In this document: positions 1 to 64,000 of the stretch, one piece after another
How the letters are laid out: every line of letters begins with the position of its first letter
Numbering within the stretch: position 1 is the stretch's first letter
NCBI GenBank assembly: GCA_951406725.2
Contig: OX597816.1
Location: forward strand, 52,948,001-53,012,000
Source of the DNA: Octopus vulgaris
Lineage: Eukaryota
Reading direction: 5' to 3'
DNA length: 64,000 nt
The notes under the pieces: generated by a model
Seen by the model: only the letters and a program-made list of their open reading frames with translations
Databases searched by the model: none
What the model was told of the DNA's origin: nothing
Program-made: the position numbers and the translations under genes

Positions 1-29
1 GTATGTAAACATCCAATATACATAGATTA

Positions 30-87
<58 letters not shown>

Positions 88-88
<1 letters not shown>

Positions 89-484
89 CTCTTTTACCCC
101 TTTATTTTTTTCAGTCATTTGACTGCGGCCATGCTGGAGCACTGCCTTTAGTCGAGCAAATTGACCCCGGGACTTATTCTTTGTAAGCCTAGTACTTATT
201 CTATTGGTCTCTTTTGCTGAACCGCTAAGTTATAGGGACGTAAACAAACCACCATCAGTTGTCAAACGATGTTGGGGGGACAAACATATATACACACATA
301 CATTTATATATATATATATACATACATATATACGATGGTTTCCATCTACCAAATCCACTCACAAGGCTTTGGTTGGCCTGAGGCCATAGTAGGAGACACT
401 TGCCCAAGGTGCCACACAGTGGGTATGAACCCGGAACCATGTGGTTGGTAAGCAAGCTACTTACCACACAGCCACTCCTGTGCC
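88..484 (-). mobile_element. tRNA-derived SINE family A (internal TA/CA microsatellite)
   Basis: Minus-strand head has A-box-like TGGCTGTGTGG, a degenerate B-box (family consensus GGTTCAGTCC), a CORE-like ACCTTGGGCAAGTG motif and a (GAGTAAAA)-type tail; more than 15 similar copies in the window. Confidence 0.9.
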
Positions 485-642
485 TTTCTATATATATATG
501 TATTCATGTATATGTATATATATGTGTGTGTGTATGTAGATAGATGGAGACAGACAGATATTTAGATAGACAGATAGATGTATACATTCATTCACTTTTG
601 CAATAATAATGATAACAATAATAATAATGGTTTAAATAATGT

Positions 643-1262
643 TGGCTCAAGGCCAGCAATTTTGGGGGAGGGGATAGGTCAGTGACATTGTCTCCAGTGA
701 TGAACTGGTCTTTATTTTATTGATTCCAAGAAGATAAAAGGTAAAGTTGAACTCAGCAGAAGCTGAACTCAGAATGTAAAGACAGATGAAACACTCCTTA
801 CCAATACTGCCAGCTTGCCGCCAACAATAATTCTTTCTATTCAAGGCACAAGGCCTGAAATTTGGGGGAAGGAGTTAGTCGATTACATCAAACCCAGTGC
901 TCAACTGGTACTTCTTTTATTAACCCTCTAAAAAAGAAAGGCAAAATCAACCTTAGCGGAATTTGAACTCAGAACACTAAGACAGGTGAAATGGCACTAA
1001 GCATTTTGTGTGGCATGCTAATGATTCTGCCAGCTTGCCACTTAAGTAATAATAATAATAATCCTTTCTACTATAGGCACAAGTCCAGAAATTTGAAGTG
1101 GGGGTGAAGGGCTAGTCGATTACAACTACCCCAGTGCTCAGCAGGTATTTATTTCATTGTTCCTCAAAGGTTGAAAGGCAAAGTCGACCTAAGTGGAATT
1201 TGAACTCAGAACATAAAGATAGATGAAAAACCACTGAGCATTTTATCTGGTATGTTAGCAAT
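643..1262 (-). mobile_element. Three tandem copies of SINE family C separated by (AAT)n
   Basis: Copies at about 643-821, 832-1042 and 1061-1262 share the family motif GCTGGCAG...GAGTTCAAATTCC...GACTTTGCCTTTCATCC...AAGTACCAGT on the minus strand. Confidence 0.8.
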
Positions 1263-1912
1263 ATGGTTGTGATGTGTGTGCCTGGAATACCCCTGTCAGA
1301 TGGGTAATCATTATGGGTGTATTGTTTCATAAATTTGTACCCTAGTGTCACTTTAATGGTCACTTGCTTGCTCAATCCCTCCCTTACTCATTCATCCTCA
1401 TCACCACCACCACCAACAACAACAACAACAACAATAAGATGATGATGATGATGATGATGATAATTCCAGAGTAAGAAACATAAATTTTGGGTTAGGCCTC
1501 AATAAATTAAATGCCAGGCACCACTCCAATTTTCAGTTCAACGTGATCTTTCAACAATGATAAGAGACGTTAAAAACCCAGTTATCAACAAATTTTCTGT
1601 GAATATTTCAATTTCCTAAACTATCTCTTCCCTGATGATATGAAAAAATATTAAGTTGAAAGCTATTTAAATAATTCTAATTCCAATACGCTTTTTGGCA
1701 CTTTTAGCACTTAATCTTCCATACTTTCAAACTACATTATGTAATCTGTCACTCATCACACTTTAGGTAAAAACAAAAATATGCAGCAATGGACTATTAT
1801 GTCACCAGGGTTGATCCTTAGATTTGAATGCTTTTATTTTGTTACTCAACATTTCCATGTATCTTCATATTTTCCTTAATGCATCTGCATTAAGTATATG
1901 TGTATACATATA

Positions 1913-2478
1913 CTGGGTTGTCTGGAAAGTTCGTGCCGATTTATAGTAGCTTACCTTTCAACTTATTTTAGGACATGGTTGAGTCCATAAAATAGGATTT
2001 TACTACACCTCCATTTAGAGCATAGTTTAAGCTATCTTTTCGTGGCAGAAGGTTAATGTTCCTATAACCTGTGTTAATTCTGTAACCCTTTAAAATAGAA
2101 GCTAAGAAAGTTCATTTTCAGCACTTGATGCTTTGGGAACCAGAAAAAAATTGCTGCAGCTTGGCTGGGATGTGTTACCCCACCCTCCATATTCACCAGA
2201 TATTGCTCCTTCGGATTTCCACTTATTCAGGTCTCTGCGGAATAGTCTTAATGGTAAAAATTTCAATTCTCTGGATGCCGTAAAAAAATACCTCGATGAA
2301 TTCTTTGCCATGAAACCACCTCAATTCTGTGAAGAGGGTATTTTCAAGTTAAAGGAAAGATGGAGACGCATTGTGCAATAAAATGGTTCATATTTGGCTG
2401 ATTAAAAATGTAATGGCAAGTATTTATTGACCTTTTTCTCTCCTTTAAAAATCGTCACAAACTTTCCAGTCAACCCAA
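1913..2478 (+). mobile_element. Non-autonomous, internally deleted mariner, copy 1
   Basis: TA TSDs at 1911-12 and 2479-80; about 30-bp TIRs (consensus TTGGGTTGTCCGGAAAGTTCGTGCCGATTT); transposase C-terminus HPPYSPDIAPSDFHLF (ORF 2133-2381). Confidence 0.95.
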
Positions 2479-2930
2479 TATGAATGTGTGTGTGTGTGTG
2501 TGTATGTGTGTGATGCTTTTAAGTAGTGCTTGCATGCCTAGCTTTCATTGTTACTGTTGTTTAGTCTCAGCAATCGTCTTTAAAGGAAAGAACATATTGC
2601 ATGATGTTGTCCGAGATACACAATGCTTCAGAAATAATGACATGGTCTTCTGTTGATCTTATCTTTCTCTTTTTACTTTTCGTCCCCCATCTTCTTTGTA
2701 TTATTTGTGTGCATGAATTTGCACAAGACTTAAGGAGATTTAACTGGTATTTCTAGCAGACTGACTGATTATGTAGCAGTATCCTAGTTACTTAATCTGC
2801 ATTTCAAGCTGATTCAATTAATGCACAGTTAAAATCCTGAATCACTAACATTAAGATACACTCACACATTTACTTACTTTATTCACTTGATTACAGTTTA
2901 ATACAGGGTTAAAGCATTAGAAACAAAACT

Positions 2931-3259
2931 GCAGGAGTGGCTGTGTGGTAAGTAGCTTGCTTACCAACCACATTGTTCCAGGTTCAGTTCCACTGCATGG
3001 CACCTTGAGCAAATGTCTTCTGCTGTAGCTTCAGGCTGACCAAAGCCTTGTGAGTGGATTTGGTAGACAGAAACTGAAAGAAGCCCATCGTATATATATA
3101 TATTCCAGGAGTGGCTGTGTGGTAAGTAGCTTGCTTACCAACCACATGGTTCCAAGTTCAGTTCCACTGCATGGCACCTTGGGCAAGTGTCTTCTACTAT
3201 AGGCTTGGGCTGACCAAAGCCTTGTGAGTGGATTTGGTAGACAGAAACTGAAAGAAGCC

Positions 3260-3346
<87 letters not shown>

Positions 3347-3538
3347 TATATATCTGTGTGTGTGTTTGTCACCCCGTGGTGTGTTTGCATCCTTGTAACT
3401 TAGTGGTTCGACAAAAGAGACCGAGAGAATAAGTACTGGGCTTACAAAGAATAAGTCCTTGGGTCAATTTGTTCAACTAACTGGGGTGCTCCAGCATGGC
3501 CACAGTCAAATGACTGAAACAAATAAAGGAATAAAGGA
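2931..3538 (+). mobile_element. SINE family A head (2931-3102) followed by a full copy (3106-3538)
   Basis: Two consecutive CAGGAGTGGCTGTGTGGTAAGTAG heads; the first stops at the internal (TA)n. Confidence 0.9.
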
Positions 3539-3909
3539 ATTACTACATATAAAGCATGCTGTAGCAGTAGATCACCATTTCAACTAAAATATTCTCAATT
3601 GTTTCACAACAAAGGACCCCCTGTTTTCAAATGAATGTTCCCCACAGACCTCAGGCTTCTGAAAGGTCTGTCTCTTCAATAAGTCAATTTTATTAACTAA
3701 TAACATGCTTTGTTGCCCCAGTTTCCCCTCAAGAAATATAGATGAAACACAAGAATCATATGTAATGGAATAATTATTTGTGTTTTTTTACTCTGTAGCC
3801 TTTTAGAATTTTGAACACAGCTCATGGACCCACAATGCAACATAATCAGTGACTGTAGGTCCCAGGTTAGTGGCTACAAATTTAATGAGTAGCTATTCAC
3901 CTGAACCTT

Positions 3910-4090
3910 GAAAAAGAAAGAAAGAAAGAAAGAAAGAAAGAGAGAAAGAAAGAAAAAAAAGAGAGAGAGAGAGAGAGAGAGAAAGAAAGAAAGAGAAAGA
4001 GAGAGAGAGAGAGGGAAAGAAAGAAAGAAAGAGAGAAAGAAAGAAAAAGAAAGACAGAGAGAGAGAGAGAGAAAGAAAGAAAGAAAAAAA
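3910..4090. repeat. (GAAA)n/(GA)n polypurine microsatellite
   Basis: Directly visible. Confidence 0.95.
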
Positions 4091-4156
4091 GTCAATGGGA
4101 AGAAAAAATTTGTTTAGAAATCTGAAATAAGATTTAGTGTTAAATATATTTCTTAC

Positions 4157-4220
4157 TCATGAATTCAGCAAGATTTCAATAATGATGGATTCACTTACCT
4201 GAAATAGAAGAAAAAAAATA
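4157..4220 (-). other. Candidate recursive splice site (AG|GTAAGT) with a 42-nt RS-exon (4198-4157)
   Basis: Minus strand reads ttttttttcttctatttcag|GTAAGTGAATCC...TCATGA|gtaaga. Confidence 0.55.
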
Positions 4221-4736
4221 TAACATAAGTACTGCGAAAATGAAATAAGTATGCAAGTAAAATATGAATTCTCATTACATGTTTTTAGAAAAATAAGTAA
4301 ACTTTTTTTCTTTATGTATGTGTGTACATATGACTGGGTGTGTGAGAGAGAGAAAGGGAAAGAGAGACAGACAAAGACAGAGAGAAACAGCATTTTGAAT
4401 TTGTATCTCAGGGATAATAAGGAATCACAAAGATGCAGAATTTTGAAAATGTCTCATGAAAGTAAACAGGGAAATTATCAAATGAAATGCTTTTCCCAAA
4501 TTTCATCAAAATAATTCATAAATATAACTGCCATATTTTTTCCCCTCCAGTAACCTATATCTGCAATCATGGCCCTGATATTGAGCCTACTCTCCACTTT
4601 GCATTTCTTTCCAAACCATAATCAAGATAATCATCCTGGAATTTTTGATTCTTACATTATGTCCACTGGTTACATCTATGAATTTATATCGTTGAGTTAC
4701 TTCAATAATAATTATAAACTAAATCCAGTAAAATGT

Positions 4737-5057
4737 GGAGGCGCAATGGCCCAGTGGTTAGGGTAGCGGACTTGGGGTCAGAGGATCGCGGTTTCGATTC
4801 CCTTGACTCACACAGCCTTTGGAGTAATTTACTGGATTTTTTTTTTCGCTCTTTTCAAGCCTAGCCAGGTTCATTGGCCTGGTATGTGTCCCCCCCAGCT
4901 GGACGGGACTCCAGTCCATCACAGCATTACTCAAGAAACAGGAAGAGAGAAACTTGTGGTGAAAGAGTACAAGAGGGGTTGCCAAAACCCCCTGCCAGAA
5001 CCTTGTGGAGCTTTTTTTAGGTGTTTTCACTCAATAAACACACACAATGCCTGATCT
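4737..5057. mobile_element. tRNA-derived SINE related to family B, with its body inverted relative to its head
   Basis: Head 4737-4802 on + (TGGCCCAGTGG, GTTTCGATTCCC); its continuation AGATCAGGCATTGTG...GGACTGGAGTCCCGTCCAG lies on the minus strand from 5057 downward. Confidence 0.75.
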
Positions 5058-5395
5058 ACATAGAGTAGGTTGGAAGGCATCTCTCGACATCTTAGTTACT
5101 AGATTTACATCTATTGAATGTTGTGAGTTTCAGTGAGAAATCTAGGAACAGGAGCATTGTTCAAGCTGACCATGATATGGCAACAGTACTTCATTGATAA
5201 ACATCAATATTTATTTTTCATAAAGGTATTCTTCAGATGAATCAATAACAGAAGCGCGGTCAAGTGCCTAAGTTTACTTTTCACTGTGCCTGACTGAAGA
5301 TACTTGGGCAAGTGTCTTCTCCTGTAAACCTTGGATTGACTAATGTATTGTTAGTTGAATCTGCTAGATAAAAAAACTATGCAAAAACCCCCATA
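5058..5395 (+). repeat. About 340-bp direct duplication, copy 1
   Basis: Near-identical to 6191-6530 (ACATAGAGTAGGTTGGAAGG...ACTATGCAAAAACCC). Confidence 0.95.
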
Positions 5396-5471
5396 TATAT
5401 ACATATATATACTTGTATATGTATATATATATACACACACATATATATATATGTACATATATACATACATG

Positions 5472-5523
<52 letters not shown>

Positions 5524-5604
5524 CACATATAAATACAGATTTTTTTAATAGTAAAATGAAGATGAAAAATCCAAGGTTGAATACACTTCAAGTATATTAC
5601 TCTC

Positions 5605-6009
5605 TCTCTTTTACTCGTTTACTTGTTTCAGTCATTTGACTGTGGCCATGCTGGAGCACCACCTTTAGTCAAGCAAATCAACCCCAGGACTTATTCTTTG
5701 TAAGCCTAGTACTTATTCTATCAGACTCTTTTGCTGAACCGCTAAGTTACAGGGACGTAAACACACCAGCATCGGTTGTCAAGTGATGTTGGTTGGGGGA
5801 CAAACACAGACACACACACACGCATATATATACATATACATATATACGATGGGCTTCTTTCAGTTTCCGTCTACCAAATCCACTCACAAGACTTTGGTCG
5901 GCCCGAGGCTATAGTAGAAGACACTTGCCCAAGGTGCCACACAGTGGGAATGAACCCAGAACCATGCGGTTGGTAAGCAAGCTACTTACCACACAGTCAC
6001 TCCTGCACC
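5605..6009 (-). mobile_element. SINE family A
   Basis: Full-length match to other copies. Confidence 0.9.
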
Positions 6010-6190
6010 TATATAAATATATTTCAAACATTATACATTTGCATTCATTTTCTGAAAATATTGATTACTTCACTGTTTTGATTCTTATATATATAAACAA
6101 GCAACAGACTATACTACTTTTTTTAGTTGATGTCCTGAGGACTTCTAGCTATGCCAGTTATCTGTTGATTAGATTTCAGATATCATACGA

Positions 6191-6524
6191 ACATAGAGTA
6201 GGTTGGAAGGCATCTCTTGACATCTTAGTTACCAGACTTACGTCTATTGAATGTTGTGAGTTTCAGTGAAAAATCTAGGAACAGGAGCATTGTTCAAGCT
6301 GACCATTATATGGCAACAGTACTTCATTGATAACATCAATATTTATTTTTCATAAAGGTATTCTTCAGATGAATCATTAACAGAAGTGCGGTCATGTGCC
6401 TAAGAAGTTTACTTTTCACTATGCCTGACTGAAGATACTTGGGCAAGTGTCTTCTCCTGTAAACCTTGGATTGACTAATGTATTGTTAGTTGAATCTGCT
6501 AGCTAAAAAAACTATGCAAAAACC

Positions 6525-6530
<6 letters not shown>
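6191..6530 (+). repeat. About 340-bp direct duplication, copy 2
   Basis: Near-identical to 5058-5395. Confidence 0.95.
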
Positions 6531-6575
<45 letters not shown>

Positions 6576-6579
6576 ACAT

Positions 6580-6612
<33 letters not shown>

Positions 6613-6733
6613 CACACATATAAATACACACATATGTACCTACATACAGATATATGGAGGTATATATATACACACATGTATAATATATTTATACATATGT
6701 TTATAAGTGAGTGTATGCGCATGTGTGTGTGTT

Positions 6734-6794
<61 letters not shown>

Positions 6795-7426
6795 AGATAC
6801 ATATATATATATATAGTTGAAAAGGAATTAAGAATTCATACAAATCAAAGGTTTCAAGTAAAAAGTATAAGTGGAAATAGAACAGAAGTATGTTTAAAGA
6901 TAATTTTGATTTTTTTTTCTTAAATCAGACAGGATAAATATTTTTATATTTGTTATATCAAGTGACTTTTATAAAATATTACTAGTTTTGATGCATATGT
7001 CCATCTTATCAAATACAAACAGAAGGACTTGCATTTGTACCTCAGTGTGAAATAAAATTTTTCACAAGTTTTTTTCAAGTGCATTCAACATATCTGACCT
7101 CCAAATTCACTACAATCCACTTTTTTCCAGAAAAGAAAGGAGTCGAGGGGTAGTAGGGACTTCGGAGTTTCCTACCGATAGAGTTTTGTTTCGCAGGTTT
7201 TACTTTTCCAGGTTACTTTGCATACTTTCAGCGAATGTGATATCAAAATCACACGTAAATGAAACATTAACAACATGAGTTTAGGCCAGTGAGCCTTTGA
7301 AAGCCATAGGTACTGCCCTTTTCTCCGGATTCAACATCTTTTATCTTTTACTTGTTTCATTCATTAGACTGTAGCCAAGCTGGGGCACTGCCATGTAAAA
7401 AAAACCAAACTAACAATCTCTTTTAA

Positions 7427-7646
7427 CCCTTTTATTACCAACCTGGCTGAAGCCAGCTCTGGCTCTGAGTACAAATGTCTTGTTTTCATAAGTTTTGAAT
7501 TAAAATCTTCCACCAAATCTTAGTCACAATTTATGTTCCTAACACTAGCTGAATAATGACTAAGTTATTTTACTAAATTCTTTGTTATATTTAAAGTAAT
7601 TGAAAGAAACACAGAGCATCTCAAAATAAATACAGTAACGAAAGGG
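7427..7646 (+). mobile_element. piggyBac-type MITE family 1
   Basis: TTAA on both sides, CCCTTT...AAAGGG termini; related copies at 9155 and 14335. Confidence 0.9.
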
Positions 7647-8619
7647 TTAAACATTTAAAGACAAAAAATATATACACTCCTTTTAAAAGCGAAACTTTCT
7701 GTTTAATGCTAGTGATATTCAATTTAATATTTCACATTTAATTTTCTCTAGATAGAGATGTATCAAAGGATTTAATTGTGAAATGAAAACTATTCAAAAC
7801 ATTTCTTTCATTCTAGTAAAAATAAAATGTACCTTTTCTTTTAAAGTTTAAATTTTTCAAAGAAACTCCTTTTTATAAAAATTAAGACATGGATTAAAGT
7901 TCCAGAAGAAAGAAAAACAGATAAGAATTTATTATAAATAGAACAGGAACCACCCAAACTGAATTGTTATAATCCATTAAATATGGATATTATTAATCTT
8001 TATTACTTCAGAAGAACCAAAAGCATAATCACATGAAAACACCTCAACTCAAACTTTTTCTTAATCCTTCCCTTAATTTAAAGTGCCTTCACAGTAGGAC
8101 ATAAAATTTGAATAGTAATATTTACCAGCTATTAAGAATGCTTCAGGCAGTTGTGGATCTGAAAAGGTTAAAGACGCAAACACAAAGGAGAATTCTTCTC
8201 TTCTCTTTGCCTGATAGAGATCAAATTATAATTTGAATATGTTATGAAGTAATAATATAAATCTCAGGAATTAAATCATAGTATTGAATGATTAAATGTC
8301 TCTCATCATTGTTCCATGAGAAACATGAAATATTGTACATTTACACATAAGAATAGAGAAAATGGTGAGTAGATGCACAGCTGTGGCAGAATTTAGAAGT
8401 TGCTATATCTCAAAACATTTCCTTTGTGTCATTTAAAAGGACTGGCTTTCTACTAAGCAGATTTCAATGGCAGCAGCCCAGGGGATTAGATATATAGTAT
8501 AAGACTGAACAAACAGAATCCAATCCTAATTCATAGATTAAATTTCATTTGACTTGGTTTGGATCAGTTTGTCTTATTTTACTTGTATTTATGTTTCATA
8601 AAGGTCGTAAGGACACGTG

Positions 8620-8745
8620 ATTTAGTACGTGGTTAGGGTATTGAGGACATGAACACAAGGTCATGGGTTCAATTGCTGTACAGGACAATGCATTGTGTCC
8701 TTAAGCAAGACTCTTCATTTCACACTGTTCTTCTACTCACTTGAA
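8620..8745 (+). mobile_element. Degenerate SINE family B head
   Basis: GTGGTTAGGGTA...GGTTCAATTG...TGTGTCCTTAAGCAAGAC. Confidence 0.65.
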
Positions 8746-9154
8746 GATGTGTACAATCAAAGTACTGGTGCAGCAGTTTTTTTTTCTCTCTTCTCTCTCC
8801 TCACACTCCCCTCCTTTCTGCACCCCACTCCTTTTCTCTTGCTGTCACATACTTGATACACTGCTGTATAAAAGAATGGTGAGCCAAGAGGCTGTCTATA
8901 TCTGCTCAGAACTACATAAGTGTCATGTTGTCATATCATACTTGTTTTGCAAATGACAGCTATGACTTGTCCATAAAGGTCAATGAAATATCATTTAAGG
9001 TTCTAAATTTAAACATAATTCATTACATTATTCATTGCTCGTTACATTACTATCTAGAACTATAATACACACTAGTCACTAATAATTATACATTACTAAT
9101 TACTCATTATATTACTATATCACATATTGCTCATTACATTACTTACTACCTTAA

Positions 9155-9370
9155 CCCTTTTGATACCAACCCGCCTGAAACCGCCTCTGGCTCTGTTGTA
9201 CAAAAGTCTTATAAGTTCTGAATTAAAATCTTCCACCAAACCTTAGTCACAATTTATGTTCCTAACACTAGCTTAATGATAAACTAAATTATTTTACTAA
9301 TTCTTTGTTATATTTAAAATTAATTGAAAGAAATACAGGGCATCTCAACAGAAATATGGTAACAAAAAAG
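9155..9370 (+). mobile_element. piggyBac-type MITE family 1
   Basis: TTAA flanks at 9151-54 and 9371-74; internal match to the 7427 copy. Confidence 0.85.
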
Positions 9371-9374
9371 TTAA

Positions 9375-9590
9375 GGTGTCGAGCTGGCAGATTCATTAGC
9401 ATGCCAGGCAAAATGCTTAGTGGTATTTCGTCTGTCTTTACGTTTTGAGTTCAAATTCCGCCAAGGTTGACTTTGCCTTTCATCTTTTCGGGGTCAATAA
9501 ATTAAGTACCAGTTGCATACTGGGGTTGATCTAGTTGACTGCCCCCCTCCCCCAAAATTTCAGGCCTTGTGTCTATAGCAGAAAGGATTA
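9375..9590 (+). mobile_element. SINE family C
   Basis: GAGCTGGCAG...GAGTTCAAATTCCGCC...GACTTTGCCTTTCATC...AAGTACCAGT. Confidence 0.85.
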
Positions 9591-10439
9591 CATTACTACC
9601 TAGTATTATGTTACACATTAGTCATTACTAATTATACGTTACTAATTATTCATAATATTGCTGTAATATACATTACTCATTATGCCTATATCTCTTAGTT
9701 ACATGATTAATTTTTGTAACATTTTTTGTCACTTGGGAGGGATGGGCAGCATTTCTGTGGAGCCACCCACTTCCCTTGATGCCCTAAGCACATGCTTGTT
9801 TTGCTTAATGGTTAATCCAGTGCTGTCTACAATCCAAGTAGGTTACAGCCGGATTTTAGCTCAGAAGTCAAAGAACCACAACAAATACCAAAAAGCATAC
9901 AATCCGATGCTCGAATGAATTTCCCAGTCCACCATGCTACACTAGTGCTACATTTATCAACCTCAGAAGAACAAAAATCAAAGTTTGCTTAAGTAGGATT
10001 TGAACTTAGAACACAAGCAAAACGAATACTCACAGAACTCCATTTTAGTATGCTACCAGTGCTAATTGCAAAAAAATGATATGTGAACGGCATGACAGGA
10101 AAAGTTTCTCCAAGCAAAATATAAACTCATAAATGTAATACACTAAAGACACTGTAATGCTCCTAATCAGCTCTCTCTCTATCTATCTCCCTCTCTCCAA
10201 TAACTACTGCGAGCAACGTCTTCATGACTACTATTGCTACTATTACTAACATGATGTTGGTGATAATGGTAACATACTAATGAGAGACAACACAAGGCAA
10301 ATTATCTGAAGCATAAATATTTTATTTCCAAGCATTTAATAAGATGTATAATTTGACACATTTTAATAGAAAGTCTCTGAAGATAGAAAAATAAAATACA
10401 TACATAAAAAAAAATCTTTAAAAAATTATATAGTTGCTA

Positions 10440-10693
10440 ACATACACACAAACATATGCATATGTGTGTGTGTATATATATATATATGTGTGTGTGTGTG
10501 TATATGTATGTACATGTCTATAGGTATATACATACACACATGGCCTTGCTATTTGCTTTTGAGCCAAATTAACTAACTAACACAGACATATATATATATA
10601 TATATATATGTCTGTGTGTGTGTATGTATATACATATAGACATGTACATACATACACACACACACACACATATATATATATACACACACAGAT

Positions 10694-10776
<83 letters not shown>

Positions 10777-10885
10777 GACACACACACACACACATATATT
10801 ATATGCACATGTACATACATATATACTTAAATATACCTATATGCAGGTAAATATGTATATATGTGTGTGTGTGGGCATGTGTGTG
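10440..10885. repeat. Compound (TA)n/(CA)n/(TG)n microsatellite
   Basis: Directly visible; source of the YI/CV/HT-rich ORFs here. Confidence 0.95.
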
Positions 10886-11460
10886 CAGTAAAATAATATT
10901 TATGCCTGTGACTTTTACAAATTGAAATCATAGGAAAATAGTAAGTGGAACTACGATGATCCGCTATGAGGGAAACATGATTTAAAAGAACTCAGTTCTG
11001 TTAAGCGTTAGATAGTATTAAAGTGAGTGAGCTTTTCATAATTTCAGGCTATTATTGATTTCTTGTTATTCTATCTCTAAAAAACACTACTCTGGAATGG
11101 TGATAAGATCCAGCACAACAGGCTTGTTTATCAGACAGTCAATAGAATCTTCTAGTGTTTTCCTGCCTTTGACTAATTAGCTTTGCAATAACACCTTTAG
11201 CATATGTATCATTCTATATTGGGAAGATGGAAATATGATTAAATGTTATGTTATTACACACATATACACACACATGCATACTTACATATATATCTATCCA
11301 TCTATCCGTATCACATGACCAAATCACCTCAGTCTAAAGATATATATATATACATACATATACATATATACACACACATACATATATATATATACACACA
11401 CATATATATATATATTCATATATATACATATAAGTATACATGCACACACATATATGTATA

Positions 11461-11514
<54 letters not shown>

Positions 11515-11698
11515 TATAATAATAATAACAATAATAATATTAAGGAATATGATTCCACACTTACAGGGAAAAATTCAATTTAGTAATACTAAATCAAATT
11601 TCACAATATATAATACATGTATATAAATTAGAGAAGAACCACCATGGAGCAATTCAACAATGATATGATTAAATCATATCATATAGAAAACAATTAAC

Positions 11699-11818
11699 GA
11701 TACGATAAAACATTAACCTAAAACTAAATAAAATATGAAATAATAAACAAATAGTATATAATTAGTATAAAATTTGTAAATATATTTATTTAGTTTTAGG
11801 TAAATGTTTTATCGTATC
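11699..11818. repeat. 34-bp inverted repeat (1 mismatch) with a 52-nt spacer
   Basis: GATACGATAAAACATTAACCTAAAACTAAATAAA (11699-11732) versus the reverse complement of 11785-11818. Confidence 0.9.
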
Positions 11819-12139
11819 TTTTTAGTTTTGGTAAAACTAAAAATTGTCAAAGATGAATTAAATTTATCATTGTTACTGTATATGTTAGTGTTATTTAATT
11901 TCTGAATGGTTTTGCTGCCATTTGCTTATGTAGTTCAATTTCTTTATTCATCAGTTTCTACTGAGACAGAGATGCAAGTAAAATTAATATCAGAGAAATG
12001 AAAATACAACTTTGGAAACAGCCAGCCTGCCATAATTTACATGGAAGCCATGAGCATACTTTCAAAGGAGATAATCAGAGAAAGACTTGAAAGTCAACAT
12101 AAGATCGTAATACTTTCTGTAAAGTAAATATAACAAATA

Positions 12140-12320
12140 ATTCAGAATCCTTGTCCGGTACCAGATCGTTACCAAAATCAAATCAGTTCATGCCAGTTAT
12201 GAGGCCAAACATCCATGATAGTTTAATCCAAATCCATCCAGCAGTTCTTGAGATATCTTGTCCATGGACAAACAAACACAACTGAAAGTAATACTTCCAT
12301 CTTTGCTAAGACAGAGCTAA
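12140..12320 (+). mobile_element. Degenerate Helentron/HINE (DINE-1-like) 3' fragment
   Basis: AAATCCATCCAGCAGTTCTTGAGATATC...ACAAACAAAC followed by a decayed terminal palindrome before TAAT; recognised by pattern only. Confidence 0.5.
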
Positions 12321-12352
12321 TAATAATAACAGTAATGATGATGATGATGATG

Positions 12353-12409
<57 letters not shown>

Positions 12410-12411
<2 letters not shown>

Positions 12412-12623
12412 CCTTTCTTTTATAGGCAAGAGGCCTGAAATTTTGGTGGGAAGGGAATAATCAATTATATCAATGGCAGTGCTCAACTGGTACTTATTTC
12501 AATGACCCCGAAAGGATGAAAGGCAAAGTCGACCTTGGTGGAAGTCAAACCCAGAATATAAAGATGGATGAAACACTGTTAAGCATTTTGCCTATCAGGC
12601 TAATAATTTTGCCAGCTCACTAC
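12410..12623 (-). mobile_element. SINE family C with a long (ATT)n tail (12317-12410)
   Basis: GACCCCGAAAGGATGAAAGGCAAAGTCGAC on + strand. Confidence 0.85.
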
Positions 12624-12734
12624 CATAATAATAATAATAACAATAACAATAATAACAATAATAATAATAATTATAATAATAATGATAATAATAATAATAA
12701 CAATAACAACAACAACAACAACAGCAGTAGCAGC

Positions 12735-13166
12735 AAAGACAGAATATTTCCATAGGTATAACATGACAGTAGCAAGCCTAGAGTGGAATATATGCAAGTG
12801 TTATAAAATCAGGACAGTTGAGAAGTGGTATGAACTTCAGCTAAACATGGTCTCTGACAAGAATGATGTCACCATCCTCCCTGATATGCCCATCGACATT
12901 GACAGAGAGATAAAAGCCAACAAGCCTGACATTGTTATCGAGAACAGGAAGAGCAGGAAGTAGATACTTATCAATATTGCAATGCCTTCTGAAAGAAACA
13001 TCTCTTTGAAAGTGAGTGTGAAGCTGACCAAGGTGCAAAGACCAAGAGATTAAAATCAATAGTTTGTGGAACATGAAGACCAAAAGAGAGGGAATGTAAA
13101 CGTTCACCAACATCAATATTTATGCAATCCAGAAGATCAAACTATTTGGAACAGCTCACATACAAG
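12735..13166 (+). pseudogene. R4/Dong-clade non-LTR retrotransposon fragment (REL endonuclease, C-terminus)
   Basis: Translation WNICKCY..KWYE..VTILPDMPIDIDREIKANKPDIVI..LINIAMPSERNI and IQKIKLFGTAHI, with stops and frameshifts. Confidence 0.8.
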
Positions 13167-13189
13167 GTATATTCTTTCTTTTATTCTTT

Positions 13190-13588
13190 TTTTATTTCTT
13201 TTACTTGTTTCAGTCATTTGACTGCGGCCATGCTGGAGCACCGCCTTTTTAGTCGAGCAAATCGACCCCAGGACTTATTCTTTGTAAGCCCAGTACTTAT
13301 TCTATCAGTCTCTTTTGCCGAACCGCTAAGTGACGGGGACGTAAACACACCAGCATCGGTTGTCAAGCAATGCTAAGGGGACAAACACACAAACATACAC
13401 ATATATACATATATATACATATATACGACAGGCTTCTTTCAGTTTCCGTCTACCAAATCCACTCACAAGGCATTGGTCAGTCCGGGGCTATAGCAGAAGA
13501 CACTTGCCCAAGATGCCACGCAGTGGGACTGAACCCAGAACCATGTGGTTGGTTAGCAAGCTACTTACCACACAGCCACTCCTACGCC
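13190..13588 (-). mobile_element. SINE family A (subfamily with AAGGCATTGG and GTTAGCAAG variants)
   Basis: Full-length match; variants shared with the 19.3-20.3 kb copies. Confidence 0.9.
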
Positions 13589-13589
13589 T

Positions 13590-13832
13590 CCAGAAGTATT
13601 AAGACTTTTTTCAGGAGAAACATTAATTATTTCGAAAAAGTACGAAACTCTAATCTCCTTCAAAGTAGGATTCTCTGACATCAATGCATTTGTTGTAGCA
13701 CTGCAGCCACTTCGTGAAGGCCCAATGTAAAGTTCTCCAAAGAGAAGGTGTCCAGAGCCTTTAACACACTTTCTTATATCTCATCCTTCAGCATGAGGAA
13801 CAATAAAAAAAAAGTTACAGGGAGAAAGATCG
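13590..13832 (-). pseudogene. 3' remnant of a second mariner transposase lineage
   Basis: Minus strand translates DLSPCNFF... and KWLQCYNKCIDVRESYFEGD*, a typical mariner C-terminus. Confidence 0.7.
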
Positions 13833-14334
13833 ATGAAGAAGAAGAAATTAAGATGAAAGGAATAAATTGACTCTAGACTTGAATAAGATCATGTCATAAG
13901 AAGAGGGAAAACAATGAAATGGAAGAGAGTTACAAGTCTGGTAGTTTAACCCTTTCATTACGATATTCTGCTGAGATCAACATTGTCTTTCATCCTTTCA
14001 GGATCAACAAACTAAGTACCAGTTGTGTACTGGGGGGAAAGGGTCGATCTAGTCGATAATGCTTAGTGGCATTTCATCCATCAAAATTCCAGCCCATGGA
14101 TCGAATGTAGAAATGACTGTTATTGGTGTTGTAGTTGTTATTGTGATAGCCGTTGCTGTTTCTGCAATTGTTATCGATATTCCTGTTGTTACTACTGCTG
14201 TTGTTGTTGTTGTTATTGATGATGATGATGCTAGTGTCACTAGAGTTATAGTTGCTGTTTAGCCTCAAGTCAACTCCAGCCAGTTGCACCTATAATCAAA
14301 GACAGTCAGGCAATGACCATACTGTGCCATTTAA

Positions 14335-14552
14335 CCCTTTCGCTACCGTATTTATTTTGAGATGCTCTATTTCTTTCAATTATTTTAAATATAAAAGAGA
14401 AATTAATAAAATAACTTAGTTATCATTCAGCTAGTGTTAGGAACATAAATTGTGACTAAGGTATGGTGGAAGATTTTAATACAAAACTGACGAAAATAAG
14501 ACAATTGTACTCAGAACCAGAGCCGGTTTCAGCTGGGTTGGTAACGAAAGGA
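14335..14552 (-). mobile_element. piggyBac-type MITE family 1
   Basis: TTAA flanks; reverse-complement match to the 7427 copy. Confidence 0.9.
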
Positions 14553-14565
14553 TTAAGGAAAAATG

Positions 14566-14971
14566 CTCTTTTACTTGTTTCAGTCATTTGACTGCGGCCA
14601 TGCTGGACCACTGCCTTCATTCGAGCAAATCAACCCCAGGATTTATTCTATGTAAGCCTAGTACTCATTCTATCAGTCTCTTTTGCCGAACCACTAAGTT
14701 ACGGGGACGTAAACACACCAACATCAGTTGTCAAGTGATGTTGGGTGGGGGACAAACACAGACACACAAACGTATACACATACACATACATATATATATA
14801 CATATATACGATGGGCTTCTTCCAGTTTCCGTCTACCAAATCCACTCACAAGGCTTTGTTCAACCCAAGGCTATAGTAGAAGACACTTGCCCAAAGTTCC
14901 ATGCAGTGGGACTGAACCCGGAACCATGTGGTTTGTAAGCAAGCTACTTACAACACAGCCACTCCTACACC
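14566..14971 (-). mobile_element. SINE family A
   Basis: Full-length match. Confidence 0.9.
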
Positions 14972-15339
14972 TACCATAGAAAGACTTTCTCATTCGTGGA
15001 AGCAAAACAGCATTAAAATACAGATACTGTGAGTTTTGAGTCAGGCAAGATAGCATGAAAGTGATCTGGAAATAAGAGTGAAAGTTCAACGAAATGTTTC
15101 CTGTGGTAATAACTAAAGAAATGACTAAAACTGGTAACATCACATCGATATGACAAGGGTTGCAGAGTTGAATCAAGAGAGGGACCAATCAAATTAGAGA
15201 AATAAGAAATATTGAATTTAAGAAGTAGTTACAAAGAGTTTTTTTTTTTTTTTTTTTGAAGAAAAAAAAACACAGAAGCATTGATTAATAATCTTTTGAA
15301 ATATATATGTACATATCATAACCCCCATACCAGAACTGA

Positions 15340-15549
15340 CCCTGCTTGTGCTGACACCATGTAAAAATCACTCAGCCCACTTTGTGGGGTGGTTGGTGTT
15401 AGGAAGGGCATCTAGCCATAAAACCCATGCCAAAACAGACACTGAAACCTAGTGCAGTCTTCTGCCTAGTCAGCTTCTGTCAAGCTATCTAACCCATGCC
15501 AGTATGGAAAGTGGACATTGATGATGATGATGACGATGATGATGATGAT
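15340..15549 (+). mobile_element. Family D retroposon 3' end, RTE-like, (GAT)n tail
   Basis: GGTTGGTGTTAGGAAGGGCATC...AACCCATGCCAGTATGGAAA then (GAT)n. Confidence 0.7.
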
Positions 15550-15676
15550 CTGTATAAATATTGTTCAAGATGTATGCATGAAGCACATTTCATGGTATTA
15601 TACATTCATGTGGAAACAGTTTCAAAAATCTAACTTATGTTTTTCAAGCTAAAGATTACATTACCTGTAGACTTAC

Positions 15677-15734
15677 ATCTATAGATAGAGAGATCATTTT
15701 AATATTATTTCCCTCGGCGTAAGTGCATGAAATA
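15677..15734 (-). other. Candidate 58-nt internal exon of an unidentified minus-strand gene
   Basis: Strong acceptor ttttttttcaatttcag and donor GAT|gtaagt, with a second donor CAG|gtaatg 12 nt further; one open frame, ISCTYAEGNNIKMISLSID; no recognised homology. Confidence 0.4.
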
Positions 15735-17189
15735 CTGAAATTGAAAAAAAACATAAGGTAAAAGAAACAATTTCTTATCTAAACCTCACTAGCAGAATTT
15801 TTTTCTTCCTTTTTTTTTTGTTCTTTGATATTCCATCAGCATAAAAATGAGAAAGAGGCAACACAGGAAACGCCTTTGTAAAAAGTAAGTGGAACTTTAT
15901 TCTAATGATTGGGTCATCTCAAAATTTGGTAAATGAAATTTTTTAAGGTTGCAAAGATACATCTATGGGATAAGACAGAACATAAAAAAGTAAAGGAATG
16001 TCTTATATTTGGAGTGTTGGTCATATGGAAGGTGGTAATACTGATGTTAGAGTGATGATGATGATGATGACAATAATGATGGATTGTATTTTGAATGCTA
16101 GTAATTATCGTAATTATAATCTGCCTGAATGTTAAGCCAACATTTTGGTGTATTGTTGATAAGCTTAATAATTAGATTCAAGAATTAGTTCAATCAATTG
16201 AAATATCATCTTAATGATAGGAATTCCTATAAGCAGGGCTAATTTTTTTTTAACAGTTAAATAAACAAATTAAAAGAAAATATTGTAATAAAAATCTTCG
16301 CCCATATTTCACTGGTAAATTCTTTGAATTCATGTCTGAAATATTCCAAAGTAATTAGAGCAATTGCTCACATTACAAAATTTCTCATAGCAAGAGAGGA
16401 AGAACCGAAATGTTCATATCAAGTTTTGACAGTCTGGTGAAAGAAAAAAAAATCAATGAAATTGAAATAGACTTGAAACGAACTACTTTTGAAAAATATT
16501 CTCAATGTTTGAAGATAAAATGTTGTTATGCCATTCAACATTAATTAAGTTTTGAATTGAATAATCAACGTACACATTACATTTGTTTGTTGTTGAAAGT
16601 ATGTCATATTTCTTTTTTTTTTGTTTAGTTTTCTTTTTCATTGTCCCAAATTAGATTGCAATAGGAGTAATTTTTACTACTTATAGATTTTTTTTTCCAA
16701 TTTTTTATTCAAATTTTCTAACAGTGTTTTCTTTTTCTTTAATTTTTTTTGTTTTTTACTTTTGAATAAGACAACCAATACTCTCAGAAGAATGAAATCT
16801 AATTTTGAAATTGCTAGTAATTATGATTATGTCATTCAACAGCATCTTTAATCTGACTTGTCGGCAACAGCAATAGCGTTCATCATCATCATCTTCACTG
16901 ATATCATCATCATCATTTTACTATTTACTCTCTATTCTGTCACTAGTTCTATACTGTACTGATGACAAAAATAATTTACAAGAGCCTGGTCTATTAGTAA
17001 ATTGATGTAGGTAGATTGAATGGGGGTAAGTCATTTAACTGTTTAGATAGTTTTAAATACCAAGTTTAAAATGAACAAATGGGGAGTTTCTATGCAATTG
17101 CTCAGCCTGTTACGAAGAGGGTGGAGGCATCAAATCATGCTCTACTGTCTTAAAAAAAACTTGAAATCATTCATCATCATCATCAGTGA

Positions 17190-17500
17190 AGGTGCATTGC
17201 TTAGTGGTTAGGGTATTCAGTTCACAATCATAAGGTCATGAGTTCAATTCCTGGGGACATGTCTTGTCCCTGAGTAAGACTTTATTTCACATTGCTCCAG
17301 TCCACACAGCTGGCAAAAATGAGTAGTAACTGTATATGAAAGGGCCAGCCTTGTCACATTCTGTGTCACGCTGAATCTCCCTGAAAATTATGTTAAAGGT
17401 ACAAGTGTCTGTGGAGTGCTCAGCCACTTGCATGTTAATTTCATGTACAGGTTTTTCTGTTGATTGGATCAACTTGTCCTCATAACCAACAGAGGCCATC
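17190..17500 (+). mobile_element. SINE family B (tRNA head plus CORE-like domain)
   Basis: TTAGTGGTTAGGG..GAGTTCAATTCC..TTGCTCCAGTCCAC..; same body as the 60617 copy. Confidence 0.85.
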
Positions 17501-18004
17501 GTCATCATCATCATCATCATTGTCGTCATCGTCATCATTTCGTTGTCTCCTTTACAAAGCTTGCATGGGGTGGACAGAATTTGTCAAGGCAACTTTTCCA
17601 TAGCCAGATGTCGCCAACCCTCATTTGCTTCCAAGTAAGGGAATATTTTCTCATGAATAAATGAAAAAATTTTGAAATGAAAGACACTGCTTGCATGGCA
17701 GAAACCCTCACAATTTATCATGCAATGTTGAGGCAAAGAGGCAGTAATACATACACAATACACACACACACACATACAAACATATATATATACCATGCTG
17801 TGTCACTTGACCATTCTTTCTGATTATGGATTTACTTAAAGAAGTCCCTCCTGGACATAATGAACCACAACAAATATCATTGATGAAGAACATTCTTCCA
17901 CTGCCCACCCTATACTTCTCTGATGAGAGAATACCCAACTTACAGAGTTTTCACTCAATATGATGCTCCGATAGCTGGGATACCCCAGAAACAGCTGTCT
18001 GAGA

Positions 18005-18226
18005 AGGTGGTGAGCTGGCAGAAATGTTAGCGCGCCGGGCGAAATGCTTAGCGGTATTTCGTCTGCCATTACGTTCTGAGTTCAATTTCTGCCAAGGTCA
18101 ACTTTGCCTTTCATCCTTTCGGGGTCAATAAATAAAGTACTAGTTATGCACTGGGGTCGATGTAATCGACTTAATCCCTTTGTTTGTCCCCTCTATGTTT
18201 AGCCCCTTGTGGACAATAAAGAAATA
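18005..18226 (+). mobile_element. SINE family C with an 18-bp TSD
   Basis: TSD AGAAACAGCTGTC(T/A)GAGA at 17987-18004 and 18227-18244. Confidence 0.9.
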
Positions 18227-19176
18227 AGAAACAGCTGTCAGAGACTATTTTTACCATTCATTATGTCGCTAAATTTTAGATTGAATTAAATGAAATTAAA
18301 TGTCCTTGTCCTGAATTGCCTAATGTATATACTTTAACCTATATATACATACATATATATAGGTTGGTCTTTCAGTTTTCATTTACTAAATTTATCACAA
18401 AGCTTTGGCCATCCCTGGGCAATAAGAGAAGATACTTGCTCAAAATGCCATTCAGTAGGACTGAACCGGAAACCAAGTAATTGGGAAGCATGCTTCTTAT
18501 CACAAGGTCACACTTGCATCTGTAATCACCATCTCAAAAAAAAAAAAAAAAAAGGAAAAAAGAGAGAATATTTTGGACATAGTAAACCCTGATATACAAA
18601 CAGGTGAAGAAATGACAGTTGATATGTCCTTCACAAACAAACCAGTGCCAAATCTCTAACACACTGGTTTTGGTATACCGAGAGGCAGCCTGTCCTTCAG
18701 TTACCTAAACTTGTACATGAATGTTTTGTGCTATTTTCAGTAATATTAAGCATGTCTAAAAACCAGAGAAACAGCCTGCTGCTCAAAGCACAATTACCTC
18801 ATGCATAAGTTATGAACATTAATATCTCAAGCATTCTGACATTAGAACAATTTTCTCTTCTTGATTGAATCACATGATGATAAATGAAATGTGCATCAGT
18901 CTTTATTAGTTATGATCCAGATATATATATGGCTGGTCTTACTATATTTCTAATTATTGCTTCATACATCTGTCACCAATAATTCTCGTTACATACTCTT
19001 ACAAACAAAAGCATTTCTCTAACATTCGTTTGCAGCCTTCCTATTTATACACACACTCACGCATAATATTCTGAGTAGTCTCTAACTTGTTCATTAAACC
19101 ACTTGCAAATTGCTATCATATAGGTGTGTGTATGTAAATATATATATTTGCATGTGTATGTATGTATATGTGCATG

Positions 19177-19220
<44 letters not shown>

Positions 19221-19242
19221 GTATATATAAACATACATACAT

Positions 19243-20081
19243 ACATATATGGGTGTGTGTGAAATAGATAGATAGATATATAGATAATCAACATTATCAT
19301 CTCCAGCATCATTGATGATATATACTCTTTTACTCTTTTACTTGTTTCAGTCATTTGACTGTGGCCATGCTGGAGCACCGCCTTTAGTCGAGCAAATCGA
19401 CCCTGGGACTTATTCTTTGTAAGCCCAGTACTTATTCTATCGGTCTCTTTTGCCGAACCGCTAAGTGACGGGGACGAAAACACACCAGCATCGGTTGTCA
19501 AGCAATGTTAGGGGGACAAACACACACACACAAACACACACACACAAACACACACACACAAACACACACACATATATATAAATATATATATACACATATA
19601 TACGACAGGCTTCTTTCAGTTTCCGTCTACCAAATCTACTCACAAGGCATTGGTCGGCCCGGGGCTATAGCAGAAGACACGTGCCCAAGATGCCACGCAG
19701 TGGGACTGAACCCGAAACCATGTGGTTGGTTAGCAAGCTACTTACCACAGCCACTCCTGCGCCTATATATATATATATATACACACATATACATATATGG
19801 GTGTGTGTGAAATAGATAGATAGATATATAGATAATCAACATTATCATCTCCAGCATCATTGATGATATATACTCTTTTACTCATTTACTTGTTTCAGTC
19901 ATTTGACTGCGGCCATGCTGGAGCACTGCCTTTAGTCGAGCAAATCGACCCTGGGACTTATTCTTTGTAAGCCCAGTACTTATTCTATCGGTCTCTTTTG
20001 CCGAACCGCTAGGTGACAAGGACGTAAACACCCCAGCATCGGTTGTCAAGCAATACTAGGTGGACAAACACAGACACACAA

Positions 20082-20140
<59 letters not shown>

Positions 20141-20297
20141 CATATATACGACAGGCTTCTTTAAGTTTCCGTCTACCAAATTCGCTCACAAGGCATTGGT
20201 CAGCCCAAGGCTATATCAGAAGACACTTGCCCAAGATGCCAAGCAGTGGGACTGAACCCGGAACCATGTGGTTGGTTAGCAAGCTACTTACCACACA
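19243..20297 (-). repeat. Tandem duplication of about 80 bp of flank plus a SINE A copy (unit about 550 bp)
   Basis: CATATATGGGTGTGTGTGAAATAGATAG...TTGATGATATATAC precedes both SINE copies (19324-19763 and 19872-20297). Confidence 0.9.
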
Positions 20298-21030
20298 TAT
20301 GAATATATATATCAGGGAGTGTGTGAGTGTTTATGCATGTGTGTGTGTGTGCCTGTGTGTGTGTGTGTGTGCATGCCTGAGCACTCACATGCATTATAAT
20401 AATATTTTTACTCTCCTAATTGATCATGTGCTTCACTACTGGTTGAAAATCATACCACACACACACGCACACACACACACACACACAAACACACATACGC
20501 ACATATATGAGAGGAGTTTAAGAATTTTAAATGATATTTGCTTACCAGAATATTCCCATATTTCCACATTAATTTCCTTTAGCCTTATGTCCCTTACTAA
20601 TCTTCAGATATAGATACGATTATAAACAATTACAACAAGGAAACTGAGAAATTTATGACCATAGCCAGTAGGTCACAGAAGACAGACTAAACATTATATT
20701 CATGCTTCTAATACATTTGTTTATTATGCAAACACAAACCTGCCACTTATTTATTGATAATGAATTTGTGAAGCTGAATACCATCATCATTATATCTATT
20801 ATTAAGTGTGCAGCTTCCATGCTCAGCAGCAACTGATGAACTGAAGAACTGTATCATGTTCCAAAGTCTACTTTGGTTTGATTTTTGCAGCTGAATGCCC
20901 TTCCTAATACCAATCACTTTACAGAGTGTACTGGGTACATTTTATGCATCACAAGTACTATGAAGAGCATATCATAACTTGCAAGGCTAAGAACCTAAAA
21001 TGGTCCCTATAACCAAGAGCAGAAATAATA

Positions 21031-21350
21031 TCTGTGACCGTCTTCAGTCACGACACAGACCATGGGATTGCACCTAGAAAGTTACCCTCCCAGGCATAAG
21101 TCCAGGCAAAGTTGTTTATGGAAGACCAGCAGTCCTCCATGCATACTGGCTTCCCCTCTCCACGCCACCAGTGTTATCCAAGGGAAAGGCAGAGGCCGGT
21201 ACAGATTGTCACATGTGACGTCGCAACTCATTTCTACAGCTGAGTGAACTGGAGCAACGTGAAATAAAGTGTCTTGCTCAAGAACACAACACGCAGCCCA
21301 GTCCGGGATTCGAGCTCACAACCTCATGATTGTAAGCCCAATGCTCTAAC
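21031..21350 (-). mobile_element. SINE with a family-B head and a different 3' half
   Basis: Minus-strand CORE-like head; flanking direct repeat TAACCAAGAGCAGAAATAATA at 21010-30 and 21347-67. Confidence 0.85.
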
Positions 21351-21762
21351 CAAGAGCAGAAATAATAGAAAGAAATAATAGAAATAATAGATGATTTTAG
21401 ACACTGGGGATGAAGGCAGATAAGTAAGAGGTAAGAAGTGATTTACAGTTGCAATAAGTTATGACATCTCATCATCTCACCTTATTCTTTTAAATATCAG
21501 TCTTCAGAAAATATGGTAAATAGGGACTACCCATAAAATAAAGCAATAAAAGCCAGGTTTGAGTATTCAAAACTGCTTTCAACATAATAAAAAAAAATAC
21601 GGTATGGTTATATGTGATGAAATTTTGGTCAATAAGCAAGGGAGACAACCTCCAGTGTTTCAGCCCTTTTACACATCATCAGTAAATGTATGGGCTAGCT
21701 TGATATTTACAAATGCATATTAAAATCATTTAATGATGCCTGGGGAGGTGATTAATAGTTAA

Positions 21763-22156
21763 TCTTTATATATAAAAGTGAAGTTGTGTGTCTGTCTCCT
21801 ACGATTTAGATTCCTAACTACTCCCACATTTTGCGGTGCAGTGTAACCAAAAGCAGGTATCTTATAGTCGTGATTCATATCGAGCCCTTCTGGGTATTAG
21901 CATGCATCTACGATGAGTCTACGATTTAAAAAAAAATTTACCATAATTTTTTCCCATTTTTAATGCATTTTTTTGCTATTATATAAGGGAAGTAACTCTC
22001 TAAAAATGTATTATTAAATCTCAGAACGTAAAAAGCTACAGTAACACCCCCTTTGTGGTTAGCCATATTGAGATGGCTATTATACTTTACATCTCTAAAA
22101 ATGCTTATATAGTTATTTCCCTTACAAACCCGAGCAATGCCAAGCGATACTACTTG
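21763..22156 (+). mobile_element. Non-autonomous Helitron, copy 1
   Basis: A|TCTTTATATATAAAAG start, decayed 3' hairpin, CTTG|T end; homologous to 35123-35520. Confidence 0.85.
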
Positions 22157-22159
22157 TTG

Positions 22160-22472
22160 CATTATAAAGAGATACTGTCTAATGGCACAGTGAGATTTCT
22201 GCTGCCTGAGATGGCTTTTGAGTTTGGCACACCTCTCCTATGAAAAATGCAGCATGATACATATATGAAGGACCAAAGTATCATGCAGGACAAAAACGGC
22301 TTTATCAATTGCATTCTCACCTGGAATCGATTTTTGTAAATTTTTAAAGACTTATATACGGCCTGGTACCGTCGGTATCTCCATATCAAATTTGAGTGCA
22401 ATCGGATGGAGGATGCCAAAGATCCTAGAAGACACACACACAGACAAACAGAACGGACTTTATATAATAGAT
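22160..22472 (-). mobile_element. Probable second Helitron-type element (5' portion)
   Basis: Minus strand starts ATCTATTATATAAAG...TGTTTGTCTGTGTG...CCGATTGCACTCAAATTTG; 3' end not resolved. Confidence 0.45.
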
Positions 22473-22501
22473 AAGTTATAATCTGATTTATTCAGTTGAT
22501 C

Positions 22502-22655
22502 TGTGATATCACTATCATTTTAATATCATTGTAGTGTTGCATGTATTTTACATGTTTATACATGATTAAGGTTATTTAAGATGACTACCAGTTTCATGTT
22601 GGAGACTTTGGATATTCAGTTACATTAAGCATCAAATGGTGACTATGGCTTTACT
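22502..22655 (+). repeat. 5' LTR of the Gypsy element
   Basis: First 92 nt align without gaps to 27801-27892 at 70/92 identity (hand count). Confidence 0.75.
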
Positions 22656-22719
22656 TAGATAAACCCAGTATAGCACAACTGCATCACTAAATGCTGATAA
22701 TGAACTCACAGTTAACAGC

Positions 22720-23260
22720 CTAAATATGATGAAAGCTTGGTTGCAATGTCTTACTGCTACAGCAAAGATTTTTAAAAAAAACCTTTCTGGGTGCTAATGA
22801 TTATAAACAAGGAATGAATTTGATTTTATCAAAAGCTGGTATGATAGCCATATATAAACAGGTTCTATAATGATAAAACCTTTGGAAAGTAAAATTATGA
22901 ATTTTGGTGGTGCTCCAGCATGACCACAGCTGAAACAGATGAAAGAATAAAACAGTAAAAACGTATAATATCTTATATAATGTCTTTAACTTGTCTCTAA
23001 AAGAAATTAAAAATCTGAAAGGATCATATTCTGTAAAATCTGACTGAATCATTTCAAAGTTATTCTCAAAGATTACATGAATAAGGTTGTATATGAATTT
23101 AAAAATAACTGAAACTAAAAGACGTAGTGAAGAAGGTGATATGATTTAAGTGAGATGCATAGATAATATACATTCATCTGCACATCCTATAAAAGAATTA
23201 GAATGTTCAATAAGCTGAAGCTTAGTTCATGCTTTAAATTCATTAAACAGCTTGAAGCAA
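22720..23260 (+). pseudogene. Gypsy gag remnant
   Basis: Segments AWLQCLTATAK, MNLILSKAGMIAI and ESFQSYSQRLHE, with stops. Confidence 0.5.
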
Positions 23261-23338
23261 CTTCTAAATTTCAGCTGATTGAAACAAACTAAAAAATAAA
23301 AAAGTGGTGGGGGTGACCTTGATGATATCACTGCATTA

Positions 23339-23727
23339 GGCATAGGAGTGGCTGTGTGGTAAGGAGCTTGCTTACTAACCACATGGTTCCGGGTTCAGTC
23401 TCACTGAATGGCACCACGGGCAAATGTCTTCTACTATAGCCTCGGGCCTACCAAAGCCTTGTGAGTGGATTTGGTAGACAGAAACTGAAAGAAGCCTGTC
23501 GTATATATGTATGTGTGTGTATATGTTTGTGTGTCTGTGTTTGCCTCCTAACATCACTTGACAACCAATTCTGGTGTGTTTATGTCCCCGTAACTTAGCA
23601 GTTCAACAAAAGAGACCGATAGAATAAGTACTAGGCTTACAAAGAATAAGTCCTGGGGTCGATTTGCTCGACTAAATGCGGTGCTTTAGCATGGCCACAG
23701 TCAATGACTAAAACAAGTAAAAAGAGT
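23339..23727 (+). mobile_element. SINE family A, nested in the Gypsy element
   Basis: Full-length match. Confidence 0.9.
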
Positions 23728-24438
23728 TTTAAAAAATGAGGGTATTATATATTGATAGAAAAATAAATATAAATTGGATTCTAAATGTCACTTATGTGAA
23801 TATAAACATGCACACCATCAAAATATCTTACATGTATTAAAAGTGGAAAGAAGAAATATATCCAAGCAATAAGCAAATCTTCCAAAATGGGGTGAGGAAA
23901 ATGAAGACATTGAAAATGAAGATTCTACAAGATTTTATGAATAAAGCATAAAACCAATTCAGCAATCTTTGTGAGATTCAATAACGTTAACATGAAGATA
24001 TACGTTTAATACTGGCAGTCAGGCAACACCTTAGAATTTCTGGAAGAATTTCAATAGGCCAAACTTAAGAAAGTTTAATCTCAAACGAAGGCAATTTGAT
24101 AGATTACTCATTGAAATTTTTGGGAAGTTTACTGCATTAATTGTAACTAAGAGAATAAATATTGTTAGCATGAGTGTTACTGGATATAAAACAAAAATCA
24201 TGGCATGTTTGGTATGGAATGTGATGAATGTTAATAGTTTCGTGTTAATTCATGAGAATAAAGTTCCAGAACATTTTGGGAGCTTAAGAGGTTTTAAGGC
24301 TAACATTTTTCTCAGCTGATCTATTAGGTCATGTTAAGTCAAGGTACAACCATTACCAATACACATTAAATCATTAGTCATATGAGGAAGCTAATTAATG
24401 AATGAGGTTTTAGAAAAATTCCTCCCAGTGGTTGAATA

Positions 24439-24960
24439 CCTTAAATCCTCGAGTATAATCCGCATTTTTTCCCAAAATTTAAAGGTCAAAATCCCTAGTG
24501 CATACTATATACGAGGTTAAAAAATGAAAAATATTTTCTAAGCAATATCTGAGTTTCTATTTGCTGTCCGGCAATGTTTAGTCAGATGCATTTTGTGATG
24601 TCAGGCACAAAAATACCTTAAGCTAAGCCTGAAAGCAATGAAGTCATAACAGAATCATCCATAACTTGCAGTAAGCAACGTTTATTAAAATAAAAGCATT
24701 CAGAACACAGAATAACATGTAACAAAAACAATTTGCAAACATATTTACATTCTCATATAACAATTAAGAACATCACCATTATTGTATTATGCATGCGTGG
24801 AAGTGTTTGTTCGACTAGGTGCTGTTGGCTTAATTACGCACAACTCAAGTTTGAGAAGGGGTGCATATTATACACAAGGTTTAGGTTTTTCAGAGGTACA
24901 GCCCCCTAAAAATCCCCTGCATATTATATTCAAGGGCGGACTATACTCGAGGATTTATGG
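24439..24960. mobile_element. Tc2/pogo-type non-autonomous DNA transposon, nested in the Gypsy element
   Basis: TA TSDs; TIRs CCTTAAATCCTCGAGTATAATCCGC and GCGGACTATACTCGAGGATTTATGG; subterminal TGCATA(C/T)TATA repeats. Confidence 0.85.
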
Positions 24961-25004
24961 TAGCTGGATATCTAAGAATACTGGGTGGGTATAGAGCATG
25001 TATT

Positions 25005-25285
25005 TTATCCTTTATTTGTTTCAGTTATTGGACTACGGCCATGCTGGGGCACCACTTTGAGTGGTATAGTCAAACAAATCAACCCCAGTACATATTTCGT
25101 AAGTCTGGTACTTATTCTATCAGTTATTTTTGCTGAACCACTAAGGTATGGGGATGTAAATAAACCAACACCAGTTGCCAAGTGATTGGGATGGGATAAA
25201 CACAAACAGAAATATATACGACAGGCTTCCACACAATTTCTATTGATAAAATTCATTCACAAGGCATTTGTTAACCTGGGGTTGT
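25005..25285 (-). mobile_element. Older partial SINE family A
   Basis: GCCATGCTGGGGCACC...GTACTTATTCTATC...ACGACAGGCTTC. Confidence 0.75.
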
Positions 25286-25289
25286 GCAA

Positions 25290-26450
25290 GAAAACTGAAC
25301 AAATAAATGTTTGAGGCAATGACTATAGCTTCATAGGTTTGAAGCACCTCCACTGAGATATTTACTGCCTCTGTATAATGAAGTGACCACATGCTTACAT
25401 ACCTACACTGTACATAAATGAAAAACTTTTTCCAGATTCTTATGAAACTTTAAATACGATATAGATATTTTATTATCTTTCTGACATGAATTATTTTGCT
25501 TAATTTGATTTAATAGGATCATATCATCAGATATAAAAGTATTTTGAAGCAAGAAAGTTTCCAACAATAAATATGCTAACAGATATGTCTTTCATAGAGA
25601 ATTATAACAGCCAGTGCTATGTTTCAGGGAGTAATTCAAAATGTTGTTTGAAATGACATTGTTAATGTTATTTTACTTATGGAGATGATATATGTATTGG
25701 TGCTAAAACTGGTGAAAGTCTACAGATCAAGGTAGATAAGATCATAAAAAGGTTGGGATTGTTAGGCATAGGGAATAATTGAGCGAAGTCTGCATTTGAG
25801 AATGATGAATTATCTTTTTGTGGGGGACATAAATTGATACAAGGTGGTATATCAGCAGATCATCATTTAATAGCGAGAATTGTGAATGTACAACCATCAA
25901 AGGATAAGAAGTAATTAAGTAGAATCTTTTCTTGGATTTGTCAATTTGTATAGGAGCTATGTAGATCATTATTCAGAGCACATATCACCATTTGTATCAT
26001 TTGTAAACATGGAATCTCGTTTTTATTAGGATCGAACAACAAAAGGAATTTGATCATAGAAAACTAATGTTAGTACAAAATTCAGGAGTCCAGATTTATA
26101 ATGCCACAAAAAACGGTTACCCTAACAACATGCAAATGAAAAAGAGTATATCAGGAAGTCTTTCATAAGACTGTGATCCTGTACAATATTAGTCAAAAAT
26201 ATTACCCACAGTTGAAACTAGATACTCAAATATTCAAAGGGAAGACTAGGTGATTGTATGGTGTAGTCAAAAAGGTATGACTCTTCCCACTAGGCCAAAA
26301 ATTTTGGTTGGCTTTCGATCATAGGCCTCTTGGATTTCTTTTCCAGATAAATTGTGGTTAACTGAAAATAATGTTTTAAGATGGGCCACACAAAGGGCCC
26401 CATTTAATAATGAAACATTTTATAATGTGATCATAAATATCATATATTAT
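25290..26450 (+). pseudogene. Gypsy reverse transcriptase and RNase H remnant
   Basis: YFA*FDLIGSYHQI (25492), ASAMFQ, YGDDICIG (25678), YSNIQRED*VIVW (26223), LGQKFWLAFDHRPLGFLF (26290). Confidence 0.85.
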
Positions 26451-26749
26451 TGCATTATTATTGATGCAATTCATTAAGAATATTGATTTTGAGTTTTCAT
26501 CATCATAGTCATTGTTGTTATGACTATGATGATGATGAGGAGGAGGAGGAGGAGGATTAAGATGTGGTTGATGAGGAAGAGGAGGAGAATTTTGCATCCA
26601 TTTTATAGAAATGTGTTATAAATGTAAAAAAATATAAACTGCTCATATTCTATCTGATGTATTAAAGAGGATTTTAAACAATAATTAGTGGGATTGCTCT
26701 ATTGTTGAAAGTTTATTTAAGTCATGGAAAATAAGCAAACAGTTGGTAT

Positions 26750-27520
26750 TAATGAGGAGGAATTAATTGTTCCGTCAACATGTATGAGAATAAAAGTCAT
26801 GTATGACAAGGATAATGATGTGCATTATGGCTCTACAGCAACAAGAAATTGATTGAAATTACAAGCAGAATGACAAGGTTCCAGTGAAGATGAGGAACAA
26901 CATAAAATATGTCTAATATGTCCTAGAATAAAATTGGAGCTGCCTCACACAGTGCGCTGATGGCCTAAAGAAACTAACACATAGATATTTTTTTTTAAAT
27001 GTTCCTTCTCGAGCTATGCCAGGCTCATAAGGGCCGGTTTCCCGGTTTCAGTGGTGTAGAAATTCCCCACCTGGACGGGACGCCAGTCCGTTGCAGGATT
27101 ACTCATTTTTGTCAGCTGAGTGGACTGGAGCAATGTGAAAATGAAGTGTTTTGCTCAAGAACACAACGCATTGCCCGGTCCAGGAATCGAAACCACAACC
27201 TTACGATCATGAGTTCAACACCATAACCACTAAGCCACATGCCTCCACACATAGATATTTGTACATATGGGTAATGCTTATGCCAAGAATTTAGGTCCCT
27301 TAATATTGTTCTATGCATCCTCTGGGTAACCAAACGTAATAAAATTGAGGAATAAAGTAACAGAAACAAGCAAATACTTTGAAGTGTGTTCCACAAACAT
27401 AGTTCCACAAACATTAACATCTAATGATGCTTGTAAATTTTATGATAATAAATTTATATTCATGGCTAAGTTAGGCCAAAGAAAATAATCCCATATCTTT
27501 TATAATAAAATAGAATAGCT
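26750..27520 (+). pseudogene. Gypsy integrase remnant interrupted by a SINE
   Basis: LIVP..R..HYG..T, CLIC, WPKE; after the SINE, VHMGNAY..LILFYASSG*P and VPQTLTSNDACKF. Confidence 0.75.
26991..27246 (-). mobile_element. SINE family B with a 14-bp TSD
   Basis: TSD ACACATAGATATTT at 26977-90 and 27247-60. Confidence 0.9.
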
Positions 27521-27800
27521 TGAAGATTGGTCGCAGTAGTTAAAATACATTTAAAAGAAATTTCGCTACTAAGTAAATGTTCTTGAGTTATCATACATTT
27601 TCTTATTCTCACTTATGTAGATTAAATAAAGAACAAAAATATTAATAGTGAAAAAAATACTGAATCAACTTTTCAGATATTGAACGACATCTCAGACAAA
27701 GATTGTGATTTGACAACTGATACAAGCACAAACATTGAGAATGATATAAGACAAAATTCTCAAATAACAAAATGAATTAAGCTATTTTGTTTCTCAGAGA

Positions 27801-27973
27801 TGTGATATCATTGTTATGTTAATGTTGTTGCTGTGTTGCAAGAGTTTTAAATGCTTAAAAATGATCAAGACTGTTTAAGATTGCTACCAGTTCAGTGTTA
27901 GTGAGCTTGATATTCAGTTGAATAAAGCTTTTGGTTGTAAAGAATCATGTGTGGTTATGGCTTTGAAACAACA
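27801..27973 (+). repeat. 3' LTR of the Gypsy element
   Basis: TG...CA ends, AATAAA at 27921, similarity to the 22502 LTR. Confidence 0.75.
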
Positions 27974-28177
27974 TTATTTAATTTATGAGAAAAATTATAA
28001 TCAAACTCAACTGTTGTATGATGGATTTCATGCATTGAAATAGAGAAATAGAATAGTAAATCTTTTAATTAGCATCTCACAAATTTGGTGGTGCTCCAGC
28101 ATACACAGTCACATGACTGAAACAAGTAAAAGAGTAAATTAAAACAAATACTGTTACCATTCAATTTGTTTTAATTT

Positions 28178-28578
28178 ACTCTTTTACTCTTTACTTGTTT
28201 CAGTCATGTGACTGTGGCCATGCTGGAGCATCACCTTTAGTTGAGCAATTCGATCCCAGGACTTATTCTTTGTAAGCTTAGTACTTAGTCTATTGATCTC
28301 TTTTGCTGAACCACCAAGTTACTGGGACGTAAACACACCAGCATCAGTTGTCAAGCGATGTTGGGATGGGGGACAAACACAGACGCAGAAACATATACAC
28401 ACACATACATATATACGACAGGCTTCTTTCAGTTTCCGTCTACCAAATCCATTCACCAGGCTTTGGTTGGCCCGAGGCTATAGTAGAAGACACTTGCCCA
28501 AGGTACCATGCAGTGGTACTGAACCCAGAACCATGAAGTTCGTAAGCAAGCTACTTACCACACAGCCACTCCTGCGCC
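28178..28578 (-). mobile_element. SINE family A
   Basis: Full-length match. Confidence 0.9.
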
Positions 28579-28596
28579 TATACATTTGCTAAAAAT

Positions 28597-28812
28597 GTAT
28601 TGATCAACCTTAAACATCAAGTCATTCATAAAAGTTGAAGGCAATATAGTACTATAGTAATAGAGCAAGTACAGAATCAATGATTCAGAAATGATAACTT
28701 AGAAGTGTTTAATTTAAAATGTATCGGATCTTGGAAGTATTCCGAGTATTGATTAACCTTATCCAATCATTCATAAAAGTTAAAGATAGCATAGTACAGC
28801 AGTAATAAAGCA
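28597..28812 (+). repeat. Diverged direct repeat of about 70 bp (28597-28668 and 28746-28812)
   Basis: GTATTGAT(C/T)AACCTTA...TCATTCATAAAAGTT...ATAGTAC...AGTAATA(G/A)AGCA occurs twice. Confidence 0.8.
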
Positions 28813-30775
28813 TTTAATGTGGAACTCCTGAAAATGTAGGGCATGTAGCATATGCTACTCTTACTACTAAGTCGATCCAGCACCAAGAGAGGTTTAACTT
28901 CAGGGCTAGCCTGGGCCTAAAGAGCAACTGTAACAATAAGTATTCACTGGCTGTTTATACATCTTTACCAGTGAGCCATTTTGGAAGTATCTTTTATTCA
29001 ATAAAAAAACAAAAAAAAACAGTGAAAAAAAAACTTTAATATTTTATTTTAGCACTGTTTTTTTTTTAATTTCTTCCATAAGTATCAAAGTGAGAATGAA
29101 ATTGAAATATTTCTCAAAGGAAGTTGATAACATCTATATCAAATAATATATAAAAACATTAAAATATATTGATCAAAATCTAAATTTTCCAGTCGCAAAA
29201 ATAAAATTACAATTCATTTTGTGATACTGATATGAAATATTCTGTCAAATAAGAAGTAAAAAAAATGTATTAAAGATATTGTATGAAACTTATTAGGACA
29301 TTACAAAACAGCATAATTATTACGTATGTGAAGATTGTATAAAAATCAACTTTTCTTTTATTCCTTCAATAACCATAACAACAACAAAAACAATAATGAT
29401 AATTTTAAAAAAAATTTAAGTAGAAGACCAACAGTTCTGATTAGAGATGGCTCGTTGATACTAATGACCCTAATACTTGACTGGTACTTTAGTTTATCAA
29501 ACCCAAAAGATGAAAGGCAGACTTGACCCAGGTGGAATTTGAACTCAAAATGTAAAGAGAAAGAACAAATTTCAGAATGCGCAAATGATACTGCCTGTCC
29601 TATCCGTTGCCCTAATAAATGTTTCTTATAAATAATTGTTTCTGAAATTTTAGGAGAATAGGTTTGCTGATCAAACTAACTCCAGTACTTGACAGGTAGT
29701 TTATTTCATCAAGCCCGACCTCAGTGAAATTTGAACTTGGTATGTAAAGTGCTGAGACAAATACTGCAAAGTATTTTGTCCAATGCCCTAACAATTTTGC
29801 CAGTTCAACAATGAATGATGATGATGATAATTGTTCATAATATAGACACAACGCCAGAAATTTGAGATTGAGATTAGTCAATTTGTTGATTCCAGTACTT
29901 GACTGGTACTTTATTTTCATCAATTCTGAAAATATGAAATCCTAATTAAAATAATATGGCATGAAGTATTGGGCAAAGAGATTTTAAACTAGCTTATTTA
30001 GCAAAAGGAAAGAGGTAATACCTTTGAAATTGCTAGCAATTACGGTAAAAATAACTTTATTTTATTTATTCATTTTATCTTGACTTATAGACCAAAAGGA
30101 ATTGTAGAATCTGTAATTCTATCATTCTGTTTCTAAACTGATGATGGAGAAGGTGATGCAGTAAAAAAAAAATATTGAAAGTATAAAGAAATGAAAAGCA
30201 ATAGTTTTGACTTTTTTTAATCCCAGAAGTATTTCAAGATACCAGAAGGAAAGAACAACTTTGGAATATAGAATACAGAAATATTGGAAATATAAAATAC
30301 AGAGATATTGGAAAGAGCCCCAGGTGCAGAAAAAATCCAAAATTACCAGTTATGGATAAATGGAATTAAATTTAAGATTTTATATAGATTTTTCATTTTT
30401 GTTGCAAAGTTCTAGCTTTGCAATGTAATATTTAGCCTCTCTCAGCATGCCACTTGTTACATCTTGATAAAAATCCTGAACAAAATAACAAAATGCTTCA
30501 TAGTAACTAGCATAGTGTCACATGATTCAGAATCAAAATTCTTTTAGAATCAGTAAAATATCCGTTAATAATATACTTAAATTAAGTTGAGCAGATATAA
30601 TCCTATTGCTTTTAAAAAAAATTTTTTTTAAGAAATGATATTACAATATTAGATCATACAATTGGATCACATGTTACAGAACTTAGTGCCTTACTTTGGT
30701 AGATATAATACTTTCAGTGATCAAATAGGACTTATTATCCTAACTGGGGTCTACATAATACATTTTATAAAATGC

Positions 30776-31439
30776 GGGTCTTTTCTGTTTGGCAGCCAGT
30801 TTTCAATTTCTTCAATTTTTGTTCCAACCGATTTCATATTTGGAGTAATAATGTGGTTTTGTAAAGCAAGCATTTACATGAAATTCATTTTCCCTATATA
30901 TCAATAAATAAAGAGCTTTTACAGTTTGCATATTCTGGGTAATTCTAGCCAATTGAAAGTCACAGACATATAATAAGTGCTTGTTTCCATAGTAACAAGC
31001 CAAGCTGTTACCAAGCTACTTATCACATGTTTTTTTTTTTTTGTAGCTTATCAAATGCTTAAAACACATACAGTATGACATGTGCTAAAAATAACACTAA
31101 ATAGGGCTTAAATTGCATGAATTCCTGTGTGTAGAATACAAATTTGCAAAAATTTTCTAAAAATTCCAAAAAATGAAAAAGTTACAAAGGGTTATATGGC
31201 ATGTGTAAAGTAAAATTCCACCAATATTTCACGCTCAAAATGATAGCTTCCAAATTCTGTTTTCTGATTGGGTAAAAATGATCAAACATTAAACCTCTGT
31301 AACTTTTTTAAAACGATTTTCTGGAAAAACTGAATTATCTCCTGAGATTTAGCATGGAAAATTACATCAATACATCAAATTTTTATATTTTCACTAAACT
31401 TTCAAAATTTCCACAGGTGCAGCCAAGCAGAAATGACCC
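30776..31439. mobile_element. Non-autonomous DNA transposon with 21-bp TIRs and an 8-bp TSD (superfamily uncertain)
   Basis: TIRs GGGTC(T/A)TTTCTG(T/C)TTGGC(A/T)GC (18/21); perfect TSD TAAAATGC at 30768-75 and 31440-47. Confidence 0.85.
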
Positions 31440-32149
31440 TAAAATGCAGGCATTGCAGTGTAATTATCCCTGTAATCACATGGTTCCACATTTGATACCA
31501 CGTTACAGCACTTTGGACAAGTGTGTTCTGTCATAGTCTTGTGTTGATCAAAACTTTGTAAGTGGAATTTTGTATGTTAGCCTCGTTCATTCAAATGAAT
31601 AGAAGAGAGGATGATCATTTATTGAAAGTAACATGACCAAGAGAGCAAGAGTATGAACAGAAGAGGGAGAAAGGTGACAAAACTAGAGTGGCATGATAGA
31701 AGAAAGATTATGATGGAGAATAGAGTGATAAGAGCAAGAGAGTGACATAGGAGGAAGTAATGGAAGAGAAGCAGTAATAGGCAGTGACATGCTGGTTGTT
31801 GGCATCTAAATAGAATATAAAAGTAGCATGAGTTAAATGGTGGGGGGAAAGAGAGAAAGAGATAGCATGATGGAAGGGAGATTAACAGAAATGAGAAAGA
31901 GTGATGTATGCCAACAATGAGTGACAGATGAGGCAGTAATGTGATTAAAGAGAGTAATGGCTTGCAATAAAGATGGGTAAAGATAAAGGAGAGAGCAATG
32001 GATGTTGATGATAAGTGAAAAGGAAGGAGGAACAAGAAAAAGAGAGAGTGACGGTTAGAAATAAAGAAGTGTTATGAGAGGGAGGATGGGATAAAGATTT
32101 GATGCCATTTCTCATTATACAGGCAGCAGGATGAGAAGAGGTAGTGATA

Positions 32150-32410
32150 GATGTTGTTGGTAAGGGTAGCCAAATAGTTTACACCACTTTGTCCAATGTC
32201 ATCCTAGGTCTTTCTGTCCTTTGGGTTCTGTCTACTTCAAGCAAATGACAATTCTTTGATACAACTGACAGGTTCCATAAATATTCTATGCTTGTACCAG
32301 CACTACCTGTCTTACACATTACATACAATTCCATTTAGATCCAAATTTTTTTCTCAGTTCATTTGTGCTGACATTAAGTGTGCCTCTCTGTGTCCATTCA
32401 GCCTACAAGA
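32150..32410 (-). pseudogene. RTE-like LINE 3' remnant
   Basis: Minus strand RPRMTLDKVV resembles the RTE C-terminal GRPRKTW motif; very decayed. Confidence 0.4.
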
Positions 32411-32519
32411 AATACAAGTCCAAACTAGCTCAAATAAAATTGCGATGTCCTACATGCACCTAAAATTACAAACTAACCACCAATAGCATGCTTTTAATCA
32501 TAAATCTAATTCATCAAGG

Positions 32520-32805
32520 TTGTGCGCCTTACTGGCACTTGTGCCGGTGGCATGTGAAAAAACATTCGAGCGAGGTCGTTGCCAGCACTGCCAGACTGGA
32601 CCCCATGCCGGTGGCACATAAAAGCACCCACTACACTCTCGGAGTGTTTGACGTTAGGAAGGGCATCCAGCTGTAGAAACACTGCCAGATCAAGATTGGA
32701 GCCTGGTGCAGCCATCTGGTTCCCCAGTCCTCAGTCAAATCATCCAACCCATGCTAGCATGAAAAGCGGACATTAAACGATGATGATGATGATGATGATG
32801 ATGAC
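32520..32805 (+). mobile_element. Family D retroposon 3' end, (GAT)n tail
   Basis: Internal TGCCGGTGGCA repeats, GTTAGGAAGGGCATCCAGCTGTAG, CCCATGCTAGCATG then (GAT)n. Confidence 0.8.
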
Positions 32806-33829
32806 GACGACGACGACGACTCAGGATTAAACAACAACAACAACAACTACTATTCTGCTCCTCGTCCTACTCCTCCTCCTCCCCATCATCATCATCATCC
32901 TTCTATTACTACTGCTGTAAGCCACAAAGACTTATATTTATAAGCGTCCAGAATGAAACAAACAGTTGTCAAAAGTTATTTTGGTTGTTTATAGGCTGAA
33001 GAATTGCTAAGTTAGTATTATTGAGAATGAGATGAAAAAAATATATAATTGTAATAACTCATTTCATATCAAAGAGCAGTAACTGATTGATTCGATTGAT
33101 TCGACTGATTCTCGAAGCTATTGAAGAAAGAAATCATTGAATAACAAATAGCCCATGTAGTGTTTGAACAAATCACTTTAACTAGACAAATGGAAATCAA
33201 GTGGAAGATCATTCCAGCACTTTTATGTATAATGAGAGACAGTCTAATAGGAAACTAATGTTCAGTGAAGAATTAGTTAGGTAAGATATTAATATGAAGA
33301 AGCAATATCATTAGTAGAGACTTAAATATTAAACTTGTGAGATTTCATTTTGGTTATCTTAGATATTCCATTCTGATATCTATGTTCAAATTGCGACATT
33401 CGGCAAACAGAATTTATAGATATCTGACCATGTAATTAAATAACCAAACATAACAAGGCCAGAGCTAATCAAAACAATGACCAGGCAGAAAATCCAATAT
33501 AAAGATTAAGATTAAGACAAGAATCCACAAATACTGCTTCAGAATTGTTGTTGATTAAACTTAGATCGGCTTCAAAGACTAGCATATTGTGTGGCATATA
33601 ATTATGCTAGCATGTTATTTTGCTGTTGTTGTTGTTGCTGTTGGGTCCATGGTCAGTCCTAATCAATCACACTTATGTTCAAAGATGTTCCAGATATGAC
33701 CAAATTGCCTTTTATTTAGACAGTTTGCCTTAGGTCACATTGCCCAGTATATCTTTCCTTTCTTAAAACAGTAGAACATAATTCAAATACTAGTCAAAAT
33801 TCCTTTAAGCAGATTTAGCTGCTATTTCT

Positions 33830-34060
33830 TATTTCTTTACTACCCACAAGGGGCTACACACAGAGGGGATAAACAAGGACAGACAAACAGATTAAGTCGA
33901 TTATATCGATTCCAGTGCATAACTGGTACTTATTTAATCGACCCCGAAAGGATGAAAGGCAAAGTCAACCTCAGAGATTTTGAACTCAGAACATAAAGAT
34001 AGACAAAATACCGCTAAGCATTTCGCCCGGCATGCTAACGTGTCTGCCAGCTCACTGCCT
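33830..34060 (-). mobile_element. SINE family C inserted into a family E repeat (33620-34120)
   Basis: Direct repeat ATTTAGCTGCTATTTCT at 33813-29 and 34065-81. Confidence 0.85.
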
Positions 34061-34756
34061 TGCTATTTAGCTGCTATTTCTAGCAGATTGAATAACTATA
34101 TTCAAGATCTTTGGTTGGCTTGTCTGCTTCTGAGATTTGTGAATTGGCAACAACAAATACTATAAATCATACTGACATTTTCATTAGCTTTGTAGAAGTT
34201 AACTAGAGAAAACCATTCATTATTTATAATTTTTTAGAAAAAAATCTGTTTTTAATTACCAACTTTTTCGTGAACTGGAAAGCTTCACAAAGTGTTAGAT
34301 CAGTTCAGTCACCATAAGAAGTGAAAAAATAAATATTCGGCCTAGTCAGAATTTCTTAACCATTTTTTAGGTTTTTGTTATTTTTTATTCCTTTACCAAT
34401 TCCTGATCTTGATTTCCCACTACTTAATTAAACAATAGTTTTGTGAGTAGCATACTTTATTACATACCATTAACAGCTTTATATTATTTGAACATTAACA
34501 ACCCAAAAAAAATCAACATTAAGGAATATAAATCTATCAAAATAAAAGAAAAGCAGTTTGAATAATGATAAAGAATTGTACAACTTCTATAATCCTGAAA
34601 TTCACCAAATCCTGGATTATGAGAGCAATTTCCTCAAGTTAAGAAATGTGGATCTAAGTTAATCTGTTTCTATTGTTTCTCCAAGCTCTTCAAGTCACTG
34701 AAAATTGTTCATCCATCTTATGTCTCATATTAAAGATATCTATCATAATTTCTGGT

Positions 34757-34972
34757 TTTGTTGCTGTTGTTTAGCATCAAAACAGCCCTGATCCAGCAGG
34801 TCCTATAAGTAAAAGCATTCCAACCATTACCAAAATGGTCTTTTATATACATCTAGGACTACATTATCAAATGAGTTGTCTCCTTATTCCAGACAAGAGT
34901 AGGTGAGTTTAAATGAGATTTAGTTGCTTTTTCTACCCAGCTGAGCAACCACGTAGATATTCCCTCACTGAT
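34757..34972 (-). mobile_element. Family E interspersed repeat with an (AAC)n-type tail
   Basis: Related segments at about 2553-2790, 14250-14330, 33620-34120 and 57385-57570. Confidence 0.6.
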
Positions 34973-34980
34973 TCAATGAG

Positions 34981-35120
34981 GTTTTCTGTGTTCCATTCCG
35001 TCAAAGAGCATCAGCTCGAAATGTAAAAAACTTGCTCACTTCCTGAGCATTAAACTAATACATCTGTTTCTTGTTTACACACCTGTCTTTGTCTTCTGTT
35101 TTTTTTGTAAATTCTCACTA
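34981..35120 (+). mobile_element. Penelope pLTR-like element with a decayed hammerhead-like motif, copy 3
   Basis: Homologous to the 43316 and 43795 copies; GAGC-ATCA-GCTC hairpin followed by GAAATGTA. Confidence 0.6.
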
Positions 35121-35122
35121 TA

Positions 35123-35519
35123 TCTTTATATATAAAAGTGAGGTTGTGTGCTGTCTGTCTCCTACGATTTAGATTCCTAACAACTCCCACATTTTGCGGT
35201 GCAGTTTAACCAAAACCGGGTATCTTATAGTCGTGATTCATATCGAGCCCTTCTGGGTATTAGCGCGTGTCTATGATGAGTCTATGATTTAAAAAAAAAT
35301 TTACCATGAATTTTTCCAATTTTCAATGCATTTTTGGCATATATAAGGGAAGTAACTATTTAAAAATTTATTATTAAATCTCAGAACGTAAAAAGCTACA
35401 GTAACACCCCCCCCTTTTGTGGTTAGCCATATTGAGATGGCTATTATACTTTACATCTCTAAAAATGCTTATATAGTTATTTCCCTTACAAACCTGAGAA
35501 ACGCCGGGCGATACTGCTA

Positions 35520-35520
<1 letters not shown>
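35123..35520 (+). mobile_element. Non-autonomous Helitron, copy 2
   Basis: A|TC...CTAG|T with a subterminal CC..CGCCGGG hairpin and no TSD. Confidence 0.9.
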
Positions 35521-35573
<53 letters not shown>

Positions 35574-35589
35574 ATGTGTATATATAGGC

Positions 35590-35790
35590 AGGTATAGTGC
35601 CACGTAAAAAAGCATCCCGTACACCCTGTAAAGTGATAGGTGTCAGGAAGAACATCCTGCCTTAGAAACCATGCCAAAACAGAGAGTTGGAGACTGGTGT
35701 GGCTCTCCAGCTTGCTAGTTCCTGTCCAACCATCCAATCCATGCCAGTATGCAAAACTGATCATTAAGTGATGAGGATGAAGAGGATGAT
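35590..35790 (+). mobile_element. Family D retroposon, diverged
   Basis: GTGCCACGTAAAAAAGCA...CCATGCCAGTATG then a GAT-rich tail. Confidence 0.65.
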
Positions 35791-36941
35791 GCTGATGGTG
35801 CATGATGTATATACTTACAGACACATGCCACATTTTTCACATATCCCTTCACAGAATAACATAACACCACTAATATATACCTGTCTACATGACCATGCAT
35901 ACACATGTACATACACACACATGCATGCACACACATATAGATACATACACACACAAGCATGCACACACATGTAGATACATACACACACATGCATGCACAC
36001 ACACACACACACACACACACCTCTGCTTTGCACTTGCTCTTCCGTTTTAAAAGACCCCATTTGGCTCACTATCCAAATTCCAGTCAGTCAATGGTTGGTA
36101 TGTAGAACAACTCCATGAAGCTTTTTTGGCAGAACTGTACGTTTTAATTTGTTTTTTTTCTTCTTTCTTTTTCCAGCTTCGTTTTGTTTTATTCTTCCTC
36201 TTTTCGTATGAGCCAATGAAGGATAATGTCCAAAACATTTTAACATTTACCTGGAAGGAGTTCATTTATTGTGAACTTTGGATTTTTCTTTTTTGTTGTC
36301 CTTTGTGTTTTACTGTTGTTGTTTGCCACGCACTCACACGAATACACGTGCACACACACACACACACACACACATATATACATGCATGCATGAACATACA
36401 TACAAACTTGCCAACGCATGTCTCGAAAGCTAACAGCCATTTCAGACCTGGTTGCACATGCACACAAGCATCCTTGATTGATTCTAAAAGAAAACCATGA
36501 AACTAATAGACAAACATATATTCAAATTCAGCCAGTCAACTGTTTGTTCATTCTACCTCTGCCAGTATACTTCAAAGACTTCTGCTAGTAAGCAACATAT
36601 CGTCTCTGTTTATTCTCACCTGATATCTCTGCTAATCTTTCTCCTGTGATCCTTGCTTTCTACTTTTAAACCCCATACAAAATCATCATCATCATCATGG
36701 TTTAACGTCTGTTTTCTATGCTGGCATGGGTTAGACACTTTCACAAGACTGCCAAGCTGTATCTGCTTTGGCATGGTTTGTATGGCTGGATGCCCTTCCT
36801 AATACAAAAGCTATGATAAAGCAACAAGGATATAGGAGCTGTTACAATAAATTCAACAAGGCGATGAACAATAAAATCAGTACATGGTCATATACTGCTA
36901 AATAGTTCTCTCCAGAACTGCACTCATCTAGAATACCATCT

Positions 36942-37173
36942 CTTATTTCTTTACTGCCCACAAGGGGCTAAACATAGAGGGGACAAACAAGGACAGACAA
37001 AGAGATAAGTCGATTACATCAACCCCAGGGTGTAACTGGTACTTATTTAATCGATCCCAAAAGGATGAAAGACAAAGTTGACCTCAGCAGAATTTGAACT
37101 CAGAACGTAACAGCAGACAAAATACCACTAAGCAGTTCGCTCGCCATGCTAACAATTCTGCCAGTGCACTGCC
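36942..37173 (-). mobile_element. SINE family C
   Basis: Same subfamily tail (GGGACAAACAAGGACAGACAAA on +) as the 33830 and 53857 copies. Confidence 0.85.
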
Positions 37174-38515
37174 TTCTCTGCAAACGTTCTTCCTACATCA
37201 ACACCACAATATCAACTTACAGAAGTTTAATTTGGAAACCTTAACTTAGATTTTGAGTTTGAAGCTGAATGCAGTCTTAATCAACCAATAATTTTAACAC
37301 CACAACCTAATCCTTGGACTACACAGAAATGTTAAACATGGTGATGTGCTGAGACTGCCACCCAAACACAGAACCATGCTTTCAGACAGGTTTCCATTCA
37401 GTTTCCAGAATGTAAAATTTCACTAAAACCAAAACATCATAGCTACTACCCCTCCATCGACTAAATTTTTATAGAAACACATCAGTACTTTCAAAAGTTT
37501 TCAAGTTTTTTTGTTTCCAACATAGACATCATGACAGTTTTTTTGCATTTTGTTTTTTTTTTTTCAGAAAGCTGGAGAGGTGACAAAAATAAGCAAAGAA
37601 TCAGACTGTTTGATGCCTCAGAACATACTACTTTACTTTATTTCATTCCAACTTCTCGCCACATGCCATTAGCACCTAAAATCCTAAATAAACAGACAGT
37701 TCAGAATGTAACAGAAATTGTCTTGAAATATGGTTTTCCTTAATTGATTTTCAGAAATTGAGCCAAACATTTTGCCTCAAGTTCTAATGGCTTATAATGA
37801 AGCACAAGATTGTAAAAAAGAATTACATTATCACCAAGCTGTCAGACACCTGTATTTTTGGCTATAGTTAAAAGCGAGATTCTCTTGTTACCAAAATATA
37901 TGTAATGATTTAAGGGAAAAAAAAACTCAAAATTGTCAAGGATAATAAGGTCAGAATTCTAAACTTGATGATAATGGATGCTGATGATGACAATAAGGAT
38001 GGTGATGGTGATGGTAGTGGTGGTAGCTGCAGTGATATTGGTGATGATGATGAAGGTTAATCGTTGTGGCTGTAGTCATAGAATTAAGAAGCAATGAAAA
38101 TGTCAATATGTCTAGAGAAATACAATGGAAAGATAAACATTGCAGAATTCCAAGACAATATTTTGCTGAATGGGAAATCTTTCTAAAGGGGAAAAAGGAA
38201 GTGGAACATATATTGTAAAAAAACAAAAAAAAAACAAAAAAAAGAATTGTTATCTGTTTGAGAGGATAGAAAGAGAAGCAGACAGATAAGTGGAAACAGA
38301 TAAGCTAGAATTTTGATGAATGCATGCAAAAGATGAAAAGCAAGGACATAAAAAATTAGGTAAATAATAATAACTGTAAGCAAACTAACACAGATTTTGT
38401 GTAGCATGAAATAATGAAATCTAAAGCAGTATAACAATTTGGGGTGAACGAAGAATGACTTATGTGGAATTGGTTTATTAGATATGTTCAAGTAAGATTA
38501 AATTTAAGTGATATT

Positions 38516-38683
38516 CGTAGGAGTGGCTGTGTGGTAAGTAGCTTGCTTACCAACCACATGGTTCCGGGTTCAGTCCCACTGCATGGCACCTTGGGCAAGT
38601 GTCTTCTGCTATAGCTTCGGGCTGACCAAAGCCTTGTGAGTGGAAACTGAAAGAAGTCCATCGTATATATGTATATATATATA

Positions 38684-38728
<45 letters not shown>

Positions 38729-38935
38729 TTGTGTATCTGTGTTTGTTCCCACCAACATCGCTTGACAACTGATACTGGTGTGTTTACGTCCCCGTAACTT
38801 AGCGGTTTGGCAAAAGACACTGATAGAATAAGCACTAGGCTTACAAAGAATAAGTCCTGGGGTCAATTTGCTCATCTGAAAGGCGGTGCTCCAGCATGGC
38901 CACAGTCAAATGACTGAAACAAGTAAAAAAAGAGT
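38516..38935 (+). mobile_element. SINE family A
   Basis: Full-length match. Confidence 0.9.
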
Positions 38936-40163
38936 AATAATAAGCATCAACAAGATGGAATTTCTGTTTTGACAGAGATTTTTCGGATGCTTTTTTAAAG
39001 TGGAGATGATCTGGAGTATCTTTTTGGCAAAAAATTTTTTTTGTAATAAATGCTTTTCTTTTTAACTCCTCCCCCCATCTTCCCCTCTCCGGACCGATTT
39101 TGGTTGATTTTGTGGGCACTGTGCACTTGGAAACTGTAGAGGCCTTTTCGGTAAAAAAAAACAAACAAAAGAACATCTAGAGACTCACTGATAGAACCTG
39201 GAATATATCCATTATACATCTTTGAATATCTATCAGTTACAGGATACCAAATTACAGTTAAGGGTACCTGATAAAAATTACAGGTTAAGAAGTTTTCTTT
39301 TCATCCATGTGGTTTTGTGTTCAACCCCACTGAATAGCACCTTGGGTGAGTGTCTTCTACTATAGCCCCAAGTTGACCAAAGTCTTGTGAGTGGATGTGG
39401 TAGAGAGAAACTGAAGTTATCATCTATTTTATATATGTGCATATATGTTTGTGTGAGTGACATTCATATTTCCCTTCATCTTCACATGGTTTTGTTGGTT
39501 GTAAGCAATGATGGTGTCACTGACTTGCACATCTGGGCTCCTCGGCATGTCTTAAGATGGTGTACAACATGTGTAAACAAAAAGCTCATTCAAACGCTAT
39601 CATTTGTTTTACATTCTCTATGTAAGCATATAAGAGCTATTTGCTTGCTTGATAGGCTGGAAGAGTATTATCTTGCTCAGAAACAGGTGGTAGGGTTGGA
39701 GTCAGAAAGGGAATCTACTGGTAGAAAACTGCTCAAAAATTTGCTTGTCTCAAAAATGCTAGTGTGGAAAAGTATGATAAAATGACAATGATGATGATAA
39801 TAATCATCATCATCATCATAATCACGATGATGAAAGGCAACAACTTGGCAGAGTTTTCGAAGTGTTCACAAGAATGCTTTTTAGTTTTTGTCCTTATGTT
39901 GTGAGCCATGAGTTCAAATCCCAGTCAGGTGAAACTTATCTTTCTTCATTCAAAGGTCAAGGAAAATAGTGCCAAAGCAGGGAGATGGATTGGTGGAACA
40001 ATAAGAAAATTGAGCAAAATATCTTATGGTAATTGTTCCAGCCATTTGCTTTCTGACAGCAATACAAGGGTTGAATCAACCCTAAAATGATGGCCTTCCC
40101 CTTAGGCAACACTGACAACATGTTGAGAAAAGATTGCAGATATGAGCAACTGCCAGTTTTCTA

Positions 40164-40740
40164 TTGGGTTGTCCGGAAAGTTTGTGCTGATTTATAGTAG
40201 CTTACCTTTTGACTTATTTTAGAACATGGTCGAGTCCATAAAATAGGATTTTACTACACCTCCATTTAGAGCACAGTTTAAGCTATCTTTTCATGGAAGA
40301 AGGTTTATGTTCCTATAACCTGTGTTAATTCTGTAACCCTTTAAAATGGAAGATAAGAAAGTTCATTTTTGGCACTTGCTGCTTTGGGAACCAGACAAAA
40401 ATTGCTGCAGCTCAGCTGGGATGTCTTACTCCACCCTCCATATTCACCAGATATTGTTCCTTTGGATTTCCACTTATTCAGGTCTCTGCAGGATAGTCTT
40501 TATGGTAAAAATTTCAATTCCTTGCATGACGTAAAAAGATACCTTGATGAATTATTTGCCATGAAACTACCTCAATTCTGGGAAGTGGGTATTTTCAAGT
40601 TAAAGGAAAGATGGAGAGGCACAGGGCAACAAAATGGTTCATATTTGGTTGATTTTTGATTGATTAAAACTGTAATGGCAAGTATTTATTGACATTTTTC
40701 TTTCCTTTAAAAATCGGCACAAACTTTCCAGACAACCCAA
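40164..40740 (+). mobile_element. Non-autonomous, internally deleted mariner, copy 2
   Basis: TIRs with TA/TG flanks; MEDKKVHF N-terminus joined to the HPPYSPDI C-terminus. Confidence 0.95.
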
Positions 40741-42339
40741 TGCAATGAAAATTTTGCCCAAACTTGCACAGTCAGGCACAGATAAATGCTGATCTCTGAC
40801 TGACAGAAGTTCCAGAATTGATTCCATCTATTTGTTGATGGTATATTAATTACATCATTGACATCATCATCATCAGCAGCAGCATTTTAATGTCTGCTTT
40901 TCTGTGCTTGCATCAAGTGATGTCATTAGTTTCATTAATAACTTTAAGGCCATGTCAGATTGAATCTCAACACCTATTAGGTCATCAGACATCACAATCC
41001 TTGCCTGAAGCTGTTGTTGTTTGACCTCAGGCATGAGGAAGAAGGATTGTATAACTTCCAAATTTAAAATTATTTCCCTTTTTCTTTGAGAGCTGCTACT
41101 ACTTGCCACTAGGTTTCTGCTTTGCTTTTGTAATTCCAACATCCAGCAAAATTTTAATTAAGAAATTTTTGCAAATAGCATTCAGTACAACAACTTTTAA
41201 CTTATTCAAATTCGTGGCATTGGCTTCTTTCAGTTATTTTCTGTAGTTCATTTTATTTTCTTGAAGACTCAGAAAGTTATAGTATTGGGAGTAATAGAAA
41301 TGATTGCAGAATTATTACTCACTATAGAGGTAGTGTAAAGCCAAAAAGCTGTTTGGAAGTTATTGATTAATGCAAATAAATATAACGTACAATGCCAAGA
41401 ATCATAGTCTTTCAATTATTCTCCTATTGGTTTCACTCATTAGGCAATGGCCATTCTGGGGCATCATCAGGACTTGTGTCAAAGTATGTATCACCCTAGG
41501 CTTCTACTACAATGAACACCCACTTCCCTCAATTATGACTGATAGTAGAACACAGGTAAGAGAACATCTACATACATTTGTATCAATAGATTGCTGGTAA
41601 CGATTCCGTTTATGACTACTGCCAAAATATTGTTTAAACAAAAGCAATAATTCTTCATTCTTCATTGACAGATGTGGATACTTAGTTTAAGGTTAAAATA
41701 AGTATTTGCAACCATTTTTAATTTGGTCTAATACCTTCAGATTTGGCATTGCAGATGAATATTTTGCTTGCCTAATGCATGACACCAGCCCAGTAGTCCA
41801 CCTTCTACTTCAATTACATCAACCTCAAACATTTATTTTATAGAACTTGGAAGGATGAAAGATAAATTGGGTCTGGTTATGATTGAAACACAGAATGTAA
41901 AAGGACGTAATTAAATGAAGAATTTTGTCCTATTCTCTAACAATTCTGCCATCAACACAACATATACAAAAAGATTGTTTCCATTATTTGTGCTTAGATC
42001 TCTTAGTTGGTTCTAGAGTGAATCACATTTGCTGCCAAAATAATCAATATGAAATCAATAGAGTTCAATCTGTTAGCTGAGCTGACGCTGAATGATCAAG
42101 CAATGTGTGTGTGTGTATCTGGTGGACAATATGAACATGCAAGAATGACAGGCATCGCTTTGTGTTAAGAACTTTACTTTGCAACAAGGTGGTTCCAGGT
42201 TCATTCCCACTGCATGTATTTCTACTACAGCCTTGTGCTTATTATAGTTAGTGAGTGAAATTTAGTAGAGGAAAACTGTGCAGAAGGCAATTGTATATTT
42301 ATTTCTCTCTCTGTCTTTATATATATATATATATATATA

Positions 42340-42915
42340 AACACTGATATCAAGAAGTCTTCTTGTAAACATGATCTGGGCATTACTGTCAGCAGTGATT
42401 TGCGCTGGACAAAGCACATCTCTAAAATTGTCAAGAAGGCGAGGTGTATCTTGCCGTCACTCAGTGAGACCCTTGTCAGCCATTCTCCAGCTATCTATTT
42501 AAGGCTGTATATGGCTATGGTGTGGCTACATTTGGAATTGGCTGGTGCCACATTGAACACCTTTTTGAGCGCCATGTGTCCGACACACATAGGCATGCCT
42601 ACCAAGTCAGAAAACAGCACAGCTCCCATGACTTTCAGAAACATTTTTTTTTCACACTCAGGGTTGCTGAAGCATTGAACAAACTACCTAAATCAGTTGT
42701 TAGTTGCCAAGACATTGCATCCTTTAAAACCTCCATGCTTCCTAAAATTTGCCAATTCTACACCTGATATCCCACCTCCATACACATGCACACATGTATA
42801 TCATAACTCATACACTGTTCACTTTCCTGGCTTTTGTACATAATTCTATGTACCGTACATGCACCATTGATGAGTTGTAGTGCACCTGAGCACTAAAACA
42901 CAATATTATTATTAA

Positions 42916-42954
<39 letters not shown>

Positions 42955-42970
42955 CATTATTATTATCATT
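42340..42970 (+). pseudogene. 5'-truncated CR1/L2-group LINE 3' end with an (ATT)n tail
   Basis: HDLGITVSSDLRWTKHISKIVKKA..LYMAMVWLHLE and FRKHFFTLRVAEALNKLP-like segments. Confidence 0.8.
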
Positions 42971-43315
42971 TTTATATATATATATATTAATCTTGCCAAG
43001 AACAAACTAATCTCTCAAATACTGATACCATACATAAGACATCTCTACTGCACTCTGTAAAATCGTTGACAATAGCAAGAACATAACATCTAGCTATAGA
43101 AACCATATCCAAAACAGAACATTCATAAGAGACATGGTTCCTGACCCATCTAGGAAGTAAAATCTCTGAGTGACAAATGACTTGGACAGTCAAAGCTCAC
43201 AGAACCAACGCTAACATGTAAAAAGAAGCTGAAAAATTGATAACTATGTTTACGATGCTATATATATATATATACACATATATATATATACATATGAATA
43301 TATATATATATATAT

Positions 43316-43491
43316 TAGCCACTACACATTCTTTATTTTCTCTCCTTGTTTCTTTCTGTGTTCCTTTCTGTGGAAGAGCATAGGCTCGAAACGTTAAAGA
43401 CTTTTCCACTTCCTGAGCGTTATACTAATACATCTGTTTGTTATCTACACCACCTATCTTCATCTTTTGTTTTTTTTTGTGAATTCTCCCT
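43316..43491 (+). mobile_element. Penelope pLTR-like element with a hammerhead-like motif (43364-43399), within (TA)n
   Basis: CTTT-CTGTGGAA-GAGC ATAG GCTC-GAAAC-GTT-AAAG. Confidence 0.65.
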
Positions 43492-43519
43492 ATATATATA
43501 TATATATATATATATAACT

Positions 43520-43777
43520 GTTACAATATGGGAACAGAAACACACCAACACCAGTTGTCAAATGGTGATGGTGGAACAAACACAGACATACACACAGATA
43601 TATATACATGTACATGACAGGCTTCCTTCAGTTTCTGTCTATCAAATCCACTTACAAGATATTGGTTGGCCCTAGGCTATAGAAAAAGACACTTGTCCAA
43701 GGTGCCACACAGTGGGACAGAACCTGGAGCCATGTGGTTGAGAAGCAAGCTTCTTACCACACAGCCATGCCTGCACC
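43520..43777 (-). mobile_element. Partial SINE family A (head half)
   Basis: Match to the family A head and middle. Confidence 0.8.
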
Positions 43778-43794
43778 TATATATACATATAGGT

Positions 43795-43990
43795 CGCCAT
43801 GATAGATCGTTTGCTCCTACACGCATTTTTTCTCTCCTTGTTTTTTTCTGTGTATCTTTCTGTCAAAGAGCGTAGGCTCGAAACGTAAAAGACTTTTTCT
43901 TTTTCTATTCCTGAGTGCTATACTAATACATTTGTTTGTTTGTACTCCACCTGCCCTCGTCTTTTGTTTATTTTCGTAAACTTTCCCTTT
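43795..43990 (+). mobile_element. Penelope pLTR-like element with a hammerhead-like motif (43855-43892)
   Basis: TCTTT-CTGTCAAA-GAGC GTAG GCTC-GAAAC-GTA-AAAGA. Confidence 0.65.
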
Positions 43991-44273
43991 ATACATATAC
44001 ATATATGTAGATATGTATGTTTGTGTATTGATAACATCATCTATTTTGTCCAGTTTTGGGCTCAGGTTGGTTAATGTCAATTGTTATTTTCAATGAGAAT
44101 GAGACGGTGGAGAGAGTACACTGGACATTTCCCTTTTACACAGCTTTTTACCTCTGAGCGAAAGAGGACAGAAAAATGAATGTCATTCAAATACAGTTTA
44201 AAACTTGTTGCTCCGTTCAAAATTCACAAAACGAAAAACAACTAAAAGTACTTTGTAGTAAAATTATTTATAT

Positions 44274-44482
44274 ACTCTTTTACCTGTTTCAATCATTTGA
44301 CTGTGGCCATGCTGGAGCACCACCTTTAGTCAACCAAATCGACCTCAGGACTTATTCTTTGTAAGCCTAGTACTTATTCTATCAGTCACTTTTGCTGAAC
44401 TGCTAAGTTACAGGGATGTAAACACACCGGCATCGGTTGTCAAGCAATGTTGGCTGGGACAAACACTGATACACAAGCAAAT

Positions 44483-44525
<43 letters not shown>

Positions 44526-44696
44526 CATATATACGACAGGCTTCTTTCAGTTTCCGCCTACCAAATCCAATCACTAGGCTTTGGTTGGCCCAAGGCTATA
44601 GTAGAAGACACCTGCCCAAGGTGCTACACAGTGGGACTGAAACCAGAACCATGTGGTTGGTAAGCAAGCTACTTACTACACAGCCACTTCTGCGCC
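44274..44696 (-). mobile_element. SINE family A
   Basis: Full-length match. Confidence 0.9.
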
Positions 44697-44797
44697 TATA
44701 TATATATATATATATATATAACAACATTTAAGATGTAATACACATTAAATACTAACATACAATGTAAGTAGAAGTCAAATATAATTGTGAGCTTTTT

Positions 44798-44843
<46 letters not shown>

Positions 44844-44847
<4 letters not shown>

Positions 44848-45163
44848 GAAATGAAGAAATGCTGACAAAATAATTTAAGTAAGGGAGAGTGTATTTAATT
44901 AGGTGAAAGTTCTTTTTACCGGTTGCGCATTTGTTATGCTTATCAAAAGATATTTTTTTAAGAGAGATAGAGTTCCTTTCTGATAGATTTTTTTCTCTTA
45001 CCAGATAAGAGAAAAAAATCTATCAGAAAGGAACTCTATCTCTCTTAAAAAAATATCTTTTGATAAGCATAACAAATGCGCAACCGGTAAAAAGAACTTT
45101 CACCTAATTAAATACACTCTCCCTTACTTAAATTATTTTGTCAGCATTTTCTTCATTTCCTTT
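44844..45163. repeat. Long foldback palindrome: perfect 144-bp arms (44857-45000 and 45006-45149), 5-nt loop CCAGA, flanked by (TA)n
   Basis: Arms are reverse complements; pairing extends 13 bp further after a 1-nt bulge. Confidence 0.97.
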
Positions 45164-45205
45164 TTTTTATATATCACAACTCGTGTTCCACATCTCCTTT
45201 TTTAA

Positions 45206-45257
<52 letters not shown>

Positions 45258-45741
45258 CTGTATCACCAACTGACACATGGTAAACTTCAATCATTGTTGG
45301 AATTATATCTTTTTATTCAGCAGATGTTGTAGGTTATAGTTATACTTTGCAACAATTTATTTTAACTAAATAAAAGAAAATCAGTGTCCTTTTATCTTAG
45401 AAAGTTGTTTCATTCATGCTCTGAGGTTTTAATTTTATTGTTTCACTAAGTTTCCTAAAACTCCCACAAAATGCCACAAGATACTTCTAAATGTTGTGTG
45501 TGTGTTTATGAACCCGTAACTTAGTGGTTTGGCAAAAGATCTAAAGCACATGATTTAATCAATCATATATATATTTTCTCCCAATTTTGGTATTTTCAGA
45601 AAGTATATGCAATTTTGTTCTACACACTGTCTCTTGTGTTGGTGTGTCTACGTCTTTGTAACTTAGCAGTTTGGTGAAACAGACCAATAGAACCAAGTAC
45701 CAAGTTTAACAAAAGGAAAAAAAAATGTTCTGAGGTCAATT

Positions 45742-46005
45742 CATCATCATCACCATCGTTTAACGTCCGCTTTCCATGCTAGCATGGGTTGGACGGTTCA
45801 ACTGGGGTCTGGGGAACCCGAAGGCTGCACCAGGCCAGTCAGATCTGGCAGTGTTTCTACAGCTGGATGCCCTTCCTAATGCCAACCACTCCGAGAGTGT
45901 AGTGGGTGATTTTATGTGCCACCGACACAGGTGCCAGATGAGGCTGGCGAACGGCCACGCTCGATTGGTGTTTTTTATGTGCCACTGACACAGGTGCCAG
46001 ACGAG
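45742..46005 (-). mobile_element. Family D retroposon
   Basis: (CAT)n then GTTTAACGTCCGCTTTCCATGCTAGCATGGG...GGATGCCCTTCCTAATGCCAACC. Confidence 0.8.
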
Positions 46006-46242
46006 TTGATTAAAATTTCTTCAAGACAATGCTCCAGCATGGCTGCAGCCTAATGACTGGAACCAGGAAAAGAAAGAGAAAAGACAGAAGGTATTATCTA
46101 ACAGGTAAACGATTTAGTCTTGGTTCTTTACCATTTGCAAGGTAGGAAAACACCCCAAAAATGTAAAGAATATGCTGATCTGTATTTACAACCCAAACAC
46201 CAGAAGCATAAGGAATAAATTAAGGATAATTTCTAAACCATC

Positions 46243-46372
46243 GGGAGATGGGGTGGGGTGGGGAGAGGGAAGGTGGGGAGGGGGAGGGAGAGGGGAGAGG
46301 GGGAGGGAGATGGGAGAGGGGGGAGAGAGAGAGGGAGGGGAGAGAGGGAGGGAAGGAAGGGAGAGAGTGAGA
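46243..46372 (+). repeat. G-rich, nearly all-purine tract (G-quadruplex/H-DNA potential)
   Basis: Many runs of three or more G separated by short, mostly purine linkers. Confidence 0.8.
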
Positions 46373-46484
46373 AAAAAATAGTGATTTTAAGCAAGAAAAT
46401 ATTCCTTTTATGAAATATATTGTTAATGCCGATAGGAAAACTAGTACTATCCTGCAAGTGCTTGTTCCAGAGCCAAGTAAACAT

Positions 46485-46537
<53 letters not shown>

Positions 46538-46983
46538 AATATTTACCCATAAGTGAATATTTGCATACACACATACAATTCCAAATATCTCTATGTACTG
46601 TGTACATACACACACATACAAACACAAACATATATACATAAACAACTCAACACATGTTCATACGCACATGCTCACACACCCAAACACGTATATACACAAG
46701 CAAGAACAAATACGCTGCTCCCAATACACATACACACACACACACAGAAATATACACGTGTGCACATAAACACACACCTACATACAAACACACACAGAGA
46801 TACAATGCAAAAACAATAGTGTGTACACACACCTGTACATAGGTACACACACACAACTTCAGGTATGTATATTTACCTGTACATGTATGTATAAACTAAC
46901 ATGCAAGCATATTCATACAAACTCACACAAAACACAAGACATATGCATGCAGATACACACAAACTCAGATATATCTACATATA

Positions 46984-47549
46984 TTGGGGTGCCTGGAAAG
47001 TTCGTGCCGATTTTTAAAGGAAAGAAAAAGGTCAATAAATACCTGCCATTACATTTTTAATCAACCAAATATGAATCATTTTGTTGCCCTGTGCCTCTCC
47101 ATCTTTCCTTTAACTTGAAAATACCCAATTCCCAGAATTGAGGTGGTTCCATAGCAAAGAATTTATCAATGTATCTTTTTATGTCATCCAAGGCATTGAT
47201 ATTTTTACCATTAAGACTATTCTGCAGAGACCTGAATAAGTGGAAATCCGAAGGAGCAATATCGGGTGAATATGGAGGGTGGGGTAACACATCCCAGCTG
47301 AGCTGCATCAATTTTTGTCTGGTTCCCAAAGCATCAAGTGCTGAAAATGAACTTTCTTATCTTCCATTTTAAAGGGTTACAGAATTAACACAGGTTATAG
47401 GAACATTAACCTTCTTCCATGAAAAGATAGCTTAAACTGTTCTCTAAATGGAGGTGTAGTAAAATCCTATTTTATGGACTCAACCATGTTTTAAAATAGG
47501 TTGAAAGATAAGTTACTATAAATTGGCATGAACTTTCCGGACAATCCAA
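46984..47549 (-). mobile_element. Non-autonomous, internally deleted mariner, copy 3
   Basis: TA TSDs at 46982-83 and 47550-51, TIRs, ORF 47057-47329 with HPPYSPDIAPSDFHLF. Confidence 0.95.
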
Positions 47550-48013
47550 TAGTAATGCTTCAATATATAAGTTGATTCATTCCCAGAAAACACTCATAAG
47601 CAGAAAATAAAACTCATAAAAGGTCATAAACCCAGGATCTTGTAACTGCAACGTGAGTCCTTGTGCTCATGCTGGCATACGCATACACACACACACACAC
47701 ACACACACACAAACCCAAATACACTCACAGACATGCACAACCATAAATATGTTTACATACCTGTACATTCATGCATGCATGCATAAACCCACAAATATAC
47801 ATACACAGGAGGAACACTCAAAATAAGTATTCACATACATGGCATAAGAAGCATATGACTCACAAGTTAAAACTGTTAATGTTCAAATTAAAGTGGTGAG
47901 AGCGGGTGGGCATAACAGGTGTGCAAAATGGACATTGAGCACAGGCCTTGTACAAACTAAGTTTTATGCACCACATAGCTAAGACAGGTTCAGAATAAAA
48001 GCAATAGTATTTG

Positions 48014-48108
<95 letters not shown>

Positions 48109-48133
48109 CATTATTATTATTATTATTATTATT
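48014..48133. repeat. (AAT)n array switching to (ATT)n
   Basis: Directly visible. Confidence 0.95.
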
Positions 48134-48429
48134 AAAATATTAATTCTAAATTAATATATATGTACATTTTAATTGTTAAATTTATCGCATAAGCATTTTG
48201 CAACAAGTGTGGGAATCTGGCTGAAATTGAAATTACATGTGGCCTTGGCAACTAGATATTAAAAGAAATGGGGGAGAATCATAGATTCGTTGCCTTAGTC
48301 CCATTTGAATAATAACAATAATAATAATAATAACTTAGCTGTTGATTCAAGAAAAAGCAAGTGATTGAGCTGTTGATTCATAAACGGCAGCAAAGAAATG
48401 GAACAATATGTGGGAAGGTATTATGTGTT

Positions 48430-48469
<40 letters not shown>

Positions 48470-48497
48470 TAAATATAGATATATATATAATGTATGT

Positions 48498-48878
48498 GTG
48501 GCTGTGTGGTAAGTAGCTTGCTTACCAACCACATGGTTCCGGGTTCAGTTCCACTGCGTGGCACCCTGGGCAAGTGTCTTCTACTATAGCCTCGGGCCGA
48601 CCAAAGCCTTGTGAACGGATTTGGTAGATGGAAACTGAAAGAAGCCCGTTGTATATGTGTTTGTGTGTCTGTGTCTGTCCCCACAGCATCGCTTGACAAC
48701 CAATGCTGGTGTGTTTACGTCCCCGTAACTTCGCGATTCGGCAAAACAGGCCGATAGAATAAGTACTAGGCTTACAAAGAATAAATCGTGGGGTCGATTT
48801 GCTCGACTAAAAGGTGGTGCTCCAGCATGGCTACAGTCAAATGACTGAAACAAGTAAAAGAGTAAAGTGTAAAAGAGT
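48498..48878 (+). mobile_element. SINE family A
   Basis: Near full-length match. Confidence 0.9.
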
Positions 48879-50223
48879 ATATGCATAAATCATTATTATT
48901 ATTAAAAAATAAAAAAAACACGAAGAAATCCATGATGTTCTGGCAGAAGCCAGTATTTATATTCTATCCAAACAAATTAGCTAATGGTTTCAAATACAGA
49001 GATAGATATGAAGGAAAGAAAATACAGGTTTCTGGCTGGATGGCTAGAAGCAGGAAAATATCCAAACTATAGGAAGATTGAATGCTGAAACTTATCCAAA
49101 TATTAACAATGGAAAAACTATAATTCCATACTGACTTTATCAATAAAGTAAGGAAACGTTAACAAGCTTGTTTTCGTACTGATTCACTGATACTTGCCAA
49201 TATGACCAGCAATCATGGGTAAGAGCAAATGTACTTAAAGTAGTCACAAAATGTTTCCAAATTTCTGTTATAGACGTGTATTTATATTCTGGTTTTGGCT
49301 AATTTCTCAATAAAGTTCTTCCTTCCCATTTGTTGATCCTCCAGTTTAAACTTTAAAATATTTTCTCCTCCTGTTCTTAGACATTACTTTTCTATCTCCA
49401 TAGAAATCTACTTTTGTCAAGCAATGCTATTTCATATATAATCAATACTGGAAGACATAGGATGCATCCTTTATCAAGTAGGATATAAATCTGTCTCTGC
49501 TACCAGAGATAACATTATTGCTACCATAGAGCAATACATTATATATTGCCAAAATAGCAGCGCACATTCTCTTTTATATCTGTCATGAAAAAATCTAGGC
49601 TTTCAAGGCTATATTCTGGGCGCTGTTATTGATTAAATTCTCTGCAGTTTACCAAAATGATTAAGGATTTCTTATTAAATAAAATATATCAATACAAAGC
49701 TAAATTAGATAAATAAATTCTGGGCACATATAAGTTCTTCAAACAAAATATACAAAACATTAAAATCTAGTCTAATTATACTTGCATATATCCTCTCAAA
49801 AGATAATACAAATGGTAATCATATTAAATTTGCTTTCAGTCCTATTTTCCTTAGACACTGAAAAGTTTCATTTCAAAACAATATCAAAAAACAAAATCTA
49901 TTTCAAAGTATCAGATAGTAGTGAAGGACTTAGAACTTAATATAGAGATGTGTATTTGATTAGATTTACTTCCTTTTAATTTTGAATTTATGTTGGTCAC
50001 ATGAAAGACAAACAAAAAGGAGATATGCGTTATATTCTATATTTAGTTAAGAAGTAATTAAAAATTTGAGTGCTGATCAAGTAGCCAAATTTTAAAATGC
50101 TTTAAAAATGTATATCTTCAATATTTGAGATTTGAATTAATAGTAACTTACTAAAATCCCAAATTTGTCCAAATACAAAATATGAAAAGCAGATTTCAAT
50201 AAACTAAAGGTGGTTTGCATTAT

Positions 50224-50555
50224 TCTTTTATTCTTTTACTTCTTTCAGTCATTTGACTGTGTGGCTATGCTGGAGCACTGCCATAAAGGGTTATAGTCGA
50301 AGAAGTCGACCTCATGACTTATTCTGTGTAAGCCTAGTACTTATTCTCTCGATCTCTTTCACAGAACGTTAAGTTACAGTAACATAATAACACTAGCATT
50401 GGTTGTCAAGCGATGGTGGCAGGGGAACAAACACAGATACACATACACATAAATATATACCTTTCAGCTTCTGCCTACCAAATCCACTCACAAGGCTTTC
50501 GTGGGCCTGAGGCCATAGTAGAAGACACTTGCCCAAGGTGCCATGCAGTGAGACT
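50224..50555 (-). mobile_element. SINE family A with a truncated head
   Basis: Match to the body and tail. Confidence 0.8.
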
Positions 50556-50671
50556 TGGCAAATATTATTTAGAAAATTCCTTAAATTCTATATGTGTATG
50601 CCAGAGAGAAAGAGACAAGAATCTTGATATTTCAAGATAAAACCTTTGCCAATAAGAGAAAATTTTATTCA

Positions 50672-50709
<38 letters not shown>

Positions 50710-52129
50710 AAAAAATTACTCTCTCCAAAGACTTAGCATGAAGAATTTTGTCTTCACTTACAGCAAAGAGATTTTAGAATTTGTGAACTTTACTATAGAA
50801 TATTTCATCAGGTGGAACTGAACATAATTCTTTTGACAATGAATAGGCTTATTTCTATACAGAGGCAATGAGCTGATGTTCCAACTAATTTCCCTTTTCT
50901 TGCAGCTACTGCATATTCAATCATACAGTCACCTGTCTATCCCAGTATGGTGCATCAAAGAAAACAAACAAACAAACACACACACACACACACACATACA
51001 CACACACACAGAGTTCTCTCTCGTGTTACTTTGTGTCATGAAACATCCTCAACCTTTCACAATAAAATTAATTCAGTTTAAAATTAAATTATGCTGTTTA
51101 AACACTCATTACCAATTTTTTTTTCCCCCTTTTATTACAATCTTCATAGAAATGTGTCCTTTAGTGTTTGGGTTGCTAATAGAAAAGAAAGCACTAATTT
51201 TCGATTTAATAGCTGTCATATGCAGTAACCAGAGAAAGGAATTAAGGTTGGTGACATTTCTTCTGCTGTTGATGCCATTCTTGTGATTAGCAGAATAAAC
51301 ACATTACAGTTGATGTTTTTGGTGATTTTTGAATCTTCCAAATTTTTCTATGAGATTTTAGGTTTGTAGGTTATTAAATGTTTTTATTCATTTTAATCTA
51401 TTGTTAATGTTTAGGATTACTGACTACATAATCACGATTTCAAATCCTGCTATTAACATTGGGATCATAATCTATGTAATTACAACACCACATTACATAT
51501 ATCAGTGTACTTAAGAAAAATATTATTGCTTGATTACAGGCTGACTCAGTACCATAATGTGGTATCATGAGTAAATGTCTTTTGTTATAACCTCAGGCTG
51601 GCCAATACCTTGTTAGTGAAATTTGGTAGAAACTGTGTGAAGGCCAATTTTATATTGTGGAAGATTGAAGATGCTGCATAAAACAAAATACAATGAGAGA
51701 GACAGACTGGAAAGCAGAGAGGCAGAGAGAATGAGTATGCATGGCTTGTTTGGTGAACCATACTGAGATAGATAAGAAACTATATGAATGAATATGAATT
51801 ATTATTAAAAAACGATCTAAAGAATCGGGAGATGGAACTAGCAGTCATAGGAATAAAGTGAACTTTTCAGTTACCACGTGCATGACCATGTTTGTGTGTG
51901 TGTGTGTGTGTGTACATGCCCATAAGTGTGTGTGTATGCATGTGTATGTATGTCTACATTTTTTGCTGATGTACTCACATCAGTGACAAAATCTATAAAC
52001 AGTCACATTCCTGCAGAAATGCCTTGTGGCATAGGTCCACTAGAGTTACACAAATAATCTCTTGTTAAGTCTAAATGCAGTGAACCAATGTCTGGTCCAG
52101 TGATAAATTATAACCAATGAGGTTCCTTC

Positions 52130-52270
52130 CTTCCTTTCTTCCTATCCCTTGACCGTGTGGTTGTTGGGGCATTTGTCGATGATGACACAACCAGATCTCA
52201 CCACTTCTCTTGGTCTTCTCTGGCTCTCTGTAAGTCAGTAGAAATGAAGTTTACCCATCTTTAATGTTAA
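52130..52270 (-). pseudogene. RTE-like LINE extreme 3' remnant
   Basis: Minus strand NIK...RAREDQEKW..LV...PQQP.RSRD pattern. Confidence 0.45.
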
Positions 52271-53374
52271 CCTGGGCAATGACCAATCTCATAAGGGTTC
52301 CAGTCAGTGTGTCACCACCATGAATTAATCATGAGCAAGTTAGCTTGGTGGCACCCATTCCTCTCCTAATATTTTGTTACCATGTTTGTTTACTTAATAT
52401 GAATGGTAAGATTGAAAATGACAATATATCTGTGTCATCAGAAGTTATCAAGGCCAGTGAACACTAGAACAATAAATCTATTATTTCAAGCATCCAGTAA
52501 CATAACTCTAGAAGAAATAGATGTGTTATGTGAAACCTAATTGAATATATTGAATATAAAATTATTGCCATAATATAGATCAGTTCAGGTTTTTAAAGAA
52601 GACAGAAAGAGAGAGAGACAGAGAGACAGAGAGAAAGAGAGAGAGTAAAGGTGAGTAACTGCATGAGCAAGTGTGTGTGCACACATTTTAAGTGCACATC
52701 AAATCAGTCACATCAGGTTTCACTGCACACTTTAACAATGCACAGTAACTCATATTTCATTATGTGTCATCCAGTTAAAAAAAATATATAATCCTTTTAA
52801 GAATTCAGATTTTCGTTTGAACTTTTCTCTCTCTAGAGTTATATTCATCTTTTAAATTTTTATTGTTGTTTTACCCTAATACTAAATCAATACAAAACTT
52901 TCCCTAGATTTCTTAGAATTCAATGCAAACTGAGTCTCATTTGTAAAGTAGATAACTTAAATTTATATTTTCCAAATGGTGTATTTTATTTTTTTATGAT
53001 TTCCTTTTAAAATCTAGTTCCTCAATTTATTTGTTTTCTTATAAATTTTAGTGCTTCTAATTTGGAATAATCCTCAAAGAAAAGCTATTTTTACTGCAGA
53101 TTAATTCATTGTGTTAAGCAACAATGTCAACAACAATTATTCCACAATAGAAGTTGTGCATATAGATTAATCAACACAAACAATAACAATTATGTTAAGA
53201 ACTGTTGGTGAATTGGCAGAGTTGTTTGATCCTCAGATAAAATGCTTTGCTATATTTACTCTGGCTCCGAACGTTCTAGGTTCAAATATCACCATAGTCA
53301 AATTTACATTTCATCTTTCTAAGTTTGATAAGCAAAGAGCTAGTAAAGGCAGCTGACTAATAGAAGTATTAGAG

Positions 53375-53760
53375 CCATTGGGCTGTGACCATACTGGGGC
53401 ACTGTCTTGAAGGGCTTTAGTCAAATGAACTGACCTCAGAACTTACTATGTTAAAACTAGTACTCATTCTAGCAGCCTCTTTAGCCAAACTGCTAAGCTA
53501 CAGGAATGTAAACAAACCAGCACTGATTGTCAAGCAGTGGTGGGGAACAAACACAAGCACAAAAACGTACACATTGAGACACACACACACATATATGTGA
53601 TGGGCTTCTTTCAGTTTCCATTTACCAAATCCACCCATAGAGCCTTGGCCAGTTCAGGACAATAATAAAAGACACTTACCCAAGGTGCCACACTGTAAGA
53701 TTGAAACAGTAACCATGTAGTTGGGAAGCAACCTTCTTACTATATAGCCACGCATGTGCC
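53375..53760 (-). mobile_element. Older SINE family A copy
   Basis: Diverged full-length match. Confidence 0.8.
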
Positions 53761-53856
53761 TATATGTCCATGCCAGTTCCTATTTAGTTGTTCTGATGTT
53801 TTCTGAGTTGAAATCCTGCCGCAGCCCACTTGAGTGGTTGATTTAATTTGTCATTC

Positions 53857-54272
53857 TTATTTCTTTATTGCACACAAGGGGCTAAACATATAGGGGACAA
53901 ACAAGGACAGACAAAGGGATTAAGTTGATTACATCGACCCCAGTGTGTAACTGGTACTTAATTTATTGACCCCGAAAGGATGAAAGGCAAAGTCGACCTT
54001 AGCAGAATTTGAACTCAGAACATAACAGCAGATGAAATACCTATTTCTTTATTACCCACAAAGGGCTAAACATAGAGGGGACAAACAAGGACAGACATAG
54101 GTATTAAGATGATTACATCGACCCAAGTGCGTAATTGGTACTTAATTTATTGACCCCAAAAGGATGAAAGGCAGAGTCGACCATAGCGGAATTTGAACTC
54201 AGAACGTAACGGCAGACAAAATTTCGCTAAGTATTTTGCCCGGTGTGCTAACGCTTCTGCCAGCTTGCCGCC
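53857..54272 (-). mobile_element. Head-to-tail dimer of SINE family C
   Basis: Two consecutive units (about 53857-54041 and 54042-54272); the left unit lacks the head. Confidence 0.85.
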
Positions 54273-54500
54273 TTTTTAATTTGTCATTCTGCTTAACCCC
54301 ATTCTCTGGTTACTGAGTTCACTCTGTTGAAAGTACTCAGGCCAGGACCACAGTTAGAGCATAGCTTACTCCTTCCTACCACTCCTGGAAGACCAAAAAA
54401 GTGTCAGCCATACACACAAACTAAGCCGTAAAAGAAACAAAAACTACTTCCTATAGTCTTAAACATGAACATTTCTCTCAGTGTTAACATAAAACTTTAA

Positions 54501-55112
54501 CCCTTTAGCATTTAAACTGACCATATCAGGCCCAAATATTCTACATATTTTATGTTTAAACTGACCAGATCCAGCCTCTCACACATACCCTACAATGTTA
54601 TTCCAAAAATAAACAAGCGCATTATTGAAATCTTAGAGCTATAAGATAATGCAAAATTAATTCAAAACAATGTGCATAAGTAATACTCTTTTACTTGTTT
54701 CAGTCACGTGACTGTGGCCATGCTGGAGCACTGCCTTTAGTCGAGCAAATCAACCCCAGGACTTATTCTTTGTAAGCCTAGTACTTATTCTATCAGTCTC
54801 TTTTGCTGAACCGCTAAGTTTCAGGGACGTAAACATACCAGCATCGGTTGTCAAGCGATGTTGGTGGGGACAAACATAGACACACAAACATATACACACA
54901 CATACATATATATATATATACATATATACGACGGGCTTCTTTCAGTTTCCGTCTACCAAATCCACTCACAAGGCTTTGGTCGGCCCGAGGCTATAGTAGA
55001 AGACACTTGCCCAAGGTGCCACGTAGCGGGACTGAACCCGGAACCATGTGGTTCGTAAGCAAGCTACTTACCACACAGCCACATTTGACAAAGAAATCTG
55101 AATGCTAAAGAG
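54501..55112 (+). mobile_element. piggyBac-type MITE family 2, interrupted by a SINE A copy (54684-55081, minus)
   Basis: TTAA|CCCTTTAGCAT ... ATGCTAAAGAG|TTAA. Confidence 0.85.
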
Positions 55113-55539
55113 TTAAACCAGAATTTTTTTATACAATATTAAAGACTACTGATGCTGTTCCAGTTTCCCTAACCCCACCTTTTTAATGGTTTGGTTTGGA
55201 AGATTGGGTTGCATCCAAGGTCAGATATTGTGCGCCTGTGTTTGTGTATACTGATGTAAAACAGTGCACAAAGTTCCATTCCTGTATGGCAAAAAGTAAA
55301 ACTTAGCCACCTGATAAACAAAGATCAATACAACTAGTACCAGAGAGGAATAATTACCGGTGTTGATTTGATCAACTAAATATCTTGAAGGTGATCAATG
55401 CTCTAATTTGATCACTGTGCAACGAATGAAGTCAGTGAAATAATAAAAGTAAGATGAAGGCAATTAGGTCAGCGCTTAATTAGAAAATTCATAATTGTAT
55501 ATAAGAATGATGACTATATTGATACAACAATGTAACCAG

Positions 55540-55790
55540 GTGGAGGTGCATGGTTTAGTGGTTAGGGTGTCGGACTCGTGATCATAAGATTGTGGTTTCG
55601 ATTCCTAGACTAGGTGACTTGTGCTCTTGAGCAAAGCACTTCATTTCACATTGCTCCAGTCCACTCACTCAGCTGGCAAAAATGAGTAATGCTGCAATGG
55701 ACCAGCATTCCATCCAGGTGGGGAATATATGTGCCACGTAAACTGAGAAACCAGCCCTCTTGCTCTATATGACACAGGAAGGATCAATGT
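55540..55790 (+). mobile_element. SINE family B
   Basis: TGGTTTAGTGGTTAGGG..GTTTCGATTCC..CTTGAGCAAAGCAC..TTGCTCCAGTCCAC. Confidence 0.85.
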
Positions 55791-56419
55791 AACCAGAAAA
55801 TATAAGATCTGGAGATCATCATCATCATCAGAGGCAAAGAAACCTTTTATATATATTTGAAGGCCATATTGAATTCAATATAATTTATAATAAAGTCAAT
55901 TAAAGAAAATCATATGACATATAGGCAGAAAAGATATTTAATTATAATTATCCAAATTGAGAAATACAAATGCAAATTAAACTTTAAATGCAAATTCTGA
56001 CAGTGAAATAAAATTTATATGAAGAGCAAAAATATAAGAAGTCTAATGTTTTGAGCAGAACCAATCAATGAAGAGAAATGGTAAATGGTATTGAAGGATA
56101 AATGAAGGTTCATACGAGAGAGAGAGAGAGAAAAGGAGAAAAGAGAAGTAATCCTTTATTAATTCTCATGACAGATGATTGATTTCCATCCACCAGCCTG
56201 CATCCCAAGTGGTAACACAACATTTTTCTATAGGCAACAAATTGATAGAATCATTACTGTATCTGTTAGAATACCTTGTGGCATTTGTTCTGGTTTTCTG
56301 CACTCTAATTTGAAATCCTAAGGAGATCAATTTTACCTTTCACCCTTCCAGAGTTGATAAATACAGGACCAGTCAAACACAGGTTGATTTTCCTTTCTCT
56401 TTTTGAACCTGCTATGATG

Positions 56420-56825
56420 TCATCGTCATCATCATCATCGTTTAGCATTTGTTTTCCATGCTAGCATGGGTTGGACGGTTTGACCGGGGTCTGGGAAGCC
56501 AGGAAGCTGTACCAGGCTCCAGTCTGATCTGGCAGAGTTTCTACAGCTGGATGTCCTTCCTAATGCCAACCACTCCGTGAGTGTAGTGGGTGCTTTTTAC
56601 GTGCCACCATCACAGATGCCAGGGGAGCTGGCAACAGCCATGATCGGTTGGTGCTTTTTACATGCCACCGGCACAGAAGCCAGTCAAGGTGGTGCTGGTA
56701 TCGGGCACATTCAGATGGTGCTTTTTACATGCCACCGGTACAGGTATCACAACTACAATTTCCATTTGATTTTTTGATGTTGATATACTTGACTCAATAG
56801 GTCTCCTCTAGCACAGCAGGTCGCC
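56420..56825 (-). mobile_element. Family D retroposon
   Basis: (CAT)n tail side at 56420; repeated TTTAC(G/A)TGCCACC units. Confidence 0.8.
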
Positions 56826-58014
56826 GATGTAGAATATGTAAATTCATAGAGCCAGAGATCTTACTGTAAAACCACCCAAGAACCTTCTGATAAGAGGTCA
56901 GCTAAATCTGCATTGTATCTCATCCTAGACGCTCCATTGAGTCAAGAGTGAAAGGACTAAAAGGGTGCCTTTGCTCATAACTACAGGGACACATAAAATA
57001 TTTAATAAAAGCATGGGGACCTGATAGTCACTCTCAATTTCATGTGCTGGCTGTAGTTAGATACTCATTATACAGGTAAGTAGCTTGCTTACTAACCACA
57101 TGGTTCTGGGAAGACACTGACTGAAGGTAATAAAATACTACAAATTTGATGATCCCTAATTGAAGCAGACATATGACCAAAGCTGTTTCAGCTATGATCA
57201 TCCCATCTTACTTGTCTATGACTACAAAAGCCAATCCAGCCTTCCTTTTTATTTTTTTAATGGTTGGATGTGATAAGAAAGAATTTTGATTGTTATTTCT
57301 AGGAAGTTGAGAAAACATATAGATGCATTCCTTCCCATATTTCATACTCTTAAAATTTACAGTATGTATTTGTTGTAGTAATTTTTTGACCCCAGGTCCA
57401 GCCAGACCTGTATTCATAGGCATTCCAGTCAGCACTATCTTGTCTTTTAGGCTTATCCTGGAAAACATCAACTAATGTGTCCATTGATCCTTTGCTTATC
57501 TAATAGAGTAATGTGTGATTTTAGAGAGATTTGGCTGCTATTTCTGATAAACTGAATAACCACATACAGTCTCATTTAAGGGCTCATAAGGAGGGGAGAA
57601 TTTAGGGGTGGTAATATGAAGGAATACAGGGAACTGAAGTAGTTTATGATAATGAGGAATAATTTGATTTACAATATCTAATGAGAGAACATATTGAATA
57701 AAAAATAGCAATTTTGAAGAACTACTCCAACCAAAGAATTTATGATAAATGGATGCAAAGCATAAATAATGAGAATATTCTATTATTTTTCAGATTTATT
57801 GGAAGTTAAGTGTTTGTTTGTTTGTTTTTTTTATATTAGATATTTATCTTTTCTATGAAAATAAAGCAAGTTATTATGCTTATCTGAAAGTTATATTGAT
57901 TTTTTAGCATATAAATTTTTAAAAAGGGTGGGGAGACATCAGTTTTAGTTCCCTTGCTTCAAATGTTACAATTGCATCTCAGATTCCAATCTTATGTTGA
58001 TTTCTTTCTGAAAC

Positions 58015-58176
58015 CAAGACAAGCAAGTTTCAAAGCAATGGAAGTAAGCAGTTAGCGTTTTATGGGGTGTTTTGTCTGTAAAGCTCTGACCAGGTTTGGA
58101 GTTATTGGCGCAGCAGAGAGCAAGGTCATAAATTCTATCGCTGAGATTGTAGAGAAGGCCAATAGGTGGCTTTGCA
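58015..58176 (+). pseudogene. HERO/R2-group non-LTR retrotransposon C-terminal fragment
   Basis: AMEVSS*RFMGCFVCKALTRFGVIG..KVINSIAEIVEKANRWL fits the EVGCRGF...AEKASRWLW ending as I recall it; followed by poly(A). Confidence 0.65.
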
Positions 58177-58230
58177 AAAAAAAAAAAAAAAAAAAGAGGG
58201 TAGACCAGTGTTTTGCTACAACTGAAATAG

Positions 58231-58480
58231 TGGAGTCATGTGGCTTAGTGGTTAGGATGTTGAACTCATAGTTGTAAGATTGCAGTTTCAATTCCTGGAC
58301 TGGGTGATACATTGTGTTCTTGAGGAAAACACTTCATTTCATGTTTCTCCAGTCTACTCAGCTGACAAAAATGAGTACTCCTGTGATAGAGCAGCATCCC
58401 GTCTAGGTGAGGATTTTACACCTCAAGAAAACCACAAAACCAGCCCTTAAGAGTCAGCATGACTCAAGAAAGTAACTTCC
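58231..58480 (+). mobile_element. SINE family B
   Basis: Head and CORE-like domain as in the 55540 copy. Confidence 0.8.
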
Positions 58481-58519
58481 TTCACTATTTTACTACTGAG
58501 GTGTATATCTTTTTCTTTT

Positions 58520-58922
58520 CTCTTTACCTTTTTACTTACTTCAGTCATTAGACTGCAGCCATGCTGGGGCAATACCCTGAAGAACGTTTTTCTGTCAAAT
58601 CAATCAACCCCCAGTACTTAATTTTTTTAAAAACTGGAACTTATTTTATTGATCTCTTTTGCCAAACTACTAAGTTACAGAGACATAAACAGACCAGCAC
58701 CAGTTGTCATCATTGGTGGGGGACATACACACACACACACACTCACACACACATGGATATGATGGGCTCCTTTCAGTTTCTGTATACCAAGTCCACTCAC
58801 AAGGCTTTAGTTTCCTTGAGGCTATAATAGAAGACATTTGCCAAAGGTACTACACAGTGGGACTGAACTTAGAACCATGTGGTTAGGAAGCAAACTTCTT
58901 ATCACACAGCCATGCCTGTGCC
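58520..58922 (-). mobile_element. Older SINE family A copy
   Basis: Diverged full-length match. Confidence 0.85.
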
Positions 58923-58957
58923 TATATATAGATATATATATATAGGCATACACACAC

Positions 58958-58993
<36 letters not shown>

Positions 58994-59987
58994 TTCTCAG
59001 ATATAATACTCTCTTGTAAACACAGATTCTACTCAACATTTGCCCATTTTATTAAATCCATGTAACACCCTAACTATGTTTATCCTTAATTATGGATTAA
59101 ATTTAAGGTACACCTAGACTGACCTAGCAATTTACCCCCTCCACTAACTCCACCCTTTTTTGTAAATTATTCCCTCACATGATTAACTTTGCACATTGCT
59201 CTTACCCATCACATCCCACCTCCCTTAAAGCCTCTCTAACCTTGCATGGCAAGAGTGAAAGGACAGTAAGAGAATGAAACTGCATAATACTTTAAGCTAA
59301 ATATTTATAAAAGAACTTAAATATAACAATTTATTAACTTGATTCTGGTGTCATGTAAAACTAATTGCATGTATCATCAATAAATATTTATGTACAATAT
59401 GTACAAACACGTGCTAAAAATATTTTATCTTATTGATTAGCATATCTGAGCCATCAATAATGGAGGCATTATTGAAATATGTACATGAGAAAAGTTGCTA
59501 ATGAGAGTATGAGGGTTTCAATAAAAATACTAAAAAATTTTTAAAAACTAGAAAAATAAGAAAATTATGTTTATCACTCCCTAAATATTTTACAGGTTTG
59601 ATTACATTTTTATATGTACAGTATGTTGTAGCTGAAGATTCACTTAATATACATTATGTTATTTTCTACAATAAATGCTCTAATTTCACAAACGTTGTAC
59701 ATATACATGTTTTGAAATCTACCAAAACATATACATATTTACAGATGGGTACATGACGTTACAAACAGGTTGCATATATTTTCTAAAAACTTTCAAGGAA
59801 CAGCAGGTTTAGTTTTTTAAAGCTGTGCATTTACATATTTGACACATTTTGTGCAAAAGCTACAAATGAATATCTGAAGCATTATCATTCACATTCAACT
59901 GCAAAAGTTCCTGAAGAACGATAATATTTAGTGTTCTTAAATTTCAATCTAGAATTTCAAATTATTACTGCTTTTTGTTCAGCATAA

Positions 59988-60327
59988 GCCATTAGCATTT
60001 AAGCCGGTCATATCCAGCCCAAAATATTCAATCTCTTCCATGTTTAAACTGGCCACATGTTCCATGTTTAAACTAGCCTTTCACACCTACACGACAATGT
60101 CATTCAAAACATTAACAATTACATCATTGAAATCTCAAGGCTATGAGATAATACATGAGTATAAGTGCAGGAGTGGCTGTGTGGTAAGTAGCTTGCTTAC
60201 CAACCACATGGTTCTGGGTTCAATCCCACTGTGTGGCACCTTGGGCAAGTGTCTTCTACTATAGCCTTGAGTTTGGTAGACAGAAACTGAAAGAAGCCTA
60301 TCGTACATCTAATAGTGGTTTTATCTC

Positions 60328-60379
<52 letters not shown>

Positions 60380-60601
60380 TCCCCACAACATCGCTTGACA
60401 ACTGATGCTGGTGTGTTTACGTCCCAGTAACTTAGCAGTTCGACAAAAGAAGTCCAGGGATCAATTTGCTCGACTAAAGGTGGTGCTCCAGCGTGGCCAT
60501 AGTCAAATGACTGAGACAAGTAAAAGAGTAAAAGAGATTAATTTAAAACAATGTGAATAAACAGGTGTCACATTTGACAGAATAATCTGATTGCTAAAGG
60601 G
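59988..60601 (+). mobile_element. piggyBac-type MITE family 2, interrupted by a SINE A copy (60164-60536, plus)
   Basis: Homologous to the 54501 copy; ends TGCTAAAGGG|TTAA. Confidence 0.85.
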
Positions 60602-60616
60602 TTAACCATGTGTAGT

Positions 60617-60940
60617 GAAGGCACATGGCTTACTGGTTATGGTATTCACCTGTTGATTGTAAGGCCATGAGTTCAATTCCAGGTGATACATTGTATCCTT
60701 GAGCAAGACACTTTATTTCACATTACTCCAGTCCACTCAGCAGGTAGAAATAAGCTGTACCTGAAATTAAAAGGGCCAGCCTTGTCATATTCTGTCTCAC
60801 GTTGAACCTCCCTCAGATAAACGTTAAGGGTACACATGTCTGTAGAGCACTCAGCCACTTGCACATTTATTTCATGAACAGGCTGTTCCATTGATTGGAT
60901 CAACAGGAACCCTTGTCATAATAACCAATGGAGTGCCAGA
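60617..60940 (+). mobile_element. SINE family B
   Basis: Same body as the 17190 copy. Confidence 0.85.
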
Positions 60941-61066
60941 TTTTTTTAACCATCCGTAATGTCCATATTGTGAGGAGATATCTAAAGTTAAGCATGAGAT
61001 AGCAAATTACTGGATTTGTTAGTTATTTGCTGGATTTATTCTGGTCACCATTTTGAAAAAGTAAAT

Positions 61067-61470
61067 AGACGCAGGAGCGGCTGTGTGGTAAGTAGCTTGC
61101 TTACCAACCACATGGTTCCGGGTTCAGTCCCACAGCATGGCACCTTGGGCAAGTGTCTTCTACTATAGCCTCGGGCCGACCAAAGCCTTGTGAGTGGATT
61201 TGGTAGACGGAAACTGAAAGAAGCATGTCGTATATATGTATATATATATGTGGGTGTATTTGTCCCCCAACACCGCTTGACAACTGAAATTGGTGTGTTT
61301 ACATCTCCGTAAGTTAGCAGTTCGGCAAAAGAGAACCGATAGAATAAGTACTAGGCTTACAAAGAATAAGTCCTGGGGGGTCGATTTCCTCGACTAAAGG
61401 CGGTGCCCCAGCATGGCCACACTCAAATGACTGAAACAAGTAAAAGAGTAAAAGAGAGTAAAGAGAGAGT
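61067..61470 (+). mobile_element. SINE family A
   Basis: Full-length match. Confidence 0.9.
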
Positions 61471-61963
61471 CCGTTAAGCTTAGACTACAATAATGAGGAA
61501 GACATCTCTTATAAATGTTGCAATGCGCAACAAATCAGCAGAACTTATGGACAGTAAAACATTAGTTAAGCATTATGAGACAAAGAAGACAAAAGAATGA
61601 AATTTCACGTTAAAAATAATAAACAGAACAACTAAACAGAGACACTATTACAGCAACAAAGCAGAGACACTGCTGGATAATTTAGAAAACATCCAAGCTA
61701 TTGCTCACATTAAGCATTCTGAGATGAGGAATACAGCAGAATGAACTTTCAAATACAAAAAAATAAACAGATTGACTCCAATTTGTATTGAATGATTTAG
61801 AAAAGAAATCTTATAAAATGAAACAAATTCAACAGCTTCAACCGCTTAAGTGTTACTCACCAAAAAACGGACTTACAGAAAGACATGAAGTCAAAACTGA
61901 TGCTTTTAGTAAAGGAGAAATGTCAAAATATGATGCTTATTTATTTATTTATTGCTGTTGTTC

Positions 61964-61996
<33 letters not shown>

Positions 61997-61999
61997 TGG

Positions 62000-62448
62000 T
62001 AGACAGCTGGCAGAATCATTAGTATGCCAAGTAAAATGCTTAGCAGCCTTCCGTCCATCTTTACATTCTGGGTTTAAATACTGCCATGGTCGACTTTGCC
62101 TTTCATCCTCTTGGGGTCAATAAATTAACTACTCAGTGAAGCACTGGGTGGGGGTCAACATAATTGACCAGTCCCCCCACAACCAAATTAGAGGCCTTGT
62201 GTCTCCAGTAGAAATCGTCGTCGTCGTCGTCGAGGCCACTAGCTGGTAGAATCATTAGTACGCCAGGTAAAATGCTGAGCAGCCTTTCATCCATCTTTAC
62301 ACTCTGAGTTCAAATTTTGTTTAGGCTCCCTTTGCCTTTTATCCTTTAGGGTTAATGAAATAAGTACCAGTTAAGTACTGGGGTCAATGTAATTGACTAT
62401 ACCCTTCCCACAAATTTCAGGCCTTGTGCCTTTAATAGAAAGGATTAT
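62000..62448 (+). mobile_element. Two tandem SINE family C copies
   Basis: Units at about 62000-62214 and 62240-62448, bracketed by (ATT)n. Confidence 0.8.
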
Positions 62449-62980
62449 CATTATTATTATCTCTTTTTAAAAAGCACAATAGGAAATGAATTGGCAGAGT
62501 CATTAGAGTGTTGGATAAAATACTCATTGTATATTTCTTTCAAACTTTCTATGTTCTGAGATCAAATCTCACCATGGTCAACTTCACTGTTTATTCTTTC
62601 ATAATCAATAAAAGAATATCAATAAAGGTCAATGAATTGATAGAACTGCAAGAATGTCTTCTAGTAATTGTTCTAGCACTTTGTGATCTGAGTTCTGGGT
62701 GGTAGACCTAATCTGTCACCCAATTTAACATCAGTGCCTACAGCCTGGGTGCTTTTAACAGAAAATTCTCTATTGCAAGCATTCAGACTAGGTATTTTAT
62801 TTGGGAATAGCTTTCCCCATTCCAACCAATAATCTCAGAGGGTTATTAGCACTGTTTTTTCTTTTTTCTTTTGACTAAAAAGATTTTAAAAAACCATAAA
62901 AATCGCATTGTACATGCTACCAGAAATTGAATCAAAGCTGTAAAATGAGTCCAGTAAGATTTTATACTGCCACACTTAAA

Positions 62981-63096
62981 AGTTACTTTTATAGAAAACA
63001 TTAACAAACATTATCTATTTAGTTACTTTTATAGAAAATATTAACAAAAGTTATCTAAGTTACTTTTATAGAAAATATTAACAAATGGTATCTATT
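62981..63096 (+). repeat. Minisatellite, three units of 37-40 bp
   Basis: AGTTACTTTTATAGAAAA(C/T)ATTAACAAA occurs three times. Confidence 0.95.
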
Positions 63097-64000
63097 AAGA
63101 CCCATCGGCAGTCTATTTTATTTTGAAGTTATTAGGATTCATGTACTGCAAAAATCTGATTTTTGTACAGACTTTACAATAAATCAATAATTTAAGTTTT
63201 AGAATGGTTTCATCAGTAATGCAAGTAAAACTTCACAGCATTTTAAATGTTCTGCATAAGACACTTTAATATTAGAAGAACAATCTAATATTGAAGTTTA
63301 ATTCACTTCTAAAAATTTGCTTTTTGGCTTCTTTTAATGGCAGACAGAATCAGAAAATAACAACTGTAGCTATTATCTAAACACATACAAGGAAGCTATG
63401 GAATAAAAAAGGATATATTCAAAAGACATTCTCATTAATTTAGCCATAAAATAAGATAATCTTTTAATGAAAATTTTTCTGAATAGGAAAGTTAAGAAGT
63501 TTATCTTGAAATTGGTTTCTTTTCATTTCTTTTCAATTTCTTTTTTTTTATCATTATGTACACAGGCATCATGATGGCAGAGATACACACAAAATTGATG
63601 AATTAATTCAGTAGTAAAATAAAGAATCAGATCCGAGTAGTAAGAATAAAGGCAAAGTTGCCAGGATGGAGGTGGTGATACTTCATATGTTGACTTTGTT
63701 CATGGTAAGGACTAATTCATCATCAAACACAAATTCTTGAAATAATGTAACTTCAAGTGAGACAAGATTAAGTGGAATTTTGTAGAGCCAAAGTAAACTT
63801 GGGATGCAGAAGGATATTGGACACAAATAAACTCGAAATATGTTCATGTAACACATTTTTATAAAAACATACAGTAAAAGCATTTAAGTGACATGATGTA
63901 AGTCCATGTGACATCTTTTCATTTAAACAGATATAGATGTAGACATTGCTGTGTGGTTAAAAAGATCACTTCTGAACTATATGGTTTATGGTTCACTTCT

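What the first reader, a model, noticed from the sequence alone, without database searches (positions are those of the whole stretch)
44844..45163. Perfect 144-bp foldback in a (TA)n tract whose arm carries a hammerhead-like motif with a compensatory U3:A8 core
Seen: perfect inverted arms around a 5-nt loop, with (TA)n on both sides. The arm at 45056-45096 (+), mirrored at 44910-44950 (-), reads UCUU-UUGAUAA-GCAU aacaa AUGC-GCAAC-CGGU-A-AAAAG. This is type-I hammerhead order with a 4-bp helix II, a palindromic ACCGGU helix III and a GUA triplet. Established: C3 and G8 pair in the active hammerhead, so the double change to U3/A8 preserves that pair; Penelope-like elements (PLEs) carry minimal hammerheads with palindromic helix III in their pLTRs and often leave inverted pLTRs. 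Inference: a very recent, microsatellite-targeted, inverted-pLTR insertion of an uncharacterised PLE-related family that would give long dsRNA if transcribed. Caveats: A13 reads C, and helix I is only 2 bp in the catalytic register.
Basis: partly seen in the sequence, partly recalled or inferred. Interest (0 to 1): 0.8.

Follow-up and report, generated by a model that had tools for sequence, protein, structure and literature searches.

The report
Retrotransposon foldback with altered hammerhead ribozyme
This perfect 144-base DNA foldback sits in a TA microsatellite and is one copy of an abundant repeat family; it is likely the head-to-head leftover end of a Penelope-like retrotransposon, and its hammerhead-ribozyme-like motif carries a family-wide change at a core position that would likely cripple self-cleavage.

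Summary
The foldback is real: arms 44857-45000 and 45006-45149 are 144/144 complementary, and the outer flanks are not mirrored. The arm is not unique. 726, 422 and 604 contigs from deep runs of three organisms lie on it, with non-palindromic upstream continuations, ends in (TA)n, and the same fold-back junction. Head-to-head arms, a one-sided 30-40-nt tail, (TA)n targeting and a sense-strand type-I hammerhead are the published anatomy of Penelope-like element (PLE) inverted pLTRs. The link to an RT/GIY-YIG gene could not be shown. The motif beats shuffles (0 of 100 shuffled windows). U3-A8 is already published for Schistosoma PLEs. C13 breaks the consensus core and appears family-wide (no variant of 2% or more listed); helix I is 2 bp. 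So the ribozyme is most likely dead or very weak, and a read-through RNA would bury it in a hairpin. Verdict: new member of a known kind, interest 0.3. Open: whether U3-A8/C13 is an active new core variant (about 12%).

The parts
44797..44844 (.). left (TA)n tract, target site
   Evidence: Tandem Repeats Finder
44844..45000 (-). inverted, tail-less copy of the element's 3' end (left arm; perfect part 44857-45000)
   Evidence: ends directly on (TA)n after three T
45001..45005 (.). head-to-head junction; C at 45001 where 81-94% of the contig depth in three runs reads T, which makes a 1-nt-loop palindrome
   Evidence: table 3; shares computed
45006..45168 (+). forward copy of the element's 3' end (right arm; perfect part 45006-45149)
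   Evidence: family sequence in 4 of 4 runs laid
45004..45048 (+). possible last 14 codons and stop of the element's ORF (DKRKKSIRKELYLS*); inferred, not confirmed
   Evidence: the 30 upstream loose letters of run X4 read by eye in this frame hold no stop (table 7, agreement 0.7)
45058..45091 (+). type-I hammerhead-like motif: 2-bp helix I, U3-A8, 4-bp helix II with G10.1-C11.1, C13 in place of A13, palindromic ACCGGU, GUA triplet (cut would fall after 45089)
44915..44948 (-). mirror copy of the hammerhead-like motif
45169..45174 (+). internal (AT)3 spacer; tail-less family copies pass into (TA)n here
   Evidence: loose ends behind 45163 (X3) and 45174 (X2, X4), table 7
45175..45210 (+). tail of about 35 nt on one side only; family sequence, not host flank
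   Evidence: absent on the left; covered in 4 of 4 runs, tables 2 and 8
45206..45257 (.). right (TA)n tract

Best explanation
This is a perfect head-to-head foldback of an abundant repeat's end inside a (TA)n tract, likely a young, ORF-less inverted-pLTR insertion of a Penelope-like retrotransposon, whose hammerhead-like motif is likely crippled by a family-wide A13-to-C change. Shown: the foldback, the one-sided tail, the multi-copy family in three organisms, copies that go on upstream without folding back, copies ending in (TA)n with and without the tail, and the same junction in many contigs. Inferred steps: (1) a GIY-YIG endonuclease of an autonomous PLE nicks (TA)n; (2) reverse transcription copies about 160 nt of the 3' end plus tail; (3) at the micro-palindrome TCAGA at 45001-45005 the new strand folds back or switches template and copies itself, giving the inverted arm; (4) resolution at the internal (AT)3 spacer leaves the tail on one side only. 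The hammerhead is likely a passenger: the family spread although position 13 is C and helix I is 2 bp. At this locus any read-through RNA is predicted to pair both copies into one hairpin, which would block the ribozyme fold.
For: Anatomy. Family: 20 holder runs in 10 studies and 5 organisms; 726/422/604/7 contigs laid from X2/X3/X4/X9, mostly 95-100% alike (table 1). A shared non-palindromic continuation before 45002 in 4 of 4 runs (8, 4, 7, 1 contigs); (TA)n before 45003-45005 (X3, X4) and behind 45163/45174 (X2, X3, X4) (table 7). T at 45001 in 15, 9, 13 contigs; one X4 contig spans 44966-45075 with 35 nt of the left arm; one X3 contig joins 45001 to 45074 on opposite strands, i.e. an inverted junction at another point (tables 3, 5, 8). 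Literature: inverted 5'-truncated copy, 30-40-bp tail often at one end only, (TA)n bias of Naiad and Hydra PLEs (PMC8557442); head-to-head palindromic junctions, tail on one inverted pLTR, self-priming proposal (PMC3846280); G10.1-C11.1, palindromic helix III, 2-bp helix I in D. virilis, U3-A8 in Schistosoma (PMC4209133). Against catalysis: A13 belongs to the consensus core and is not among the natural variants described in the section read (PMC3088659); no variant of 2% or more is listed at 45048-45121 in three deep runs; the hammerhead-constrained fold is +1.8 kcal/mol against -6.0 free, and the whole insertion folds at -252.5; PLEs without canonical hammerheads proliferate well (PMC8557442).
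Against: No RT or GIY-YIG ORF was linked: no genome is held, the open 67-codon frame found no protein, and six motifs of this family searched in the Craig et al. supplement found no matching element. A junction at one fixed place in many copies of three organisms fits a foldback unit that spreads as such at least as well as repeated independent events. Helix II, G10.1-C11.1 and the helix III palindrome are intact, which is odd for a long-dead ribozyme (the ACCGGU self-duplex is -8.3 kcal/mol). Contigs hide variants near their ends, so 'no variant listed' is not proof that every copy has C13. No target-site duplication can be read inside (TA)n.
Confidence: 0.62

Rival explanations
1. Same PLE origin, but U3-A8 with C13 is a working, dimer-dependent hammerhead variant that canonical descriptors miss; it cleaves PLE transcripts from non-palindromic copies.
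For: All other core positions, G10.1-C11.1, helix II and the helix III palindrome are kept; C13 appears to be the family letter in three organisms; a second, unrelated (TA)n-ended repeat in the window also has U3-A8 with one change in GAAA, and a third has U6; PLE hammerheads are weak and dimeric anyway (PMC4209133).
Against: [quoted passage not shown]
Confidence: 0.12
2. The palindromic unit is itself a non-autonomous foldback subfamily (a MITE-like PLE derivative) copied as a whole in trans, not a product of repeated fold-back events.
For: One junction position in 15, 9 and 13 contigs of three organisms, with small variants (5- and 7-nt deletions, 1-nt insertion) (tables 3, 4); pLTRs suffice in cis for mobilisation in trans (PMC3846280).
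Against: The junction lies on a natural micro-palindrome and at the place where other copies start after (TA)n, so it can recur independently; other inverted junctions exist (45001-45074); only this junction was in the stretch laid, so others were under-sampled. Not exclusive of the best explanation.
Confidence: 0.15
3. A MITE or foldback element of a TA-targeting DNA transposon; the hammerhead likeness is chance.
For: Short, non-coding, multi-copy, inverted arms, TA context.
Against: The two ends differ (tail on one side, T-run 3 against 8); the arm also exists unfolded with an upstream continuation in 4 of 4 runs; the motif is not reached in 100 shuffled windows once G10.1-C11.1 is required.
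Confidence: 0.07
4. Assembly or library chimera (foldback read).
For: The arms are 100% identical; raw reads of this exact locus were not seen; no contig spans the whole stretch.
Against: Flanks are not mirrored, the outer arm ends differ by an indel and a tail, and the junction stands in three runs of three studies.
Confidence: 0.04

Closest known systems
Inverted pLTR insertions of endonuclease-bearing Penelope-like elements (Adineta vaga Pen2/Pen3, PMC3846280; Naiad and Hydra, PMC8557442)
   Same: Head-to-head inverted copy of the 3' end, palindromic junction, 30-40-nt tail on one side only, (TA)n target, hammerhead motif about 80 nt from the 3' end on the outward-reading strand.
   Different: No ORF in the insertion; clade cannot be named; hammerhead core is non-canonical, whereas all Hydra hammerheads listed in File S2 have CUGA...GAA.
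Schistosoma mansoni Cercyon-type min-HHR with U3-A8 (PMC4209133)
   Same: UUGAUAA core, short helix II, type-I order, pairs of motifs on opposite strands 100-700 bp apart are described there too.
   Different: The published motif keeps GAAA; here it is GCAA, and helix III has a 6-nt palindrome.
Hydra-1_Obim and the five cephalopod Naiads of PMC8557442
   Same: (TA)n-targeting PLEs of cephalopods (host of this window is octopus-like by recall only).
   Different: Hydra-1_Obim has a different, canonical hammerhead; none of six motifs of this family found a matching element in the supplement (line breaks can hide single motifs).
Non-LTR retrozymes (bioRxiv 10.64898/2026.07.22.740005, part 1 of 5 read)
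   Same: Short non-coding PLE-related units with a type-I hammerhead.
   Different: Retrozymes are head-to-tail tandems with complete ribozymes; this locus is head-to-head.

Membership tests
Penelope-like element (EN+) | ORF with PLE reverse transcriptase and GIY-YIG endonuclease in full-length copies | not testable with these tools
   No genome held; only 14 codons of the candidate frame lie in the window; another open frame found nothing; no RT or GIY-YIG Pfam hit in 108 window ORFs (107 of 479 stop-free frames picked by filter, plus one added).
Penelope-like element (EN+) | Inverted, 5'-truncated copy joined head-to-head | tested here: met
   the family continues upstream of 45002 in 4 of 4 runs, so both arms are truncated at the junction.
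Penelope-like element (EN+) | 30-40-bp tail at one end only | tested here: met
   45175-45210 on the right only; family copies exist with and without it.
Penelope-like element (EN+) | Insertion bias for (TA)n (Naiad, Hydra, Neptune) | tested here: met
   Both flanks; loose ends into (TA)n in X2, X3, X4 (table 7).
Penelope-like element (EN+) | Hammerhead motif in the pLTR, sense strand | tested here: inconclusive
   Motif present and beyond shuffles but with C13; sense is inferred from the tail and the candidate stop codon.
Penelope-like element (EN+) | Target-site duplication | not testable with these tools
   Cannot be read inside (TA)n.
Type-I minimal hammerhead ribozyme | 3:8 pair (C-G or U-A), U4 G5 A6 A9 G12 A14, A15.1-U16.1, H17 | tested here: met
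   U3-A8 is a known natural covariation.
Type-I minimal hammerhead ribozyme | A13 | tested here: not met
   C at 45081 in both arms; no A variant of 2% or more listed in three deep runs.
Type-I minimal hammerhead ribozyme | Helix II with G10.1-C11.1; palindromic helix III | tested here: met
   GCAU/AUGC and ACCGGU.
Type-I minimal hammerhead ribozyme | Helix I of 3-6 bp | tested here: not met
   2 bp; 2 bp is reported for D. virilis Penelope.
Type-I minimal hammerhead ribozyme | Match to an Rfam hammerhead model | tested here: not met
   None at E<=10 on 45006-45210 or 44700-45300.
Type-I minimal hammerhead ribozyme | Self-cleavage | not testable with these tools
   Needs an in vitro assay.
MITE / TIR DNA transposon | Matching terminal inverted repeats at both ends of a fixed-length unit | tested here: not met
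   Ends differ; arm also occurs unfolded.
Non-LTR retrozyme | Head-to-tail tandem units, each with a complete type-I hammerhead | tested here: not met
   No tandem array here; tandem copies elsewhere in the genome not tested.
microRNA precursor | Rfam family match at gathering score | tested here: not met
   Hits are all below gathering and reflect the hairpin only; 0 hits at gathering in the window.

The most novel reading that the evidence does not exclude
A young, abundant PLE family runs on a working hammerhead with a doubly changed core (U3-A8 plus C13), and the two other (TA)n-ended repeats in this window with off-consensus cores (U3-A8 with A12; U6) show that this genome's microsatellite-targeting PLEs use a set of non-canonical hammerheads that standard descriptors and Rfam miss; the recurrent 1-nt-loop junction records self-priming at a fixed micro-palindrome.
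Probability: 0.12. Interest if true: 0.6.

Novelty: new member of a known kind. Interest (0 to 1): 0.3.

Why it matters
As a locus it is ordinary: a PLE-type inverted end in a repeat-rich animal genome. Two things are worth a cheap follow-up. First, a family-wide C13 in an otherwise intact hammerhead gives a direct test of an open question (are PLE hammerheads needed or are they passengers?): if dead, the family spread without it; if alive, the hammerhead core consensus needs widening. Second, many copies share one fold-back junction on a micro-palindrome, a natural data set for the self-priming model of PLE replication. Perfect 144-bp hairpins would be good ADAR or Dicer substrates if transcribed, but that is untested here.

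Tried and rejected
No whole genome held, so no genome-wide search of the arm; no second copy of the arm in the window. Expression: no RNA holder listed; run X9 is RNA by guess only and its 7 contigs cannot show strand, start or cleavage; two of them end at 45087, which is where the next contig's 30-nt overlap ends, so I read it as a graph junction, not a cut. Summed contig depth is no copy number; the ratios (7,000-15,000) may be inflated up to about 30-fold by overlapping contigs and are not used. The dip in X2 at 45128-45145 is no finding. Gapped motif scans: 5 viral loci and 9 metagenome loci, all 14 rejected by eye as lacking helix I and an equivalent helix II, in sequence of 43-60% G+C; exact 26-mer in prokaryote genomes 0. 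Protein searches: the 67-codon open frame, 13 candidates, none at E<=10; a SINE-derived frame, no candidate; a mariner relic gave 546 relatives but did not name the host. The candidate ORF-end frame is too short to search. Single-arm folds are no more stable than shuffles (z -0.88 to +0.32). Bacterial promoter scan is irrelevant and empty. Earlier scan findings: nothing in 5 look-ups. Paper searches for an octopus hammerhead or an A13C variant showed none; Lunse et al. 2017 on PLE hammerhead variants is not held and may bear on C13, as may figures of PMC3088659 (S6, S7) and file 1 of the PMC4209133 supplement, which I could not see. Alternative register with C as an insertion after G12 was rejected by eye: it would put C at 15.1.

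Full report
Observation. The arms 44857-45000 and 45006-45149 are complementary at 144 of 144 positions around CCAGA; nothing else in the 64 kb comes close (next 25 bp). They run on, with a 1-nt indel and a T-run of 3 against 8, to 44844 and 45168. The left arm ends on (TA)n (44797-44844). The unique flanks are not mirror images, which a fold-back read chimera would usually give. The window is an AT-rich, repeat-rich animal sequence (33% has another copy within the window; mariner relics). It looks like an octopus genome from SINE sequences that I recall; no call showed the host.

The motif. U3-A9 lies at 45060-45066, helix II at 45067-45070/45076-45079 with G10.1-C11.1, G12 C13 A14 at 45080-45082, ACCGGU at 45083-45088, A17 at 45089; helix I is 2 bp. 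A descriptor fitted to it hit 0 of 20,000 shuffles of the arm and tail. A wider one (any Watson-Crick 3:8 pair, any one core change) hit 14 of 3,000 such shuffles, and 0 of 3,000 with G10.1-C11.1. In the real window the wide form finds 7 sites and the G10.1-C11.1 form 4 (two arms, 7012-, 43368+); 100 block-shuffled windows gave 0.39 and 0 per window. The descriptors are post hoc, but the margin is large. Rfam finds no hammerhead, and the single arm folds no better than shuffles.

The family. Twenty runs from 10 studies and 5 organisms hold 70-90% of the sampled words, some with only 43-138 million letters of contigs (the best holder may be the source sample). I laid 4 of the 24 listed runs on 44966-45208. 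726, 422 and 604 contigs of X2, X3, X4 (organisms A, B, C) and 7 of X9 lie on these 243 bases, mostly 95-100% alike: a young multi-copy family. Loose ends show (a) one shared upstream continuation before 45002 in all four runs, so the arm also exists unfolded and both arms here are truncated at the junction; (b) (TA)n directly before 45003-45005 in X3 and X4; (c) (TA)n behind 45163 or 45174, i.e. tail-less 3' ends, while other contigs run through the tail. 87 loose ends were not shown. At 45001, 15, 9 and 13 contigs read T, at least 25 letters from a contig end at best, carrying 81, 94 and 92% of the depth there. With T the junction is a palindrome with a 1-nt loop. One X4 contig spans 44966-45075 with 35 nt of the left arm; one X3 contig joins 45001 to 45074 on opposite strands. 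No other letter at 2% or more is listed between 45048 and 45121, so U3, A8 and C13 appear to be the family's letters; contigs hide variants near their ends, so this is not proof for all copies. With the rate implied in PMC13282606 (JC 0.09 = 25 My, passages), 0 differences in 144 sites bound the insertion below about 3 My, if that rate applies and the arms were not homogenised.

What it is. Craig et al. 2021 (PMC8557442; passages, section 11, supplement searches and part 2 of 59) describe an inverted 5'-truncated copy, a 30-40-bp tail often at one end only, and (TA)n bias for Naiad and Hydra PLEs. Arkhipova et al. 2013 (PMC3846280, passages) describe head-to-head junction palindromes, a tail on one inverted pLTR, and propose self-priming. 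Cervera and de la Pena 2014 (PMC4209133, parts 1-2 of 4 and supplement file 2) describe minimal hammerheads in pLTRs with G10.1-C11.1 and palindromic helix III, a 2-bp helix I in D. virilis, motif pairs on opposite strands, and U3-A8 in Schistosoma, once as UUGAUAA with GAAA. This locus meets every structural feature I could test. A frame ending DKRKKSIRKELYLS* at 45048, just before the motif, may be the ORF end; the upstream loose letters give K-P-N-I in that frame by eye, which resembles the end of PLE GIY-YIG domains as I recall it. That is a lead only. The RT/GIY-YIG link was not shown, so I file it as a likely PLE derivative of unnamed clade. It matches neither Hydra-1_Obim's hammerhead nor, by six motif searches, another element of that supplement.

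How it likely works. Inferred: an autonomous PLE nicks (TA)n, copies the 3' end and tail, folds back at the TCAGA micro-palindrome, copies itself, and is resolved at the internal (AT)3, leaving the tail on one side. The fixed junction could equally mean that the foldback unit now spreads as a whole; the data cannot separate the two. The ribozyme is likely disabled: A13 is part of the consensus core and not among the natural variants in section 8 of Perreault et al. 2011 (PMC3088659); core changes mostly abolish cleavage (PMC7092961 and PMC9901934, passages); the constrained fold costs +1.8 against -6.0 kcal/mol free. Against this: helices II and III are intact, the helix III self-duplex is -8.3 kcal/mol, PLE hammerheads are weak and dimeric in any case (PMC6765202, passages), and I found no measurement of A13C in the papers I could read. 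At this locus a read-through RNA is predicted to form one hairpin of -252.5 kcal/mol, which would bury both motifs. Transcription, editing and small RNAs are untested.

Context. Two other repeats in the window end on (TA)n with a hammerhead-like motif 100-165 nt upstream: one at 7012(-) with U3-A8 and A in place of G12 (single copy here, no DNA likeness to the arm), and one in three copies (34982, 43336, 43828) with U6. They suggest that off-consensus cores are common among this genome's microsatellite-targeting repeats; whether these are decay or design needs family consensuses. PLEs are 6.83% of the O. vulgaris genome in 190 families, 31 recently active (PMC13282606), so an unnamed young family would be no surprise if the host is an octopus.

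Novelty. Searches for an octopus hammerhead or an A13C core listed nothing on this family; Lunse et al. 2017 was not available and repeat libraries such as Repbase or Dfam could not be searched. Verdict: new member of a known kind, interest 0.3; an active U3-A8/C13 ribozyme is not excluded (0.12, interest 0.6).

Noticed in passing
window 7016-6816 (-); motif U3 at 7012, N17 at 6980: Second hammerhead-like motif with U3-A8, 4-bp helix II with G-C, palindromic ACUAGU, 4-bp helix I and A in place of G12, 164 nt upstream of a pyrimidine-rich end on (TA)n; unrelated in sequence to the arm.
   Followed up: partly
window 34982-35123, 43336-43502, 43828-44000 (+): Three copies (74-81% alike) of another repeat ending on (TA)n, with a minimal-hammerhead relic: C3 U4 G5 U6, GAGC/GCUC helix II, GAAA, CG palindrome, CUUU/AAAG helix I.
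   Followed up: partly
window 28125-28188: Perfect 25-bp inverted repeat around 14 nt at the end of a SINE-like copy, within a longer imperfect foldback.
   Followed up: no
window 40158-40741 and 46983-47555: Two mariner transposase relics in opposite orientation, 92% complementary over 497 nt, enclosing the finding at 6.4 kb spacing; a third relic at 2106-2381.
   Followed up: partly
window 45002-45203 (+): A 67-codon stop-free frame spans the whole right arm and tail; no protein relative at E<=10 among longer proteins; likely chance.
   Followed up: yes
places 45038-45054 and 45113-45124: Subfamily variants just upstream of the hammerhead (shorter A-run region, which alters the 5' strand of helix I) and a short duplication downstream, seen as loose ends in X2, X3, X4, X9.
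   Followed up: no
window 12607-12963 (+) and 42259-42678 (+): Frames that by recall resemble relics of a restriction-like-endonuclease non-LTR element and of a CR1-type reverse transcriptase; no Pfam hit at E<=0.01.
   Followed up: no
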